Source: a virus (taxonomy: Duplodnaviria; Caudoviricetes). Taken from it: 49,933 nucleotides of DNA. Positions 1 to 49,933 of the stretch are shown here, piece by piece (the stretch's first letter is position 1; the number at the start of each line of letters is the position of its first letter). The stretch is from positions 1 through 49,933 of IMG/VR virus record IMGVR_UViG_3300037483_000858. One strand, given 5' to 3'. Both the position numbers and the translations under genes were made by a program. The notes under the pieces were generated by a model. That model worked only from the letters and a program-made list of their open reading frames with translations, was not told the DNA's origin and ran no database searches.

Positions 1-101
1 CTCCAGGCTCTCTGCTTGCGGCTTCAGTGCGTCGACTTCGGCCTGCAAGGTGTTCTTCACATCGACCAGTTGGCGGATGCGACGCTGGGCGTTCGGCGTG
101 T
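1..101. repeat. Terminal overlap, identical to 49833-49933 except position 4 (circular assembly)
   Basis: Direct comparison: ctccaggctctctg...ggcgtgt vs ctctaggctctctg...ggcgtgt. The mismatch is synonymous (CTG/CTA Leu) in the scaffold ORF. Confidence 0.97.
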
Positions 102-366
102 ACTGGCTCGTTTCCTCTTCGGTGGGGTCACCGTCAAGGTCGTCCTCGGCTTCGTCTTTCGACTCGTCCTTGGACTCGTCAGTCGCTTCGATCCCAACAT
201 CCGAGGCCGGCGATTCCTCGTCGCCACCCAGCGCGTCCTTGACGACATCGAGGGTGGTGCGTGTTTCTACGCCTTCCGCGGCGGACGGCTCCGCGGCATT
301 CACGTCCTGTTCGGTAGCTTCGACTTCCGTCTCGACTACCTGGTCTTCGTTTTCCGTTGGCGGCAC
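1..366 (-). CDS. Capsid scaffolding protein, N-terminal part (continues at 49832-49209 across the circular junction)
   Basis: GTG at 366 opens an acidic ORF MPPTENEDQVVETEVEATEQ...NAQRRIRQLVDVKNTLQAEVDALKPQAESLE that is in frame with 49209-49892. It lies between portal and MCP. Confidence 0.8.
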   Translation of the reverse strand, partial: MPPTENEDQVVETEVEATEQDVNAAEPSAAEGVETRTTLDVVKDALGGDEESPASDVGIEATDESKDESKDEAEDDLDGDPTEEETSQYTPNAQRRIRQLVDVKNTLQAEVDALKPQAESLE

Positions 367-429
367 GGATATACGCCCTTGTCAAACAATGTTGCCCTAC
401 AATCGCATATTAAAGCGACATTCGCAACA

Positions 430-2541
430 TCATAATGGCAGCATGCCCTGCTCGGGCGCCGGGTAGGCCGGCTGCGGCCCTTCCTGCCCCTGGTCGGGTG
501 CCTGCTGATTGTTCTGGCCTTCCGGTCCCTGCTGCGCCGGATCGGCCGTCGGATCCTGCATGTTGGACGGCGGACGACCGGCGATGGCGTTGAGCGCCTG
601 GATCGACGGCATGCCCTCGACGTAGATGCTCTCCAGATCGAGATCGAGCAGGCTGGTATACTTGTCGACCAACGGGCCGGGGGGCACGCCGGGAAGCTGG
701 ATGAGGAACGGCATGCCGCGCTCCATGTTGGCCAGGTCCGCGGAGCGGTTCGGCCGACCGGAGCTTCCCGCCTTGATCTCGAGAAAGATGTCCTTGGCCA
801 CGGTCTCGCGCGTTTCCTGCACGTCAGGCCACACCGCCCCGGGCCCGACGATCTCGATCACGGTTTCCTTGGAAAGCTCCATCAACATCAGATGACCGCC
901 GGCACGCGCCAGGTTGGTGAGCACCCCGTCGAGATCGTCGGCATTGTCGGCCAGGCCGCTGTTCTGCGAGTTCTGCGCGATCGACGCCTCGGTGGCAGTC
1001 GAATCCGACGTGGCGCCCAGCGTCGCCTCCTGCGCGCCGACGGTGCGCAACAGGTCGTTGAAGTGCATCTCGACCTCGTAAAGGTTCGGGTCGATCGGCG
1101 CAGTCGGCCCGCGCTGGAGCAAGTCTTCCACCTTCTGGCCAGCCAAAATCGCCTGAATCTTGATGATCTCGTGCGCAGCGTGGTTGCCGAGCTTGAGCAG
1201 GTCCGCTTCTTCGATACCCGGAGCTGTAACGTAGTACGGCTTCGCCGCGATGCGGTGCTCGCGCAGCCCCTCGCGCGACCGGTTATATTCTTTCTGGATG
1301 TGGCGCGAAAGCCACACATCGCTCGGCGGGTACAGCTTCGTCTTGCTCTCGATCTCGTTGAAGACCAGCGCGAACACGTTGAAGAACCGCTCCAGATAGA
1401 CGTCCGGCGACGCCGGCTCGCGAATGAAGTCGCAGTAGCCGTCGATCACGGTGAACACCTGCTGGTTCACCTTGTCCTGCACCTCCCACACCTTGGCGCA
1501 GCCGTCGTCCTTCTTCTCGGCCACCGCTCCCTTGTCGGTGTAGCCCATGAACTCGCCCTTGATGTCGACACCGTAGGTTTCCAGCACCTCTCGCGGCGAC
1601 ATGTCGAACTCGTGGGCGATCCAGCGAGCGCCAGCGAACGTCTTGAGGTGGCGGCACTTCTTGTCGATGATGATCTCCTGCGCCCGCGGGAAGTCGATCA
1701 CCGGCCCCTCGCGCACCAGCAGCGTCTCCTGGTCCTCGAGGTCGCGCAGGTTGAGCCGCAGCTGCTCGACCTCAGCGCGGGTCTCGTCCATCTCCTCGGC
1801 CGCGATCTCGCTCAGGGTCGCCTCGGTCGCCTTGATCTTCGACGTGACGTCCTCGATCGCCGAGGTGATGTCCGGCCGCTTCTCGAGGATGCGCTGGAAG
1901 CCGAGCTTGAAGTAGCTGACGCCGCACACCTTGGTGCGCCGCACCGCCGCCTTGATCTGCTCCTTGTAGCCGTAGGTCTGCTCGTCCATGTAGTATTTCC
2001 ACAGGATCTGCAGGGTCTTGCCCATCTGGTCGAACTGGCGCATCTGCTGCTGCGCCTGCGCCACTTCGGCCAGCAGCGCCATCGCATTGGGATCGACCAT
2101 CGGCTGGCCGGTCATCGGGTCGACGTTCTGCATGCCGGCCTGCGCCTGCATCATCGCCATCTGCAGCGACTCCGGCTTGCCATCCCAAATCTGGAACATC
2201 AGCCGTTCCTTGCGGCTGGCGATCGCCGTCGGGTTCTTGGCGTAAAGCTGCGACACCGCCTGGTTGATGTGGCGGTTGATGACTGGCACGACGTAATTGT
2301 CACCCTCCACCCATGACTCCTCGTCGCCGTCCTCGGCGATCTGCATGCACAGGTCCATGCGCTTGAAGGCCGCCTCGTGGTGCTGCTTGGAATCCTTGAT
2401 CCGCGCGATCCACTCCTTGACCAGCGCGGAGCGCGCCGGGTCCACGTCGTAGTCGCCCGACGCCTTGTCGCCGCGCACCAGCGCGCCGGAGCCCGCATCC
2501 TCGGACGTGTTTACCGAATGGCCTTCGACGTCGTCTTCCAT
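430..2541 (-). CDS. Portal protein (~703 aa)
   Basis: Directly follows TerL; podoviral portal-like size and composition with Gln/Pro-rich C-terminus. Start chosen at ATG 2541 (MEDDVEGH), just after the TerL stop. Confidence 0.8.
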   Translation of the reverse strand: MEDDVEGHSVNTSEDAGSGALVRGDKASGDYDVDPARSALVKEWIARIKDSKQHHEAAFKRMDLCMQIAEDGDEESWVEGDNYVVPVINRHINQAVSQLYAKNPTAIASRKERLMFQIWDGKPESLQMAMMQAQAGMQNVDPMTGQPMVDPNAMALLAEVAQAQQQMRQFDQMGKTLQILWKYYMDEQTYGYKEQIKAAVRRTKVCGVSYFKLGFQRILEKRPDITSAIEDVTSKIKATEATLSEIAAEEMDETRAEVEQLRLNLRDLEDQETLLVREGPVIDFPRAQEIIIDKKCRHLKTFAGARWIAHEFDMSPREVLETYGVDIKGEFMGYTDKGAVAEKKDDGCAKVWEVQDKVNQQVFTVIDGYCDFIREPASPDVYLERFFNVFALVFNEIESKTKLYPPSDVWLSRHIQKEYNRSREGLREHRIAAKPYYVTAPGIEEADLLKLGNHAAHEIIKIQAILAGQKVEDLLQRGPTAPIDPNLYEVEMHFNDLLRTVGAQEATLGATSDSTATEASIAQNSQNSGLADNADDLDGVLTNLARAGGHLMLMELSKETVIEIVGPGAVWPDVQETRETVAKDIFLEIKAGSSGRPNRSADLANMERGMPFLIQLPGVPPGPLVDKYTSLLDLDLESIYVEGMPSIQALNAIAGRPPSNMQDPTADPAQQGPEGQNNQQAPDQGQEGPQPAYPAPEQGMLPL

Positions 2542-2543
2542 GG

Positions 2544-4187
2544 CTACCAGCCTTTGTTGGCGGCGGCGCGCTGTTCGGCGCCGACCCGTGCTTTGGTGTT
2601 GGCGAGGATCCAGCCGATCGAGCCGGTCGGATGCGGGTTGTCGTTGGCCGGGCGACGCTTGGCCGGGCCGTATTCCTTGTCGAGCCCCTGGCCGACGTGG
2701 GCGATGAAGTCGACGAAGTCGTCCTTGGCGGCGCGCGGGAATTTCAGCAGTTGCTGGCGGGCGTCCTTGTACCAGGGCGCGAACCGCGGGAAGCGCACCA
2801 TGCCCATGGACATGCGACCCTGGATCGACCGAGCCCGGGTCATCTTGTCCTTGGACGGCGTCACCGGGTCGATCGTGACGTAGGTGTTGCTCTCGCGCAT
2901 GCGCTTGCGCAGGAACGGGCCGAACGACTTGGAAATGAGCTCGCTTTCCAGCCACCACAGTTGCGGCTTGTGCAGCTTGAACTGGCGGATCAATTCCTCG
3001 ACCGTCTTGTCGGTCTCCATCTGCCGCCAGGCGACGTCCGGCATGATCCAGAGGTTGTCGTCCTTGTCGACGCCGACACAGCCGATCACGGTATAGTCGC
3101 GGCCCTGCTTCTCGCTCACTGCGTGGTCGGAGGCGCCATACATGCGCAGATCGGCGCGCGGCGGCAGGTCGGCCAGGTCGTACTCGACGAGGTATTCCGC
3201 CTTGAAATAGTCGCCGTCGTCGGGCGACGGCTTGCCCATGACCAGCGCGTCGAAGCTCGCCGCATCACCCGCGCGCCACTCGGCGAAGAACTGCAAATTC
3301 TTCTCCTTGGCGTAGAGCGCCGACATCGGCACGTCGCCGAACTGCTCGATCACCGCCGGGTCGGTCGGCTGCTCGAGCGTCAGGCCGAGTGCCTTGGCGA
3401 GCTTCGGATCGGTGACGACGCCGGGAAGGTTCCAGTAGTCCCACTTGGAGATGTCGTGCTTAAACCGCTTGCCGCGCTCAGGATGATCCGGGTCGACCAG
3501 CCGGCCGATCAAGTCATCCTCGGCCCATCGAGTGTGCAGCACGATCATCCGGGTGGTGTTGCCGCCGCGCGAGAAGGCCACGGCGAAGAACTTCTTCCAG
3601 TTCTGCTCACGCAATAGTTCCGATTGCGCGTCCTCGTCGTCCTTGATCGGATCGTCGATGATGAAATAGTCGGCAGTACGACCGGTTATCGAGCCGCGCA
3701 AACCGGCGAACACGATGCGACCGCCCTTGGTCGTCATCATGCTGGTCTTCGACTGCGAACCCTTGAGTAACCGGAAATCCGGGAACACCTGCTTGAACTG
3801 CGTCGAGTTGACAGCCTGCAGGAACAGTTCGCCAAGCTCCGACGCGCGCGTGTCGTTGTAGCTGGCGACGATGATGCGCGCGCCCGGGTTGCGCCCGGCA
3901 ATCCATGCCGGTCCGAGCGTCGAGAGATGGATCGTTTTTCCGTGCTGAGGAGCGATCGAAACTGCCGTGCGCCGACGCTTGCCCGCTTCAGTCTCCTCGA
4001 TCACCTTGCAGAGCAAATCACCCTGTGGCGTGTCGTCATATACCGTCTTGCCCGGGTCATCCGGGAACTCGGTATCCGGCATCATGAACCGCATGAAGGG
4101 CTTCATGTGCTCGCCAGCTTCCCGGGCGGCCAGCATGCGCTTGGCGGCAAGGACGCGCGCCTCGAGGTCGTCGTTGCGCTCAGTCAC
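2544..4187 (-). CDS. terL: Terminase large subunit
   Basis: Walker A-like SIAPQHGKT, Walker B GRTADYFIIDDPIKD, coupling motif LHTRW, nuclease motifs GASDHAVSE..DYT and FPRAAKDDFVD. Confidence 0.95.
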   Translation of the reverse strand: MTERNDDLEARVLAAKRMLAAREAGEHMKPFMRFMMPDTEFPDDPGKTVYDDTPQGDLLCKVIEETEAGKRRRTAVSIAPQHGKTIHLSTLGPAWIAGRNPGARIIVASYNDTRASELGELFLQAVNSTQFKQVFPDFRLLKGSQSKTSMMTTKGGRIVFAGLRGSITGRTADYFIIDDPIKDDEDAQSELLREQNWKKFFAVAFSRGGNTTRMIVLHTRWAEDDLIGRLVDPDHPERGKRFKHDISKWDYWNLPGVVTDPKLAKALGLTLEQPTDPAVIEQFGDVPMSALYAKEKNLQFFAEWRAGDAASFDALVMGKPSPDDGDYFKAEYLVEYDLADLPPRADLRMYGASDHAVSEKQGRDYTVIGCVGVDKDDNLWIMPDVAWRQMETDKTVEELIRQFKLHKPQLWWLESELISKSFGPFLRKRMRESNTYVTIDPVTPSKDKMTRARSIQGRMSMGMVRFPRFAPWYKDARQQLLKFPRAAKDDFVDFIAHVGQGLDKEYGPAKRRPANDNPHPTGSIGWILANTKARVGAEQRAAANKGW

Positions 4188-4471
4188 TTGGTCTGCTCCA
4201 CCAGCTTGACCAGCAGGGAGTCGATGCGCTCGTTGGTGCGCCGCTGCTCGTCGCGCATGGCGATCAGCATCGTCTCGATGCGGGTGATGTGCCCGGTCAG
4301 GTCGTCGCGCCGGACGTATTCGTCGCGCACCTTGTTGACCCGCTGGTGCAGTTCGGCGTCGCCGTCGGCGATCGTCTTGGCCACCTGGCGGTCGCGCACG
4401 ATGAAACCGCCTATCGTGGCCGCTGCCGCTGCAGCCGCGGCGAATAGCTCGGTGGTCGAGAAGTCCACCAT
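4184..4471 (-). CDS. Small N-terminally membrane-anchored coiled-coil protein (holin-like)
   Basis: Hydrophobic N-terminus followed by a coiled coil (EYVRRDDL...RIDSLL); overlaps the TerL start. Confidence 0.5.
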   Translation of the reverse strand: MVDFSTTELFAAAAAAAATIGGFIVRDRQVAKTIADGDAELHQRVNKVRDEYVRRDDLTGHITRIETMLIAMRDEQRRTNERIDSLLVKLVEQTK

Positions 4472-4785
4472 CAGAACGCCCGGGTCAGGAGGTAGGCGAC
4501 GGCCAGCGCGGGCGGCAGCGGCCCGACGGTCTCGACGATCTTCTGCACGTTGAGCGTGCCGTCAGCCGAGAACCACTGCCATGGGAGCCAGCCCTGCTCG
4601 AACGACAGATCCTTGCGGGTCTGGCGCTGCGTCACCTCGCGGAAGTAGACGTAGCCGAGCCAGCCGGCGAGCGCGGCGGCGAAGAACGGCGGCAGCAGCG
4701 CGAACAGCGCCAGATTGACGGCGCCGCCGACGATTGCCAGAATGGTGTGGAGGATTGTGTCTTTCACGGCCGCCGGCTCTGCCAC
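4471..4785 (-). CDS. Hypothetical membrane protein (about 3 hydrophobic segments)
   Basis: 104 aa, coupled stop/start with the downstream gene, preceded by a promoter. Confidence 0.6.
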   Translation of the reverse strand: MAEPAAVKDTILHTILAIVGGAVNLALFALLPPFFAAALAGWLGYVYFREVTQRQTRKDLSFEQGWLPWQWFSADGTLNVQKIVETVGPLPPALAVAYLLTRAF

Positions 4786-4827
4786 AGGGTTGCCGACAGC
4801 GAACGGCCGTTACGCTAGATCACGACG

Positions 4828-4856
4828 AATATAGCCTGTCGGGCGACGTAGTGCAA
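4828..4856 (-). promoter_or_regulatory. Sigma70-like promoter TTGCAC-N17-TATATT for the membrane genes/terL/portal
   Basis: Exact 17-nt spacing; near-copy of the promoter at 6673-6701. Confidence 0.6.
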
Positions 4857-4885
4857 CAAAAGGCACATTTTTCGACGCGAGGCCA

Positions 4886-5398
4886 CTACGCGCCGGCAAT
4901 CTTGAATTCAGCTTCCTTGAAGCGAGGTACTGTCCCGCTGGTCGCGCCGACCTTGAGCAGCCCGAAATAGCGAAACCCGTGCGCAGGCATGCCCGTTATC
5001 GCCTGCACGGTGGCGCCGTTGATGCCGGTCCACGTGAAACTGTTGAACTCGGACCAGTTGGTGTTGTCCTGCGAGGCGCGCGCCTTCCATGTTCCCCAGC
5101 TGACAACTCGATCGAACCACGTCTTGATCTCGTCGATGTAGGCTCGCTTGCCGGCGCCGAAGTCGAATGTCCAGAAATCCCCGTCCGCGAAGCTGGCTGA
5201 CGCGAAATCCACGGAATCGTTGTTGTCGGCGACGAAACCGCCATCGACCAGATTGGACAGGGTGCCCCCTCCGATCATCGACGTGACGTTGGCGCTGCAG
5301 GTGACGGTGACCAAACTGGTACGGTCGCCACTGCCGCCGGCATTGGTGTAGGATGTGACGGGAATCCCCGCCGTCGCCAGCATGAGACCGTTCAGCAT
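4886..5398 (-). CDS. Putative secondary receptor-binding protein with a discoidin/F5-8 type C-like domain (170 aa)
   Basis: ATG 5398 overlaps the tail fibre stop. WTFDFG..IDEIK..ASQDNTNW..FRYF pattern of galactose-binding-like folds. Confidence 0.6.
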   Translation of the reverse strand: MLNGLMLATAGIPVTSYTNAGGSGDRTSLVTVTCSANVTSMIGGGTLSNLVDGGFVADNNDSVDFASASFADGDFWTFDFGAGKRAYIDEIKTWFDRVVSWGTWKARASQDNTNWSEFNSFTWTGINGATVQAITGMPAHGFRYFGLLKVGATSGTVPRFKEAEFKIAGA

Positions 5399-6618
5399 TA
5401 CGGCGACGCCATCGCTACGCCGGCCGCGAAGCCGTACCAGATCGTGCCCTCGTCGATCGTCGTGAAGACGAGGATGTCGACGCCCGAAGCAGTCAGCACC
5501 GGGGCCGTACCGCCGGCCCAATCGACGGATGCGGGCCAGTTGACCGTCTGACTGCCGCCGTTCGTCAGGTAGAGCTTGAATCCGCCCTCGACGCCGGTAG
5601 CCGGCGGATTGCTGAACGTGAACGTCGTTTCGCTGGTGTCGACCGTCGCGCTGACGACGTTTCCGAGCTCGAGATCGATGTCCTGCGTGCCGCCGCCGAT
5701 CGCGCCGATGATGTTGACCGTCTCACCATAGTCGATCAGCTTCGGACGGGACAATGTGTTGTCGGCGAAGCTCTGCGCGCCGGTGAACGTGTTGGCGCCG
5801 AGCGTCGCCAGGGTAGCCGTCACCGCAGGCAGCGTCACGGTGTAGTCCGCCGCGATCGATTGCGGCGGCGTGAGCGTGGCGGTGTGCGCGCCGTTGTCGG
5901 TGTCCTCGCCCAGCACGATCTTGCCCGCGGCCGTAGCCGTGCCGGCAATCGTGATCGTACCGGACATCGACAGCGTGCCAACGTTGGCCATGTTGCCGGT
6001 CGTGTCGGCCACGGTGACGACGCTGTTCTGCAGTGCGCCGAGCGTGCTGTCCCACCGTGCCAGCGCATTGTCCGTCACCGCGCCGTCTCCGATCTCCAGC
6101 AGCGCGCGCACCTGCGCCACCGTCAGATCCTCCGGCACGCCTTCCGACACGCGCCGCCCCTTGATGGTCGACGCCGCCATGTCGGCCAGCTTGGCGTTGG
6201 CGAGCGAGCCGTCGTCGATGGTGTTGGAGGTCGATAGATCGGCGAGCAGTTCCCACTTCACCGCCGCCAGATCGGTCGCGAACGTGCCGGACGTATGCGT
6301 GGTGCGGCAGACGTAGAACTTGTTGGCGTTAAAGATCGTGTCGACGTCCGCGACGTAGTTGGTCCCGGTCAGCCACTGCGTCGGCGAGTTGAAGCCGATC
6401 GCCAGCGACGGCGCCAGCTGGTCGTTGCCGACCGCCTCGTTGGCCAGCTCGCCGTCGTCGCGCTGCAGGAGCGCCAGGTTGTTCAGGATCTCGTCGAGCG
6501 TGATCTTGACCTGGTTGAACTCGCTGTCGAGCGAAGTGCCGGACATCGGCGCGCTTGGCGACGCGGCCTGATAGTCCTGGAAGCTGACCTGACGGTTGTA
6601 GGCAGTCGGTTGTGCCAT
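5398..6618 (-). CDS. Tail fibre protein (406 aa)
   Basis: N-terminal LDSEFN..LQRDDG attachment-like region, CBM-like YVCRTTHTSGTF..W segment, Thr/Ala/Gly-rich shaft, C-terminal WAGGTAPVLTASGVDIL domain. Confidence 0.8.
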   Translation of the reverse strand: MAQPTAYNRQVSFQDYQAASPSAPMSGTSLDSEFNQVKITLDEILNNLALLQRDDGELANEAVGNDQLAPSLAIGFNSPTQWLTGTNYVADVDTIFNANKFYVCRTTHTSGTFATDLAAVKWELLADLSTSNTIDDGSLANAKLADMAASTIKGRRVSEGVPEDLTVAQVRALLEIGDGAVTDNALARWDSTLGALQNSVVTVADTTGNMANVGTLSMSGTITIAGTATAAGKIVLGEDTDNGAHTATLTPPQSIAADYTVTLPAVTATLATLGANTFTGAQSFADNTLSRPKLIDYGETVNIIGAIGGGTQDIDLELGNVVSATVDTSETTFTFSNPPATGVEGGFKLYLTNGGSQTVNWPASVDWAGGTAPVLTASGVDILVFTTIDEGTIWYGFAAGVAMASP

Positions 6619-6672
6619 GCTGGTCTCGCGGCTGTTCAACCGGCGGCGACGCGGCCATTACGCCCTGCGACG

Positions 6673-6719
6673 AATGTAGCGTGTCGCTCGTTGTCGCGCA
6701 ACAAGAATTGATCTATGCT
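6673..6719. promoter_or_regulatory. Overlapping divergent promoters: minus TTGCGC-N17-TACATT (tail fibre), plus TTGTCG-N17-TATGCT (peptidase gene)
   Basis: Both hexamer pairs have 17-nt spacers and lie in the intergenic gap. Confidence 0.55.
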
Positions 6720-6750
6720 ACGGCCGACCCTGTCTCCGGAGCCACGCGCC

Positions 6751-7953
6751 ATGTCCGATCTTTCCAACTTCCTGCTCGCAGGCAAGAACCGCAGCCACAT
6801 CGACGGCATGGATCCCCGCCTCGCCGAGCGGCTGGCCGCACTGCTCGCCGCGGTGCCGGGTGCTACCATCTATTCCGGCTACCGCGACCCGGATCACCAG
6901 CGCAAGCTGTTCGAGAACGCGGTCGCCAAGTACGGATCGCCGCAGGCCGCGCGCAAATGGGTCGCCCCGCCAGGCAAGTCGCAGCACAACAAGGGTTCGG
7001 CCGCCGATCTCAGGTTCGCCTCGCCGGAAGCGCGAAAAGCGTTCCACGAGCGGGCCCCCGACTTCGGCCTGGCCTTCCCGCTCGGTCACGAGCCGTGGCA
7101 CGTCGAGCTCGCCGGAGCGCGCAAGGGCCATGTGGCCGAATACGCGCCATCCGGCGGTGGCGAGCCGCTTCAGGCGACCGATCTGCTGATGGACTTGCAG
7201 AATCCGGCGCCAGCGCGGCGCGCTGGGGGCGATCTGGCGCCTTCGGCACCCGATCCAACCAAAATGTCGCTCGACAACGACCAGATGAGCGGAACCGACC
7301 TGCTGCTGGAGCTCCAGAGAAGCCCGAGCGGTCAGACGGTGTCGCCGAGGGCCGAAAATGCAACTCCGGTTGGCCCCGACATGGACTTCGTGCCGAAAAT
7401 CGACCCGCAAGCAGTCGAATTTGCCCCGCCGCGGCGCCCGATCACGCCGACTCCGCCCGTTGCAGCCGCTCCGGCACCCGCAACGCCAGATATCTGGTCG
7501 CCGCCGGTGATCGATCGACAGTTGTCGCGCGGCGATCCGTCCGACAACCCCGCTTTTCCGCCGCAGCCGCGGCCGAATATGGCGCGGATGGCCAACGTGC
7601 CGCAGCCGATGGCCAAGCCGTCGCCTGAATCGATCGTTCCGCAGCCGTCGCAGGGGCCGCCAACGCTTTCCGCCAAGCGGAAGGACGATCCGCTGCTCGA
7701 TGCGCTGTTGTCGCGTCGGCCAGGGGGTGGCGGGGGCGCCCCGGTGGGCGAAAGGCCGCGTCCGGAGATGGATCTGGGCGACCAGGGGTCGATTCTCGAC
7801 GGGGTGGCGCCGCTGCAGATGGCTCAGGTGGCGCCGACGGACACGCCAGGCAGCGATCTCACGTCTCTGGGGGCGATTCTGGCGCGTATTCTTCAGGAAG
7901 CTCTTGCTCCACAGATTTCGCTGCAACAGCGGCAGGCGGCTGGGCTGGTTTAG
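6751..7953 (+). CDS. M15-family (VanY/D-Ala-D-Ala peptidase-like) peptidoglycan hydrolase with a long Pro-rich C-terminus
   Basis: SGYR..Q..LF, APPGKSQHNKGSAAD (SxHxxGxAxD) and EPWH motifs in the first ~125 aa. Confidence 0.85.
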   Translation: MSDLSNFLLAGKNRSHIDGMDPRLAERLAALLAAVPGATIYSGYRDPDHQRKLFENAVAKYGSPQAARKWVAPPGKSQHNKGSAADLRFASPEARKAFHERAPDFGLAFPLGHEPWHVELAGARKGHVAEYAPSGGGEPLQATDLLMDLQNPAPARRAGGDLAPSAPDPTKMSLDNDQMSGTDLLLELQRSPSGQTVSPRAENATPVGPDMDFVPKIDPQAVEFAPPRRPITPTPPVAAAPAPATPDIWSPPVIDRQLSRGDPSDNPAFPPQPRPNMARMANVPQPMAKPSPESIVPQPSQGPPTLSAKRKDDPLLDALLSRRPGGGGGAPVGERPRPEMDLGDQGSILDGVAPLQMAQVAPTDTPGSDLTSLGAILARILQEALAPQISLQQRQAAGLV

Positions 7954-8171
7954 TCCGCCGGAGGGGCAGGAACAGGCATCCAGTGGGTAGGCGCGACAAT
8001 CGTCGGGCCGTAGTACTCCGTGTCCGCTACGTCGAAGGCATTGTATGTGCGGTCAACAAGCGCCACTTCGGTTGCGTAGTCCGAATCACCGGACCACTCG
8101 CCGACCCATTTGCCCCCAAAAACCAAGAATCTACCGTCCTTCGGCGCTGTCTCGATCGGTTGCCAGTCCAT
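7950..8171 (-). CDS. DUF551-like phage protein
   Basis: MDWQPIETAPKDG ... PTHWMPVPAPP signature. Confidence 0.85.
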   Translation of the reverse strand: MDWQPIETAPKDGRFLVFGGKWVGEWSGDSDYATEVALVDRTYNAFDVADTEYYGPTIVAPTHWMPVPAPPAD

Positions 8172-8172
8172 C

Positions 8173-8379
8173 TCAGGTCTCCCACGTCCACGGGCCGCAC
8201 TTCCACGTCCGGCCACGGATCGAGTTGCGCAGGTCGCGTGCATGCGCGTTGGCCGACGCATACAGTTGCTGCTCAGGCGTCCGGCACCGCGCGCGGTGCT
8301 CTGCCTCGTGGCGGCGCTGCTGCGCGATGGCGGCTTGATGTGCTTGCGACTGGGCCAGAACGCCGAAGATGCCGAGCAT
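8173..8379 (-). CDS. Hypothetical protein (68 aa)
   Basis: Fills the gap in a tightly packed minus-strand operon. Confidence 0.45.
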   Translation of the reverse strand: MLGIFGVLAQSQAHQAAIAQQRRHEAEHRARCRTPEQQLYASANAHARDLRNSIRGRTWKCGPWTWET

Positions 8380-8465
8380 CACGACGCACCGTTCAGCTTG
8401 GCCAGCACGATAATCGCGAAGACCGCGACCGCGATGCCGGCGACGATGAGCAGGGTGGGGTTCAT
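8379..8465 (-). CDS. Small single-TM protein (28 aa, MNPTLLIVAGIAVAVFAIIVLAKLNGAS)
   Basis: Overlapping stop/start with neighbours; hydrophobic helix. Confidence 0.45.
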   Translation of the reverse strand: MNPTLLIVAGIAVAVFAIIVLAKLNGAS

Positions 8466-8659
8466 GGCTCGACCGCCTGCGGTGGATTGAGCTCGTCCCA
8501 CGCGGCAATGGCCTGCGTGGCGGCATTCTCTACGTTGTAGCCGGCCCGCTCGATCAGCGACTGTATGATCGCCAGCACGAACATCTCGCGGCGAATGGTG
8601 GCGGTGGGGAAGTGCTGGATGCCATCGTGGCAGTCGCAGTTGCACTCGGCTGTGGGCAT
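8462..8659 (-). CDS. Hypothetical protein (65 aa)
   Basis: Strong RBS GAGGAG upstream of the ATG. Confidence 0.6.
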   Translation of the reverse strand: MPTAECNCDCHDGIQHFPTATIRREMFVLAIIQSLIERAGYNVENAATQAIAAWDELNPPQAVEP

Positions 8660-8685
8660 TGTCGTCTCCTCGGGGTTTTAAGGTT

Positions 8686-8729
8686 CCCCCGACCGGCGGG
8701 GCAGGAGGGGAGGACGCACCGGTCGGGGG
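8686..8729. other. 11-bp inverted repeat (cccccgaccgg / ccggtcggggg), possible processing or terminator hairpin
   Basis: Perfect stem with a 22-nt loop in the intergenic gap. Confidence 0.45.
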
Positions 8730-8753
8730 TTATCGCCCGGGATTGGGCGAATT

Positions 8754-8885
8754 TCAGAACTGGGGGTTGCCTTCGATCTCCTCGACCGCGGCGTCAAGAG
8801 CCTCAAGAATGTCCCAATCGCTCGCGCCCTGCTCGCGCCACTTGGCGATCAGTTCGGTCAGTTCGGTCTCGAAGGTCGCGCCCAT
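8754..8885 (-). CDS. Small acidic hypothetical protein (43 aa, MGATFETELTELIAKW...)
   Basis: RBS GAGGAGG; translated by hand (not in the ORF track). Confidence 0.6.
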   Translation of the reverse strand: MGATFETELTELIAKWREQGASDWDILEALDAAVEEIEGNPQF

Positions 8886-8912
8886 GGGTGGTTCCCTCCT
8901 CGGGGGTTAGGT

Positions 8913-9047
8913 TGATCGGCGGGCCGTATCTACGGACGTCTCCTCTTCCCGGCCGGTTTCCGGCTTCGCCCTCACGGGCTCCACCGCTTTCCGCCTCCTG
9001 CCGCTAAACAGGGTCGGCGTTGCATCGCGTCACACCGCCGCCGATCA
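8913..9047 (-). ncRNA. Candidate structured leader/small RNA
   Basis: 10-bp closing stem (tgatcggcgg / ccgccgatca) enclosing hairpins gccc-GTGA-gggc, gccgg-aaa-ccggc and ccgt-agat-acgg. Begins just after a TTGCCA-N17-CATTGT promoter-like sequence. Confidence 0.5.
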
Positions 9048-9274
9048 GTAGCGCGACAATGGCATACATTTCAGGCAATGGCAAGAGGGGTGATATCTGA
9101 AAATTTTTGCAATTTTCTGCGGACGGGTGAAACGGTCGCCGCAGAGCACGCCGGCCCCCTCCCCAGGGGTCGGGTCCGGCCTGGCTGCTCGAGCGTGGTC
9201 AGCTGGCGCAGAACATGGCCGATCGCCCTGTTTCCGCCCCGTTTGGGCGTGGAGTATTGAGGGATATCAGTGTA

Positions 9275-9290
9275 TTAAACGGATTTTAAC
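9275..9290 (+). promoter_or_regulatory. CtrA-type binding site TTAA-N7-TTAAC
   Basis: ttaa acggatt ttaac matches the canonical alphaproteobacterial CtrA box; TTAA is rare in this GC-rich genome. Confidence 0.55.
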
Positions 9291-9414
9291 GCCCAAGCTC
9301 CGATCACGTTTTGAAACATTCTGTAACATTTCGTGATCATCATAGGTTTTGCTTATGGGATGGTCGGTAGCCATAGCTTCAGCCTATGGGCCGTTCGCGA
9401 CGATAGGCAGCCGA

Positions 9415-9891
9415 TCAATCAAACATATCGACCGTAGGCTTTGACGCCCTGACCGGCTTGGCGCGATTGGCCAGCTCCTCCTCACCAGCGTCAACGAACT
9501 GGCGAAGCTCGTCCGTTGTCATCTCGTGCGGATCCTTCACCCTATCCGCAATCGCCAACTCAACAGCCTTCGGCGCGATGTGGCCGGCTCGATCGAGCAT
9601 GTCCCGAGCACAGACAACGCGCAGCCTAGGGTCTGCAGTGTCATCCTTGAGTACGCCCAGGACAACGCCCAACGCCAGCGGCGCCCCTTCGACCGCTATG
9701 CGCCGTTGCATCTCTTGATGGAGTATCAGCGCCAGCCGCGGATCACGACGGAACACGGCTGCAGCATCCTCAGGGAACGAGTAGCCCGCCAGCGTGGCGG
9801 CGCCGGCCGGATCATGCCCGGCAGCGATGTGCCGCACTAAGGCTGCCTGCATGTCTGGTGTGCCGAGATAGTCGGCAATCTCTGTGGTCAT
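9415..9891 (-). CDS. terS: Terminase small subunit
   Basis: HTH with AATLAGYS, followed by the ARDMLDRAG oligomerisation motif typical of TerS. Confidence 0.7.
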   Translation of the reverse strand: MTTEIADYLGTPDMQAALVRHIAAGHDPAGAATLAGYSFPEDAAAVFRRDPRLALILHQEMQRRIAVEGAPLALGVVLGVLKDDTADPRLRVVCARDMLDRAGHIAPKAVELAIADRVKDPHEMTTDELRQFVDAGEEELANRAKPVRASKPTVDMFD

Positions 9892-10004
9892 TTGGTCAAC
9901 AATCCTGACGTAAAGTTATGTTTGACAAGGTGCTCTTTGTATGATCTGGTCGGACTACAGATTGCCACAAAGGCAGCGATAACGCCAACATTGGAGAATC
10001 GATC

Positions 10005-10184
10005 ATGGCACCGAAACCCTTCACCACTCTCGACCAGTTGCGCGCCGACATTGCCCAAGGCTGCAGGGAAGCGGCTGCCGTCTACCGCAACTCGCCCGAA
10101 CTCGGCAAGCGCGCCAGCGGCATGGCGGACCGGCTTGATGCCGATGCGCAGCGATGGGAAGCCAAGCGCGCCCGCACTGCCTGA
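10005..10184 (+). CDS. Hypothetical early protein (59 aa, MAPKPFTTLDQLRAD...)
   Basis: RBS GGAG; translated by hand. Confidence 0.6.
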   Translation: MAPKPFTTLDQLRADIAQGCREAAAVYRNSPELGKRASGMADRLDADAQRWEAKRARTA

Positions 10185-10208
10185 AAACTCGAACCTTGGA
10201 GGACTACA

Positions 10209-10733
10209 ATGCGCACGATCGACAATATTGTGGGACAAGAGGTGCTTTGCTGCCTGTCCCATCTGGTCGCCACGCTGGCGCAGGGCTACGGCCACTTGAG
10301 CCCGCAAACATTCGGCGAAAAGGCTATGACCGAATGCGAGCTACTCATGCTCTGCGAGCAAGCTGCCGGGCTCTGCTACCCGCTGCAGGATTGGGAGTCG
10401 GCCGCGATCGAGGCCGGCTGGCAATTCAGCACAGAACACGGGTCGCACTTCAAACCCGTGAGCAACCACGGAGTCGGCTATTTCGACATCGCCGAAGGCG
10501 ATTGGCAGGAACTCTGCGAACGCGAAGACATCGACCCGCACGAGCGCGAAATCTACGAGCATTGGGCCGTGACTGAGTGGCTCGCCGAAAAGCTCGAGGC
10601 GAAGGGCGAGCGTGTCGACCGCGACTTTGCCGGCCTTTGCGTGTGGGGCCGGACCACGACCGGGCAAGCCATCAGCATGGATTCCGTTATCGCGGACATC
10701 CATGCGGATCTGATTGCCGAGCATGGGGAGTAA
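10209..10733 (+). CDS. Conserved-looking acidic early phage protein
   Basis: RBS GGAGG; C-terminal EIYEHWAVTEWLAEKL...VWGRTTTGQAISMD motif. Confidence 0.75.
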   Translation: MRTIDNIVGQEVLCCLSHLVATLAQGYGHLSPQTFGEKAMTECELLMLCEQAAGLCYPLQDWESAAIEAGWQFSTEHGSHFKPVSNHGVGYFDIAEGDWQELCEREDIDPHEREIYEHWAVTEWLAEKLEAKGERVDRDFAGLCVWGRTTTGQAISMDSVIADIHADLIAEHGE

Positions 10734-10739
10734 TCCGCC

Positions 10740-10862
10740 ATGCGCAACCCGACAATCAAGTCACTCGCAGACGAGGCATGCAAGGCGATCGTTTTCGCGC
10801 TCGCCCTGTTCTGCTGGATCTTTCTCGCGGCGACGCTTGCCGCAATCACTGTGGGAGTCTGA
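10740..10862 (+). CDS. Small membrane protein (40 aa)
   Basis: RBS GGAG; one hydrophobic helix. Confidence 0.5.
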   Translation: MRNPTIKSLADEACKAIVFALALFCWIFLAATLAAITVGV

Positions 10863-10865
10863 CCG

Positions 10866-11048
10866 ATGGACACCTTGACTCACCTCAAGCGCAAATGTGA
10901 ATGGGCGGAACGGAAGTGCGCCGAAGCTTCGGCTTCCGACGCACCCTGGGCGCTTCGCAATCTCCGCTACTACCAGAACCGAGCCTATGCGTCGTGGGGC
11001 AAATACTTCGCTGCCTGCCGGGCGCTCAACGTGGAGCCGGAACTATGA
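10866..11048 (+). CDS. Hypothetical protein (60 aa)
   Basis: RBS GGAG; operon packing. Confidence 0.6.
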   Translation: MDTLTHLKRKCEWAERKCAEASASDAPWALRNLRYYQNRAYASWGKYFAACRALNVEPEL

Positions 11049-11224
11049 CCTGGAAACCCGGAACAATCGTCCGATCGATCCATACCGGCAAGCGTGTCCG
11101 CGTCGAAGGGCCCGGGCAGCACGAAGGAACATTCGCCGGCGAGTGCATCGGCACGGCGCCTCAGTTCAGCTATCGCTGGACCGCGTGGGAATGCATTTCC
11201 TTTGTTGAGGAATCGCCCACATGA
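11045..11224 (+). CDS. Hypothetical protein (59 aa, SH3-like beta composition)
   Basis: ATGA overlap with the previous gene. Confidence 0.55.
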   Translation: MTWKPGTIVRSIHTGKRVRVEGPGQHEGTFAGECIGTAPQFSYRWTAWECISFVEESPT

Positions 11225-11307
11225 CCCGCATAGCCTGGACGGTCCTGCGGCTGGCCGTGTTCCTGCTGCTGATCGCATCTTTCATCAACGGCCAAGGTTT
11301 TGTTTGA
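11221..11307 (+). CDS. Small single-TM protein (28 aa)
   Basis: ATGA overlap, RBS GAGGA, hydrophobic. Confidence 0.4.
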   Translation: MTRIAWTVLRLAVFLLLIASFINGQGFV

Positions 11308-11332
11308 CACGAAACGCGGATACCGCCATTAT
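11304..11332 (+). promoter_or_regulatory. Sigma70 promoter TTGACA-N17-CATTAT for the c4 unit
   Basis: Consensus -35, exact spacing. Confidence 0.75.
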
Positions 11333-11340
11333 CCGAATCG

Positions 11341-11404
11341 GAGCTAGCACCTCCCTTCTAGTGGCGGTATCCGCCCCCGAAAGCAAGGCGGCATTTTCAT
11401 GCCC
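11341..11404 (+). promoter_or_regulatory. c4 a1-b1 target leader (a1 TAGCACCT 11345-52, b1 CTAGTGG 11358-64, followed by a terminator-like hairpin)
   Basis: Exactly complementary to the a'/b' segments of the downstream C4-like RNA. Confidence 0.7.
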
Positions 11405-11426
11405 AATTGCATCCCGGTTCGCCGGG

Positions 11427-11492
11427 ATCGGCGGGAGGCCGGTAGCGGTAACGCCCGGGCCTGTCCACTAGCAGGTGCTACCTCCCGCTGTC
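11427..11492 (+). ncRNA. c4: C4-type antisense RNA (P1/P7 c4-like)
   Basis: Closing stem cggcgggagg/cctcccgctg, GTAA tetraloop hairpin, b' CCACTAG (11465-71) and a' AGGTGCTA (11473-80). Confidence 0.7.
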
Positions 11493-11551
11493 GCCTTGCA
11501 TGGCTGCCTGGCGCCGGCGCCATTCAACGCCTTTAGTGGAAGGCTGAAACC

Positions 11552-11773
11552 ATGGCGAAGAATCTAACAGAAATCATTCACGAAGTGTACAACGACCACG
11601 TGTGTGCGCAGGAGGATCGGGGCGGGCCATCATCGCTGCTGTTTCGTTCCAACGGCGGGATAATCTACGTATCCGGCGAAATCGATTTCGACACATACCA
11701 CCGCATCTGCGCCGCGCTAGACGCGGGACCCAGCGGACCTTTCAAGCGATGCGGAACCCAGAATCTACGGTAG
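11552..11773 (+). CDS. Hypothetical protein under putative C4 control (icd/ant position)
   Basis: A second b-like site TTAGTGG (11533-39) overlaps its RBS region. Confidence 0.55.
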   Translation: MAKNLTEIIHEVYNDHVCAQEDRGGPSSLLFRSNGGIIYVSGEIDFDTYHRICAALDAGPSGPFKRCGTQNLR

Positions 11774-11792
11774 TACATGTTTGACAATCCAG

Positions 11793-11827
11793 CCCTCCGG
11801 CCCCACATTCAGGGTCGGAGGGTTTTT
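11793..11827 (+). terminator. Rho-independent terminator
   Basis: ccctccggccc...gggtcggaggg followed by TTTTT. Confidence 0.7.
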
Positions 11828-11829
11828 CT

Positions 11830-12090
11830 ATGCCAAAAGCACTTGAGGTCTTCCTCCTCGCCATAGGCTACATTCTGTCGGTCCCGATTCGCATCCTGGA
11901 CGACTTTCTAGACATTTTGGTGGAGATCCCGCGAGCGGCATGGATTGCCCTGCTGTTAGTCGGAGTTGCCGGCTTCCTACTGGATTCCATTATCACACCC
12001 GCACCCCGCGGCACCGCAATCCCTCCGGAAATTTCAGCCAGCGGTGGTGTTGTTCCTTTGCTCGACCTCGACGGGAACAGACTTCGTTGA
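11830..12090 (+). CDS. Hypothetical membrane protein (86 aa)
   Basis: Two hydrophobic segments; TTGACA-N17-CACATT upstream. Confidence 0.5.
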   Translation: MPKALEVFLLAIGYILSVPIRILDDFLDILVEIPRAAWIALLLVGVAGFLLDSIITPAPRGTAIPPEISASGGVVPLLDLDGNRLR

Positions 12091-12344
12091 GAAATTTTTA
12101 GCGTTTTCCAAAATCTCCAAAAAGTCCGACGAAACGCCCCATCAGTCTGTCCGACTCCCCTAAAGGGGGGTGTCTGACTGTCTGAATCTGATCGGCTTTA
12201 CGTGTCTGACATGTCTGACATGTCTGATTGTTTCCTAACCCATTGGCCTTTCTTGGTTTTCTCGATAATACCCTTTGTCTGAAGGCGCGTCTTACATCGA
12301 CTGACAGTCTGATATGAGACTACAGCGGACAAGTGATTCAGACA
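12091..12344. repeat. Iteron-like TGTCTGA(C) array plus AT-rich tract: probable replication origin
   Basis: TGTCTGA at 12171, 12179, 12203, 12212, 12221 and 12276, an inverted copy at 12338, a cccc-taaa-gggg hairpin, and an AT-rich stretch at 12091-12122. Confidence 0.65.
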
Positions 12345-14267
12345 CGCGAAATCCTCCTGTTTAACGCCTCGCGTTTGGGGGAAAAACATGACTTTTGCAT
12401 CTTGCTTTTCTCCCGACCAACGCGCGATCTCGTTCAGCTCGTCCTGCTTGATGGCTGCCATCCGCGCCCCGATCACACTGCCGCTCGGCAACACTCCCTT
12501 CTCGTCTGCGATGGCGCGCATGAACAGGATGTCCTCGCTGTCCATTTCGTCGCCGAACACTTCGCCGGGCGCGGCCACGGCAAGAACGCAACTGGTCACC
12601 TGATCGCCGTCGGAATCGACACCGAGGTCCACGGTCTCCAGTTTGAACCTGATCGGCGGCGAGGAATCCATGTCCCGCTGCTTGGTGACCTTGATCGTGC
12701 CGTCGACGATCTCGATCTCGGTGTCGGTGGCCGCGCGCAGCGAGGAGTGGCCCCGCGCCCCCTTGGCTTTGTCCTTGCCCGAGTGATGCACCACCATCAG
12801 GTGCGCCTGAGTGACCGCGCGCACCCGGTCGAAGTTTTTGATCAAGGCGCCCATGTCTTTGGATGTGTTCTCGTCGCCGCCGGCGAGCACCCTGGACAGC
12901 GTATCGACCACCACCAGCGAAGGGTCGGTGCCGTAGTCCGCGGCGACCGCCCGCACAATGGCCAGCAGCGCGTTTATGTCGGCCTCGCTGTTGAGCAGGT
13001 TCACGGGGCACGGAATGAGCACCAACGGCAGGTTCTCGCCCCCCTTGGCCTGCTTGAGCGCCGCCAAGCGCCGGAAGATGCCACGGCCTCCCTCGGCCGC
13101 CAGGTAGATGGCCAGACCCTGCTGGGCCTTCTTTCTGCCCCACGCGACGCCCGCGGCTACGTGGTAGGCCATGTCGAGCGCCACGAACGTCTTGCCCGAG
13201 TTCGATTCGCCGTACACCACACTGAACGCCCGCTGGTCGAGCAATCCCTTGATCAGCGGGGCTGGGTGCTCTGCGAGCGCCTGCCGGGCCGCATCGTCGA
13301 AACCGACGTAGTAGAGATTGCCGACATCGGCGCTGTCGTGCTCAGGTCCGCCGCTCATGTCCACGACCCCGGACAGGTCTACAAAGTCCGCTGCCGGACT
13401 GGCAATCCCGATCGGCGACGTGCCGTATCTGTACGCGTGGGCCACCAAGGCTTGCAGTTCTTCCGGATTCCACGGCGGTATGGCCTTGCCAGCCTCGTTC
13501 CAGTGCTCGCTCATCAGATCGAAATTGACGTCCGGCGATATTCCTAAATCCTTGACCCTGCCCGCGACCTGGTAGGTGGTCAGGTCGCCACCGCAACCCT
13601 GCGTCGCTTCCGGCGCCTCATCCCTCAGATAATCGATGGAGCGACGTATTGCCGCAGGGGCATCCAGATCAACCAACGCCGGCCTGTCGTCGCGCTCTGT
13701 CACCCGGGCCCTCGCACACCGCTCGATCATGTCGTCAGGCATCGGCTCGATCGGCGAATCGGCCGGCGTCAGCCACTCATACACCAGATCGCCGATCGTC
13801 GATCCAGGTGCGATCACATATCCGTGATAAGCGCGCACATCGACGCCTGGCGCCAGTTTCTCGACGGTATTGCGCAGGTCCACGTCCTCCGGCACCGACA
13901 GATAGACATGGACGCCGCCGCTGGCCGTTCGGGCACGCAGCGATGGCGGCAGCGCGCCGGGTATGTCGTCCCACGCATCGAGCGCGGCGAGACCGGCCTT
14001 GCCGTGCTTGCAGTCGAAGTCGAGCACGACCAGCCCGCGGCCGGTGGCTATCCCAATGTTGTAGTGCTTGGGTGCTCCGGTATCGTCGGACCAGAATCGC
14101 GCTACAATAGCCGGATCGTCAGACGCGCGCTCCGGCCATTTATCTATCGCGGGCTTGCGTCCATCGACCACGAGCGGGAACACGCGAAAGCCCCGTTCGG
14201 CCAAGGATATGGCCATTTCTCGCTTGTCTTTTGGTGTGTCCGTGTCTACATTGGCGGTGGCGTTCAT
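12198..14267 (-). CDS. Bifunctional primase-polymerase fused to an AAA_25/RepA-like helicase
   Basis: Prim-Pol motifs VFPL..KP, NIGIATG..LVVLDFD, TASGGVHVY, DVRA..GYVIAPGS; helicase YGESNSGKT, LVVVDTL, VVHHSGKD..RGHSSL. Confidence 0.92.
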   Translation of the reverse strand: MNATANVDTDTPKDKREMAISLAERGFRVFPLVVDGRKPAIDKWPERASDDPAIVARFWSDDTGAPKHYNIGIATGRGLVVLDFDCKHGKAGLAALDAWDDIPGALPPSLRARTASGGVHVYLSVPEDVDLRNTVEKLAPGVDVRAYHGYVIAPGSTIGDLVYEWLTPADSPIEPMPDDMIERCARARVTERDDRPALVDLDAPAAIRRSIDYLRDEAPEATQGCGGDLTTYQVAGRVKDLGISPDVNFDLMSEHWNEAGKAIPPWNPEELQALVAHAYRYGTSPIGIASPAADFVDLSGVVDMSGGPEHDSADVGNLYYVGFDDAARQALAEHPAPLIKGLLDQRAFSVVYGESNSGKTFVALDMAYHVAAGVAWGRKKAQQGLAIYLAAEGGRGIFRRLAALKQAKGGENLPLVLIPCPVNLLNSEADINALLAIVRAVAADYGTDPSLVVVDTLSRVLAGGDENTSKDMGALIKNFDRVRAVTQAHLMVVHHSGKDKAKGARGHSSLRAATDTEIEIVDGTIKVTKQRDMDSSPPIRFKLETVDLGVDSDGDQVTSCVLAVAAPGEVFGDEMDSEDILFMRAIADEKGVLPSGSVIGARMAAIKQDELNEIARWSGEKQDAKVMFFPQTRGVKQEDFACLNHLSAVVSYQTVSRCKTRLQTKGIIEKTKKGQWVRKQSDMSDMSDT

Positions 14268-14295
14268 TCGCTGCTTTCTCCAAAAGGCAAACTTT

Positions 14296-14327
14296 GCGCC
14301 CCGTCGGTTGTCTTCCGGCGGGGCGCT
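14296..14327. terminator. Hairpin gcgccccgtcgg/ccggcggggcgc between ORF 14355-14744 and the primase
   Basis: 12-bp GC-rich stem flanked by T/A tracts. Confidence 0.45.
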
Positions 14328-14354
14328 CATTTTTCTACCTTGTGGACGTGGTCG

Positions 14355-14744
14355 TCAAGTTTTGTCGGACTCGCGGAAGGCGGCGGCCTCCATCGCTCTC
14401 AGAATTGCTATCAGGTGGGCACGGGGCTCGCTGGTGGGGTGTGTGCCTTCAACCGATTGATACGAACTGAGTTTTGAAAGACGGACAGCGCATCCGTCCG
14501 GCGGATTAACGGCAACCGTTCGCCCATCCCACCCCGGCAGCGCCACCGCTTGCAGTTCTGCGCAGGCATCGCGCCATGCCTCTGCCCGGATGAATTTCAT
14601 CAGGTAATCAAGCCTGCGGTCGCCCCAATTTGGCTTGATCCCGCACGCCTTCATGACCTCGTAGAACAGGGGCCTGTCCATGTGGGGGCCGTCTGGTCCA
14701 TCGGGTTCCGACAGCCGCTCCACAAGTTCCTTGATGTCGCCCAT
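14355..14744 (-). CDS. Hypothetical protein (129 aa)
   Basis: RBS GGAGGG before MGDIKELVERL. Confidence 0.6.
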   Translation of the reverse strand: MGDIKELVERLSEPDGPDGPHMDRPLFYEVMKACGIKPNWGDRRLDYLMKFIRAEAWRDACAELQAVALPGWDGRTVAVNPPDGCAVRLSKLSSYQSVEGTHPTSEPRAHLIAILRAMEAAAFRESDKT

Positions 14745-14813
14745 CGCTCTATTCCCTCCGTGTTCGTCGTAGTGTTGGCGGGTGTCGCCCGCCGTCGAGA
14801 TACGAACGCAGAT

Positions 14814-14847
14814 TACTCTTGCCAACCGCACTAAGCAAGAGTAGTGT
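14814..14847. promoter_or_regulatory. Divergent overlapping promoters with a perfect 9-bp inverted repeat TACTCTTGC-N12-GCAAGAGTA
   Basis: Plus TTGCCA-N17-TAGTGT, minus TTGCTT-N17-TAATCT; upstream of the Cro-like gene. Confidence 0.6.
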
Positions 14848-14854
14848 CTTATGC

Positions 14855-15055
14855 ATGACGACGAAGCCGACACTTTTAGACAAAGTCGAGGGGGTCATGG
14901 ACCTGACCGGTATGAGCGCGACCAGATTCGGCTATCTCGCCGTCGGCGATCCGGCCTTCGTGCTCAAGCTGCGCCGCGGTCGCCGGTCGCGGCCCGGCAC
15001 GGTCAAGAAGGTGATGGCCTTCCTGGACGAGGTGACAGCGAGGGGTGCGCAATGA
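14855..15055 (+). CDS. Cro-like HTH regulator (66 aa)
   Basis: MSATRFGYLAVGDPAFVLKLRRGR pattern typical of alphaproteobacterial phage Cro-like proteins. Confidence 0.75.
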   Translation: MTTKPTLLDKVEGVMDLTGMSATRFGYLAVGDPAFVLKLRRGRRSRPGTVKKVMAFLDEVTARGAQ

Positions 15056-15336
15056 TCGAATCGGGAATGAGCTTCGAGTTCTCGCCCGGTAGTGAGAAGC
15101 ACCGCGAGACGCTGGTGTTGGCGGACGACCTTCGGGGTGTCGTTAACGCAGCGTTCACCAACCTGGCCGGGCTTGGCGTGGCCAAGCCGATGGCAGCGGA
15201 CGTGGTGATCGGCAGCGTGCTCGACATCGTCTTCGAGTCGATGGAGAAGGTCGGTGTCAAAACTGATGACGAGTGCATGTCGTGGTGTAGGGAACAATTC
15301 GATCTTTTCAAGGAGGGCTGCGATGAACAGGACTGA
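15052..15336 (+). CDS. Hypothetical protein (94 aa)
   Basis: ATGA overlap. Confidence 0.6.
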   Translation: MIESGMSFEFSPGSEKHRETLVLADDLRGVVNAAFTNLAGLGVAKPMAADVVIGSVLDIVFESMEKVGVKTDDECMSWCREQFDLFKEGCDEQD

Positions 15337-15763
15337 GGTACTGGACAAGGCGAAGGCGGCGGTCGCCGACCGCGAAGGCAAGTACGGCCACCCACGTGAG
15401 AACTTCGAGCGCATCGCACTGCGGTGGCAGACGCATCTAGTCAATCGCTACGGGTATGGTGCTGGTTTCACCAGTCTCGACGCAGAAGACGTCGCCATTA
15501 TGCTGGCCGACGTGAAGCTCGCCCGTGCCGAGAGCGGTGTCTACCTTGAGGACAACTTCATCGACGGCGCCGGCTACATCGCCCTGGCTGCCGAGGTCGG
15601 CGCGCCGCACGATCAGGGCAGCGTCAATCTGACGCCGTCCGAGATAATCGAGGCGCTGCGCGCCGGCGAAGCCGACATATCGGAGTACCTCAACCAGCGC
15701 CGCGGCGACTGCCCTTTCGGGAATCCGGATTGTCTGAAGTGCTATCCGGACCGTCAGAAGTGA
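15323..15763 (+). CDS. DUF6378-like phage protein (all-alpha nucleotide pyrophosphatase-like)
   Basis: DR..YG.P..NF.RIA..W ... KLAR ... D..ID.AGY.A motif. Confidence 0.75.
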   Translation: MNRTEVLDKAKAAVADREGKYGHPRENFERIALRWQTHLVNRYGYGAGFTSLDAEDVAIMLADVKLARAESGVYLEDNFIDGAGYIALAAEVGAPHDQGSVNLTPSEIIEALRAGEADISEYLNQRRGDCPFGNPDCLKCYPDRQK

Positions 15764-16224
15764 CCCTGCTCGCGCTCGACCTGGGCACGAACACAGGTTT
15801 CGCACTGGAGCAAGACGGGGCCACCGAAGGGCTGACGGTCGTTTCCGGCACATGGGTGTTCAAGCCCGGCCGGTTCGAGGGCGGCGGCATGCGCTACCTG
15901 CGCTTCGCCGCCAAGCTCGACGAGATGCACGCCGCGGTAGGCATCTCCCGGGTGGCCTTCGAGGAGGTCCGCGCGCACAAGGGCTGCGACGCCGCGCACG
16001 TCTACGGCGGACTGATGGGCCAACTGACCGCGTGGTGCGAGAAGAACGGGATTCCCTACGAGGGCATTCCGGTCGGCACCATCAAGAAGTTCGCGACCGG
16101 CAAGGGCAATGCCAACAAGGCGGCGATGATCGTGGCGGTCGAGAAGTGGGGCTACCACCCCGAGGACGACAACGAGGCCGACGCGCTGGCGCTGCTGCAC
16201 TTTGTGAAAGGATGGAGGCCGTGA
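15760..16224 (+). CDS. RuvC-like Holliday junction resolvase
   Basis: LALDLGTNTG, FEEV, KKFATGKGNANK, DDNEADAL. Confidence 0.85.
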   Translation: MTLLALDLGTNTGFALEQDGATEGLTVVSGTWVFKPGRFEGGGMRYLRFAAKLDEMHAAVGISRVAFEEVRAHKGCDAAHVYGGLMGQLTAWCEKNGIPYEGIPVGTIKKFATGKGNANKAAMIVAVEKWGYHPEDDNEADALALLHFVKGWRP

Positions 16225-16415
16225 TCGATATCCTGTTCCGCATCGGCGGTTTCTGCCTTTTCGCGGCACTGAGCGCAGGAATGGCTTTCGTCGGATACAC
16301 AGTGGCAGGGTCCGCATCCTTTCCTATCGTTGCTCAGGTCATCGTGATTGTGGGGGCCGGAGGGATAGCGGTCGCTTTTGCCGCGGTTGCACTCATGGCT
16401 TTCGATCCGGACTGA
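16221..16415 (+). CDS. Small two-TM membrane protein
   Basis: GTGA overlap, RBS GGAGG, hydrophobic. Confidence 0.55.
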   Translation: MIDILFRIGGFCLFAALSAGMAFVGYTVAGSASFPIVAQVIVIVGAGGIAVAFAAVALMAFDPD

Positions 16416-16732
16416 TGGCACCCAGAAAGCCTAAACCAACTCAGCGGCGCAACCCCGACGACGCGCTGCAGGACGAAGCGATCGCTGCATGCGTTAAGGA
16501 ATTCGCCACGTGGTTGACGGGCGCCAAGAGCCGCACGATTGGCTCGCTGACGAAGGAAGAGGCGACGAAGCTATGCACCGCGGTGGTGCATGCATGGATC
16601 CGCAAGCGCGCCGAGCAGGCGCAGCGGCCGGAGGTGATAGCGAGAGACCTGGACAGTTTCATCCGGGTCGATCTGGACGACCCGCTGCCGGACACCTTCG
16701 GGCCGGCGAGCTTTGAGGATTTGTTGGATTGA
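16415..16732 (+). CDS. Hypothetical protein (105 aa)
   Basis: TGATG coupling. Confidence 0.6.
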   Translation: MAPRKPKPTQRRNPDDALQDEAIAACVKEFATWLTGAKSRTIGSLTKEEATKLCTAVVHAWIRKRAEQAQRPEVIARDLDSFIRVDLDDPLPDTFGPASFEDLLD

Positions 16733-16871
16733 TTCCCCAGCCGGAAGGGTGCTCCCTCGACGGAGCGTTATCCGGACGCGGATTGGACGGTGAGTGCCGC
16801 GGCATGCCAAAACCCCGTCAGCCGGTGGGTGGCCTACTCCCGCCGTCGCGACCGGCAAAAACGTGAATGGA

Positions 16872-17111
16872 ATGTATGAAATTATGCCTGATGACGAGCG
16901 ACAAGATTGGCTGGAAGAGGCGAAGCGGCTACTGGCCGAGCTCGGACCGATGTATTCCGAGATCGCGCGCCGTGTCGGTAAGAGCCGCCAGCTGGTCCAT
17001 TACCACCTGACCGGTGCCCGCAAGCAGCGCCGCCGGCTGACGCCCGAGCAGGCCATGCGCCGCCGCGTCTATGCGCGGGAATATGCACGACGGAGGAGGA
17101 GGGGTGAGTGA
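16872..17111 (+). CDS. Small basic HTH protein
   Basis: YSEIARRVGKSRQLVHYHL helix-turn-helix. Confidence 0.6.
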   Translation: MYEIMPDDERQDWLEEAKRLLAELGPMYSEIARRVGKSRQLVHYHLTGARKQRRRLTPEQAMRRRVYAREYARRRRRGE

Positions 17112-18562
17112 ACTGGTACAACGAAATAGACGCCTACGCCGCCGAGTGGCTCGAGAACCTGATGCTCGACGGGCTGATACCGGCGGGCGTCGTGGACCGG
17201 CGGCCGATCGAGGATGTGTCGCCCGATGACCTCATTGGATTCGACCAGTGCCACTTCTTCGCCGGCATCGGCGGATGGCCGCTCGCGCTCAATCTTGCAG
17301 GATGGGGCGAATCTGAGTGTTGGACCGGATCGTGCCCGTGCCAGCCGTTCAGCGCCGCCGGTAAGCGCAAAGGGGTTGACGATGCCCGCCACCTCTGGCC
17401 CGAATTCCGGCGTCTCATCGCTGCCCACAGACCCTCTGTCATCTTCGGGGAACAAGTCGCCAGTTCAGACGGGCGAGCGTGGTTCGGTGGCCAGCCGGGT
17501 TTGCAGCGGGTGCAAGATCGAGAAGCCATTATCGGAGTATTACAAGGGCGAGACCTCCCTGGGCGGCTACCGGACACGCTGCAAGCAATGTTGTTGTGCG
17601 GAAGAGGCGGCGCGCAAATCTCGCATACCGAAGGCGAAGAGGAGCGCCGACTTCAAGAAGTGGCGGCGGCAGAGCCGCGGGGCTGCTCTGGTTCGGCTGG
17701 CGCATCATCGTGCGAAGGCGAAGGGGTTGCCCTGCACGCTGGACCCGAAGGCGGTTCAGGCGGTGATCGATTCCGGGGAGTGCCAGATGACGGGGGTACC
17801 GTTCAACCTGGACGGGGGCCGAACGTGGGACAGCCCTTCTCTGGACAGAATCGACAACTCGAAGGGCTATGTCCCGGGGAATGTTCGCGTGGTGCTTTAT
17901 TGCATCAACGTGATGGCGAACACATGGGGCGAGAACAAGATCGTGGAGATCGCGGAAGCGATCATGGCGCGGCGGCGGAATGCGTCAGCGTCTTTGCAGG
18001 CGAGGCTGGAATCCGCGTTGAAGCGACGGCTGAGTTCCGAGAACTCGCCGGAGTACGCGCTGACCTGGAAGCATTGGGATATGCCTGCGGGGGTGCCGAT
18101 CTGTGCGCTGCGGGCGTCGGGGCGCCGCACATCAGGCAACGGCTTTGGTGGGTGGCCGACTCCGGTGGGTTCTGTATCGGAACCGGCCGCTTGGAAACCG
18201 GGCGTGCCGTGGTGGAAACAGAGCCGGGCAGCGAGGGGTCTGTCGGCGGTGGCGGGGTGGGCGACGCCGACCAGTCGGGACTATCGCAGCGAGAGCGCGA
18301 CGGACGAGTTCAACGCGAAACGGTGGGGTCACAGCCGGGGCAAGCCGCTGTCGGCGGAAGCAACCCTGGCTTCTGGTCCGGTTTCGACCTCATCCCCTGC
18401 GCAGACGGAAAAGCGCGGCGCGTTGAACCCGGAACATTCCCGCTGGCTCATGGGGTTTCCGCCCGAGTGGGCAAGCTGCGCGCCTACGGCAATGCCATCG
18501 TCCCGCCGCTCGCGGCAGAGTTCATACGCGCGTGCATTGAAGGCGATGTTCGACTGACCTGA
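17108..18562 (+). CDS. C5 cytosine DNA methyltransferase, alpha (catalytic) polypeptide with a 187-codon insertion
   Basis: Motif I FFAGIGG, IV GSCPCQPFS, VI GEQV, VIII GAPHIRQRLW, X LRAYGNAIV. Motif IX is absent from this frame. Confidence 0.88.
   Translation: MNWYNEIDAYAAEWLENLMLDGLIPAGVVDRRPIEDVSPDDLIGFDQCHFFAGIGGWPLALNLAGWGESECWTGSCPCQPFSAAGKRKGVDDARHLWPEFRRLIAAHRPSVIFGEQVASSDGRAWFGGQPGLQRVQDREAIIGVLQGRDLPGRLPDTLQAMLLCGRGGAQISHTEGEEERRLQEVAAAEPRGCSGSAGASSCEGEGVALHAGPEGGSGGDRFRGVPDDGGTVQPGRGPNVGQPFSGQNRQLEGLCPGECSRGALLHQRDGEHMGREQDRGDRGSDHGAAAECVSVFAGEAGIRVEATAEFRELAGVRADLEALGYACGGADLCAAGVGAPHIRQRLWWVADSGGFCIGTGRLETGRAVVETEPGSEGSVGGGGVGDADQSGLSQRERDGRVQRETVGSQPGQAAVGGSNPGFWSGFDLIPCADGKARRVEPGTFPLAHGVSARVGKLRAYGNAIVPPLAAEFIRACIEGDVRLT
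17487..18557 (+). CDS. Overlapping-frame beta polypeptide of the MTase: Zn-ribbon + HNH-like nuclease fused to WPTP-type TRD and motif IX
   Basis: CSGC..KPLSEY..CKQC; SLDRIDNSKGYVPGNVRVV..CIN; YALTWK, GWPTP, WATPTSRD, LNPEHSRWLMGFPPEW. The frame is open from 17214; the true start (GTG 17487 or earlier) is uncertain. Confidence 0.75.
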   Translation: MASRVCSGCKIEKPLSEYYKGETSLGGYRTRCKQCCCAEEAARKSRIPKAKRSADFKKWRRQSRGAALVRLAHHRAKAKGLPCTLDPKAVQAVIDSGECQMTGVPFNLDGGRTWDSPSLDRIDNSKGYVPGNVRVVLYCINVMANTWGENKIVEIAEAIMARRRNASASLQARLESALKRRLSSENSPEYALTWKHWDMPAGVPICALRASGRRTSGNGFGGWPTPVGSVSEPAAWKPGVPWWKQSRAARGLSAVAGWATPTSRDYRSESATDEFNAKRWGHSRGKPLSAEATLASGPVSTSSPAQTEKRGALNPEHSRWLMGFPPEWASCAPTAMPSSRRSRQSSYARALKAMFD

Positions 18563-18606
18563 GTGCATGATTTAACGCCCAACCTGACCGACAAAAGGAG
18601 ATACCG

Positions 18607-19266
18607 ATGATCACTTTCACGATCGAGGCCGACACGCCCGAGGACTTCGTTCGCCAGGCGAGCGTGCTGTTCCCCCTGGCGCGGATCGCCATGCAGCCGC
18701 AGCAGGGCCCGAGCACGGAGCGGCCCGCGGTCGATCCGACGGCAACGGCCACCGAGGTTGCGGAGCCTGCCGAGCTGGCAACCGAAGAGGCCGACACGAC
18801 TGGAAAGCCGAAGCGCAAGCGGCGCACCAAGGCAGAGATCGCAGCGGCCGAAGCTGCCGCGCAGCCGGATGTCGAAACGCTGCCAGTCTCGATCGACGAC
18901 ATCCGCGCCGTTGCCAACGCCATCCAGGCGAAGCTCGGTGCGGACGCGCTCGATCGTGTCGGCCCGATCTACCAGTCGGTCGGCGCCACCAAGACCAGCG
19001 AGGTGCCCGCCGACAAGTACGAGGAGGTCCACGCCAAGCTGGTAGCACTTCTGGCCGAGATCGAGGCGGCAGCGCCAGCTGGCGAAGTGACGGTGCAGGA
19101 GGTGCGCGCCGCCGGCATGGCTGTGCTGGCCAAGCACGGCAGCGACGACGGGCACGCCAAGTGCATCGCCGTGGCCAAGAAGCTCGGTCACGACAAGCTC
19201 ACCCAACTCGAGCCATCGCAATACGCCGAGGCGGTCGCGCTGCTCAAGGCCGAAGTGGAGGACTGA
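18607..19266 (+). CDS. Ala/Glu-rich hypothetical protein typical of the region upstream of DUF2800
   Basis: RBS AAGGAG; KRKRRTKAEI motif and two related C-terminal helical repeats. Confidence 0.75.
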   Translation: MITFTIEADTPEDFVRQASVLFPLARIAMQPQQGPSTERPAVDPTATATEVAEPAELATEEADTTGKPKRKRRTKAEIAAAEAAAQPDVETLPVSIDDIRAVANAIQAKLGADALDRVGPIYQSVGATKTSEVPADKYEEVHAKLVALLAEIEAAAPAGEVTVQEVRAAGMAVLAKHGSDDGHAKCIAVAKKLGHDKLTQLEPSQYAEAVALLKAEVED

Positions 19267-19269
19267 CCA

Positions 19270-19515
19270 ATGGCTGCAGAAAAGAAACACAGGCAGCAGC
19301 CGGTTCTGGAGCGGAGCGGCATTCAAGGTGCCCTGCGCGCGGGTGTATCCGGCAGGGCGTATTGCCCCATCACGATCGCCGATTGGCCGACAGAAATTCG
19401 CATCACGACCGGGTCGGCCGAGTACTGGGCGGCGCTCAACGCACAGGAGGCCCGCGCCCTCGGCTACATGCTGATCGACGCCAGTGATCGGCTCAACGTG
19501 CGTATGGAGGGCTGA
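19270..19515 (+). CDS. Hypothetical protein
   Basis: RBS GGAGG; operon packing. Confidence 0.55.
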   Translation: MAAEKKHRQQPVLERSGIQGALRAGVSGRAYCPITIADWPTEIRITTGSAEYWAALNAQEARALGYMLIDASDRLNVRMEG

Positions 19516-19518
19516 CCG

Positions 19519-19719
19519 ATGGCCAACACCGGCATTCTGGACGTCGCCTCGGCGCTCGAGGCCGCGATGCTCCGGCACAGCGACGCGCAGGCCAACGTCA
19601 AGCTCGCCGGCGACGCGGCGGTGCGCGCGGCGGACGATCTGCGCATGGCGCAGGAGAACTTCGACGAGTACATCCGCGGCTCGGTCGAGCGGGCCCGCGC
19701 ACGGCAGAGGGAGAAGTGA
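19519..19719 (+). CDS. Hypothetical coiled-coil protein
   Basis: RBS GGAGG. Confidence 0.6.
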   Translation: MANTGILDVASALEAAMLRHSDAQANVKLAGDAAVRAADDLRMAQENFDEYIRGSVERARARQREK

Positions 19720-19720
19720 A

Positions 19721-20050
19721 ATGACCGAACGCATCACCTTCTCGATCACGCTCTTGCGTGACGACGCGCTCCACCTTCAGGAAGCGGCCAACGAGGGCGG
19801 TCTGCTGCTCTCCGAGTATGCGGCGCGGTGCCTGGCGGCGATCGCCGAGGACGACCGGCGGGCGCACGATCCGAATGCGGCTTTGGTGGAGCTTATGGGG
19901 CGCCGCTCGCCGTGGGATCCGGGCGACACCGGCATCCCGGGCCACCCGCCGCTGCGACTGGTCAACGACGAGTGCCCGTGCGGGCTTTGCCACGAGGACC
20001 GCGAGAGATCGGCAGCGTTTCGGCGGATGATGAACCGCGAGGGCACCTGA
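19721..20050 (+). CDS. Hypothetical protein (possible ribbon-helix-helix N-terminus, CxCxxC C-terminus)
   Basis: RITFSITL...LSEYAARCL; CPCGLC. Confidence 0.5.
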   Translation: MTERITFSITLLRDDALHLQEAANEGGLLLSEYAARCLAAIAEDDRRAHDPNAALVELMGRRSPWDPGDTGIPGHPPLRLVNDECPCGLCHEDRERSAAFRRMMNREGT

Positions 20051-20051
20051 C

Positions 20052-21302
20052 ATGACCGAAGCCCACTCCCAGCGCGCCCACGCCAAACTCGCTCCCAGCG
20101 CAAGCGAGCGTTGGATCAACTGTCCTGGTTCGATCCGCCTCTCCGAAGGCATCGAGAGCGTGTCGTCGAGCTTCGCCAACGAAGGCACGGCGGCGCACGA
20201 GCTCGCCTCGCACTGCCTGCAGACCGGCTTCGACGCCAGCCGCTTCGCCGGCATGACGATCGATATCCGCGGCAAGGAGTGGCACGAGAAGTTCCTGAAC
20301 AAGGGAGCGCCGACCGACGGCATGCACCGCTTCGAGATCGACGACGAGATGGTCGAGGGGGTGCAGCTCTATCTCGACCACATCGACGAGTTGCGCGCCA
20401 AGCTCGACGACATGGAGATCGAGATCGACGTCGAGCACCGCTTCGACTTGACGCACGTTCACCCGGAGATGTTCGGCACCGGCGACTGCGTCATCTATTC
20501 GCCGAAGCACCGCGCTCTCTACGTCATCGACCTGAAGTACGGCCGCGGCGTGATCGTCGACCCGGAGGAGAACGCGCAGTTGCTGACCTACGGCGTCGGC
20601 GCGGTCAAGCGGCATCACAACCGGCCGATGATCGCTGTGCATCTGACGATCGTGCAGCCGCGCGGCGCCGGCGAGCCGGTGCGCACGTGGTCGACCGACA
20701 TACTCGAGGTGATGGAGTTCGCCGACACGTTGCGTGAGGCGGCACAGCGCACCGAACAGCCCGACGCACCGCTGCACGTGGGCGACTGGTGCAAGTTCTG
20801 CCCTGCCGCCGCCCTGTGCCCGGAGAACCGACGCGCCGCCTTGGCCGTCGCGCGTGCCGAATTCAGTAGCGAAGGAGCGATCGACGTGACGGATCCTGAG
20901 AAGATGGACATGGCCGCGATTGCCGAGTCGCTCAAGCATGCCGACGTGCTCGAGAACTGGCTGAAGCGGCTGCGCGAGTACGCGCATGCGCAGGCGACCG
21001 CCGGCACCATGCCTCCGGGGTTCAAGCTGGTGGCGAAACGCGCCATCCGGCGGTGGAAGGACGAAGGCACGGTCATCTCGGCGCTGCGTGGCGTGTTCGG
21101 ATTGGACGATGCCGACATCTACGCCGAGCCCAAGCTGCGCTCGCCCGCTCAGGTCGAGAAGGTGATGGGCAAGAAGGAAGCAGCCGAGCTTGGCCAGTTC
21201 ATCGTCAAGCAGTCGTCAGGCACCGTGCTCGCGGTCGAGAGTGACAAGCGGCCGGCGGTGCAGCCTGATGCGTCCGGCGATTTTGTGGAGGTGGAGGCAT
21301 GA
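20052..21302 (+). CDS. DUF2800 family Cas4-like PD-(D/E)xK exonuclease
   Basis: HAKLAPSASERWINCPGS, EGTAAH, FGTGD, IDLKYGRG, NAQL..Y, WCKFCPA...CP. Confidence 0.9.
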   Translation: MTEAHSQRAHAKLAPSASERWINCPGSIRLSEGIESVSSSFANEGTAAHELASHCLQTGFDASRFAGMTIDIRGKEWHEKFLNKGAPTDGMHRFEIDDEMVEGVQLYLDHIDELRAKLDDMEIEIDVEHRFDLTHVHPEMFGTGDCVIYSPKHRALYVIDLKYGRGVIVDPEENAQLLTYGVGAVKRHHNRPMIAVHLTIVQPRGAGEPVRTWSTDILEVMEFADTLREAAQRTEQPDAPLHVGDWCKFCPAAALCPENRRAALAVARAEFSSEGAIDVTDPEKMDMAAIAESLKHADVLENWLKRLREYAHAQATAGTMPPGFKLVAKRAIRRWKDEGTVISALRGVFGLDDADIYAEPKLRSPAQVEKVMGKKEAAELGQFIVKQSSGTVLAVESDKRPAVQPDASGDFVEVEA

Positions 21303-21478
21303 AGACGTTCCGTTTTCGGGTTGAGGTCGATGTGGACGATGCGGTGAGCGAGGCCGAGCTTCGCGAATACATTCAGGTTGCGGTGGCGGCATGGGGTGGT
21401 CAGTTCCACCCCAGCGAGCCATTGTTTCATCTTGAGGAGGAGGACGTGCGCGTCGTGCGCCACGTTAAGCGGAAGTAG
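21299..21478 (+). CDS. Hypothetical protein (59 aa, MKTFRFRVEVDVDD...)
   Basis: ATGA overlap, RBS GGAGG; translated by hand. Confidence 0.55.
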   Translation: MKTFRFRVEVDVDDAVSEAELREYIQVAVAAWGGQFHPSEPLFHLEEEDVRVVRHVKRK

Positions 21479-21549
21479 AAATCGGCACCCGCGACACGCC
21501 GAGCCACGTCTGAAGTGTCGCTTTTATGGACTGAATGAGAGATACGAAA

Positions 21550-22146
21550 ATGGACTTGAATGCATGCGTTAAGACCTCGGCGGGCAACATCCGCACGCCG
21601 AAGTCGAAGCTGGCCTACGTCTACCTGAACGAGCCGACCCTGCCCAAGGGCGAGACCGACAAGGACAAGGCCAAGTACCAGGTGTCGGTGCTGTTTCCCA
21701 AGGACGCCAATCTCGACCTGATGGTCGCGGCGGTGGCCGAGTGCATCTCGGAGAACCTGACCGAGGCGCAGGTCAAGGCGACCAAGGTCAAGAAGCCGTT
21801 CCTGAAGACCGAGGAGCAGCCGTCGCTCAAGGAGTACGCAGAGGATTTCCCGATCATGATTCGGGCGTCGGCCAAGTTCAAGCCGCAGATCGTGGCGGCC
21901 GACCTCTCCGAGATCAGCGACCCGGCGCAAATCTACTCCGGCCGGTGGGGCATGGTGTCCCTGCGCCCATACTTCTGGGAGCACCCGACCGGCGGCAAGG
22001 GCGTGAGCCTGGGGCTGACCAACGTGCAGCTTCTCGATCACGACACGCCGATGGCCGGCGGCCGTGTCGACGCGGCGGACGACTTCACGCCGATCGCCGG
22101 CGTTGCGTCCTCGACGCCGACCAGCACAGAGGGACTGTTCGATTAG
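21550..22146 (+). CDS. DUF2815 family ssDNA-binding protein (T7 gp2.5-like)
   Basis: KYQVSVLFPK, IYSGRW, GKGVSLGLTNVQLL, acidic/aromatic tail. Confidence 0.88.
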   Translation: MDLNACVKTSAGNIRTPKSKLAYVYLNEPTLPKGETDKDKAKYQVSVLFPKDANLDLMVAAVAECISENLTEAQVKATKVKKPFLKTEEQPSLKEYAEDFPIMIRASAKFKPQIVAADLSEISDPAQIYSGRWGMVSLRPYFWEHPTGGKGVSLGLTNVQLLDHDTPMAGGRVDAADDFTPIAGVASSTPTSTEGLFD

Positions 22147-22247
22147 CACTTAGCGCTGCCGGGTGTGGGCCTAGAGGTGCCCGGCACATCAGCACGTCGG
22201 GGGTGCGTGCGCGCGAACACCCCCAACTCATTTAACAGGAGGTCACC

Positions 22248-22955
22248 ATGACCAGTCTGACCAAGAACGACCTGCGTTTCGTCGTGCAGCGATTGCCGCG
22301 CGACATCCGCGATCTGCTCACCCAGCACCACGGCAATCTGTTCGTCGGCGGCGGCGTCATTCGCGCCATCGTCGCGGGCGAGGAGCCAAAGGACATCGAT
22401 CTGTTCGGCGCGGATGCCGGCAAGCTGCACTTGATTGCGGAACTCTTCGCCAAGGACCGGCCGGGTGCCCGGGTCCACACGTCGAAGAACGCAATCACGG
22501 TCATCACGCCGAACAGGTTGCCGGTCCAGTTCATCACTCGGTGGACGTTCTCGAAAGGCTACGAACTGCTGCGGTCGTTCGACTTCACCGTGTGCCAGGC
22601 CGTGGTCTGGCGAAGCGGGAACCAGTCGAATTCCCGGTGGGAGTCCGCTCGCGGCGACAGCTTCTATGTCGACTTGGCCGGGCGCCGCCTCGTCTACACC
22701 AACCCCGTCCGTGAGGAAGAGGCCGGCGGCTCGCTTCTGCGCGTCCTCAAATACGTCAAGCGCGGCTACTCGATCCAGGTCAGCAGCATGGTCGACGTGA
22801 TCGGCCGGCTGACAACGGCGATGGAAACAGAACCGCGCCTGAAGGGCCTACCGAGAGCGGCGGCGCTCGACATCCTGCTGCGCGAAGTCGACCCGATGCT
22901 TGTCGTGGACGGTTTCGATGTTGTCGACGATCACGAGCCTATCGAGGGCGAGTGA
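22248..22955 (+). CDS. Pol-beta-superfamily nucleotidyltransferase (CCA/poly(A) polymerase head-like)
   Basis: VGGGVIR...KDIDLF (GG + DxD), FDFTVCQ, LRVLKYVKRGY. Confidence 0.75.
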   Translation: MTSLTKNDLRFVVQRLPRDIRDLLTQHHGNLFVGGGVIRAIVAGEEPKDIDLFGADAGKLHLIAELFAKDRPGARVHTSKNAITVITPNRLPVQFITRWTFSKGYELLRSFDFTVCQAVVWRSGNQSNSRWESARGDSFYVDLAGRRLVYTNPVREEEAGGSLLRVLKYVKRGYSIQVSSMVDVIGRLTTAMETEPRLKGLPRAAALDILLREVDPMLVVDGFDVVDDHEPIEGE

Positions 22956-22956
22956 G

Positions 22957-23136
22957 GTGGACGACTTCAACGAGATGGAACGCACCTTGTCGCAGCTCGA
23001 CGACTGCGACTTGCGTGAGTGGGACCGAGACTTCGTCGACGACATGCTGCGGCGCTGTTTCAAGCACCGCGAGCAGATGCACGTAACCCCACGCCAGTGG
23101 GAGCAGATCAACCGAATGGAGGACCAATACCTATGA
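22957..23136 (+). CDS. Hypothetical protein (59 aa)
   Basis: [12 protein letters not shown]...TPRQWEQI motif; operon packing. Confidence 0.55.
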
Positions 23137-23414
23137 CCGAACTGCCTATCGCCGCTATGGGCCACAACAGCGCCACCGGCGTTGCCCGCGACCAGCTCCG
23201 CTCCATCGTGGAGCGGATCGAGAGAATGGAGGAGGAGAAGGCCGAAGCGGTCGCCGACATCAAGGAAATCTACAAGGAGGCCAAGGGCAACGGCTTCGAC
23301 ACCAAGACCATCCGCAAGGTCGTCGCGATGCGCAAGCGGGATAAGGCCGAGCGCGAGGCGGAAGAGGCGCTGCTGGACCTCTACATGTCCGCGCTCGGCA
23401 TGATCAACGGGTGA
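23133..23414 (+). CDS. gapR: GapR/DUF2312 (UPF0335) family nucleoid-associated protein
   Basis: [16 protein letters not shown]...[27 protein letters not shown]...LYMSALGM. Confidence 0.92.
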
Positions 23415-23719
23415 TCGACATGTGGCCGTTCACCCGCAAGAAGAAGAAGAAGAAGGCCGAGCCGCCGAAGATGTGGGCACTCTCGCGTCAAGAAGCGGAG
23501 AACATCATCGGCACGAGCGTGGACTTCTACAACTACAAGCGATCTCCGGACGCCGCCCCGTTGGTGCTCTCCGCGGAGCAGCGGAGGAAGCTTATGGAAA
23601 GGTTGCTCGCCGCGCGCAGTGTTGACGAAGCCATAAAGCGGATCGACCGCAGCTTGAACGGGCACAAGGCGCACGCGCGCCGCCTCGCCGAGCAGGCTGC
23701 CCAGAAACGGGTGACGTGA
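23411..23719 (+). CDS. Hypothetical basic protein
   Basis: GTGA overlap; [10 protein letters not shown] start. Confidence 0.55.
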
Positions 23720-24045
23720 TGCGCCGCGTCATCCTGGAGTCTCCCTACGCCGGCGACGTCGAGACCAACGTGCGCTACGCCCGTGCCTGCGTGCGGGACT
23801 GCGTGCTGCGCGGCGACAGCCCGATCGCCAGCCACCTGCTGTTCACGCAGCCCGGCGTGCTGGACGACACCATCCCCGAGGAACGCGAGCTTGGCATCGA
23901 AGCCGGGCTCGCGTGGGGCCACGAGGCCGAGGCGACGGTCGTCTACATCGATCTCGGCGTCAGCAAGGGCATGACATTCGGCATCGCCCGGGCGCACCAC
24001 GAGGGCCGCCCGGTCGAGTACCGGCAGCTGGATGGGTGGTCGTGA
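23716..24045 (+). CDS. Nucleoside 2-deoxyribosyltransferase-like (flavodoxin-fold) phage protein
   Basis: VILESPYAGDVE.N..YAR..P.ASHLL..ERE.G...S.GM..GI. Confidence 0.7.
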   Translation: MMRRVILESPYAGDVETNVRYARACVRDCVLRGDSPIASHLLFTQPGVLDDTIPEERELGIEAGLAWGHEAEATVVYIDLGVSKGMTFGIARAHHEGRPVEYRQLDGWS

Positions 24046-24635
24046 TGCACGGCCCCCTGTCCGCCCTGTGGTTCGCCGATATTGAGGCCATGGAAGGCGA
24101 CGCGCTCCTTTCGGCGACACAGGCCGACGTGCTGAGGGTTCTGGCACGTGCGGCGCCCGAGCGTCTCAGCGCGCGGGTGATCGGTTCCGTGGCGGTTCCT
24201 CACCTGCCCGTCGGCACTGTTGAGTCCAGCGTTGGCGTCCACATATTCCGTGTTCGTCAGGCCATGCGCGACGTGCGGGCCAGTTTCGTCGTGGACGGCA
24301 GGAGAGGCCAAGGGAACGGCTACTGGATGTCGCCGGCTGCAGGGACGTACACGCCGCGGCCCCCGGTTTCCGAAGCGCAAATAGCCGCTGCGCTCGACGT
24401 CAAGTGGTCGCCGATGGAGCGGCGCATCATGGAGACCCTCATCGCTGCCGGCCGCAGTCGCCGGACAGGCTTTCAGATCGCGGACAGCGTGTATGCGGAC
24501 GACTCGGACGGCGGGCCGCTGACTGCGAAAAATTCCGTCACCGTGACGATCCTCACCATGCGCAAAAAGCTGCCGCCGGGGCTGCGCATCGCCAGCAAGC
24601 CGCACCATGGTTACCGGCTGGAGGTGGCGGGGTGA
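24045..24635 (+). CDS. Tandem winged-helix (OmpR/PhoB effector-like) protein
   Basis: Two wHTH units ending G.GNGYW and HHGYRL; the second contains YADDSDGGP..V.I..MRKKL. Confidence 0.7.
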   Translation: MHGPLSALWFADIEAMEGDALLSATQADVLRVLARAAPERLSARVIGSVAVPHLPVGTVESSVGVHIFRVRQAMRDVRASFVVDGRRGQGNGYWMSPAAGTYTPRPPVSEAQIAAALDVKWSPMERRIMETLIAAGRSRRTGFQIADSVYADDSDGGPLTAKNSVTVTILTMRKKLPPGLRIASKPHHGYRLEVAG

Positions 24636-25777
24636 GCGTCGAGATACTCACAGGCGACGTGCTCGGCGCGCTGGACCTGCTGCCGGACGAAAGCGTGCAT
24701 TGTGTCGTGACCTCGCCGCCCTATTGGGGCCTGCGGGATTACGGCACGGCGCAGTGGGTAGGCGGCGATCCAGCGTGCGATCACCAGCCCACCAACACGA
24801 CCAGAATGCCGTGGGCGAACGCGGTTAAAGGGCCGAATGCTCAGGGGAAGAACGGGGCGACTTACGCAAACATGACCAAGGAGACCGGCGGCGTCTGCGG
24901 CGTCTGCGGCGCGGTGCGCGTGGACCAGCAGATCGGTCTCGAACCGACGCTCGGCGAGCATCTGGAGACGATGGTTCGAGTGTTCCGTGAGGTGCGTCGC
25001 GTGCTGCGCAAGGACGGCACCCTGTGGCTCAACTATGGCGATTGCTACGCCACCTCGCCCAACGGGCGCAAGGCCGCTGACGTCGTCAACGACGATCGCA
25101 CCTTTCGCGACAAGCCGTTCTCGACCATCGGCGGCCACCTCAAGGCCAAGGACCGCGCGCTTCTGCCGGCCAGGGTCGCGATCGCGCTGCAGGAAAGCGG
25201 CTGGTGGGTGCGCGACGAGATCATCTGGCACAAGCCGAACCCGATGCCGATAAGCGTCAAGGACCGCACCACTCCGGCGCACGAGATGCTCTACATGTTC
25301 TCCCGGTCGGCGCGCTACCACTACGATCAGGAGGCGATTAAGGAGTCGGTCGCCGAGTCTAGCAAGGCCCGCCTAGCGCAATCGACTCTGCAGACGCAGA
25401 TGGGCGGGCCGAAGCAGGACGCCTATGAGAGTGGGGGAACTGGTCAGCCGGCTCGGTCACGTCGTCCTGCAGAGATTCTGAAAGACCTCGTCGGCCAAGA
25501 GACCCGTAATCGTCGGTCTGTTTGGTCAGTCAGCACCAAACCATTTGCGCAAGCCCACTTCGCCACATTCCCGCCCGACCTGATCCGGCCGTGCATCCTC
25601 GCCGGCTGTCCCGAAGGCGGCACGGTGCTAGACCCGTTCTTCGGTGCCGGCACGACCGGGCTGGTCGCGCACGAGATCGGTCGCAACTGCATCGGCATCG
25701 AACTCAATCCGGACTACGTGCTGATCGCCGCCGAACGCATCGGCTTGGATGTCTGCGGCATGGGAGTACGAACATGA
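24632..25777 (+). CDS. Beta-class amino-DNA methyltransferase (N4-C/N6-A, SPPY)
   Basis: VTSPPYWGLRDY, IIWHKPNPMP, HFATFP, VLDPFFGAGTT, GIELNP. Confidence 0.92.
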   Translation: MSVEILTGDVLGALDLLPDESVHCVVTSPPYWGLRDYGTAQWVGGDPACDHQPTNTTRMPWANAVKGPNAQGKNGATYANMTKETGGVCGVCGAVRVDQQIGLEPTLGEHLETMVRVFREVRRVLRKDGTLWLNYGDCYATSPNGRKAADVVNDDRTFRDKPFSTIGGHLKAKDRALLPARVAIALQESGWWVRDEIIWHKPNPMPISVKDRTTPAHEMLYMFSRSARYHYDQEAIKESVAESSKARLAQSTLQTQMGGPKQDAYESGGTGQPARSRRPAEILKDLVGQETRNRRSVWSVSTKPFAQAHFATFPPDLIRPCILAGCPEGGTVLDPFFGAGTTGLVAHEIGRNCIGIELNPDYVLIAAERIGLDVCGMGVRT

Positions 25778-27861
25778 CCACCTGCCACATCGACTTCGAG
25801 ACGCGCAGCGCTGTCGACCTGAAGAAGTCCGGCGCGCACGCTTATGCCGAGGACGAATCGACGGCGGTGTGGTGTGTGGCCTACGCCTTCGGTGACGGTC
25901 CGGTCGAGCTGTGGAAGATGGGCGAGACCTGCCCGCCGGCGATCGCCGAGCACGTCGAGAGCGGCGGCATCTTCGTTGCCCATAATTCCGCTTTTGAGCG
26001 GCAAATTTGGAAATACGTGCTGCACGAGCGCCAGGGGTGGCCCCTGCCCACCATCAAGCAATGGCGCTGCACCATGGCGATGGCATATGCGATGGCGCTG
26101 CCTGGCTCGCTGGAGAACGCCGCGGCGGCCATGGGGCTGGCCGACGGCAAGGACATGTCCGGCCACCGGGTGATGATGCAGCTGGCACGGCCGCGCAAGG
26201 TCGACCCGGTGAGCGGCGCCATTACCTGGTGGGATATCCCTGAGAAGCTCGAGACGCTCTACGCCTACTGCAAACAGGACGTGGTGACCGAGCGCGCGCT
26301 GGAGAAGCGTCTGGTGCCGCTCAGCGACTTCGAGCAGCGGCTGTGGTGGCTCGACCAGGTCATCAACGACCGCGGCGTCCATGTCGACGTGGCGCTGTGC
26401 GAGGCCGCGACGAAGGTCGTCAAGCACGTCACCGAGAAGCTCAACGCCGAGATGCGCGAAGTGACCGACCGCGAGGTCAGCGCTTGCACCAACACCAACC
26501 AGATTGCGACCTGGCTGCGCAGCCGCGGTCTCGAAGACACCGAATCGATAGCGAAAGACATCGTGGTCGAACTGCTCGCCCGGGACGATCTCGCCGATGA
26601 CGTGCGGCGCGTGCTGGAGTTGCGGCAGGAAGCCGCCAAGGCAAGCGTCGCCAAGATCAACGCGCTGATGAACGGGCGCTCGACCGATGGTCGTGCGCGC
26701 GGCCTGCTGCAGTACAGCGCCGCCTCCACGCGGCGGTGGGGCGGCCGGCGCTTCCAGCCGCAGAACATCAAGCGGCCGGAGCTCGACGACATCGACGAGG
26801 CGATCGAGGCGGTGATGACCGGCAACGCCGACATCGTCGACATGCTGTTCGGTCCTCCGCTGTCGGTGGTCGGCGACTGCCTGCGCGGCATGGTCGCGGC
26901 GCCCAAGGGACGCAAGATCATCGCCGCCGACTTCGCCAACATCGAAGGCAGGGTGGCCGCATGGCTGGCCGGCGAACAGTGGAAGCTGGATGCCTTCCGT
27001 GCCTACGACGCCGGCAACGGGCCCGACCTCTACAAGGTGGCCTACGGCCGCTCGTTTGGTGTGCCGACCGACAGCGTCGACAAGTCGCAGCGCCAGGTCG
27101 GCAAGGTGCAGGAGCTCGCGCTTGGCTATCAGGGCGGGGTGATGGCGTTCTCGTCGATGGCCAAGATTTACGGCGTGAAGATCGGTGAGAGCTACACGCA
27201 GCTGTGCTCCTCGGCGGATCCCGTTGTCTACGACAAGGCGCACGAGGCGTGGGCGAGCCGGGGCCGCGGCAGTGGCGTGTCGCAGCATAGCTGGATCGCC
27301 GCCGAGATGGTCAAGCTGGCGTGGCGCGACGCACACCCGCGCGTCGTCCGGACATGGTACGACATCGAGGACGCGGCGGTGCAGTCGGTGCGGAGCCCCG
27401 GCGAGACGGTGGCGTGCGGCCGGCTCAGGTTCAAGACGGTCGGCATGGTCGACGGCCGCCCGTTCCTGGCGATGGGCCTGCCGGGCGGTGGCGTGCTCTG
27501 GTATCCCTACGTCGAGATCGAGCAGACGGTGACGCCGTGGGGCCAGACGAAGCCGCTGGTCACCTTCCGTGGCGTCGACACCTACACCCGCAAGTGGGGC
27601 CCGACCACCACCTACGGCGGCAAGCTGTTCGAGAACGCGGTGCAGGCGGTCGCACGCGACGTGCTGGCCGCGGCGATGGTGCGGCTGGAGAAGGCGAACT
27701 ACCCGATCGTGCTGACCGTCCACGACGAGTGTGTGTCCGAGGTCGACGACGGATTCGGCTCGGTCGACGAGTACTGCGAGATCATGCGCGAGGTGCCGGA
27801 CTGGCTCGATGGCTGTCCGATCGCGGCTGAGGGATGGGCTGGGATCCGCTACCGTAAATAG
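25774..27861 (+). CDS. polA: Family A DNA polymerase with 3'-5' exonuclease
   Basis: IDFETRS, AHNSAFE, YCKQDV; motif A ADFANIEGR, motif B RQVGKVQELALGYQGG, motif C TVHDE. Confidence 0.95.
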   Translation: MTTCHIDFETRSAVDLKKSGAHAYAEDESTAVWCVAYAFGDGPVELWKMGETCPPAIAEHVESGGIFVAHNSAFERQIWKYVLHERQGWPLPTIKQWRCTMAMAYAMALPGSLENAAAAMGLADGKDMSGHRVMMQLARPRKVDPVSGAITWWDIPEKLETLYAYCKQDVVTERALEKRLVPLSDFEQRLWWLDQVINDRGVHVDVALCEAATKVVKHVTEKLNAEMREVTDREVSACTNTNQIATWLRSRGLEDTESIAKDIVVELLARDDLADDVRRVLELRQEAAKASVAKINALMNGRSTDGRARGLLQYSAASTRRWGGRRFQPQNIKRPELDDIDEAIEAVMTGNADIVDMLFGPPLSVVGDCLRGMVAAPKGRKIIAADFANIEGRVAAWLAGEQWKLDAFRAYDAGNGPDLYKVAYGRSFGVPTDSVDKSQRQVGKVQELALGYQGGVMAFSSMAKIYGVKIGESYTQLCSSADPVVYDKAHEAWASRGRGSGVSQHSWIAAEMVKLAWRDAHPRVVRTWYDIEDAAVQSVRSPGETVACGRLRFKTVGMVDGRPFLAMGLPGGGVLWYPYVEIEQTVTPWGQTKPLVTFRGVDTYTRKWGPTTTYGGKLFENAVQAVARDVLAAAMVRLEKANYPIVLTVHDECVSEVDDGFGSVDEYCEIMREVPDWLDGCPIAAEGWAGIRYRK

Positions 27862-27863
27862 GC

Positions 27864-27905
27864 TGGCTTTCCTGTAGCTTCTTCGGTAGAATGTCGCTCG
27901 ACATT
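27864..27905 (+). promoter_or_regulatory. Promoter TGGCTT-N17-TAGAAT followed by palindrome AATGTCG-CT-CGACATT
   Basis: Perfect 7-bp-arm palindrome at 27890-27905 over the predicted start site. Confidence 0.55.
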
Positions 27906-27925
27906 TTCCCTCGAGGAGCACCCCC

Positions 27926-28225
27926 ATGGGCGAGACCAGCTACCGACTCGGCGCCACGACCAAGGTCAGCCTGTCGACCAACAGTGCCAAGACCACCGGG
28001 CTGAACGCAGCGCCTGGCCGCGGCCACCGCACCTTCCGCCTGTGGTCCGACGTCGACTGCTTCATCAGGACCGGATCCTCGCCGACCGCAGTCGCCGATG
28101 CGCCCAGCACGCCACTGACCGCCAAGATCGCCGAGTATGTCGATCTGCGGTCGGACGAGGACGTCGCCGGCATCGTGGCGAGCTCGACCGGCAATCTCTA
28201 CGTCACCGTCTGTACCAAGGGCTGA
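27926..28225 (+). CDS. Small beta-rich putative virion protein (spike base/adaptor)
   Basis: RBS GAGGAG; jelly-roll-like composition; precedes a long fibre-like gene. Confidence 0.55.
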   Translation: MGETSYRLGATTKVSLSTNSAKTTGLNAAPGRGHRTFRLWSDVDCFIRTGSSPTAVADAPSTPLTAKIAEYVDLRSDEDVAGIVASSTGNLYVTVCTKG

Positions 28226-28229
28226 CCGA

Positions 28230-30458
28230 ATGCCGACACTGGCATCGCCGGGGCGGCTGATGGGGGCGCGTAGCTCCGGCGAAGGCGTTGCCGCCGCCAC
28301 CCTGCCGCTCAGTGCCGTCACGGTACGTGCCGATGGCGAGTCCGTATCCCTGACCCTTGGGGATTCCAAGGACGGCGGCACATGGGCCGGGCTCAACGAT
28401 CACACCGACCCCAGCCTTGCCCTGACCGTCACGTCGAAAAGCTGGACCGATGCCGGGGTTGAAACCACGCTGGAACGCACCGTCTACGCGACCAAGGTGC
28501 GCCGCAAGCCCTACCCTGATCATGCAACGATCGAGGAAACCGAGTCCGGCGCCGATCTCAACGTGATCCTGATGCTGTCGGACTATATTCATTCCGGCGA
28601 GACGGTCACATGGTCGGCCGCCGAGGCGCTGTACACCGACGACGGCACGGGCGGGTCGACCGACGCTAACACGGCACAGACCGGATCAGTCACCAACAGT
28701 TCCGCGCTTGAGTATCCACTCCCGATCGGCATGTGGCTGACGCCGGACAAGGACTGGTGCGAGGCCGATACTTACACCGCCCGGATCGGCGTTGCGCATC
28801 AATTCTTCCGGTCTGGCCAGACGGTCCGAGCGGTCAAGTTCATCGCCACCGACGAGTCCGCCAATTCCGCGTCGGCCATCGCCACGTCGATGTCCAAGGT
28901 CAGCTACACCGGTTCCGGCTTGAGCGGATCGTGCTTTGAGGCGGCGCTCGACTTCACCGGCCTGACGCAAGGCGATATGGTCACGCTCGACGCCATCATT
29001 TACCCGTGGGTCGGCGATGCCTACCAGATCAGCGTTGACGGGGTGAGTTATCCCAGCCCGAACCTGACGACGCGGCTGGTGCTCAACGACCGCACCGGGG
29101 CCTATGGCAAGGTCTATGCCTATGTCGATGGGACCGGCGGCTCACCCGCTGTGCATGAAACGGCCGCGACGGCAGCCACCACGCCCTACGACACCATCGC
29201 CAATGCGGCGGCTGGCTTGCAGACCTACATCAACGCCAATTTCAGCCGCAACAACGTCTCCGGCGGCATCATCCGACTGACCGCGACCAGTCACACGCAT
29301 TCGACCTATTCGGCCCGTGCGGTGGGGGATATCCCCCTGATCATCGAGGCGGCCGATGCCGGGAACAAAGCGACCACGATCTATCAGGACAGTGGGGCGA
29401 ACGCTTTCAACTCCATCCCAGACCTGTTGCGGATCAGGAATGTCACGCTCAAGAAGACCGCTGCTTCAATAACATTCCTCGACAGCAACGCCACCAATAA
29501 CGGCGATTTCCGGCTGACACTGGAAAACTGCGCCTTCAATATCAACGGCCAGACGCTCTATAAGGCGTGGATAAATCTGGTTGGGCATCTCGACCTGATC
29601 AACTGTGACGGCGATGACATCGGGCAGGGCGCATACCTTTCGAACGACAACTACAAGCAGACCAACGCATGGGGGTCGTCCGCCGGATCGGTAGGTGGCG
29701 CGACATTCAACGCTTTTGCTTGCAAGGCGCTAAACGGGGTGATCAATCCGGGCGTTGCCACAGGAATGCAGACCCCGGTGGGGACGTTCCTGGGTTTCTC
29801 GCACATCGCGTCTCCGACCAACGCGCAGATCATCGTAGCCTACGAAAAGGTCATAACCGCCGCCGGGTTTGGTATGCTCGGCAACGTGTTCGAACAGTAC
29901 GGCGGTGCGACGGGACCGGTGATGCAAATCTCGGGGTCGGCCACACTGACCGCCGAGAACGTGCTCGACATCGCCAACACCTGGGTCGGAGCCCGCACCA
30001 TCTTCCTCTACAACGAGACCTCGGTTCAGACGCAGGTCAAGCGCGGCATTACCTCGCTGTCGGTCCACAACACATGGAACAGCAAGTCCGACGTGTTCGC
30101 GACCGATGGTGCCTGCATCGGCAACTGGGGTGTAGTCAACCGCGTCGGATCGTTGTTCCGGGCGCTGCTGCGCGGCGGTGACGACGCGACGGCCATCGGC
30201 TCGCCAGGCGCATGGGCAGGCGAACTGGTAGCACGCGGTGATGTCACCGGATCGGTCGGCACGCCGCTTGTCGCGGACTGGACCGACGACCAGAGCTTTA
30301 CCGTCGCCGGCACCGGCAATGGCGATTACACACCGGGGGCGAGCACGGCACTTCCGCAGGTTCCGGCAGGCATGACGGCATTCCCATTCGACCAGAAGGG
30401 CCGCGCGGTTCCCACGGGCGGCACGGCTTATGTCGGGGCGATTCAGAAGGCGGCATGA
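28230..30458 (+). CDS. Putative head fibre/tailspike (742 aa, beta-helix-like C-terminal half)
   Basis: Thr/Gly/Ala/Asn-rich; AYVDGTG...PYDTIANA motif at the start of a likely parallel beta-helix; C-terminal DQKGR....YVGAIQ. Confidence 0.6.
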   Translation: MPTLASPGRLMGARSSGEGVAAATLPLSAVTVRADGESVSLTLGDSKDGGTWAGLNDHTDPSLALTVTSKSWTDAGVETTLERTVYATKVRRKPYPDHATIEETESGADLNVILMLSDYIHSGETVTWSAAEALYTDDGTGGSTDANTAQTGSVTNSSALEYPLPIGMWLTPDKDWCEADTYTARIGVAHQFFRSGQTVRAVKFIATDESANSASAIATSMSKVSYTGSGLSGSCFEAALDFTGLTQGDMVTLDAIIYPWVGDAYQISVDGVSYPSPNLTTRLVLNDRTGAYGKVYAYVDGTGGSPAVHETAATAATTPYDTIANAAAGLQTYINANFSRNNVSGGIIRLTATSHTHSTYSARAVGDIPLIIEAADAGNKATTIYQDSGANAFNSIPDLLRIRNVTLKKTAASITFLDSNATNNGDFRLTLENCAFNINGQTLYKAWINLVGHLDLINCDGDDIGQGAYLSNDNYKQTNAWGSSAGSVGGATFNAFACKALNGVINPGVATGMQTPVGTFLGFSHIASPTNAQIIVAYEKVITAAGFGMLGNVFEQYGGATGPVMQISGSATLTAENVLDIANTWVGARTIFLYNETSVQTQVKRGITSLSVHNTWNSKSDVFATDGACIGNWGVVNRVGSLFRALLRGGDDATAIGSPGAWAGELVARGDVTGSVGTPLVADWTDDQSFTVAGTGNGDYTPGASTALPQVPAGMTAFPFDQKGRAVPTGGTAYVGAIQKAA

Positions 30459-30670
30459 TGAAAACGCCCGGCGTCACCAAACGCATCCACGCCACGTTGC
30501 GTGAGCGCCGGGGTGAGGTCGTCACGGTCGGTGATCTGATCGAAGCGGCATGGGGTGGTTGCGAGGACGGCGGTCCTGAATGGGCCGATAACTGCCTGCG
30601 CCACTCGATCATGGCCCTGCGCAAGCAAGGCATCCCCATCCGCCGGGTATCCGGCTACACATTGGATTGA
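30455..30670 (+). CDS. Stand-alone winged-helix protein, copy 1
   Basis: EDGGPEW...LRKQGIPIRRVSGYTLD; paralog of the next gene. Confidence 0.75.
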   Translation: MMKTPGVTKRIHATLRERRGEVVTVGDLIEAAWGGCEDGGPEWADNCLRHSIMALRKQGIPIRRVSGYTLD

Positions 30671-30678
30671 ACACTCCA

Positions 30679-30888
30679 ATGGCAACGCCTGTCACCAAAC
30701 GCATCGTGGAAGTGCTGAGAAAGCGCCGGGGAGAGTTCATAGAAACCAACGACCTTCTCAATGCCATCTACGGCGACAGGGAAGATGGCGGCCCCGAATA
30801 CGCCGCGAAAATACTCCACGGCAAGGTTCACTATTTGCGCGCCCAAGGCATCCCGATTCGTCGCGTCTCTGGCTACACGCTGGACTAG
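30679..30888 (+). CDS. Stand-alone winged-helix protein, copy 2
   Basis: EDGGPEY...LRAQGIPIRRVSGYTLD. Confidence 0.75.
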   Translation: MATPVTKRIVEVLRKRRGEFIETNDLLNAIYGDREDGGPEYAAKILHGKVHYLRAQGIPIRRVSGYTLD

Positions 30889-30995
30889 TTGCGAACGATT
30901 CCTAACGCTCAAGATAACGCCCAAAAGCGGTGTAGTTGAGCGTGTAAGCGACACCGATCTGCACGACTTTTCCCTTTATATTCAAGGGCTTTAGC

Positions 30996-31040
30996 TGGTA
31001 CCCCGTAGGGGAATCGAACCCCTGTTTCCGCCGTGAGAGG
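30996..31040 (-). mobile_element. attP: attP core: 3' half of tRNA-Glu(CTC) from the anticodon loop through CCA
   Basis: Reverse complement CCT-CTC-AC-GGCGG-AAAC-AGGGG-TTCGATT-CCCCT-ACGGGGT-A-CCA. No 5' half is present; the integrase lies 0.6 kb away. Confidence 0.88.
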
Positions 31041-31122
31041 ACCGTGTTGTAGCCTGTATGGAAAATATTCGTGAGCAATTTCAATGCTCTCGGACGTTCG
31101 TCGCGCTACAAACTACGGCAAA

Positions 31123-31377
31123 CTACGGCCCCGGATGGGGCGTTACGCCCAAGGATTTGCACCACACTATGTGGGGGCCCAAAGTACGGACGAAGGCGTT
31201 GTCGTACGCCCTGTCGATCTCGCTCCCAAAGGCGCTACATGCCTTCGCCGAACTCCACGCCTTTCTCAGCTCGGCGACCGGCGCTTGCTCCCGCAGCATC
31301 TGTTCGGCGTGCATGCGCCCGCGGGTAGCTGCCCGCGCAATGCGTTCTTCCTTGCGCCAACAATTGAACAGTCTCAT
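31123..31377 (-). CDS. Hypothetical protein (84 aa)
   Basis: RBS GAGGAG. Confidence 0.55.
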   Translation of the reverse strand: MRLFNCWRKEERIARAATRGRMHAEQMLREQAPVAELRKAWSSAKACSAFGSEIDRAYDNAFVRTLGPHIVWCKSLGVTPHPGP

Positions 31378-31389
31378 CGCTCTTCTCCT

Positions 31390-31485
31390 CTACCACCGGC
31401 CCTTCGCCGCTCCGACCGTCCACACTGCGCAGGCCGCGACGAACAGCGCCACCCACAGCCAGCCGGTGTCGGTCCATTCGATCAT
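31390..31485 (-). CDS. Small single-TM protein (31 aa)
   Basis: MIEWTDTGWLWVALFVAACAVWTVGAAKGRW; translated by hand. Confidence 0.4.
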   Translation of the reverse strand: MIEWTDTGWLWVALFVAACAVWTVGAAKGRW

Positions 31486-31490
31486 CCCAT

Positions 31491-31655
31491 CTACCCGATG
31501 ATCGTGATCCTAGGTATCTTGCGCGCCTGAGCGTCTGCAAGCACTTTCAGGAAAGGCTCCGCTGCCTCTCGGTAGCGCCGGTGCAAAGCCGCTAGGCGTG
31601 CTTTGGCTTCCTGTTCTTCCGGGGTATCCGGCCCCCAATCAATCGCCGTGTACAT
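31491..31655 (-). CDS. Hypothetical protein (54 aa, MYTAIDWGPD...)
   Basis: Immediately after the int stop, with a purine-rich RBS. Confidence 0.45.
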   Translation of the reverse strand: MYTAIDWGPDTPEEQEAKARLAALHRRYREAAEPFLKVLADAQARKIPRITIIG

Positions 31656-31666
31656 CTTCATCTTCT

Positions 31667-32728
31667 CTACTCCGCTGCCTGTCCAAGAACCTCGTGCAGG
31701 AACTCCGGGCTGTGGTGCCCGTAGACCCGCTCCACCGTCGCCACCGTGTCACCCAGCAGCTTCGCCACGCTATAGATGCTCTTGTTGTCCTGGAGCAGGT
31801 GGGTGGCGCGGCTGTGCCGCAGGATGTGCGGGTTGCGCTTGTGGCCGAGACCGATCGCCTCGCAGTGCCGGCGAAAGGGTCGGTACATGTCTGTGTGCGT
31901 GCTGAACAGCAGGTCGCTGTCTGTCTCCTCCAGCAGCGCCTCGATGTCTGGCCGGATCTCGTCAAACAGCGGCACCACCGGCCGCCGCTTACAGGTGCGC
32001 CGCATGCCTGGCGGGTGCAGGTTGATCTGCCGGGTCTCCATGTTGATCTGGCCGCGGCGCAGCTTCTCGATCGATCGCCGGCGCGCGGCGGTGTAGTAGC
32101 TGATTCGGATGAAGCGGCGCAGCCGGTCGTCCTCAGCCGTCATCAGCCTGGCGATCTCGTCGCGGGTGTACCACTCGTCATCCCGCAGCGGCTCGCCCTC
32201 ATTGTCGTCCGGCCAGTCGATCGACGGCGCGTCCTTGCGCTCGAGCCGGCGCCACTTGATCGCGTGGTTGGCCGCCGCGCGCAGCGTCACCAGCTCGCGC
32301 CGTATGGTCGCGTCGCTGCCGACCTTGCTCTGGCGCCGCCTGCCGCCGCCGATGCGCCCCGCCCGCCTGGCCTCGGCGTACTGGCTGGTGAGCGGCACGT
32401 CGACGTCGCGGTACTCGGTGCTGCCGAAGAACTCCTTGAGGTGGCCGACGATGTCCTCCTGGCGGCGCACGTCGGCGCAGTTGCGGCGCACATGCTCCTT
32501 CAGGTAGTCGTCGAGCCCTTGGGAGACAGTGAGGTGGCCGCCCCGGTCGGCGAAGACTTCCTGCCCGCCCGAGAGGAAGGCTGCGAAGCGACCTTGTGCT
32601 TCAGCAGCGTCTTTCGTAGCCAGGCTGATGCGCTTGGTTCGACGGGCTTCCTGATCGTACCAGTGGACGTAGAAGGTGCCGCTGCCGTTCTCTTCGAGCC
32701 ACGGGACTTGCTTCGACGGTCGGGCCAT
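31667..32728 (-). CDS. int: Tyrosine integrase
   Basis: N-terminal arm-binding beta domain; catalytic R (TAARR), HILRH, LLGD..RVYGH. Confidence 0.93.
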   Translation of the reverse strand: MARPSKQVPWLEENGSGTFYVHWYDQEARRTKRISLATKDAAEAQGRFAAFLSGGQEVFADRGGHLTVSQGLDDYLKEHVRRNCADVRRQEDIVGHLKEFFGSTEYRDVDVPLTSQYAEARRAGRIGGGRRRQSKVGSDATIRRELVTLRAAANHAIKWRRLERKDAPSIDWPDDNEGEPLRDDEWYTRDEIARLMTAEDDRLRRFIRISYYTAARRRSIEKLRRGQINMETRQINLHPPGMRRTCKRRPVVPLFDEIRPDIEALLEETDSDLLFSTHTDMYRPFRRHCEAIGLGHKRNPHILRHSRATHLLQDNKSIYSVAKLLGDTVATVERVYGHHSPEFLHEVLGQAAE

Positions 32729-32877
32729 ATGCTCTTGAACTCCTCGATCTGCTCAGGTGCGAAGCGGGCGTGGCCGCCGGGCGTGCGGTGCATCGGCGTC
32801 ACGTGGCCGGCGCGCAGGTATCGCTGCAATGTGCGCGGACAGACGCCGATGGCCGCTGCGAACTCACTGAGGGTCAT
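32500..32877 (-). CDS. xis: Excisionase (MerR-like HTH), C-terminal tail overlapping int
   Basis: MTLSEFAAAIGVCPRTLQRY....RTPGGHARF. Confidence 0.8.
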   Translation of the reverse strand: MTLSEFAAAIGVCPRTLQRYLRAGHVTPMHRTPGGHARFAPEQIEEFKSIWPDRRSKSRGSKRTAAAPSTSTGTIRKPVEPSASAWLRKTLLKHKVASQPSSRAGRKSSPTGAATSLSPKGSTTT

Positions 32878-33176
32878 CCCTCGTACTTGCTCTTGAGCCG
32901 GGCCAGCATCTCCAGTTCCCGTGCGGCGATGTGATCCAACTGCGCCTGCCGGGCAGTTTTGCGCTTGGCGGCCTCTTCGTCGGTTTCGGGCCGGCAGTAG
33001 TAGACCTCCACCGTTTCATCCCCGTACTCGTACCCCCGGTCGCTCTCGATCTTGACCGCGGATTTATACTCGTCAGGCACTTCGGCGAAGGCTGCATTCA
33101 GCTCGTCGAGAATACCCTTGAAGTCGCCATTGAGGTCGGAAAACCCCGCGCTGAACAGCGTGACTCGCGTTCGCAT
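32874..33176 (-). CDS. Hypothetical protein (100 aa)
   Basis: RPETDEE..R motif common in phage proteins; coupled start/stop. Confidence 0.65.
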   Translation of the reverse strand: MRTRVTLFSAGFSDLNGDFKGILDELNAAFAEVPDEYKSAVKIESDRGYEYGDETVEVYYCRPETDEEAAKRKTARQAQLDHIAARELEMLARLKSKYEG

Positions 33177-33568
33177 CACCCTTCTCCTTTCACAAGCTGC
33201 ATCACCTTGATCGCCACGGGCCACGGCACCGGCTGGTTAACGCGCAGCCACACCATGTCGTCGCCCATCTCGGTGATCTCGATCGATTTCTGTCCGTTGG
33301 CCACCGGGGATCCGCCGCTGGGCAGCAGATCCTTCGCCTCCATGTCCAGCGCCTTGCACAGCGCATGCAGCGATTCGGTGTAGGGCAGCGTCTTGCCGCG
33401 GACGTATTTCGACACCTGGTCGCGCGTGAATTCCTTCGGCTTGCCGGTGCGCTCGTCGATCGGCATGAACAGCGTCGCCCGGCGGGCAAGCTCGCTCTGG
33501 TTCCATCCCTTCTCGGTCAGCGCATCCCATAGCTTTCTAGCGAATATACGCTTCCTCTCGTCTGACAT
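33176..33568 (-). CDS. XRE-family repressor-like regulator
   Basis: KGWNQSELARR...RDQVSKYVRGKTLP...LCKAL; own promoter. Confidence 0.8.
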   Translation of the reverse strand: MSDERKRIFARKLWDALTEKGWNQSELARRATLFMPIDERTGKPKEFTRDQVSKYVRGKTLPYTESLHALCKALDMEAKDLLPSGGSPVANGQKSIEITEMGDDMVWLRVNQPVPWPVAIKVMQLVKGEG

Positions 33569-33599
33569 TGTCGTCCCTCTCGTCCTCCCTCAGCGCCGC

Positions 33600-33628
33600 A
33601 AACTACGACATAAGAAGCGCGGTGTCAA
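33600..33628 (-). promoter_or_regulatory. Promoter TTGACA-N17-TAGTTT for the repressor-xis-int operon
   Basis: Consensus -35, exact spacing. Confidence 0.7.
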
Positions 33629-33676
33629 ACGTCAATAGGTGAATGTGAAAAGGATTAATGCTCGCATGGCAGGTAG

Positions 33677-35260
33677 TTACGCCCGCCAAGCCCCGTCAGG
33701 TTGCATCAGGATCATTTGTCGCTTGCCGTTCCGTAATTGCACATCGCAAGCGACAGCCCATGAGCTCATGCCCTTGTTGTATCCCATCTCGAGCGAGCAG
33801 ACACCCACCTGGTGCGCGCCGTCCAGTATCCCGGGCGCGTGCCCGTGGCCGGACGTGCTTTTCGGCCCGATCCTGGCGAACTGCCTCAACCCGCCGCGGC
33901 TCCCGTTGGCGCCGAGGTGTCCGTGCATGCCATATTCCACGCCGCCGACGGCGAAGCTGTCGTCTTCCCGCAGGAAGCGCACGCCTTCGATGTCGGCGGA
34001 CTGGCGGCAGGCGTGCTCGAAGATCGAGAAGCGTGCATCGCCGCGGGCGATCGCCTCGAACACGGCGAGCTGGGAGCGCAGGAAGAACAGCGCATTGGCA
34101 GGGTCCATACCGTAGGCCGACGTGTTCTTCAGCCACTTGAGGAAGGCGAGGTCGTGATTCGATTCGACCACGACCGATTCGCACCACGGCCGCCGCGTGT
34201 CGTGCAGGAAGGTCGCGGCACCCCTGATGTCGGCTTCGACCGAGTCCTCGTTGCGGCACCACCGCTCGAACAGGAAATGGATGTCGCCGAGATTGTGGTG
34301 GTTGCGCGACCGGAAGTCGAGCACGTCGTGGAACATCTGGTGTTCCGGCCGCAGCGTGTCGAGCATGTTGCCGTCGCAGAAGAACAGATGCTGGGCGACC
34401 GACGGCTCGAGCTTCTCGTGGTGGATGTCCGGCCATGCGATCGCCGTCACCCGGTTGCCGGTCGATATCGCTCCGTCGGCCACGCAGACGTCCAGATCCT
34501 GAAAGCCGCCTCCGTCGTCGGCCAGCAGGTGGCGCATCCACGTCCGGCCGCGGTTGTCCACCTCGATCAGCAGCGCGCCGAGGATGTGGTGGAACTGCGC
34601 CTTCATGCCGGCCTTCTTCTGCACGTAGTTGGGCAGGGTCACCGCGCCGGTGGTCATGTTGAACTTGGCGCCGGTCGCCTTGGGCTGCGCCACGGTGGTC
34701 AGCGCCACCTTGGCATGCGGGAAGACGCCGTGCAGCGAGCCGCTGTAGCCCTCGAGGCCGCTCAGGGGGTGGACGGCGGTCGGCAGGGTGTTCATCTCGG
34801 CGCAGATCGCCACGGAGCCCGCCACGTGCGTCTGCTCGAACGACAGGTGCGGCTGGATCTCCTCGGCGAACAGGCCGCTCTTCGGCGCGTGGTCGCTGTA
34901 CAGCGCCTTGTTGTAGGTGAAGCCACCGACGACCAGCCGGGCGTCGAGGTGGGCGGCGTAGGCCATCAGATTGGCGAGGAAGGGCCCGTGGACGGTGGTG
35001 GCGTCCTGGGCGGCGGTGACGATGAACCGCTTGATGCCGGTGCGCGGTCTGGCGACCTTGCGCGGCTCCGGCACGTCGTGGTGGCTGACGTCGAGCTCGC
35101 ACGGTTGCAGGCCGGTCGCGCGGGCGTTGCGCAGCCGCGCCTGGAAGGTCGAGCGGTTCAGGCCGAGCCGTTCGGCGGCGCGTATCTCGACGCAACCGCA
35201 CTCGTGCCAGGCGTCGATGGCCTCCTGCAACTGCTCCGTGCCGAGGCGGTGGCCAGCCAT
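33677..35260 (-). CDS. T5 A1-like metallophosphoesterase/nuclease with an N-terminal HTH
   Basis: KRFIVTAAQ, FTYNK, EMNTLPTA..PLSG, NYVQKKAG.KA..H, DIH.EKL, HDVLDFRSRNHHN, VESNHD, DPANA, HGH.GANGSRG, MGYNKG.SSW, all recalled as shared with T5 A1. Confidence 0.8.
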   Translation of the reverse strand: MAGHRLGTEQLQEAIDAWHECGCVEIRAAERLGLNRSTFQARLRNARATGLQPCELDVSHHDVPEPRKVARPRTGIKRFIVTAAQDATTVHGPFLANLMAYAAHLDARLVVGGFTYNKALYSDHAPKSGLFAEEIQPHLSFEQTHVAGSVAICAEMNTLPTAVHPLSGLEGYSGSLHGVFPHAKVALTTVAQPKATGAKFNMTTGAVTLPNYVQKKAGMKAQFHHILGALLIEVDNRGRTWMRHLLADDGGGFQDLDVCVADGAISTGNRVTAIAWPDIHHEKLEPSVAQHLFFCDGNMLDTLRPEHQMFHDVLDFRSRNHHNLGDIHFLFERWCRNEDSVEADIRGAATFLHDTRRPWCESVVVESNHDLAFLKWLKNTSAYGMDPANALFFLRSQLAVFEAIARGDARFSIFEHACRQSADIEGVRFLREDDSFAVGGVEYGMHGHLGANGSRGGLRQFARIGPKSTSGHGHAPGILDGAHQVGVCSLEMGYNKGMSSWAVACDVQLRNGKRQMILMQPDGAWRA

Positions 35261-35496
35261 CAGTGCTTCGGCAGGTGGAACTGCGTGCGGCCGACGACGG
35301 CGCACTTGGGGATGGTCATCACGCCGGCTACCTCGTCACCGGCGATGTGCGCGGCGATCGTCACGAAGTGCTCGTCCTCGTGCAGGATGTAGCCGAAGGA
35401 GGTGCAGGCCGCGCCGGACGTGTCGATGGAGTCGCGCGCCACCCAGCCGCTGCCATGGTGGCAACTGTCGATCCAGTGGATGATCTCGGGGGTCAT
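35260..35496 (-). CDS. Conserved small phage protein (W.D...W...C.S.G motif, Sm-like)
   Basis: IHWIDS..GW....CTSFGYILHED...IPKCAV. Confidence 0.65.
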   Translation of the reverse strand: MTPEIIHWIDSCHHGSGWVARDSIDTSGAACTSFGYILHEDEHFVTIAAHIAGDEVAGVMTIPKCAVVGRTQFHLPKH

Positions 35497-35618
35497 AGCA
35501 GGTCGTAGAACGCTGCGGTTGCGCCGGTGTCAGGCGGTCCATCGCCGCCGCCGCCCAGCCACAGCGCCAGCGCGGCGAGCAGGCCGGTAGCGATCAGGAT
35601 GCCGTCTATGGGGCTCAT
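35493..35618 (-). CDS. Small single-TM protein (41 aa)
   Basis: ATGA overlaps on both sides. Confidence 0.45.
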   Translation of the reverse strand: MSPIDGILIATGLLAALALWLGGGGDGPPDTGATAAFYDLL

Positions 35619-35821
35619 TTGCCGTGCCCGCGCTTGTCGCCGCACAGGCGGCGGTGCTTCGCGTTGTGCGCGAGGATCTGGCGCTTGGTGAGCGCGGTGT
35701 CGGCGCGGGCGGGATTGATGATCTTCGCCACCTGGCAGAACTCGCGGGTGACGGTCGGAGCGTCGGCCGAGCAGTACATGATCAGGCCGAGCAGGCCGAA
35801 GCAGAGGGTGCCGGCTGTCAT
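35615..35821 (-). CDS. Putative o-spanin lipoprotein
   Basis: Signal + Cys, then FC..AK.I....DT..TKRQI.AHN....C pattern of alphaproteobacterial phage Rz1-like proteins. Confidence 0.6.
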   Translation of the reverse strand: MTAGTLCFGLLGLIMYCSADAPTVTREFCQVAKIINPARADTALTKRQILAHNAKHRRLCGDKRGHGK

Positions 35822-36294
35822 GTCCCAACCCGCTCATCGGTGCCGTACCAGACGAACTCGCCCCGCTCGCCGACCGGCAGGTGCTCGCGGCAGCCGACGC
35901 AGAACGTACCGTCATAAAATTTTGGATCGCGGGCATAGGTCTCGGCGATGGCCTGAGACATCGTGGTGGCGACTCCGCAGCCCTTGCCGATGCTGTCGAT
36001 CTCGGCCTGCGTCCAGAACCGCCCGGTAATAGGCGATTCGCTCTCCGGATACGCCTCAAACTTGACGTAGTCGAACTTCGCATACCGCTCTGCCTCGTCC
36101 GGAGTCAGGTCGCGCAGCGGGTGCCTGCCCGCCTGCCGACCGACATGGACATACCGCAGCCGCACCGGACGCACGAAGCCCTTGGCCCGCTCCTCCGGCG
36201 CCAGGACGACGTAACCCTGCTGCTGCCCGTCTGGCTTGAGGTTGCGGTGCTCATCGGTGACAGGTCCGCCCCCCGATAATTGTATGTTGCTCAT
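35818..36294 (-). CDS. Conserved Zn-finger phage protein
   Basis: YVVL..EERAKGFVRPVR..Y.H ... CG..T.M...IAETYARDPKFY..TFCV.C. Confidence 0.7.
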   Translation of the reverse strand: MSNIQLSGGGPVTDEHRNLKPDGQQQGYVVLAPEERAKGFVRPVRLRYVHVGRQAGRHPLRDLTPDEAERYAKFDYVKFEAYPESESPITGRFWTQAEIDSIGKGCGVATTMSQAIAETYARDPKFYDGTFCVGCREHLPVGERGEFVWYGTDERVGT

Positions 36295-36515
36295 CCCCTA
36301 AAATCCTCTTCCAGGGCCGCGTCGACCTGTTCATCGGTCATGGCGGCGATCTCGTCTTCTACCGCTTGTCCCACGCCAACCGCGTCGGCCACGGCCAGCA
36401 GCGACTTGGCGATCGCCTTCTGCTCTCCGGCATCGAGAAGCTGGCGATCGCGCATGATCTCACCGACCAGCACGGCCAGCTTCAAGAGGCCGGAGAGGAT
36501 AGAAAGCAGGTTCAC
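36291..36515 (-). CDS. Putative i-spanin
   Basis: N-terminal TM plus helical C-terminus; follows the holin. Confidence 0.55.
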   Translation of the reverse strand: MNLLSILSGLLKLAVLVGEIMRDRQLLDAGEQKAIAKSLLAVADAVGVGQAVEDEIAAMTDEQVDAALEEDFRG

Positions 36516-36522
36516 GGCGGTG

Positions 36523-36699
36523 TCAGGCTTCGGAGTCGCCGCTGTTCCAGATCATCCACCAGACGAATGCGCCGACGGACAGAGCGCCGCCGATAGCCGT
36601 CTGGTAGAGGTCGCTAGAAGCGATGGCGTCGCCGAACAGGTAGCCGCCGCCGGTGTACAGCGCGATGCGGAGCACCTGCTGGATTGAGTCCCAAGTCAT
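36523..36699 (-). CDS. Putative holin (58 aa, 2 TM)
   Basis: MTWDSIQQVLRIALYTGGGYLFG...AFVWWMIWN; RBS AAGGA; directly after the endolysin. Confidence 0.65.
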   Translation of the reverse strand: MTWDSIQQVLRIALYTGGGYLFGDAIASSDLYQTAIGGALSVGAFVWWMIWNSGDSEA

Positions 36700-36724
36700 A
36701 TTGGTAGTCCTTTCAAGGTTGAGG

Positions 36725-37384
36725 TCAGGTCTTCAGGAGAGCCGCCCACGTGAGCGGCCCGACAACGCCGTCGGGCTCGAGCCCGCTTCTTTTCTGGAAC
36801 TCCTTGACGGCCGTTTCGGTCTTCGGGCCGAAGTGTCCGTCCACGACGACGTCGAGATGCCCTTGCAGCGTCCGGTTGATGTCGCCTCGCGGCGACCCGC
36901 GCCGAAGCACCACGCGGGCGTACCACGGGTCTGCCACCGGCCTGGCCCGTCCGCCGTGCAGCATGTGCCCCTCGGCATCGAGGTTGAGCACGGCCTTGTA
37001 GTCGAACACCGGGCACGTCTTGGCCGACACCTCGCAGTGGCCGTGGAAGGTCACTTCGCCGCCGTAGGCGATGTCGATGTCGCCGCAGAGCGTGCGCAGC
37101 GTGTCGAACTGCGCCTCGGTGAACTTCGCCTTGTCGAGCCCGTGGCAGCAGATGGCGATCGTGCCGGTGTTGTGGTTCGCCTGCGCCGCCGGCGTGCGCT
37201 CGAGCGAACGGCCGTCCTCCAGCGTGCCGTCCTTGCGGATGAAAGCGTGGTATCCCACGTCCGACCAGCCGCGCTGCTTGTGCCACTGGCGCATGGTGGC
37301 GACGTTGTCGTGCGCCGGGTTGTCCGACGCCGAGCAGTGGATGAAGACGCGGCTGACCGCGCGGACGGGCTTCTTGAAGGTCAA
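36725..37384 (-). CDS. Endolysin: N-acetylmuramoyl-L-alanine amidase (Amidase_2) + peptidoglycan-binding domain
   Basis: FIHCSA, RGWSDVGYH, GHCE...KTCP; DGHFGPKTETAVKEFQ..GL.PDGVVGP.TW. Confidence 0.92.
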   Translation of the reverse strand: MTFKKPVRAVSRVFIHCSASDNPAHDNVATMRQWHKQRGWSDVGYHAFIRKDGTLEDGRSLERTPAAQANHNTGTIAICCHGLDKAKFTEAQFDTLRTLCGDIDIAYGGEVTFHGHCEVSAKTCPVFDYKAVLNLDAEGHMLHGGRARPVADPWYARVVLRRGSPRGDINRTLQGHLDVVVDGHFGPKTETAVKEFQKRSGLEPDGVVGPLTWAALLKT

Positions 37385-37393
37385 TTCGTTCTC

Positions 37394-37807
37394 CTAGATG
37401 TCCGGCGTCTGCTTGTAGACGCTGATCAAAATCTTGTGGTGCAGCGCCAGCGGCATCGGGATCGTCTCGCAGATCACGCCGTCAATGACGTCGCCGACCA
37501 GCGCGACGACGCCCTGCGGCATGATCACCGGCTCGGAGACCAGCAGCCGGTAGCCGATCATCTCCGGCCCGTCGGGCAGCACGTTCGCGGCGTTCACGAT
37601 CTCGGCGTAGAGCGCCGACCTGGCGCCGCCGAGATGCTCGAACCGGATGGACGGCGCCTTCGCGACAAACGTCCGAGGATTGCTGCAACTCTCGGCCACC
37701 ATCGGCGTGACGCTTTCGCCGGCGTCCTCGGCTTCCACTCGCCCCACGAACGTGAGGGCCAGCACGAATACGCACGTCCACACCACTGCATCGCGAAAAC
37801 GGGTCAT
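37394..37807 (-). CDS. Secreted/periplasmic hypothetical protein
   Basis: Signal peptide ending VEA; first gene after the 37843-37871 promoter. Confidence 0.6.
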   Translation of the reverse strand: MTRFRDAVVWTCVFVLALTFVGRVEAEDAGESVTPMVAESCSNPRTFVAKAPSIRFEHLGGARSALYAEIVNAANVLPDGPEMIGYRLLVSEPVIMPQGVVALVGDVIDGVICETIPMPLALHHKILISVYKQTPDI

Positions 37808-37842
37808 GGGAGCCCCCTTGCGGAATGTCGCTCGATGTCGCG

Positions 37843-37871
37843 ATACTACGCCGACAAAGTACGACAGTCAA
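37843..37871 (-). promoter_or_regulatory. Promoter TTGACT-N17-TAGTAT for the lysis operon
   Basis: Exact spacing; followed by tandem CGACAT motifs. Confidence 0.65.
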
Positions 37872-40105
37872 TCCGAAGAGAAGCTGTCGTCGTCGGTCAT
37901 CTCGCGCGAGCCGGCCGCGTAGCCGAGCAAACGGTTGAGCTTGGCATTCCAGCCGGGGCCCTGAATCTCCGACACCGGCTTGTCGAGCAGATGACGCGCG
38001 AGGTCCGGATCGAACCACATGCGGTCGACCAGCCGCTTCATCTTGCTCTCCAGCGTCATCTGCTTGAGCCCCGGGACGAGGTTCAGGCCGACCCGGATGC
38101 GCTTCATGATCATGCCGGTCTTGATGGCGTTGCCGGTGTAGGCCAGCACCGCGGCCTCGAAGGCGTTGGCAAGCTGCTGGTTCTCGGCGGTGGCCGAACC
38201 GGCGACCGACTGGCGGCCGAGGTTGCCGAGCGGCTCGAGCATCTTGTGCGCGCGGCGCAGCGCGTTCATGTCCTCTGGGCTGAACACCTTCGCCAGCCCC
38301 TTCTCGTGCTGCTTGAACACCTTCTGCAGCGCGGCGATCGACACCGGACCGTCGGCCGTGCCGGTGAGCGCGGTGTTGGTCGTCGTCACCTGGTCGGCCA
38401 GCACCTCGGCCACGGCCGCGCGCCAGCCGCGCATCGCCTCCGGGTTGGTGCCGATGGCCTCGTTCACCTGGTCGAGAAGCTGTTCGGTGCCGTACTCCTT
38501 GCCGCCGAAGATGCGCTTGGCGACATTGCGCGGATCCTTCTCCATCAGCGCGGCGACCGTGTCACTGTCACGCAGCGCATTGATCGGCGCGCTGCCTTCC
38601 TTGTACTTCGTCAGGTACTGGCCGAACTCTGGCGCCGCGGCGTTGATCTGCGCGTCGAGCGCGTCGCGCACCTCGATCATCTCCTTCTTGGCATAGCGGC
38701 CGGTCGGCGTGTCGGTGCGCCCATCGATGATGTCGCTGATCGCCTTGCGCGTCTCGTAGAGACCGCGGACCGACGTGTCGAGCGCGTCGGGGTTGTCCGG
38801 ATCGACCCGGGCCGGCTTCAGCATCTCGCGCGCCTTGGTCAGCGCATCGCGCACCGCCGGCCGCTTGGCCTCGCCGAGCATGGTGTCGATCTTGTCAACC
38901 ACAGGCTGCGCGTCGACCATCGCGCCGGATTGCTCGGCCCGCTCGAGCAGCGGCAGCGCGTCGGCGTCGCGCGCATCGGCCAAGTCCCTCGGACGCTGTT
39001 GCGCGTATTCGGTGGCGGCCGACTGGTCGGCGCCGGGGTCACGCAAACCGGTGACGCGGTCCTGTGCGGCGTCCTTGAGCGCCTGATCACTCTCCTGAAA
39101 CGGCACCGGGTCGCGACCGCGCGCGCCACGCTCCATCGCGGTGAGCCCGATGTCGTCGCTGGCGATGCCCGCCGTCGGCACCGGCTCGCCGGCGTTGCGC
39201 GCCGCTTCGACCCGCTGGCCGATGCGCGCGCTGGCCTTGGCCGGGTCGGTGGCCGCGCCCTGCACCATGCGCGCGGTGTGTTCGGCCACCCGGCGGCTGG
39301 TCGCCCCAAGCGACTCCGGGTCGAGCGCGATGCTCGGATCCGCGCGCAGGCTGTTTACCGCGCGCACTGCGTCCCTGGGCGAGCGAACGACATTGGCGGC
39401 AAGCGAACCGCCAAAACCACCCGCCAGTACGCCAAGCATGTCCATGATGGGACTATCTGGGTAGTTCTCCTGCGCTTGGTCGATACCGAGACCGGAGCCA
39501 ACCCCGGCGCCGACATCGCCGGCCAGCGTCCGGCCGGGGCTCTGGGCGTAGGGCCGCATAAGCCCGTCCAGCAGACCGGGCTTGGGCGCGGCGGCCCCGG
39601 GCGCGAACTTGGCCCCCGCCGCAGTGGACAGGCCGGCGCCGGAGGTCAGTGCCGCCGTGCCGAACCGATTGATATCTCCAATCTGCCGCTCGCCGCGGCT
39701 GCGCTCTTCTTCCTCGAACGGCTTGAAGCCCATGAACTCGGAGAGCGTGGACATCATGTTCGAGATGCTGTCGGCCCCCATGAACGGCTCTTCTATCCGG
39801 GGCAAGTTGGTGCTCACGTCCGGTACGCCGGGGATCATTCCGGGGATCTTGGACAGCATATCGACCGCGGAGAAGCCGAGATTGGTCGCTCCCGACATCA
39901 GGTCGACCGGCATGCCGGCCACATCGGCCAACCCTTTACCGACGTCTTGCGCACCCATGGCCAGGGGGCGGGCGGGACCGCTGCGGAACGCTTCGCCCGC
40001 GTTCTGCTCCCTCACAAGGAACTTGCGTCCGGCGCGGACCGCTTCCGAAGGATCATCGGTTTCGATCTCGAGGACGCGGCCGTCCTCCAGTTCAACCTCA
40101 ATCAC
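37868..40105 (-). CDS. Internal virion/DNA ejection protein (745 aa)
   Basis: MIEVELEDGRVLEI N-terminus, Ala/Gly-rich helical; position after the nozzle. Confidence 0.7.
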   Translation of the reverse strand: MIEVELEDGRVLEIETDDPSEAVRAGRKFLVREQNAGEAFRSGPARPLAMGAQDVGKGLADVAGMPVDLMSGATNLGFSAVDMLSKIPGMIPGVPDVSTNLPRIEEPFMGADSISNMMSTLSEFMGFKPFEEEERSRGERQIGDINRFGTAALTSGAGLSTAAGAKFAPGAAAPKPGLLDGLMRPYAQSPGRTLAGDVGAGVGSGLGIDQAQENYPDSPIMDMLGVLAGGFGGSLAANVVRSPRDAVRAVNSLRADPSIALDPESLGATSRRVAEHTARMVQGAATDPAKASARIGQRVEAARNAGEPVPTAGIASDDIGLTAMERGARGRDPVPFQESDQALKDAAQDRVTGLRDPGADQSAATEYAQQRPRDLADARDADALPLLERAEQSGAMVDAQPVVDKIDTMLGEAKRPAVRDALTKAREMLKPARVDPDNPDALDTSVRGLYETRKAISDIIDGRTDTPTGRYAKKEMIEVRDALDAQINAAAPEFGQYLTKYKEGSAPINALRDSDTVAALMEKDPRNVAKRIFGGKEYGTEQLLDQVNEAIGTNPEAMRGWRAAVAEVLADQVTTTNTALTGTADGPVSIAALQKVFKQHEKGLAKVFSPEDMNALRRAHKMLEPLGNLGRQSVAGSATAENQQLANAFEAAVLAYTGNAIKTGMIMKRIRVGLNLVPGLKQMTLESKMKRLVDRMWFDPDLARHLLDKPVSEIQGPGWNAKLNRLLGYAAGSREMTDDDSFSSD

Positions 40106-41472
40106 TGTATGACCTCCCCCTCGTTATTGAGGCGGATTCGCGGAGTGGCCGGTGCAGCAGGCTGCATCTGCGCCGGAGCGGGCGCACCCGGGGCCGGAGC
40201 GACGGGAGCCGCCGGCTGTGCGCCGCCCTGCCCGCCGAGGTAGCGGTCGACCACGGCCTGACGGCTGGAGATGATCCTGCGCGCCGCATCGATCTTGGCC
40301 TTGAGCGCCGGGGCGCTCGACAGGATGGCCTTCGGATCGCCGAGGATCTCGCGCATGATCGCGATGTCCTTGTCGCTGACCGAGCGGTTTTCCTGGCCGG
40401 CGAGCGCACTGGCGCCGGAGTAGACGATCAGGCCCCACACGGTATCGACCTCCGGCAGCCCGGTGTCGTAGCCGCCGAACACGAGATTCGGATCGACGCC
40501 ACTGGCCGAGAGGGTCGACGCGACTTTCTGCGCCGCCTCGCTGATCGTGCCGGCACCAAGCAATTGTGCGGCATTTTGTCCCAGCTGGCCGATCTCCTGT
40601 CCGATCGAGCGCACCGCGCCGGTCAGGCCGAATCGGGTCGGGTCGCTGAGAAGCTCGTCGGCATGGTCGGCCAGGGCATTGAACTGGTCGTAGGCGATGC
40701 GCTTGCTCTGCAGGTCGGTGCGCACGGCGTTGGTCAGCCCGACGGCACCGGCGTCGCCTTCGACGTTGCCGATGTAGCCACCGGGCGGCAACGGCTGGCC
40801 GGTCTGCGAATCGGTCTGGCCGTCGTGCGTGATGAAGCTGCGGCCATCGCGCAGGATATAGTTGCGCGGAGTGCCGGCAGGGCCAGCCGCACCAATATAG
40901 TTCCGTTCGGCCTGCGGCAATTCGCCCATCTGGCCGAAGTGCTGGCCGGCTGCGGTGCCTTGACGCTCCGAGTTGTTCAGTATCGGCTGGAGCCCGGAAA
41001 GGTCTCCCTGCCGACCGAACACCGGGTTGCCTTGCGCGTCCAGCGCCGGCTGCGGCTTCATGTTGAACTGGCGCTGCGTCTCAGCCATCGTCGTGTCGAA
41101 AGCCGGCTTGGTGCTGCTGTATGCACCGCCAGCGCCAAGTGTCGAGTTGACCGCCGCGGGACTGTCCGCGCCGCCCTGCTGGTAGTTCCGCCAGCGGTCG
41201 TAATCGGCGAGCTTAGACGGGTCGATGCCGGCGCCGAACATCGCGGCACCGGCGGCGTTGGCCGGGATATTCTCGCCCGGCTTGCCGAACAGGCCGAGGA
41301 TCTTCATCATCTCCTCGGTCTCGGTGTTCTGCCGCTGCATCTCGTAAATCTTCTGCCGCTTGAGCTCGTCGCCAAGCGGGTCGGATTGCTGGCGGCTGCG
41401 GCCAAGCGACTGCAACATCTCGCCCATGGGGCCGAGACCGGAACCGCGATAGCTGTTGATGATCTTGGGCAT
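40102..41472 (-). CDS. Internal virion/ejection protein (456 aa)
   Basis: Gly/Gln/Ala-rich; synteny. Confidence 0.65.
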   Translation of the reverse strand: MPKIINSYRGSGLGPMGEMLQSLGRSRQQSDPLGDELKRQKIYEMQRQNTETEEMMKILGLFGKPGENIPANAAGAAMFGAGIDPSKLADYDRWRNYQQGGADSPAAVNSTLGAGGAYSSTKPAFDTTMAETQRQFNMKPQPALDAQGNPVFGRQGDLSGLQPILNNSERQGTAAGQHFGQMGELPQAERNYIGAAGPAGTPRNYILRDGRSFITHDGQTDSQTGQPLPPGGYIGNVEGDAGAVGLTNAVRTDLQSKRIAYDQFNALADHADELLSDPTRFGLTGAVRSIGQEIGQLGQNAAQLLGAGTISEAAQKVASTLSASGVDPNLVFGGYDTGLPEVDTVWGLIVYSGASALAGQENRSVSDKDIAIMREILGDPKAILSSAPALKAKIDAARRIISSRQAVVDRYLGGQGGAQPAAPVAPAPGAPAPAQMQPAAPATPRIRLNNEGEVIQ

Positions 41473-42074
41473 CAGCCGAAGAAACCCCCCAGCCCGGAGA
41501 GAAGACCGCCGAGACCGCTGCGCGGCTTGTTCGCCTGCACCTCGGCGAAGTCTTGCTCATATGGCAATATCGCCATGTTGCCGCGGCTGAAGTCGTTCTG
41601 GATGCCGATGTCGCGGCCGGCGCCGGTGGTGTCGACCCCCTGGTCGAACCAGTAGTTGGAGTAGCCGCCGAGCGCGCCGAGCGCCTTGGCCTGCGTGGTC
41701 GACTGCTGGAACGTGTCGAGCATCTTCTTGGCGAGCGCGCTGCGCACGATCGGCGGCGCGCTGCCGCTGATCGGCGCGCCCGCCTCATAATCCGGCGTCT
41801 CGATATTGGCGGCGATCTCCTCGCCGGTGCCCGCCTTGGCGGCGTTCAGATCGCCTTCCGGATCGGCCGCCTGCCCGTCGGTGCGGTCGTTGAACCGTTC
41901 GCGGGCGACGCGCGCATACTCGTCGTTGCGCTTCAGCGCCGCCTGCAGGCGCTGGTTACGCGCCCTGGCGATACGGTCGGCGTTCTTCTGGTCCTCGCTG
42001 GCCGTGACCATGCCGCCGATGCCCTGGAGAAGGCCACCGAGAAGTCCGCCTGCGGCGCCACCTGGAAGACACAT
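41472..42074 (-). CDS. Internal virion/ejection protein (200 aa)
   Basis: MC start and Gly-rich termini typical of pilot proteins. Confidence 0.6.
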   Translation of the reverse strand: MCLPGGAAGGLLGGLLQGIGGMVTASEDQKNADRIARARNQRLQAALKRNDEYARVARERFNDRTDGQAADPEGDLNAAKAGTGEEIAANIETPDYEAGAPISGSAPPIVRSALAKKMLDTFQQSTTQAKALGALGGYSNYWFDQGVDTTGAGRDIGIQNDFSRGNMAILPYEQDFAEVQANKPRSGLGGLLSGLGGFFG

Positions 42075-42084
42075 GGCGCGGCTC

Positions 42085-42717
42085 CTACTTCACGACCGAG
42101 CTTGAGCCCGATCCGCTGGCCGTATAGAGCGACGGCGTCCTGCTGGCGTATGGGCTGCCGAGCTGTGGCTTCTGCTGGCCGCTGTTGGCGAAGCCGCTCA
42201 GGATGCCGGCGAACAGCGAGCCGAGCGGCGAGAAGCTGGGCGGCGCGGCCAGTGCGGTCGCCTGACCGACAGCGCGGGCGCCTATGCCTTCCGGGTCGGC
42301 GCTCGACTGGTTGAGCGCATAGAGGTCGGTCTTGGAGTTCTCGACGCTCGAGCGCAGGCCGCGCGACGCGGCGTCGGCATCGTTGGCCACCTGAGTGCGC
42401 CCCTGATCGTAAGTCTTCTGCAGCTCGCCCATCTTGGCGATGCCGGGGGTCGATTCCAGAATGCCCCGGCCGGACAGCGCCGCGGTCAGCTGGTCGAGCG
42501 CGGTGTTGTACTGGTCGTCGACCTGGGGGTTGTAGTAGCCGGTGTACGTGTCCTTGTAGCCGCCGTAATAGTCGTCGTCGAAGGTGGAATACGCCTCGTC
42601 GATCTTGCCCTTGCCGGCGAGAATGTCGGCCTGGCGCTTTTCCTCGCGCGCCCGGGTCTCGGCTTCGGCCTTGGCGGCTTCATCCCCTGCGTTGCTCTTC
42701 GGTGCTCCAATGCACAT
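42085..42717 (-). CDS. Internal virion protein (210 aa)
   Basis: MC start; synteny. Confidence 0.6.
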   Translation of the reverse strand: MCIGAPKSNAGDEAAKAEAETRAREEKRQADILAGKGKIDEAYSTFDDDYYGGYKDTYTGYYNPQVDDQYNTALDQLTAALSGRGILESTPGIAKMGELQKTYDQGRTQVANDADAASRGLRSSVENSKTDLYALNQSSADPEGIGARAVGQATALAAPPSFSPLGSLFAGILSGFANSGQQKPQLGSPYASRTPSLYTASGSGSSSVVK

Positions 42718-42783
42718 AACGGTCAATCCTGATCCTGAGATCCGGATTGAGCGACGTCCGGCAGCTACGCTCTCGTGGTGAAT

Positions 42784-43272
42784 TTAGCACTTTGTCTTAG
42801 CGGCGTCACGCCTTTTCCCATACATCTCGAACAGCCGCGCGCCGCCCTCCTCGATCGGCCCGCTGAAACCGAGCAGATGCAGCCAGCGGTCGACCTGCGG
42901 GTGCGGTGAGGCAGTGTATGCGTCGAAGCGGAACCCGGGCCTCTGGTCGACGACCTTGCGCACGTATCGCCTGGCGAAACGCACCATGGGCGCACCGAGG
43001 TCGAAGAACCGCTGCGCCGCGATCAGATAGATCACGCGGACCACCGGATCCTGCGCGTGCGGCACGGTGCCGAAGATGACGATCGGCCGGTCTTCCCGGT
43101 CGAAGCCGGTCTCCATCTCGACACCGGGCTGGTCGAGCAGTTCGTGGCACTCCTTGAGGAAGCTCCACTCGGTGTAGCCGAACTTTTCTATCTCCCACCG
43201 GCTGATCTCGCTCAAGGTATTCACAACAGCGTATATGTGCGAGATGGTGGTCGTGCGGCGTCGCAGGTTCAC
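42784..43272 (-). CDS. T7 gp13-like/GNAT-fold virion assembly protein
   Basis: GTGA overlap with the nozzle gene; H....RWL..LGF C-terminal motif. Confidence 0.65.
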   Translation of the reverse strand: MNLRRRTTTISHIYAVVNTLSEISRWEIEKFGYTEWSFLKECHELLDQPGVEMETGFDREDRPIVIFGTVPHAQDPVVRVIYLIAAQRFFDLGAPMVRFARRYVRKVVDQRPGFRFDAYTASPHPQVDRWLHLLGFSGPIEEGGARLFEMYGKRRDAAKTKC

Positions 43273-45659
43273 TTCGCCTCCTCGCCCTTGTAGTGGATGG
43301 CCAGGCTGGAGAAACTGGCGTTGCCGGCCGCGCTGCACGTCATCTTGAGCGCGACCATCGGCGTCCTGGCCGGAAGATGGATGCTCGACCGGTGGTAGGT
43401 GGTCTCGTTCAGCACGCCGATGTCGACGACCTTCGTCTCGTCGTCCGGGTCGACCAGAACCTCGATGCTCCAGTCGTTGGTGAGCGCGGCGTCGAAGCTG
43501 TACCCGCCCTTGAACGTGGCCGGCGTATCGGCCGCCATGAACGGCAGTTCAACCAGGATGGTCTGCTCGTCAGCATCCGGGTATGCCGCGTTGTCGGCGC
43601 CGCCGTAGAGATAAATCTTGTTGGCACCGCGGGCGTAAACGCGACCGCGCGCCTTGGCGAAGTCGGACACCGAGAAGCCGGGATCGTAGTACGACCAGGC
43701 GGTGATCTTCGAGCCGGGGAAGTAGGACAGCGACAGGATGAGATCGCCGAGCGCCAGCATGTAGCGGCCCTCGGTCGGCTCGAGCACGCCGACGGCGCGC
43801 GCCACGGTGTCCTCGACCACGGCGTCGATCTCGGCGCGCACGAACGGGTCGATCGCGCTGCCGACGTCGGCGACGTAGGCCGAGCCGGAAGCGTCCCGGG
43901 CCCGCAAGCTGCGCACGCCGGTGGTGTCCAGGTAGAATACGTCGTTGTTGCCGTAAGGCACCACGCTGCGCGGCGCGATCGTGCCGGTGTTCTCCAGCGG
44001 CTGGATGACGTTGATCTCGGTGGCGTCGGCCGCGAGCTCGTAGACGCGCGTCGTCTGCCGCGAGAAGATCGCCGCCTTGCCCTCGTAGCTGGCCGCACCG
44101 GTCAGCCGCTCGGTGCCCTCGCTATCGTTGGCCATGTTGATGAAGCCGGCGCCGCTCGACGCGCCGGGATCCGACCAGTCGGACGCATCGTTCAGCTTGC
44201 AGTAGAACAGCAGGCTGTTGGCGGTCGACCACACCCGTTTCTTGTAGACGAACAGGCTCGTGCCCATGCCAGCGCCGCGCCCGGTCGCCTTGTAGTCGAT
44301 GCTGTTGACCGTGACCGTGAACACATCCTGCGGGTCGAACGTGCCGCTCAGGAGCGCGGTGTGGACCTGCGCCACGGCGGTCACCGCGGTCACGCCACTG
44401 GCCATGTTGGTGTCGGTCTTGGTGACGTCGCCGGCAACCGTGGACGTGACGACGAAGCCGTTGGGCGCAGCACCAGTGCCGACCGCCGCCTTGATCGTCA
44501 CGACAGCCGAGACAGCGGACGCGGTGTACTCGTGCGTCGAGGTGCCGTTGTTGATCTCTGCGGCAAGCGCGGTGGCGGTGGCGTTGTTCGACGAGATCCA
44601 GTCAACCGACACGCCGAGAAGCTCGACACCGTCGACCGTGACCGAACTGATCTTGTTGACGCCGGCGTCGAACGTACCGCCGGTGATCTCGACCGAGCCG
44701 GTCGCGCGCACCTCGGCCACCGCGGCGACGTTCGCTTGCTCCGCGGTCAGCGTGATGTCCTGGTCGTTGGTGTTGCCGCCGGCCATGGCCACCGCGTTGC
44801 CGATCGTCACGTCGCCGCCCACCGTGCCACTGACCACGTCCCCGTTCGCGGCGTTGCCGGTAACAGCCGCGGTAATCGTGATGGTGGCGCCGTCGGCCGT
44901 AGCGGTGAAGTTGGGGCTCGACGTGTTGGCTGTGATCTGCGCCGCGACGGCCGTGGCGGTCGCCGCATGGCTGGTCGCCCAGTCGACGGCCGCGCCGAGG
45001 ATGTCGTTGCCGTCGACCGTGATCGTGCTGACCTTGTTGGTGCCGGCGCTGGCGGTGCCGGCGGTGATGTCGATCGAGCCGACCGCATTGACGGCGGTGT
45101 CGGCGGTCGCCTTGGTGATCGTGAACGCCGTGCCGGCCACCTTGGCGGTAACCGTGATCGTCTCGCCGAAGCTCGACGCCATCACGTCGTCGCTCTGGTC
45201 GATCTTCGCCGCCAGATACTCGGCCAGCGTCGCCAGGTCCGAATTGGCGTCAGCCAGGGCGTCCCAATCGGACACCCGGGTGCCGTTGTAGAAGTGGCCG
45301 ATGTTGCCGTCGGCATACTCGGCGATGACGTAGAGCTTGCCGTCGAAGCCCTTGGCGTCGAGCACCCGCGACATGGCTGCGCCGGACGGGTGCTGCAGCC
45401 GCTGGTACTGAATGCCGAGCGGCATGCTGGACGCCAGATCGGTGTTGCCGAACACGAAAAGCTGGTTCTTCACCGCGGCCATGCCGTAGGTCAGTGCCGG
45501 CAGGGTGTAGGTGCTGACGAACTTCTTGGCGCGCTCGATGTCGCCGCCGCGGCTGATGTGCGCATTGCGCAGCGTCCACAGCGTACCGGGCACGCCGACC
45601 ACGCGCTTGCGCCGCCGGTCAAGACCGAACTTGAAATCGCTGACGTGGAGGTAAGACAC
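43269..45659 (-). CDS. Tail nozzle (tubular protein B / P22 gp10-like) with inserted repeated beta domains
   Basis: Beta-propeller-like repeats (GTIAPRSVV..NDVFYL..TGVRSL); central Thr/Ala-rich insert. Confidence 0.75.
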   Translation of the reverse strand: MSYLHVSDFKFGLDRRRKRVVGVPGTLWTLRNAHISRGGDIERAKKFVSTYTLPALTYGMAAVKNQLFVFGNTDLASSMPLGIQYQRLQHPSGAAMSRVLDAKGFDGKLYVIAEYADGNIGHFYNGTRVSDWDALADANSDLATLAEYLAAKIDQSDDVMASSFGETITVTAKVAGTAFTITKATADTAVNAVGSIDITAGTASAGTNKVSTITVDGNDILGAAVDWATSHAATATAVAAQITANTSSPNFTATADGATITITAAVTGNAANGDVVSGTVGGDVTIGNAVAMAGGNTNDQDITLTAEQANVAAVAEVRATGSVEITGGTFDAGVNKISSVTVDGVELLGVSVDWISSNNATATALAAEINNGTSTHEYTASAVSAVVTIKAAVGTGAAPNGFVVTSTVAGDVTKTDTNMASGVTAVTAVAQVHTALLSGTFDPQDVFTVTVNSIDYKATGRGAGMGTSLFVYKKRVWSTANSLLFYCKLNDASDWSDPGASSGAGFINMANDSEGTERLTGAASYEGKAAIFSRQTTRVYELAADATEINVIQPLENTGTIAPRSVVPYGNNDVFYLDTTGVRSLRARDASGSAYVADVGSAIDPFVRAEIDAVVEDTVARAVGVLEPTEGRYMLALGDLILSLSYFPGSKITAWSYYDPGFSVSDFAKARGRVYARGANKIYLYGGADNAAYPDADEQTILVELPFMAADTPATFKGGYSFDAALTNDWSIEVLVDPDDETKVVDIGVLNETTYHRSSIHLPARTPMVALKMTCSAAGNASFSSLAIHYKGEEAK

Positions 45660-46355
45660 CTAACTCACCCGGATGACGGCGTGACTCGGGTGCCGGGGCG
45701 GCCTGCCGAGACCGAGACGCACGGTGCGCCCCTGCCCGCTCGTGCGCCCCTTGAGGGTTGCGTAGAGCCGCTGGGCCTGCTGCAGCTTGGCTTGCGCGTC
45801 CTTGGATTCCTGGGCCAGCGCCAGTTCGGCGGCCGAGAACAGGACAATCAGGTTGTCGTCCAGCCGGCAGACGTCGGCGTCGGCCACCAGCCGGTCATGC
45901 TGCTCGAAGCCCTGGATCTGGAACTCCTGGGTGCTGGTCGACGGCATCGGCCAGAATTCGAGCTGGGTGGCGGATCCGGTGTAGCGGACGTCCCAGCGCA
46001 GCACCGGCTCGGCGCGCTCGTCGTCCTCGGGGTCGTAAATGCCGTAGTGCTCGATGTCAATGCCGCGCGCGAGATCGACGGCCAGCCCGTCGCGCCAGGC
46101 GACCATGCGCTCTATGCGCTCGATGTCGCAGCCGGACGGCATGTCGTAGTATCTCTGACCGGCGCTCAGGGTGGTGCGGGTGAACACCCGGCGCAGGTGC
46201 GGCCAGTCGAAATCGTAGTAGAGCGTTTCGTAGACGCGGTTGATCGTCTGCTCCAGCGAATCGATGTCGTCGACACCGACCGCCGCGGAGACGTCGCGCC
46301 GAAGGTCCGCGCGGAGCCGCGTCTTCAGATTGAGGAACGTGACCCCGCGCGCCAT
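45660..46355 (-). CDS. Head-tail adaptor (tail tubular protein A-like)
   Basis: IN.....Y..FDWP.L, GQRYY.MP, FWP.P motifs; synteny. Confidence 0.7.
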   Translation of the reverse strand: MARGVTFLNLKTRLRADLRRDVSAAVGVDDIDSLEQTINRVYETLYYDFDWPHLRRVFTRTTLSAGQRYYDMPSGCDIERIERMVAWRDGLAVDLARGIDIEHYGIYDPEDDERAEPVLRWDVRYTGSATQLEFWPMPSTSTQEFQIQGFEQHDRLVADADVCRLDDNLIVLFSAAELALAQESKDAQAKLQQAQRLYATLKGRTSGQGRTVRLGLGRPPRHPSHAVIRVS

Positions 46356-46358
46356 CGG

Positions 46359-46757
46359 CTAGTCCAGCACGGTCTCGAGGGACTTGCTCTCGGTCGCGAC
46401 CGCCGCCTGATCGGCCGCGATCTGCTCCTTGGTGCGCCGGGCACGCTTGGGCTTTTCGGCCACCGGCTCGGCAGGCTTGTCGTCCGGCCCGAAGCCGGCG
46501 AGGTGAACCGGCATGCGGTTGGGCATGTCGGGGGCGCCGTAGACGGCCTCGACCTTCTTCTCGCCGTAGATGGCGGCCAGGCGCGCACGCTCGACCGTCT
46601 CGCTGACGTGGCGATCGTCGATGAGCACCATGTCCATCACCGCGTCGGGCCCGTGCTCGCGACGGAGCAGGACGACCTCGGCGGCCGACAGGCCGGTCTT
46701 GCGGACCTCGTGGAGCACGCTGCCCCCGAGGCGGATTTTCGCTGAGTAGTACTGCAC
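46359..46757 (-). CDS. Hypothetical virion-associated protein
   Basis: RBS AAGGA; between the decoration and adaptor genes. Confidence 0.65.
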   Translation of the reverse strand: MQYYSAKIRLGGSVLHEVRKTGLSAAEVVLLRREHGPDAVMDMVLIDDRHVSETVERARLAAIYGEKKVEAVYGAPDMPNRMPVHLAGFGPDDKPAEPVAEKPKRARRTKEQIAADQAAVATESKSLETVLD

Positions 46758-46790
46758 GGTTTAACGTCCTTCTTGCAGTTGAGGAAAGTG

Positions 46791-46820
46791 GGGAGGCGGG
46801 CCGACGAAGCCCGCCCCTCC
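46791..46820 (-). terminator. Hairpin terminator after the capsid genes
   Basis: ggcgggc/gcccgcc stem followed on the minus strand by ACTTTCCT. Confidence 0.5.
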
Positions 46821-46836
46821 TTCTTGCTGGCGGCTA

Positions 46837-48099
46837 TCAGCCGCCGTACTGCGCCACGCCCTTGTCGGCGGGGTTGGTCAGAGCGACCAGCAGCATGTAA
46901 CCGTCGTCGCCGTCGCAGGCGTCGAGCGGATCGTAGGTGCCGCGAACGTCACCGGTGGTGGCGGTCGCTTCGGTGTCCACGGCCGCGACGAACGTGCCGA
47001 CGGTCGTGATCTCGATGTACCCGGTCAGGGCACCGGCAGTGGCAAACTCCGTGGCCGGCAGGATTTCGAGCTCGTCACCCACCGCGACAACGGTCGATGC
47101 GTGGCCTGCGGTCGGGGTGTCGGAGTCGAGATCGCCGGCGCCGCCACCGTCCGCGACCGTGACCGACAGACCGTCGACCGCGGTGTTGTTGACCTTCATG
47201 GTGACCGCGCCACCGGTCGTGACCGCCTTCCACGCGATCGTGACCAGCTTGGAGATCACCCCGGCAACCGGGGACGGCACGCTGATCGGCGTGGCCGCCA
47301 GCAGATCGGTCTGGTCGATCTGGAACGGTATCCGGACAACGCCCGGGCGCCGATCGAGAAGCACGCCGTCTTTGTACTCGGCGAGCACATTGCCGACCTT
47401 GCCGACACGGACAGGCAGGCCGAGCACGTCGCCGGTGCCGACCGTCAGCGAGGTGATGTTCGCCGACGTCGATATGCCGGTGACCGTCTTGAACGCCTTC
47501 TTGCCTGCCATGGCCGCGCCCGACGCCGAGCTCTCGACGATCACGTTGCCGTACTCATCGGTGCCGGTGACCGTCAGGACGGCGGTGGTGGTCCACGCCG
47601 CGACCACGTTCCGGGGAACGTCAGCCTCGCCAGCCAAGGCCGCAGCGGCGATGGCCCCGGCAGCATTGGTATCAACCGAGAACACGCCGGCCGACGTCAG
47701 ATCCTGGCTCTCGACGTAGCCGTTGGGATCGGCAACGTTGGGCGAGCCGAGATTGATCAGCGCGACCTGAGCCGGGATCTGGCGAACCCGATCATTGCCT
47801 TCGGCCGTGTTGTCGATCCGCTTGTCCTCGGCGCCGGGCCGGTCGATCTGCAGACGGCACGCCGACTGCGCCGGCCACGCCGCGCCCGACTTGTTGGTCA
47901 GGGTGATGTCGGAGGCGTTGGCGTTGAACGTCAGCGTGAAGTCCGCCGGGGCGTTGTACTGGTTGCCCGCGACGAACAGGACATGCTTGCCGGGGGTCCA
48001 GTCGTAGTCGCCCTGAGACCGGGCGGTCGGATAGCCGACGGTGACGGTGCCGTTGTTGGCTACCGCGCTCGCCAGCGAGAAAGTGGTATTGTCGAACAT
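46837..48099 (-). CDS. Capsid decoration/cement-like virion protein (420 aa)
   Basis: Directly after MCP, strong RBS, beta-rich with TGD.LGLP and ATATTGDVRGTY motifs. Confidence 0.65.
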   Translation of the reverse strand: MFDNTTFSLASAVANNGTVTVGYPTARSQGDYDWTPGKHVLFVAGNQYNAPADFTLTFNANASDITLTNKSGAAWPAQSACRLQIDRPGAEDKRIDNTAEGNDRVRQIPAQVALINLGSPNVADPNGYVESQDLTSAGVFSVDTNAAGAIAAAALAGEADVPRNVVAAWTTTAVLTVTGTDEYGNVIVESSASGAAMAGKKAFKTVTGISTSANITSLTVGTGDVLGLPVRVGKVGNVLAEYKDGVLLDRRPGVVRIPFQIDQTDLLAATPISVPSPVAGVISKLVTIAWKAVTTGGAVTMKVNNTAVDGLSVTVADGGGAGDLDSDTPTAGHASTVVAVGDELEILPATEFATAGALTGYIEITTVGTFVAAVDTEATATTGDVRGTYDPLDACDGDDGYMLLVALTNPADKGVAQYGG

Positions 48100-48132
48100 C
48101 TGAGTTCTTCCTTTCCTGAGTTCTTCGGCCCG

Positions 48133-49176
48133 TTACAGGATCGAATACACTCCGTTGGCGTTGCGCTGCTTGCAGATCAGCCCACCGACGTAGGTCATCG
48201 CCCGGTAGAACACATACTTGTTCTCGGGACGCGCCGGCGAGTGCTTCTTCATGTTCTCGCCCTCGACCACGTAGGGATGGATGGTCTTGGTGTCGAGCAC
48301 ATAGCCGTACTTGGCCAGGCCCTCGTCATCGAGCGTCGGGTCGTATTCGAGCTCGACACCCTTGAAGGCAAGGTCGGCCACGCTGGCGTCGATGCGCCCG
48401 CCCTTGGCCCAGCCGGAGAGGGTGAAGTCGCCCTTCGACCGCAGTTCCTTCTCGAAGGCGTCGATGAAGTCGGACCCGCACAGGAACAGGTTCGGCCGTC
48501 CGCCGTAGCGGCGCAGCTGGCGCATTTCCTGCTGCAGCTTGGTGACCAGGTTGAGGTTGCTGGCGGTCGACGTGTCGATCAGCAGCGACGCCCGGTTGCG
48601 CCACCAGGTGTTGGCCACCTGGTCGATGCCGCCGACGATGGACGCCGAGGTCGGATCGTCCAGGACAAAGGACCGGATGCCCGGGATGAGCAGCGCGTCC
48701 TGCGTGCCGTCCCGCCAGTACATCTGGTTCAGACCGCGGTCGGTGCCCTCGGTCATGTCCTCGATCTTGTCGTCGAGCAGGTTGGCGAGCATGGTCTTCT
48801 CGCGCTCGCTGTGGCGCGATTCGGACTTGCCGGTCGCCGTGTCGACGATCGAGATGCCGTCCCGGACCATCTCATCCATCGTGAACTTGATGCCCGCGTG
48901 GATGAACTTGTACGGGTAGAACGCCTTCTTGATGTTGGCGGGGTTGCCGTAGTCGACCTCGTCATCGCTCGAGAAACCCTGCGGTTCGGTGGAGTAGAGA
49001 CCCTTGACGCGAACGTCGAGCATCTCCTTGCCGCCGGGGAAGGTCTTCTCCTTGGCGCGCAACGCGCGCAGGAGCGGCTTGTCCTGAAGGGTCTGAGACT
49101 TGACCTTGCCTCGGTCAAGGTGGAGATCGATCGTCGCGTTGGCGATATTCTCCAGTTCCTGGGTGGTGAACGGCAT
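48133..49176 (-). CDS. Major capsid protein (347 aa)
   Basis: Follows the scaffold; HK97-fold-like pattern GGID...WWRN, YDPT, C..RNA.GV. Confidence 0.85.
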   Translation of the reverse strand: MPFTTQELENIANATIDLHLDRGKVKSQTLQDKPLLRALRAKEKTFPGGKEMLDVRVKGLYSTEPQGFSSDDEVDYGNPANIKKAFYPYKFIHAGIKFTMDEMVRDGISIVDTATGKSESRHSEREKTMLANLLDDKIEDMTEGTDRGLNQMYWRDGTQDALLIPGIRSFVLDDPTSASIVGGIDQVANTWWRNRASLLIDTSTASNLNLVTKLQQEMRQLRRYGGRPNLFLCGSDFIDAFEKELRSKGDFTLSGWAKGGRIDASVADLAFKGVELEYDPTLDDEGLAKYGYVLDTKTIHPYVVEGENMKKHSPARPENKYVFYRAMTYVGGLICKQRNANGVYSIL

Positions 49177-49208
49177 CGGGGTGGCCCTTTTCGGGTCACC
49201 CGTCCGAC

Positions 49209-49933
49209 TTAGCCGAGAATCGCGTTGATCACGTCCATCGTGTCTTTTGGCGCCGGCGTCGAACGGGTCGAAGCGTTTCCGGTCACCATCTGCTTCGCTT
49301 CGCGCTTGGGCTGCAGCCGCTTGATCTCGGCGTTCACGTCCTTGAGAACGCTATCCGCGAGAGCGACCATTGCCTTTCCGTCCACGGGATATCCCGACTG
49401 ACGGACGCGAAGCTCGACGACCTGGTTGACCCGGTCCTGCTTCAGCTTCCAATCGGGATCGTTGGCCGCCTGCCGCTCGTGCCAGTCATCCGCCGCCCTC
49501 ACAACGTCGCCCATCCGCGCCTGTGCCGTCTGACGCTCTTGCGCCTCGCGGGCCCGCTGCTGGTCCCGCTCAGTCCGTTCCCTGACGAATTTCGTCTCGG
49601 CTTCGGCCTGAGCGATGCGACGGGCGTCCGCTTCGGAGACATACCCCTGGCGGACCTTCTCCTGCATGTCCTCCGGCACGGTGTAGCCGGCGATACGTGC
49701 AAGCTCCTGGACGAGAGGTGCGAGAACCTCGAGGGCCTTGCGCGGCTCGTTCTTCATCAGGGCCATGATCTCGAAACCCTGCTTGACTTCGGCGGGGGCG
49801 AGATCGGAGGCGTCCATGAAGGACGTGATCTGCTCTAGGCTCTCTGCTTGCGGCTTCAGTGCGTCGACTTCGGCCTGCAAGGTGTTCTTCACATCGACCA
49901 GTTGGCGGATGCGACGCTGGGCGTTCGGCGTGT
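49209..49933 (-). CDS. Scaffolding protein, C-terminal part
   Basis: Coiled coil; continuous with 366..1 via the terminal overlap. Confidence 0.8.
   Translation of the reverse strand, partial: TPNAQRRIRQLVDVKNTLQAEVDALKPQAESLEQITSFMDASDLAPAEVKQGFEIMALMKNEPRKALEVLAPLVQELARIAGYTVPEDMQEKVRQGYVSEADARRIAQAEAETKFVRERTERDQQRAREAQERQTAQARMGDVVRAADDWHERQAANDPDWKLKQDRVNQVVELRVRQSGYPVDGKAMVALADSVLKDVNAEIKRLQPKREAKQMVTGNASTRSTPAPKDTMDVINAILG

Follow-up and report, generated by a model that had tools for sequence, protein, structure and literature searches.

A probable homing-type nuclease cassette hidden without splicing in a phage gene for a two-frame C5 methyltransferase

A phage gene that encodes the two chains of a C5 cytosine methyltransferase in overlapping reading frames was found to contain an insert that is best explained, with a probability that we would put at roughly 0.7, as a mobile homing-type nuclease cassette that is not spliced out. 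The arrangement itself is real, recurrent and well supported by comparison of related sequences, and it combines two published tricks, the hidden nuclease and the two-frame methyltransferase, with a function that is predicted. According to the comparative data, the alpha (catalytic) chain would be translated through the insert, which would form an inert spacer in the loop following motif VI, while translation of the beta chain would begin near motif I, run through the nuclease and go on to the beta helix, the hairpin and motif IX. As the nuclease is an internal domain of beta, it needs neither a start nor a stop codon of its own, and since the insertion point is coded in two frames, the cassette un-overlaps about 20 codons, leaving one flanking copy (copy 1) for alpha and the other (copy 2) for beta. 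In a mixed infection, or on encountering a prophage, the nuclease would cut insert-less (“empty”) alleles near this doubly constrained site, repair would copy the cassette together with some of the downstream flank, and the altered sequence of both copies would shield the insert-bearing (“filled”) allele. Catalysis, the empty-allele target, self-immunity and homing are the parts of this mechanism that we infer.

The DNA analysed (here called the window) is a single contig of 49.9 kb, and all coordinates count from its first letter. It carries genes for a terminase, a major head protein, an integrase, a DNA polymerase and a primase-helicase, a gene content that points to a temperate phage, and the methyltransferase locus sits in the replication and recombination arm. 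Standard annotation gives one long methylase here, missing both beta and the nuclease. The original prediction, made from the letters of the window, had claimed two open frames at 17108..18562, with motifs I, IV, VI, VIII and X in frame A and motif IX in frame B (the layout of M.EcoHK31I), and a 561-nt block separating RAWF from AGVRADLE in frame A. Both ORFs were indeed found there, all of the motifs could be located, motif IX does lie in the nested frame, and the block is bounded by the end of RAWF at 17485 and the start of AGVRADLE at 18047. The motifs are numbered I to X. The features are as follows.

17108..18562, + strand: frame A, alpha (catalytic) chain, C5 cytosine methyltransferase (PF00145; phrog_363, E 1e-67)
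17214/17226..18557, + strand: frame B (+1), beta chain with internal nuclease (phrog_1008, phrog_31772, phrog_3322)
17214..17428, + strand: beta leader, overlapping alpha motifs I-IV; predicted to be disordered (pLDDT below 50), stop-free in relatives
17252-17275, + strand: alpha motif I, frame A
17327-17353, + strand: alpha motif IV, frame A
17429..17485, + strand: flank copy 1, in which alpha motif VI is retained (RPSVIFGEQV..W) and the beta-helix bases are relaxed
17447-17458, + strand: alpha motif VI, frame A
17486..18046, + strand: the insertion in frame A, a stop-free spacer loop of 187 codons with no residue constraint of its own
17502..17591, + strand: CxxC..CxxC zinc ribbon, frame B, with a match at the N-terminus of PacI; missing from one subfamily
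17664..17975, + strand: predicted PacI-type beta-beta-alpha-Me nuclease core, frame B, with D-R..Y..N..N at 17838-17909
17990..18046, + strand: flank copy 2, in which the beta helix is retained (LQARLESALKRRL) and the alpha motif VI bases are gone
18045..18119, + strand: beta hairpin (YALTWK..ICALRAS), overlapping alpha motifs VII-VIII
18122-18145, + strand: alpha motif VIII, frame A
18153..18269, + strand: two W-x-T-P repeats, beta variable region
18153-18164, + strand: beta WPTP, frame B
18258-18269, + strand: beta WATP, frame B
18423..18470, + strand: motif IX of beta, frame B
18482-18502, + strand: alpha motif X, frame A

Frame A encodes 484 aa, including the 187-aa spacer, and frame B, if read from ATG 17214, encodes 447 aa, of which residues 94-257 match endonuclease families and residues 257-437 match methyltransferase families. 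The W-x-T-P repeats, which we take to be (putatively) TRD-like, number from 0 to 6 per locus, 0 being seen solely in two truncated loci.

That the insert belongs to a family of such loci became clear from several searches. The frame-B protein gave 1177 matches, of which the best 120 were examined; among these listed matches the nuclease motif occurs in 99 of 119 non-self proteins, with the beta motifs downstream of it in 88 of those 99, and the remaining 20 of the 119 are uninterrupted beta chains. A search of three collections with a DNA pattern built on just the nuclease motif, which picks loci irrespective of open frames, gave 34 loci, 33 of them in this methylase gene, and after duplicates and one near-duplicate (L233) had been dropped there remained 24 distinct loci, including the window. 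The catalytic Pro-Cys of alpha is intact in all 24, and in 23 the net insert is 140-196 codons long. For comparison, empty alleles were taken by similarity to the window: the spacing between motifs VI and VIII is 38 residues in 102 of 106 distinct alleles as against 225 in the window, a net gain of 187 codons, so that the alignment to uninterrupted homologs proposed beforehand as a check does map the insertion. Filled alleles are rare (1 among the best 80 alpha matches). No isolate phage with a filled allele was found, 0 of 339 records covering 80% of alpha, and further isolate-phage searches gave only distant free-standing kin or one empty-type beta. When IMG/VR was searched with the nuclease by itself, 80 distant relatives came back, not one of which lies beside this methylase; these were the source of the free-standing control used below, and such kin occur in numbers of up to three per phage genome.

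Some individual loci deserve mention in their own right. The one exception in insert length, L219 (frame A 1205-2803), has an alpha that is unbroken through motif VIII with the cassette placed after it, and this cassette brings its own beta helix and hairpin, amounting to a wider un-overlapping of both frames. The single free-standing locus among the 34 (L237) is of the TWDSPS subfamily, has no methylase around it and has 2 stops in the other frame, making it a candidate for the ancestral state. L115, L203 and L211 (two empty alleles and one filled allele) share an extra stretch of some 21 residues, inserted between motifs VII and VIII of alpha, again with both frames open.

It is scarcely credible that the locus is a pseudogene or an assembly artefact, and nothing was found in favour of either. 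The motifs are intact in 24 distinct loci; one contig (run X1, possibly the source of the window) spans 17092-18127 with 0 differences; and contigs of another study (X3) carry an insert-bearing relative over 17256-18073, their loose ends at 18044 resembling empty alleles. Taken with the stop avoidance described next, this contradicts the pseudogene that the original prediction had named as an opposing outcome. A contig of a further run (X4) joins across the whole methylase locus (window 17121-18546), suggesting that related phages swap or lack the methylase gene.

The strongest statistical evidence concerns the way in which alpha passes through the insert. Across the 24 distinct loci there is not one frame-A stop within it, whereas 153 would be expected from synonymous shuffles of frame B, and this bears out both the description of the frame-A block as stop-free filler and the stop-avoidance check that had been called for; homologs with frame-A stops across the insert, which would have told the other way, numbered 0 among these loci. 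For the window alone 5.7 frame-A stops are expected by such a shuffle (P of none, 0.001), while its third frame has 5 stops against 5.6 expected. The avoidance can be seen directly in codon choice, as T occupies the third position before AA, AG or GA in 0 of 968 cases compared with 603 of 2372 elsewhere, and the corresponding frame is open in 0 of 50 free-standing relatives, including 17 with a GC content of at least 50%. Chance openness of both frames is thus regarded as excluded on these comparisons. In the 72-codon core pN/pS values are 0.29/0.70 for frame B and 0.42/0.28 for frame A, and identity in frame A is 0.316, against 0.308 ± 0.005 when it is simulated as a shadow of B; frame B is thus under purifying selection there, and frame A is constrained against stops and by little else. 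The absence of stops (0 vs 153), together with the absence of residue-level constraint, indicates that alpha is translated through the insert.

The same evidence bears on splicing, that is, on removal of the block as a self-splicing intron or as a frame-A intein. An in-frame length and look-alike flanks do occur at some introns, as described in the available text of PMC11855218; yet RNA removal would relax selection and so lift the stop constraint, in conflict with the 153 missing stops. The insert had no Rfam match at E<=1 and no unusual RNA folding (z-score -1.2); no RNA data set containing the locus was listed, which tells neither way. As to an intein, frame A has no conserved residues across the block, intein-type ends were looked for in it and none were seen, Pfam gave no match for frame B or for either frame's reading of the insert, and the insert boundaries are not the same in frames A and B. 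Splicing is therefore very improbable.

The position of the nuclease within beta depends on where beta begins. The candidate starts (ATG 17214, 17226 or 17382) are all upstream of the nuclease. In the 100 scorable alleles among the 106 empty ones, frame B between motifs I and VI contains 1 stop where 65 would be expected, with an ATG just upstream in 97 of the 100; in filled alleles (22 of the 24) the same stretch has 2 stops against 14.3 expected. Frame B thus begins near motif I, and it follows that the nuclease is an insertion within beta. The nuclease that was earlier claimed to be fused to the target-recognition subunit is thus internal to beta (a putative TRD chain), following a leader of about 85 residues rather than lying at the start of the chain.

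The flanks of the insert show, as a natural experiment, what happens when a doubly coded segment is un-overlapped: the copies have divided the labour at the level of single bases. In empty alleles a single stretch codes for alpha motif VI and the beta helix together; in filled ones the third-position T bases that specify beta leucines are retained in copy 2 and lost from copy 1. For 102 empty alleles and for 24 (copy 1) and 23 (copy 2) filled ones, the frequency of T at the Val codon of GEQV is 1.00 (empty), 0.08 (copy 1) and 0.96 (copy 2), at the Phe codon 0.92, 0.25 and 0.78, and at the Pro codon 0.93, 0.21 and 0.83. Conversely, the first and second positions of the Pro, Glu, Gln and Val codons are at 1.00 in copy 1 and at 0.2-0.6 in copy 2. 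No DNA repeat was found between the flank copies of the window, which are merely 16/60 identical, implying that the split is old. The predicted duplication with subfunctionalisation is thus confirmed at the level of individual bases, though not as a repeat in the DNA, and it appears to be visible solely through which constrained bases each copy retains.

Turning to the nuclease itself, D207, Y215, N219 and N228 (numbering from 17226) are invariant in all 92 sequences of an alignment of the window with 91 nuclease-bearing proteins (of the 99, 8 were dropped as partial or very long); R208 is present in 89 of the 92, and the stretch aligns with PacI 91-113. Among solved structures PacI ranks first by sequence (E 0.89) and by profile, where the match runs over the zinc ribbon and DR..Y..N..N (E 0.046), as well as in Foldseek (E 1.6e-3) and in VIA (Z 6.8, rmsd 2.6, 79 aligned), the two fold matches being middling; these matches are weak one by one yet concordant, and the insert nuclease is accordingly assigned to the PacI type, for which catalysis is predicted. 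The fold used was an alignment-based model, a single-sequence fold having given a pLDDT of 43.7; it is confident over about residues 90-270, and in it the last nuclease helix and the beta helix form one run (236-268). PacI, as described in PMC5714182 and PMC4081073, has no histidine and uses a loop tyrosine instead, with Asp and Asn binding metal. The His-to-Arg (DR) variant pointed out earlier is therefore real, but with a PacI-type active site, where Tyr replaces His, it is by itself no sign of decay. The beta-beta-alpha-Me core foreseen in frame B is likewise predicted here; the zinc ribbon is kept in 15 of the 24 loci (and in 53 of 71 in the nuclease alignment) but is missing from the other 9. 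Telling against a PacI-like nuclease, the second, Cys4 zinc site of the PacI core is not conserved, C186 alone being invariant, and zinc is reported in PMC11529989, in such text as is available, to be needed for PacI cleavage. No usable target emerged when the window was examined for palindromes that are under-represented.

Evidence for mobility comes from the distribution of the insert. On an alpha tree from which the insert was excluded (130 rows), its presence requires 21 changes as compared with 22.3 for shuffled labels, and on a smaller tree of 110 rows (20 without a segment having been dropped) 18 as compared with 19.4, both trees being short, quick LG+G4 runs; a single clade of 21 filled alleles is rejected (p-AU 0.00114). 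Among 55 of the 92 proteins (those that were complete and had core identities under 90%), nuclease similarity correlates with that of the adjacent helix (0.44) and hairpin (0.30), but hardly with that of the leader upstream (0.05) or of motif IX (0.03). Leader and motif IX, on either side of the insert, correlate with one another (0.29). Since ordinary recombination would link these farthest flanks least, and they are linked, a cassette with short downstream co-conversion fits. Insert-bearing alleles are thus scattered among empty ones, with cassette-like inheritance. On the other side, core identity among the 24 loci reaches at most 0.75, with no almost identical nucleases seen in hosts that differ clearly, so that recent spread draws no support from them. 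Counting against a homing life cycle is that it predicts decayed cassettes and none were seen, though the searches favour intact ones.

Two possible signs of self-immunity were considered and rejected. The commonest empty-allele hexamer occurs in 0 of 24 filled and 81 of 106 empty alleles, but about 1.3 would be expected neutrally in the filled ones (an estimate from codon counts), so that its absence gives no support; and CAA-GTC for the Gln-Val of motif VI is enriched (15 of 24) relative to codon use in the window, which shared ancestry explains equally well.

The original prediction had left a choice between a homing nuclease hidden in the overlapping frame and a compact enzyme resembling a restriction-modification system. 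In the second case alpha and the beta-nuclease would form a domesticated holoenzyme, methylating the phage's DNA and, at the site that it methylates, cutting DNA of the host or of a competitor that lacks the methylation, with the variable region guiding both activities and the nuclease tied rigidly by one helix. Several points favour it: in none of the 24 loci is the nuclease separate from beta (0 frame-B stops across the insert), its catalytic residues never vary and no decayed copy was seen, and its last helix continues, in the models, as the beta helix docking on alpha. Loss of the zinc ribbon from 9 loci could moreover mean less DNA reading by the nuclease itself, in which case the ribbon-less subfamily would have passed that role to the variable region, and the available text of PMC9957025 raises the same alternative for another methylase insertion. 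As to the docking, the structure model of alpha with beta 80-425 scored 0.86 as against 0.00 for the best control, a mark reached by 116 of 157 solved pairs and by 2 of 215 mismatched ones; the runs share at least 51% of their contacts and partner pLDDT is at least 72. This lends support to a predicted association of alpha and beta, and so to a host enzyme that could still assemble despite a mobile insert, although the score may stem from likeness to solved monomeric C5 methyltransferases. The confident contacts join alpha on either side of the spacer to the beta copy-2 helix, hairpin, second WxTP and motif IX, and the named interface omits spacer residues 128-314 and nuclease residues 88-246, giving no confident contact between nuclease and alpha, although residues that are not named are merely uncertain. 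What weighs against the holoenzyme is that most alleles are empty, that the filled ones form no clade and that neither distal flank varies together with the nuclease; in addition PacI reads DNA by itself and is described in the available text of PMC5714182 and PMC4081073 as having no partner methyltransferase. The holoenzyme is accordingly considered unlikely, and the homing-type cassette, for which stop avoidance, polyphyly and flank decoupling all speak and whose nuclease activity is predicted, the better explanation of these sequence data. If the holoenzyme were nevertheless true, it would show a restriction-modification enzyme born of a selfish nuclease in an overlapping gene.

Strong purifying selection and the failure to see decay might also be explained if a former homing cassette now served as a weapon of phage against phage (marker exclusion of empty-allele relatives) or as a non-cutting DNA-binding domain, with the patchiness arising from ordinary cassette exchange. 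Marker exclusion is described as a known by-product of homing endonucleases (PMC2988022, in the text available), and the T4 Srd group (phrog_1400), which bears an anti-sigma factor annotation, belongs to the nuclease family. On the other hand the invariant metal ligands and tyrosine favour catalysis, and the weapon predicts the same target as homing, which makes the two hard to tell apart. This idea is rated as distinctly improbable.

Of known systems, the closest in operation are the ShiLan and Pacc40 elements (PMC11855218 and PMC9957025, as far as their available text goes), which are likewise frame-preserving, apparently unspliced insertions in a phage methylase and share with the present locus the nuclease in a second frame, a host-frame loop that lacks structure, flanks that resemble each other and a patchy distribution. 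There are, however, clear differences: the ShiLan HNH is a classical, His-containing nuclease with its own start and stop, while here, in all 24 loci, the nuclease frame runs on into beta with no intervening stop; the catalytic motif of ShiLan gp65 is of the DPPY type, making it by our reading an amino-methyltransferase, whereas the present enzyme is of the C5 type and two-framed; and here the nuclease is of PacI type and an internal domain of a host subunit, with the flank split over two frames. The nuclease profile built here gave nothing at E<=1 against ShiLan gp65. The locus thus seems to work like the hidden-HNH element of ShiLan while not being homologous to it.

M.EcoHK31I (YGGCCR), from the available text of PMC2836561, has motifs I-VIII and X in alpha and motif IX in a beta encoded in another frame inside alpha, a likeness to the present locus that is one of layout; its TRD is placed in alpha. 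Here, by contrast, the enzyme is a phage orphan, beta is open from near motif I and carries the conserved WxTP repeats, and a nuclease is present. The 87 flanking ORFs examined include no gene that is conserved next to the methylase, for example one for a cognate restriction enzyme. With PacI (PDB 3LDY/3M7K; His-Me finger group 20 in the available text of PMC5714182) the insert shares an N-terminal zinc ribbon, a helix and the D-R..Y..N..N core, while differing in the second zinc site, which is not conserved, and in being fused inside beta. Aeh1 mobE in nrdA and T4 mobA in gene 60 are described (PMC2988022, again in part) as homing genes that similarly lack an intron or intein, but those insertions split the host into separate chains, whereas here both host chains are unbroken. 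No description of a nuclease within a two-frame C5 methyltransferase was found in a literature search that was thin on subscription papers and supplements.

If correctly read, the locus indicates that codon choice in the second frame is enough for a nuclease to be maintained inside a gene that its host needs, without help from an intron or an intein, and the statistical support for such persistence is strong, support of a kind absent from the available text of the ShiLan papers (PMC11855218, PMC9957025). It also suggests an answer to the question about translation that the same text leaves open for ShiLan, namely that the nuclease rides inside an existing nested subunit. The family may in addition yield new rare-cutting PacI-like enzymes with a predictable target.

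Some further observations may be recorded. In phage ShiLan, gp70/gp72 (L239:4344-6507) comprise a gene resembling a C5 alpha chain and, after it, a distinct gene in which one stretch is reminiscent of motif IX (a weak match, E 0.037); the pair may represent a two-chain enzyme in un-overlapped form. In the window, a 773-aa ORF 3' of the DNA polymerase (28137-30458, +) is Thr/Gly-rich and has no PHROG match at E<=1e-4, and at 24404-25777 (+) there is a second DNA methyltransferase (phrog_67, SPPY motif), which has a Cys-containing insertion past its catalytic motif.
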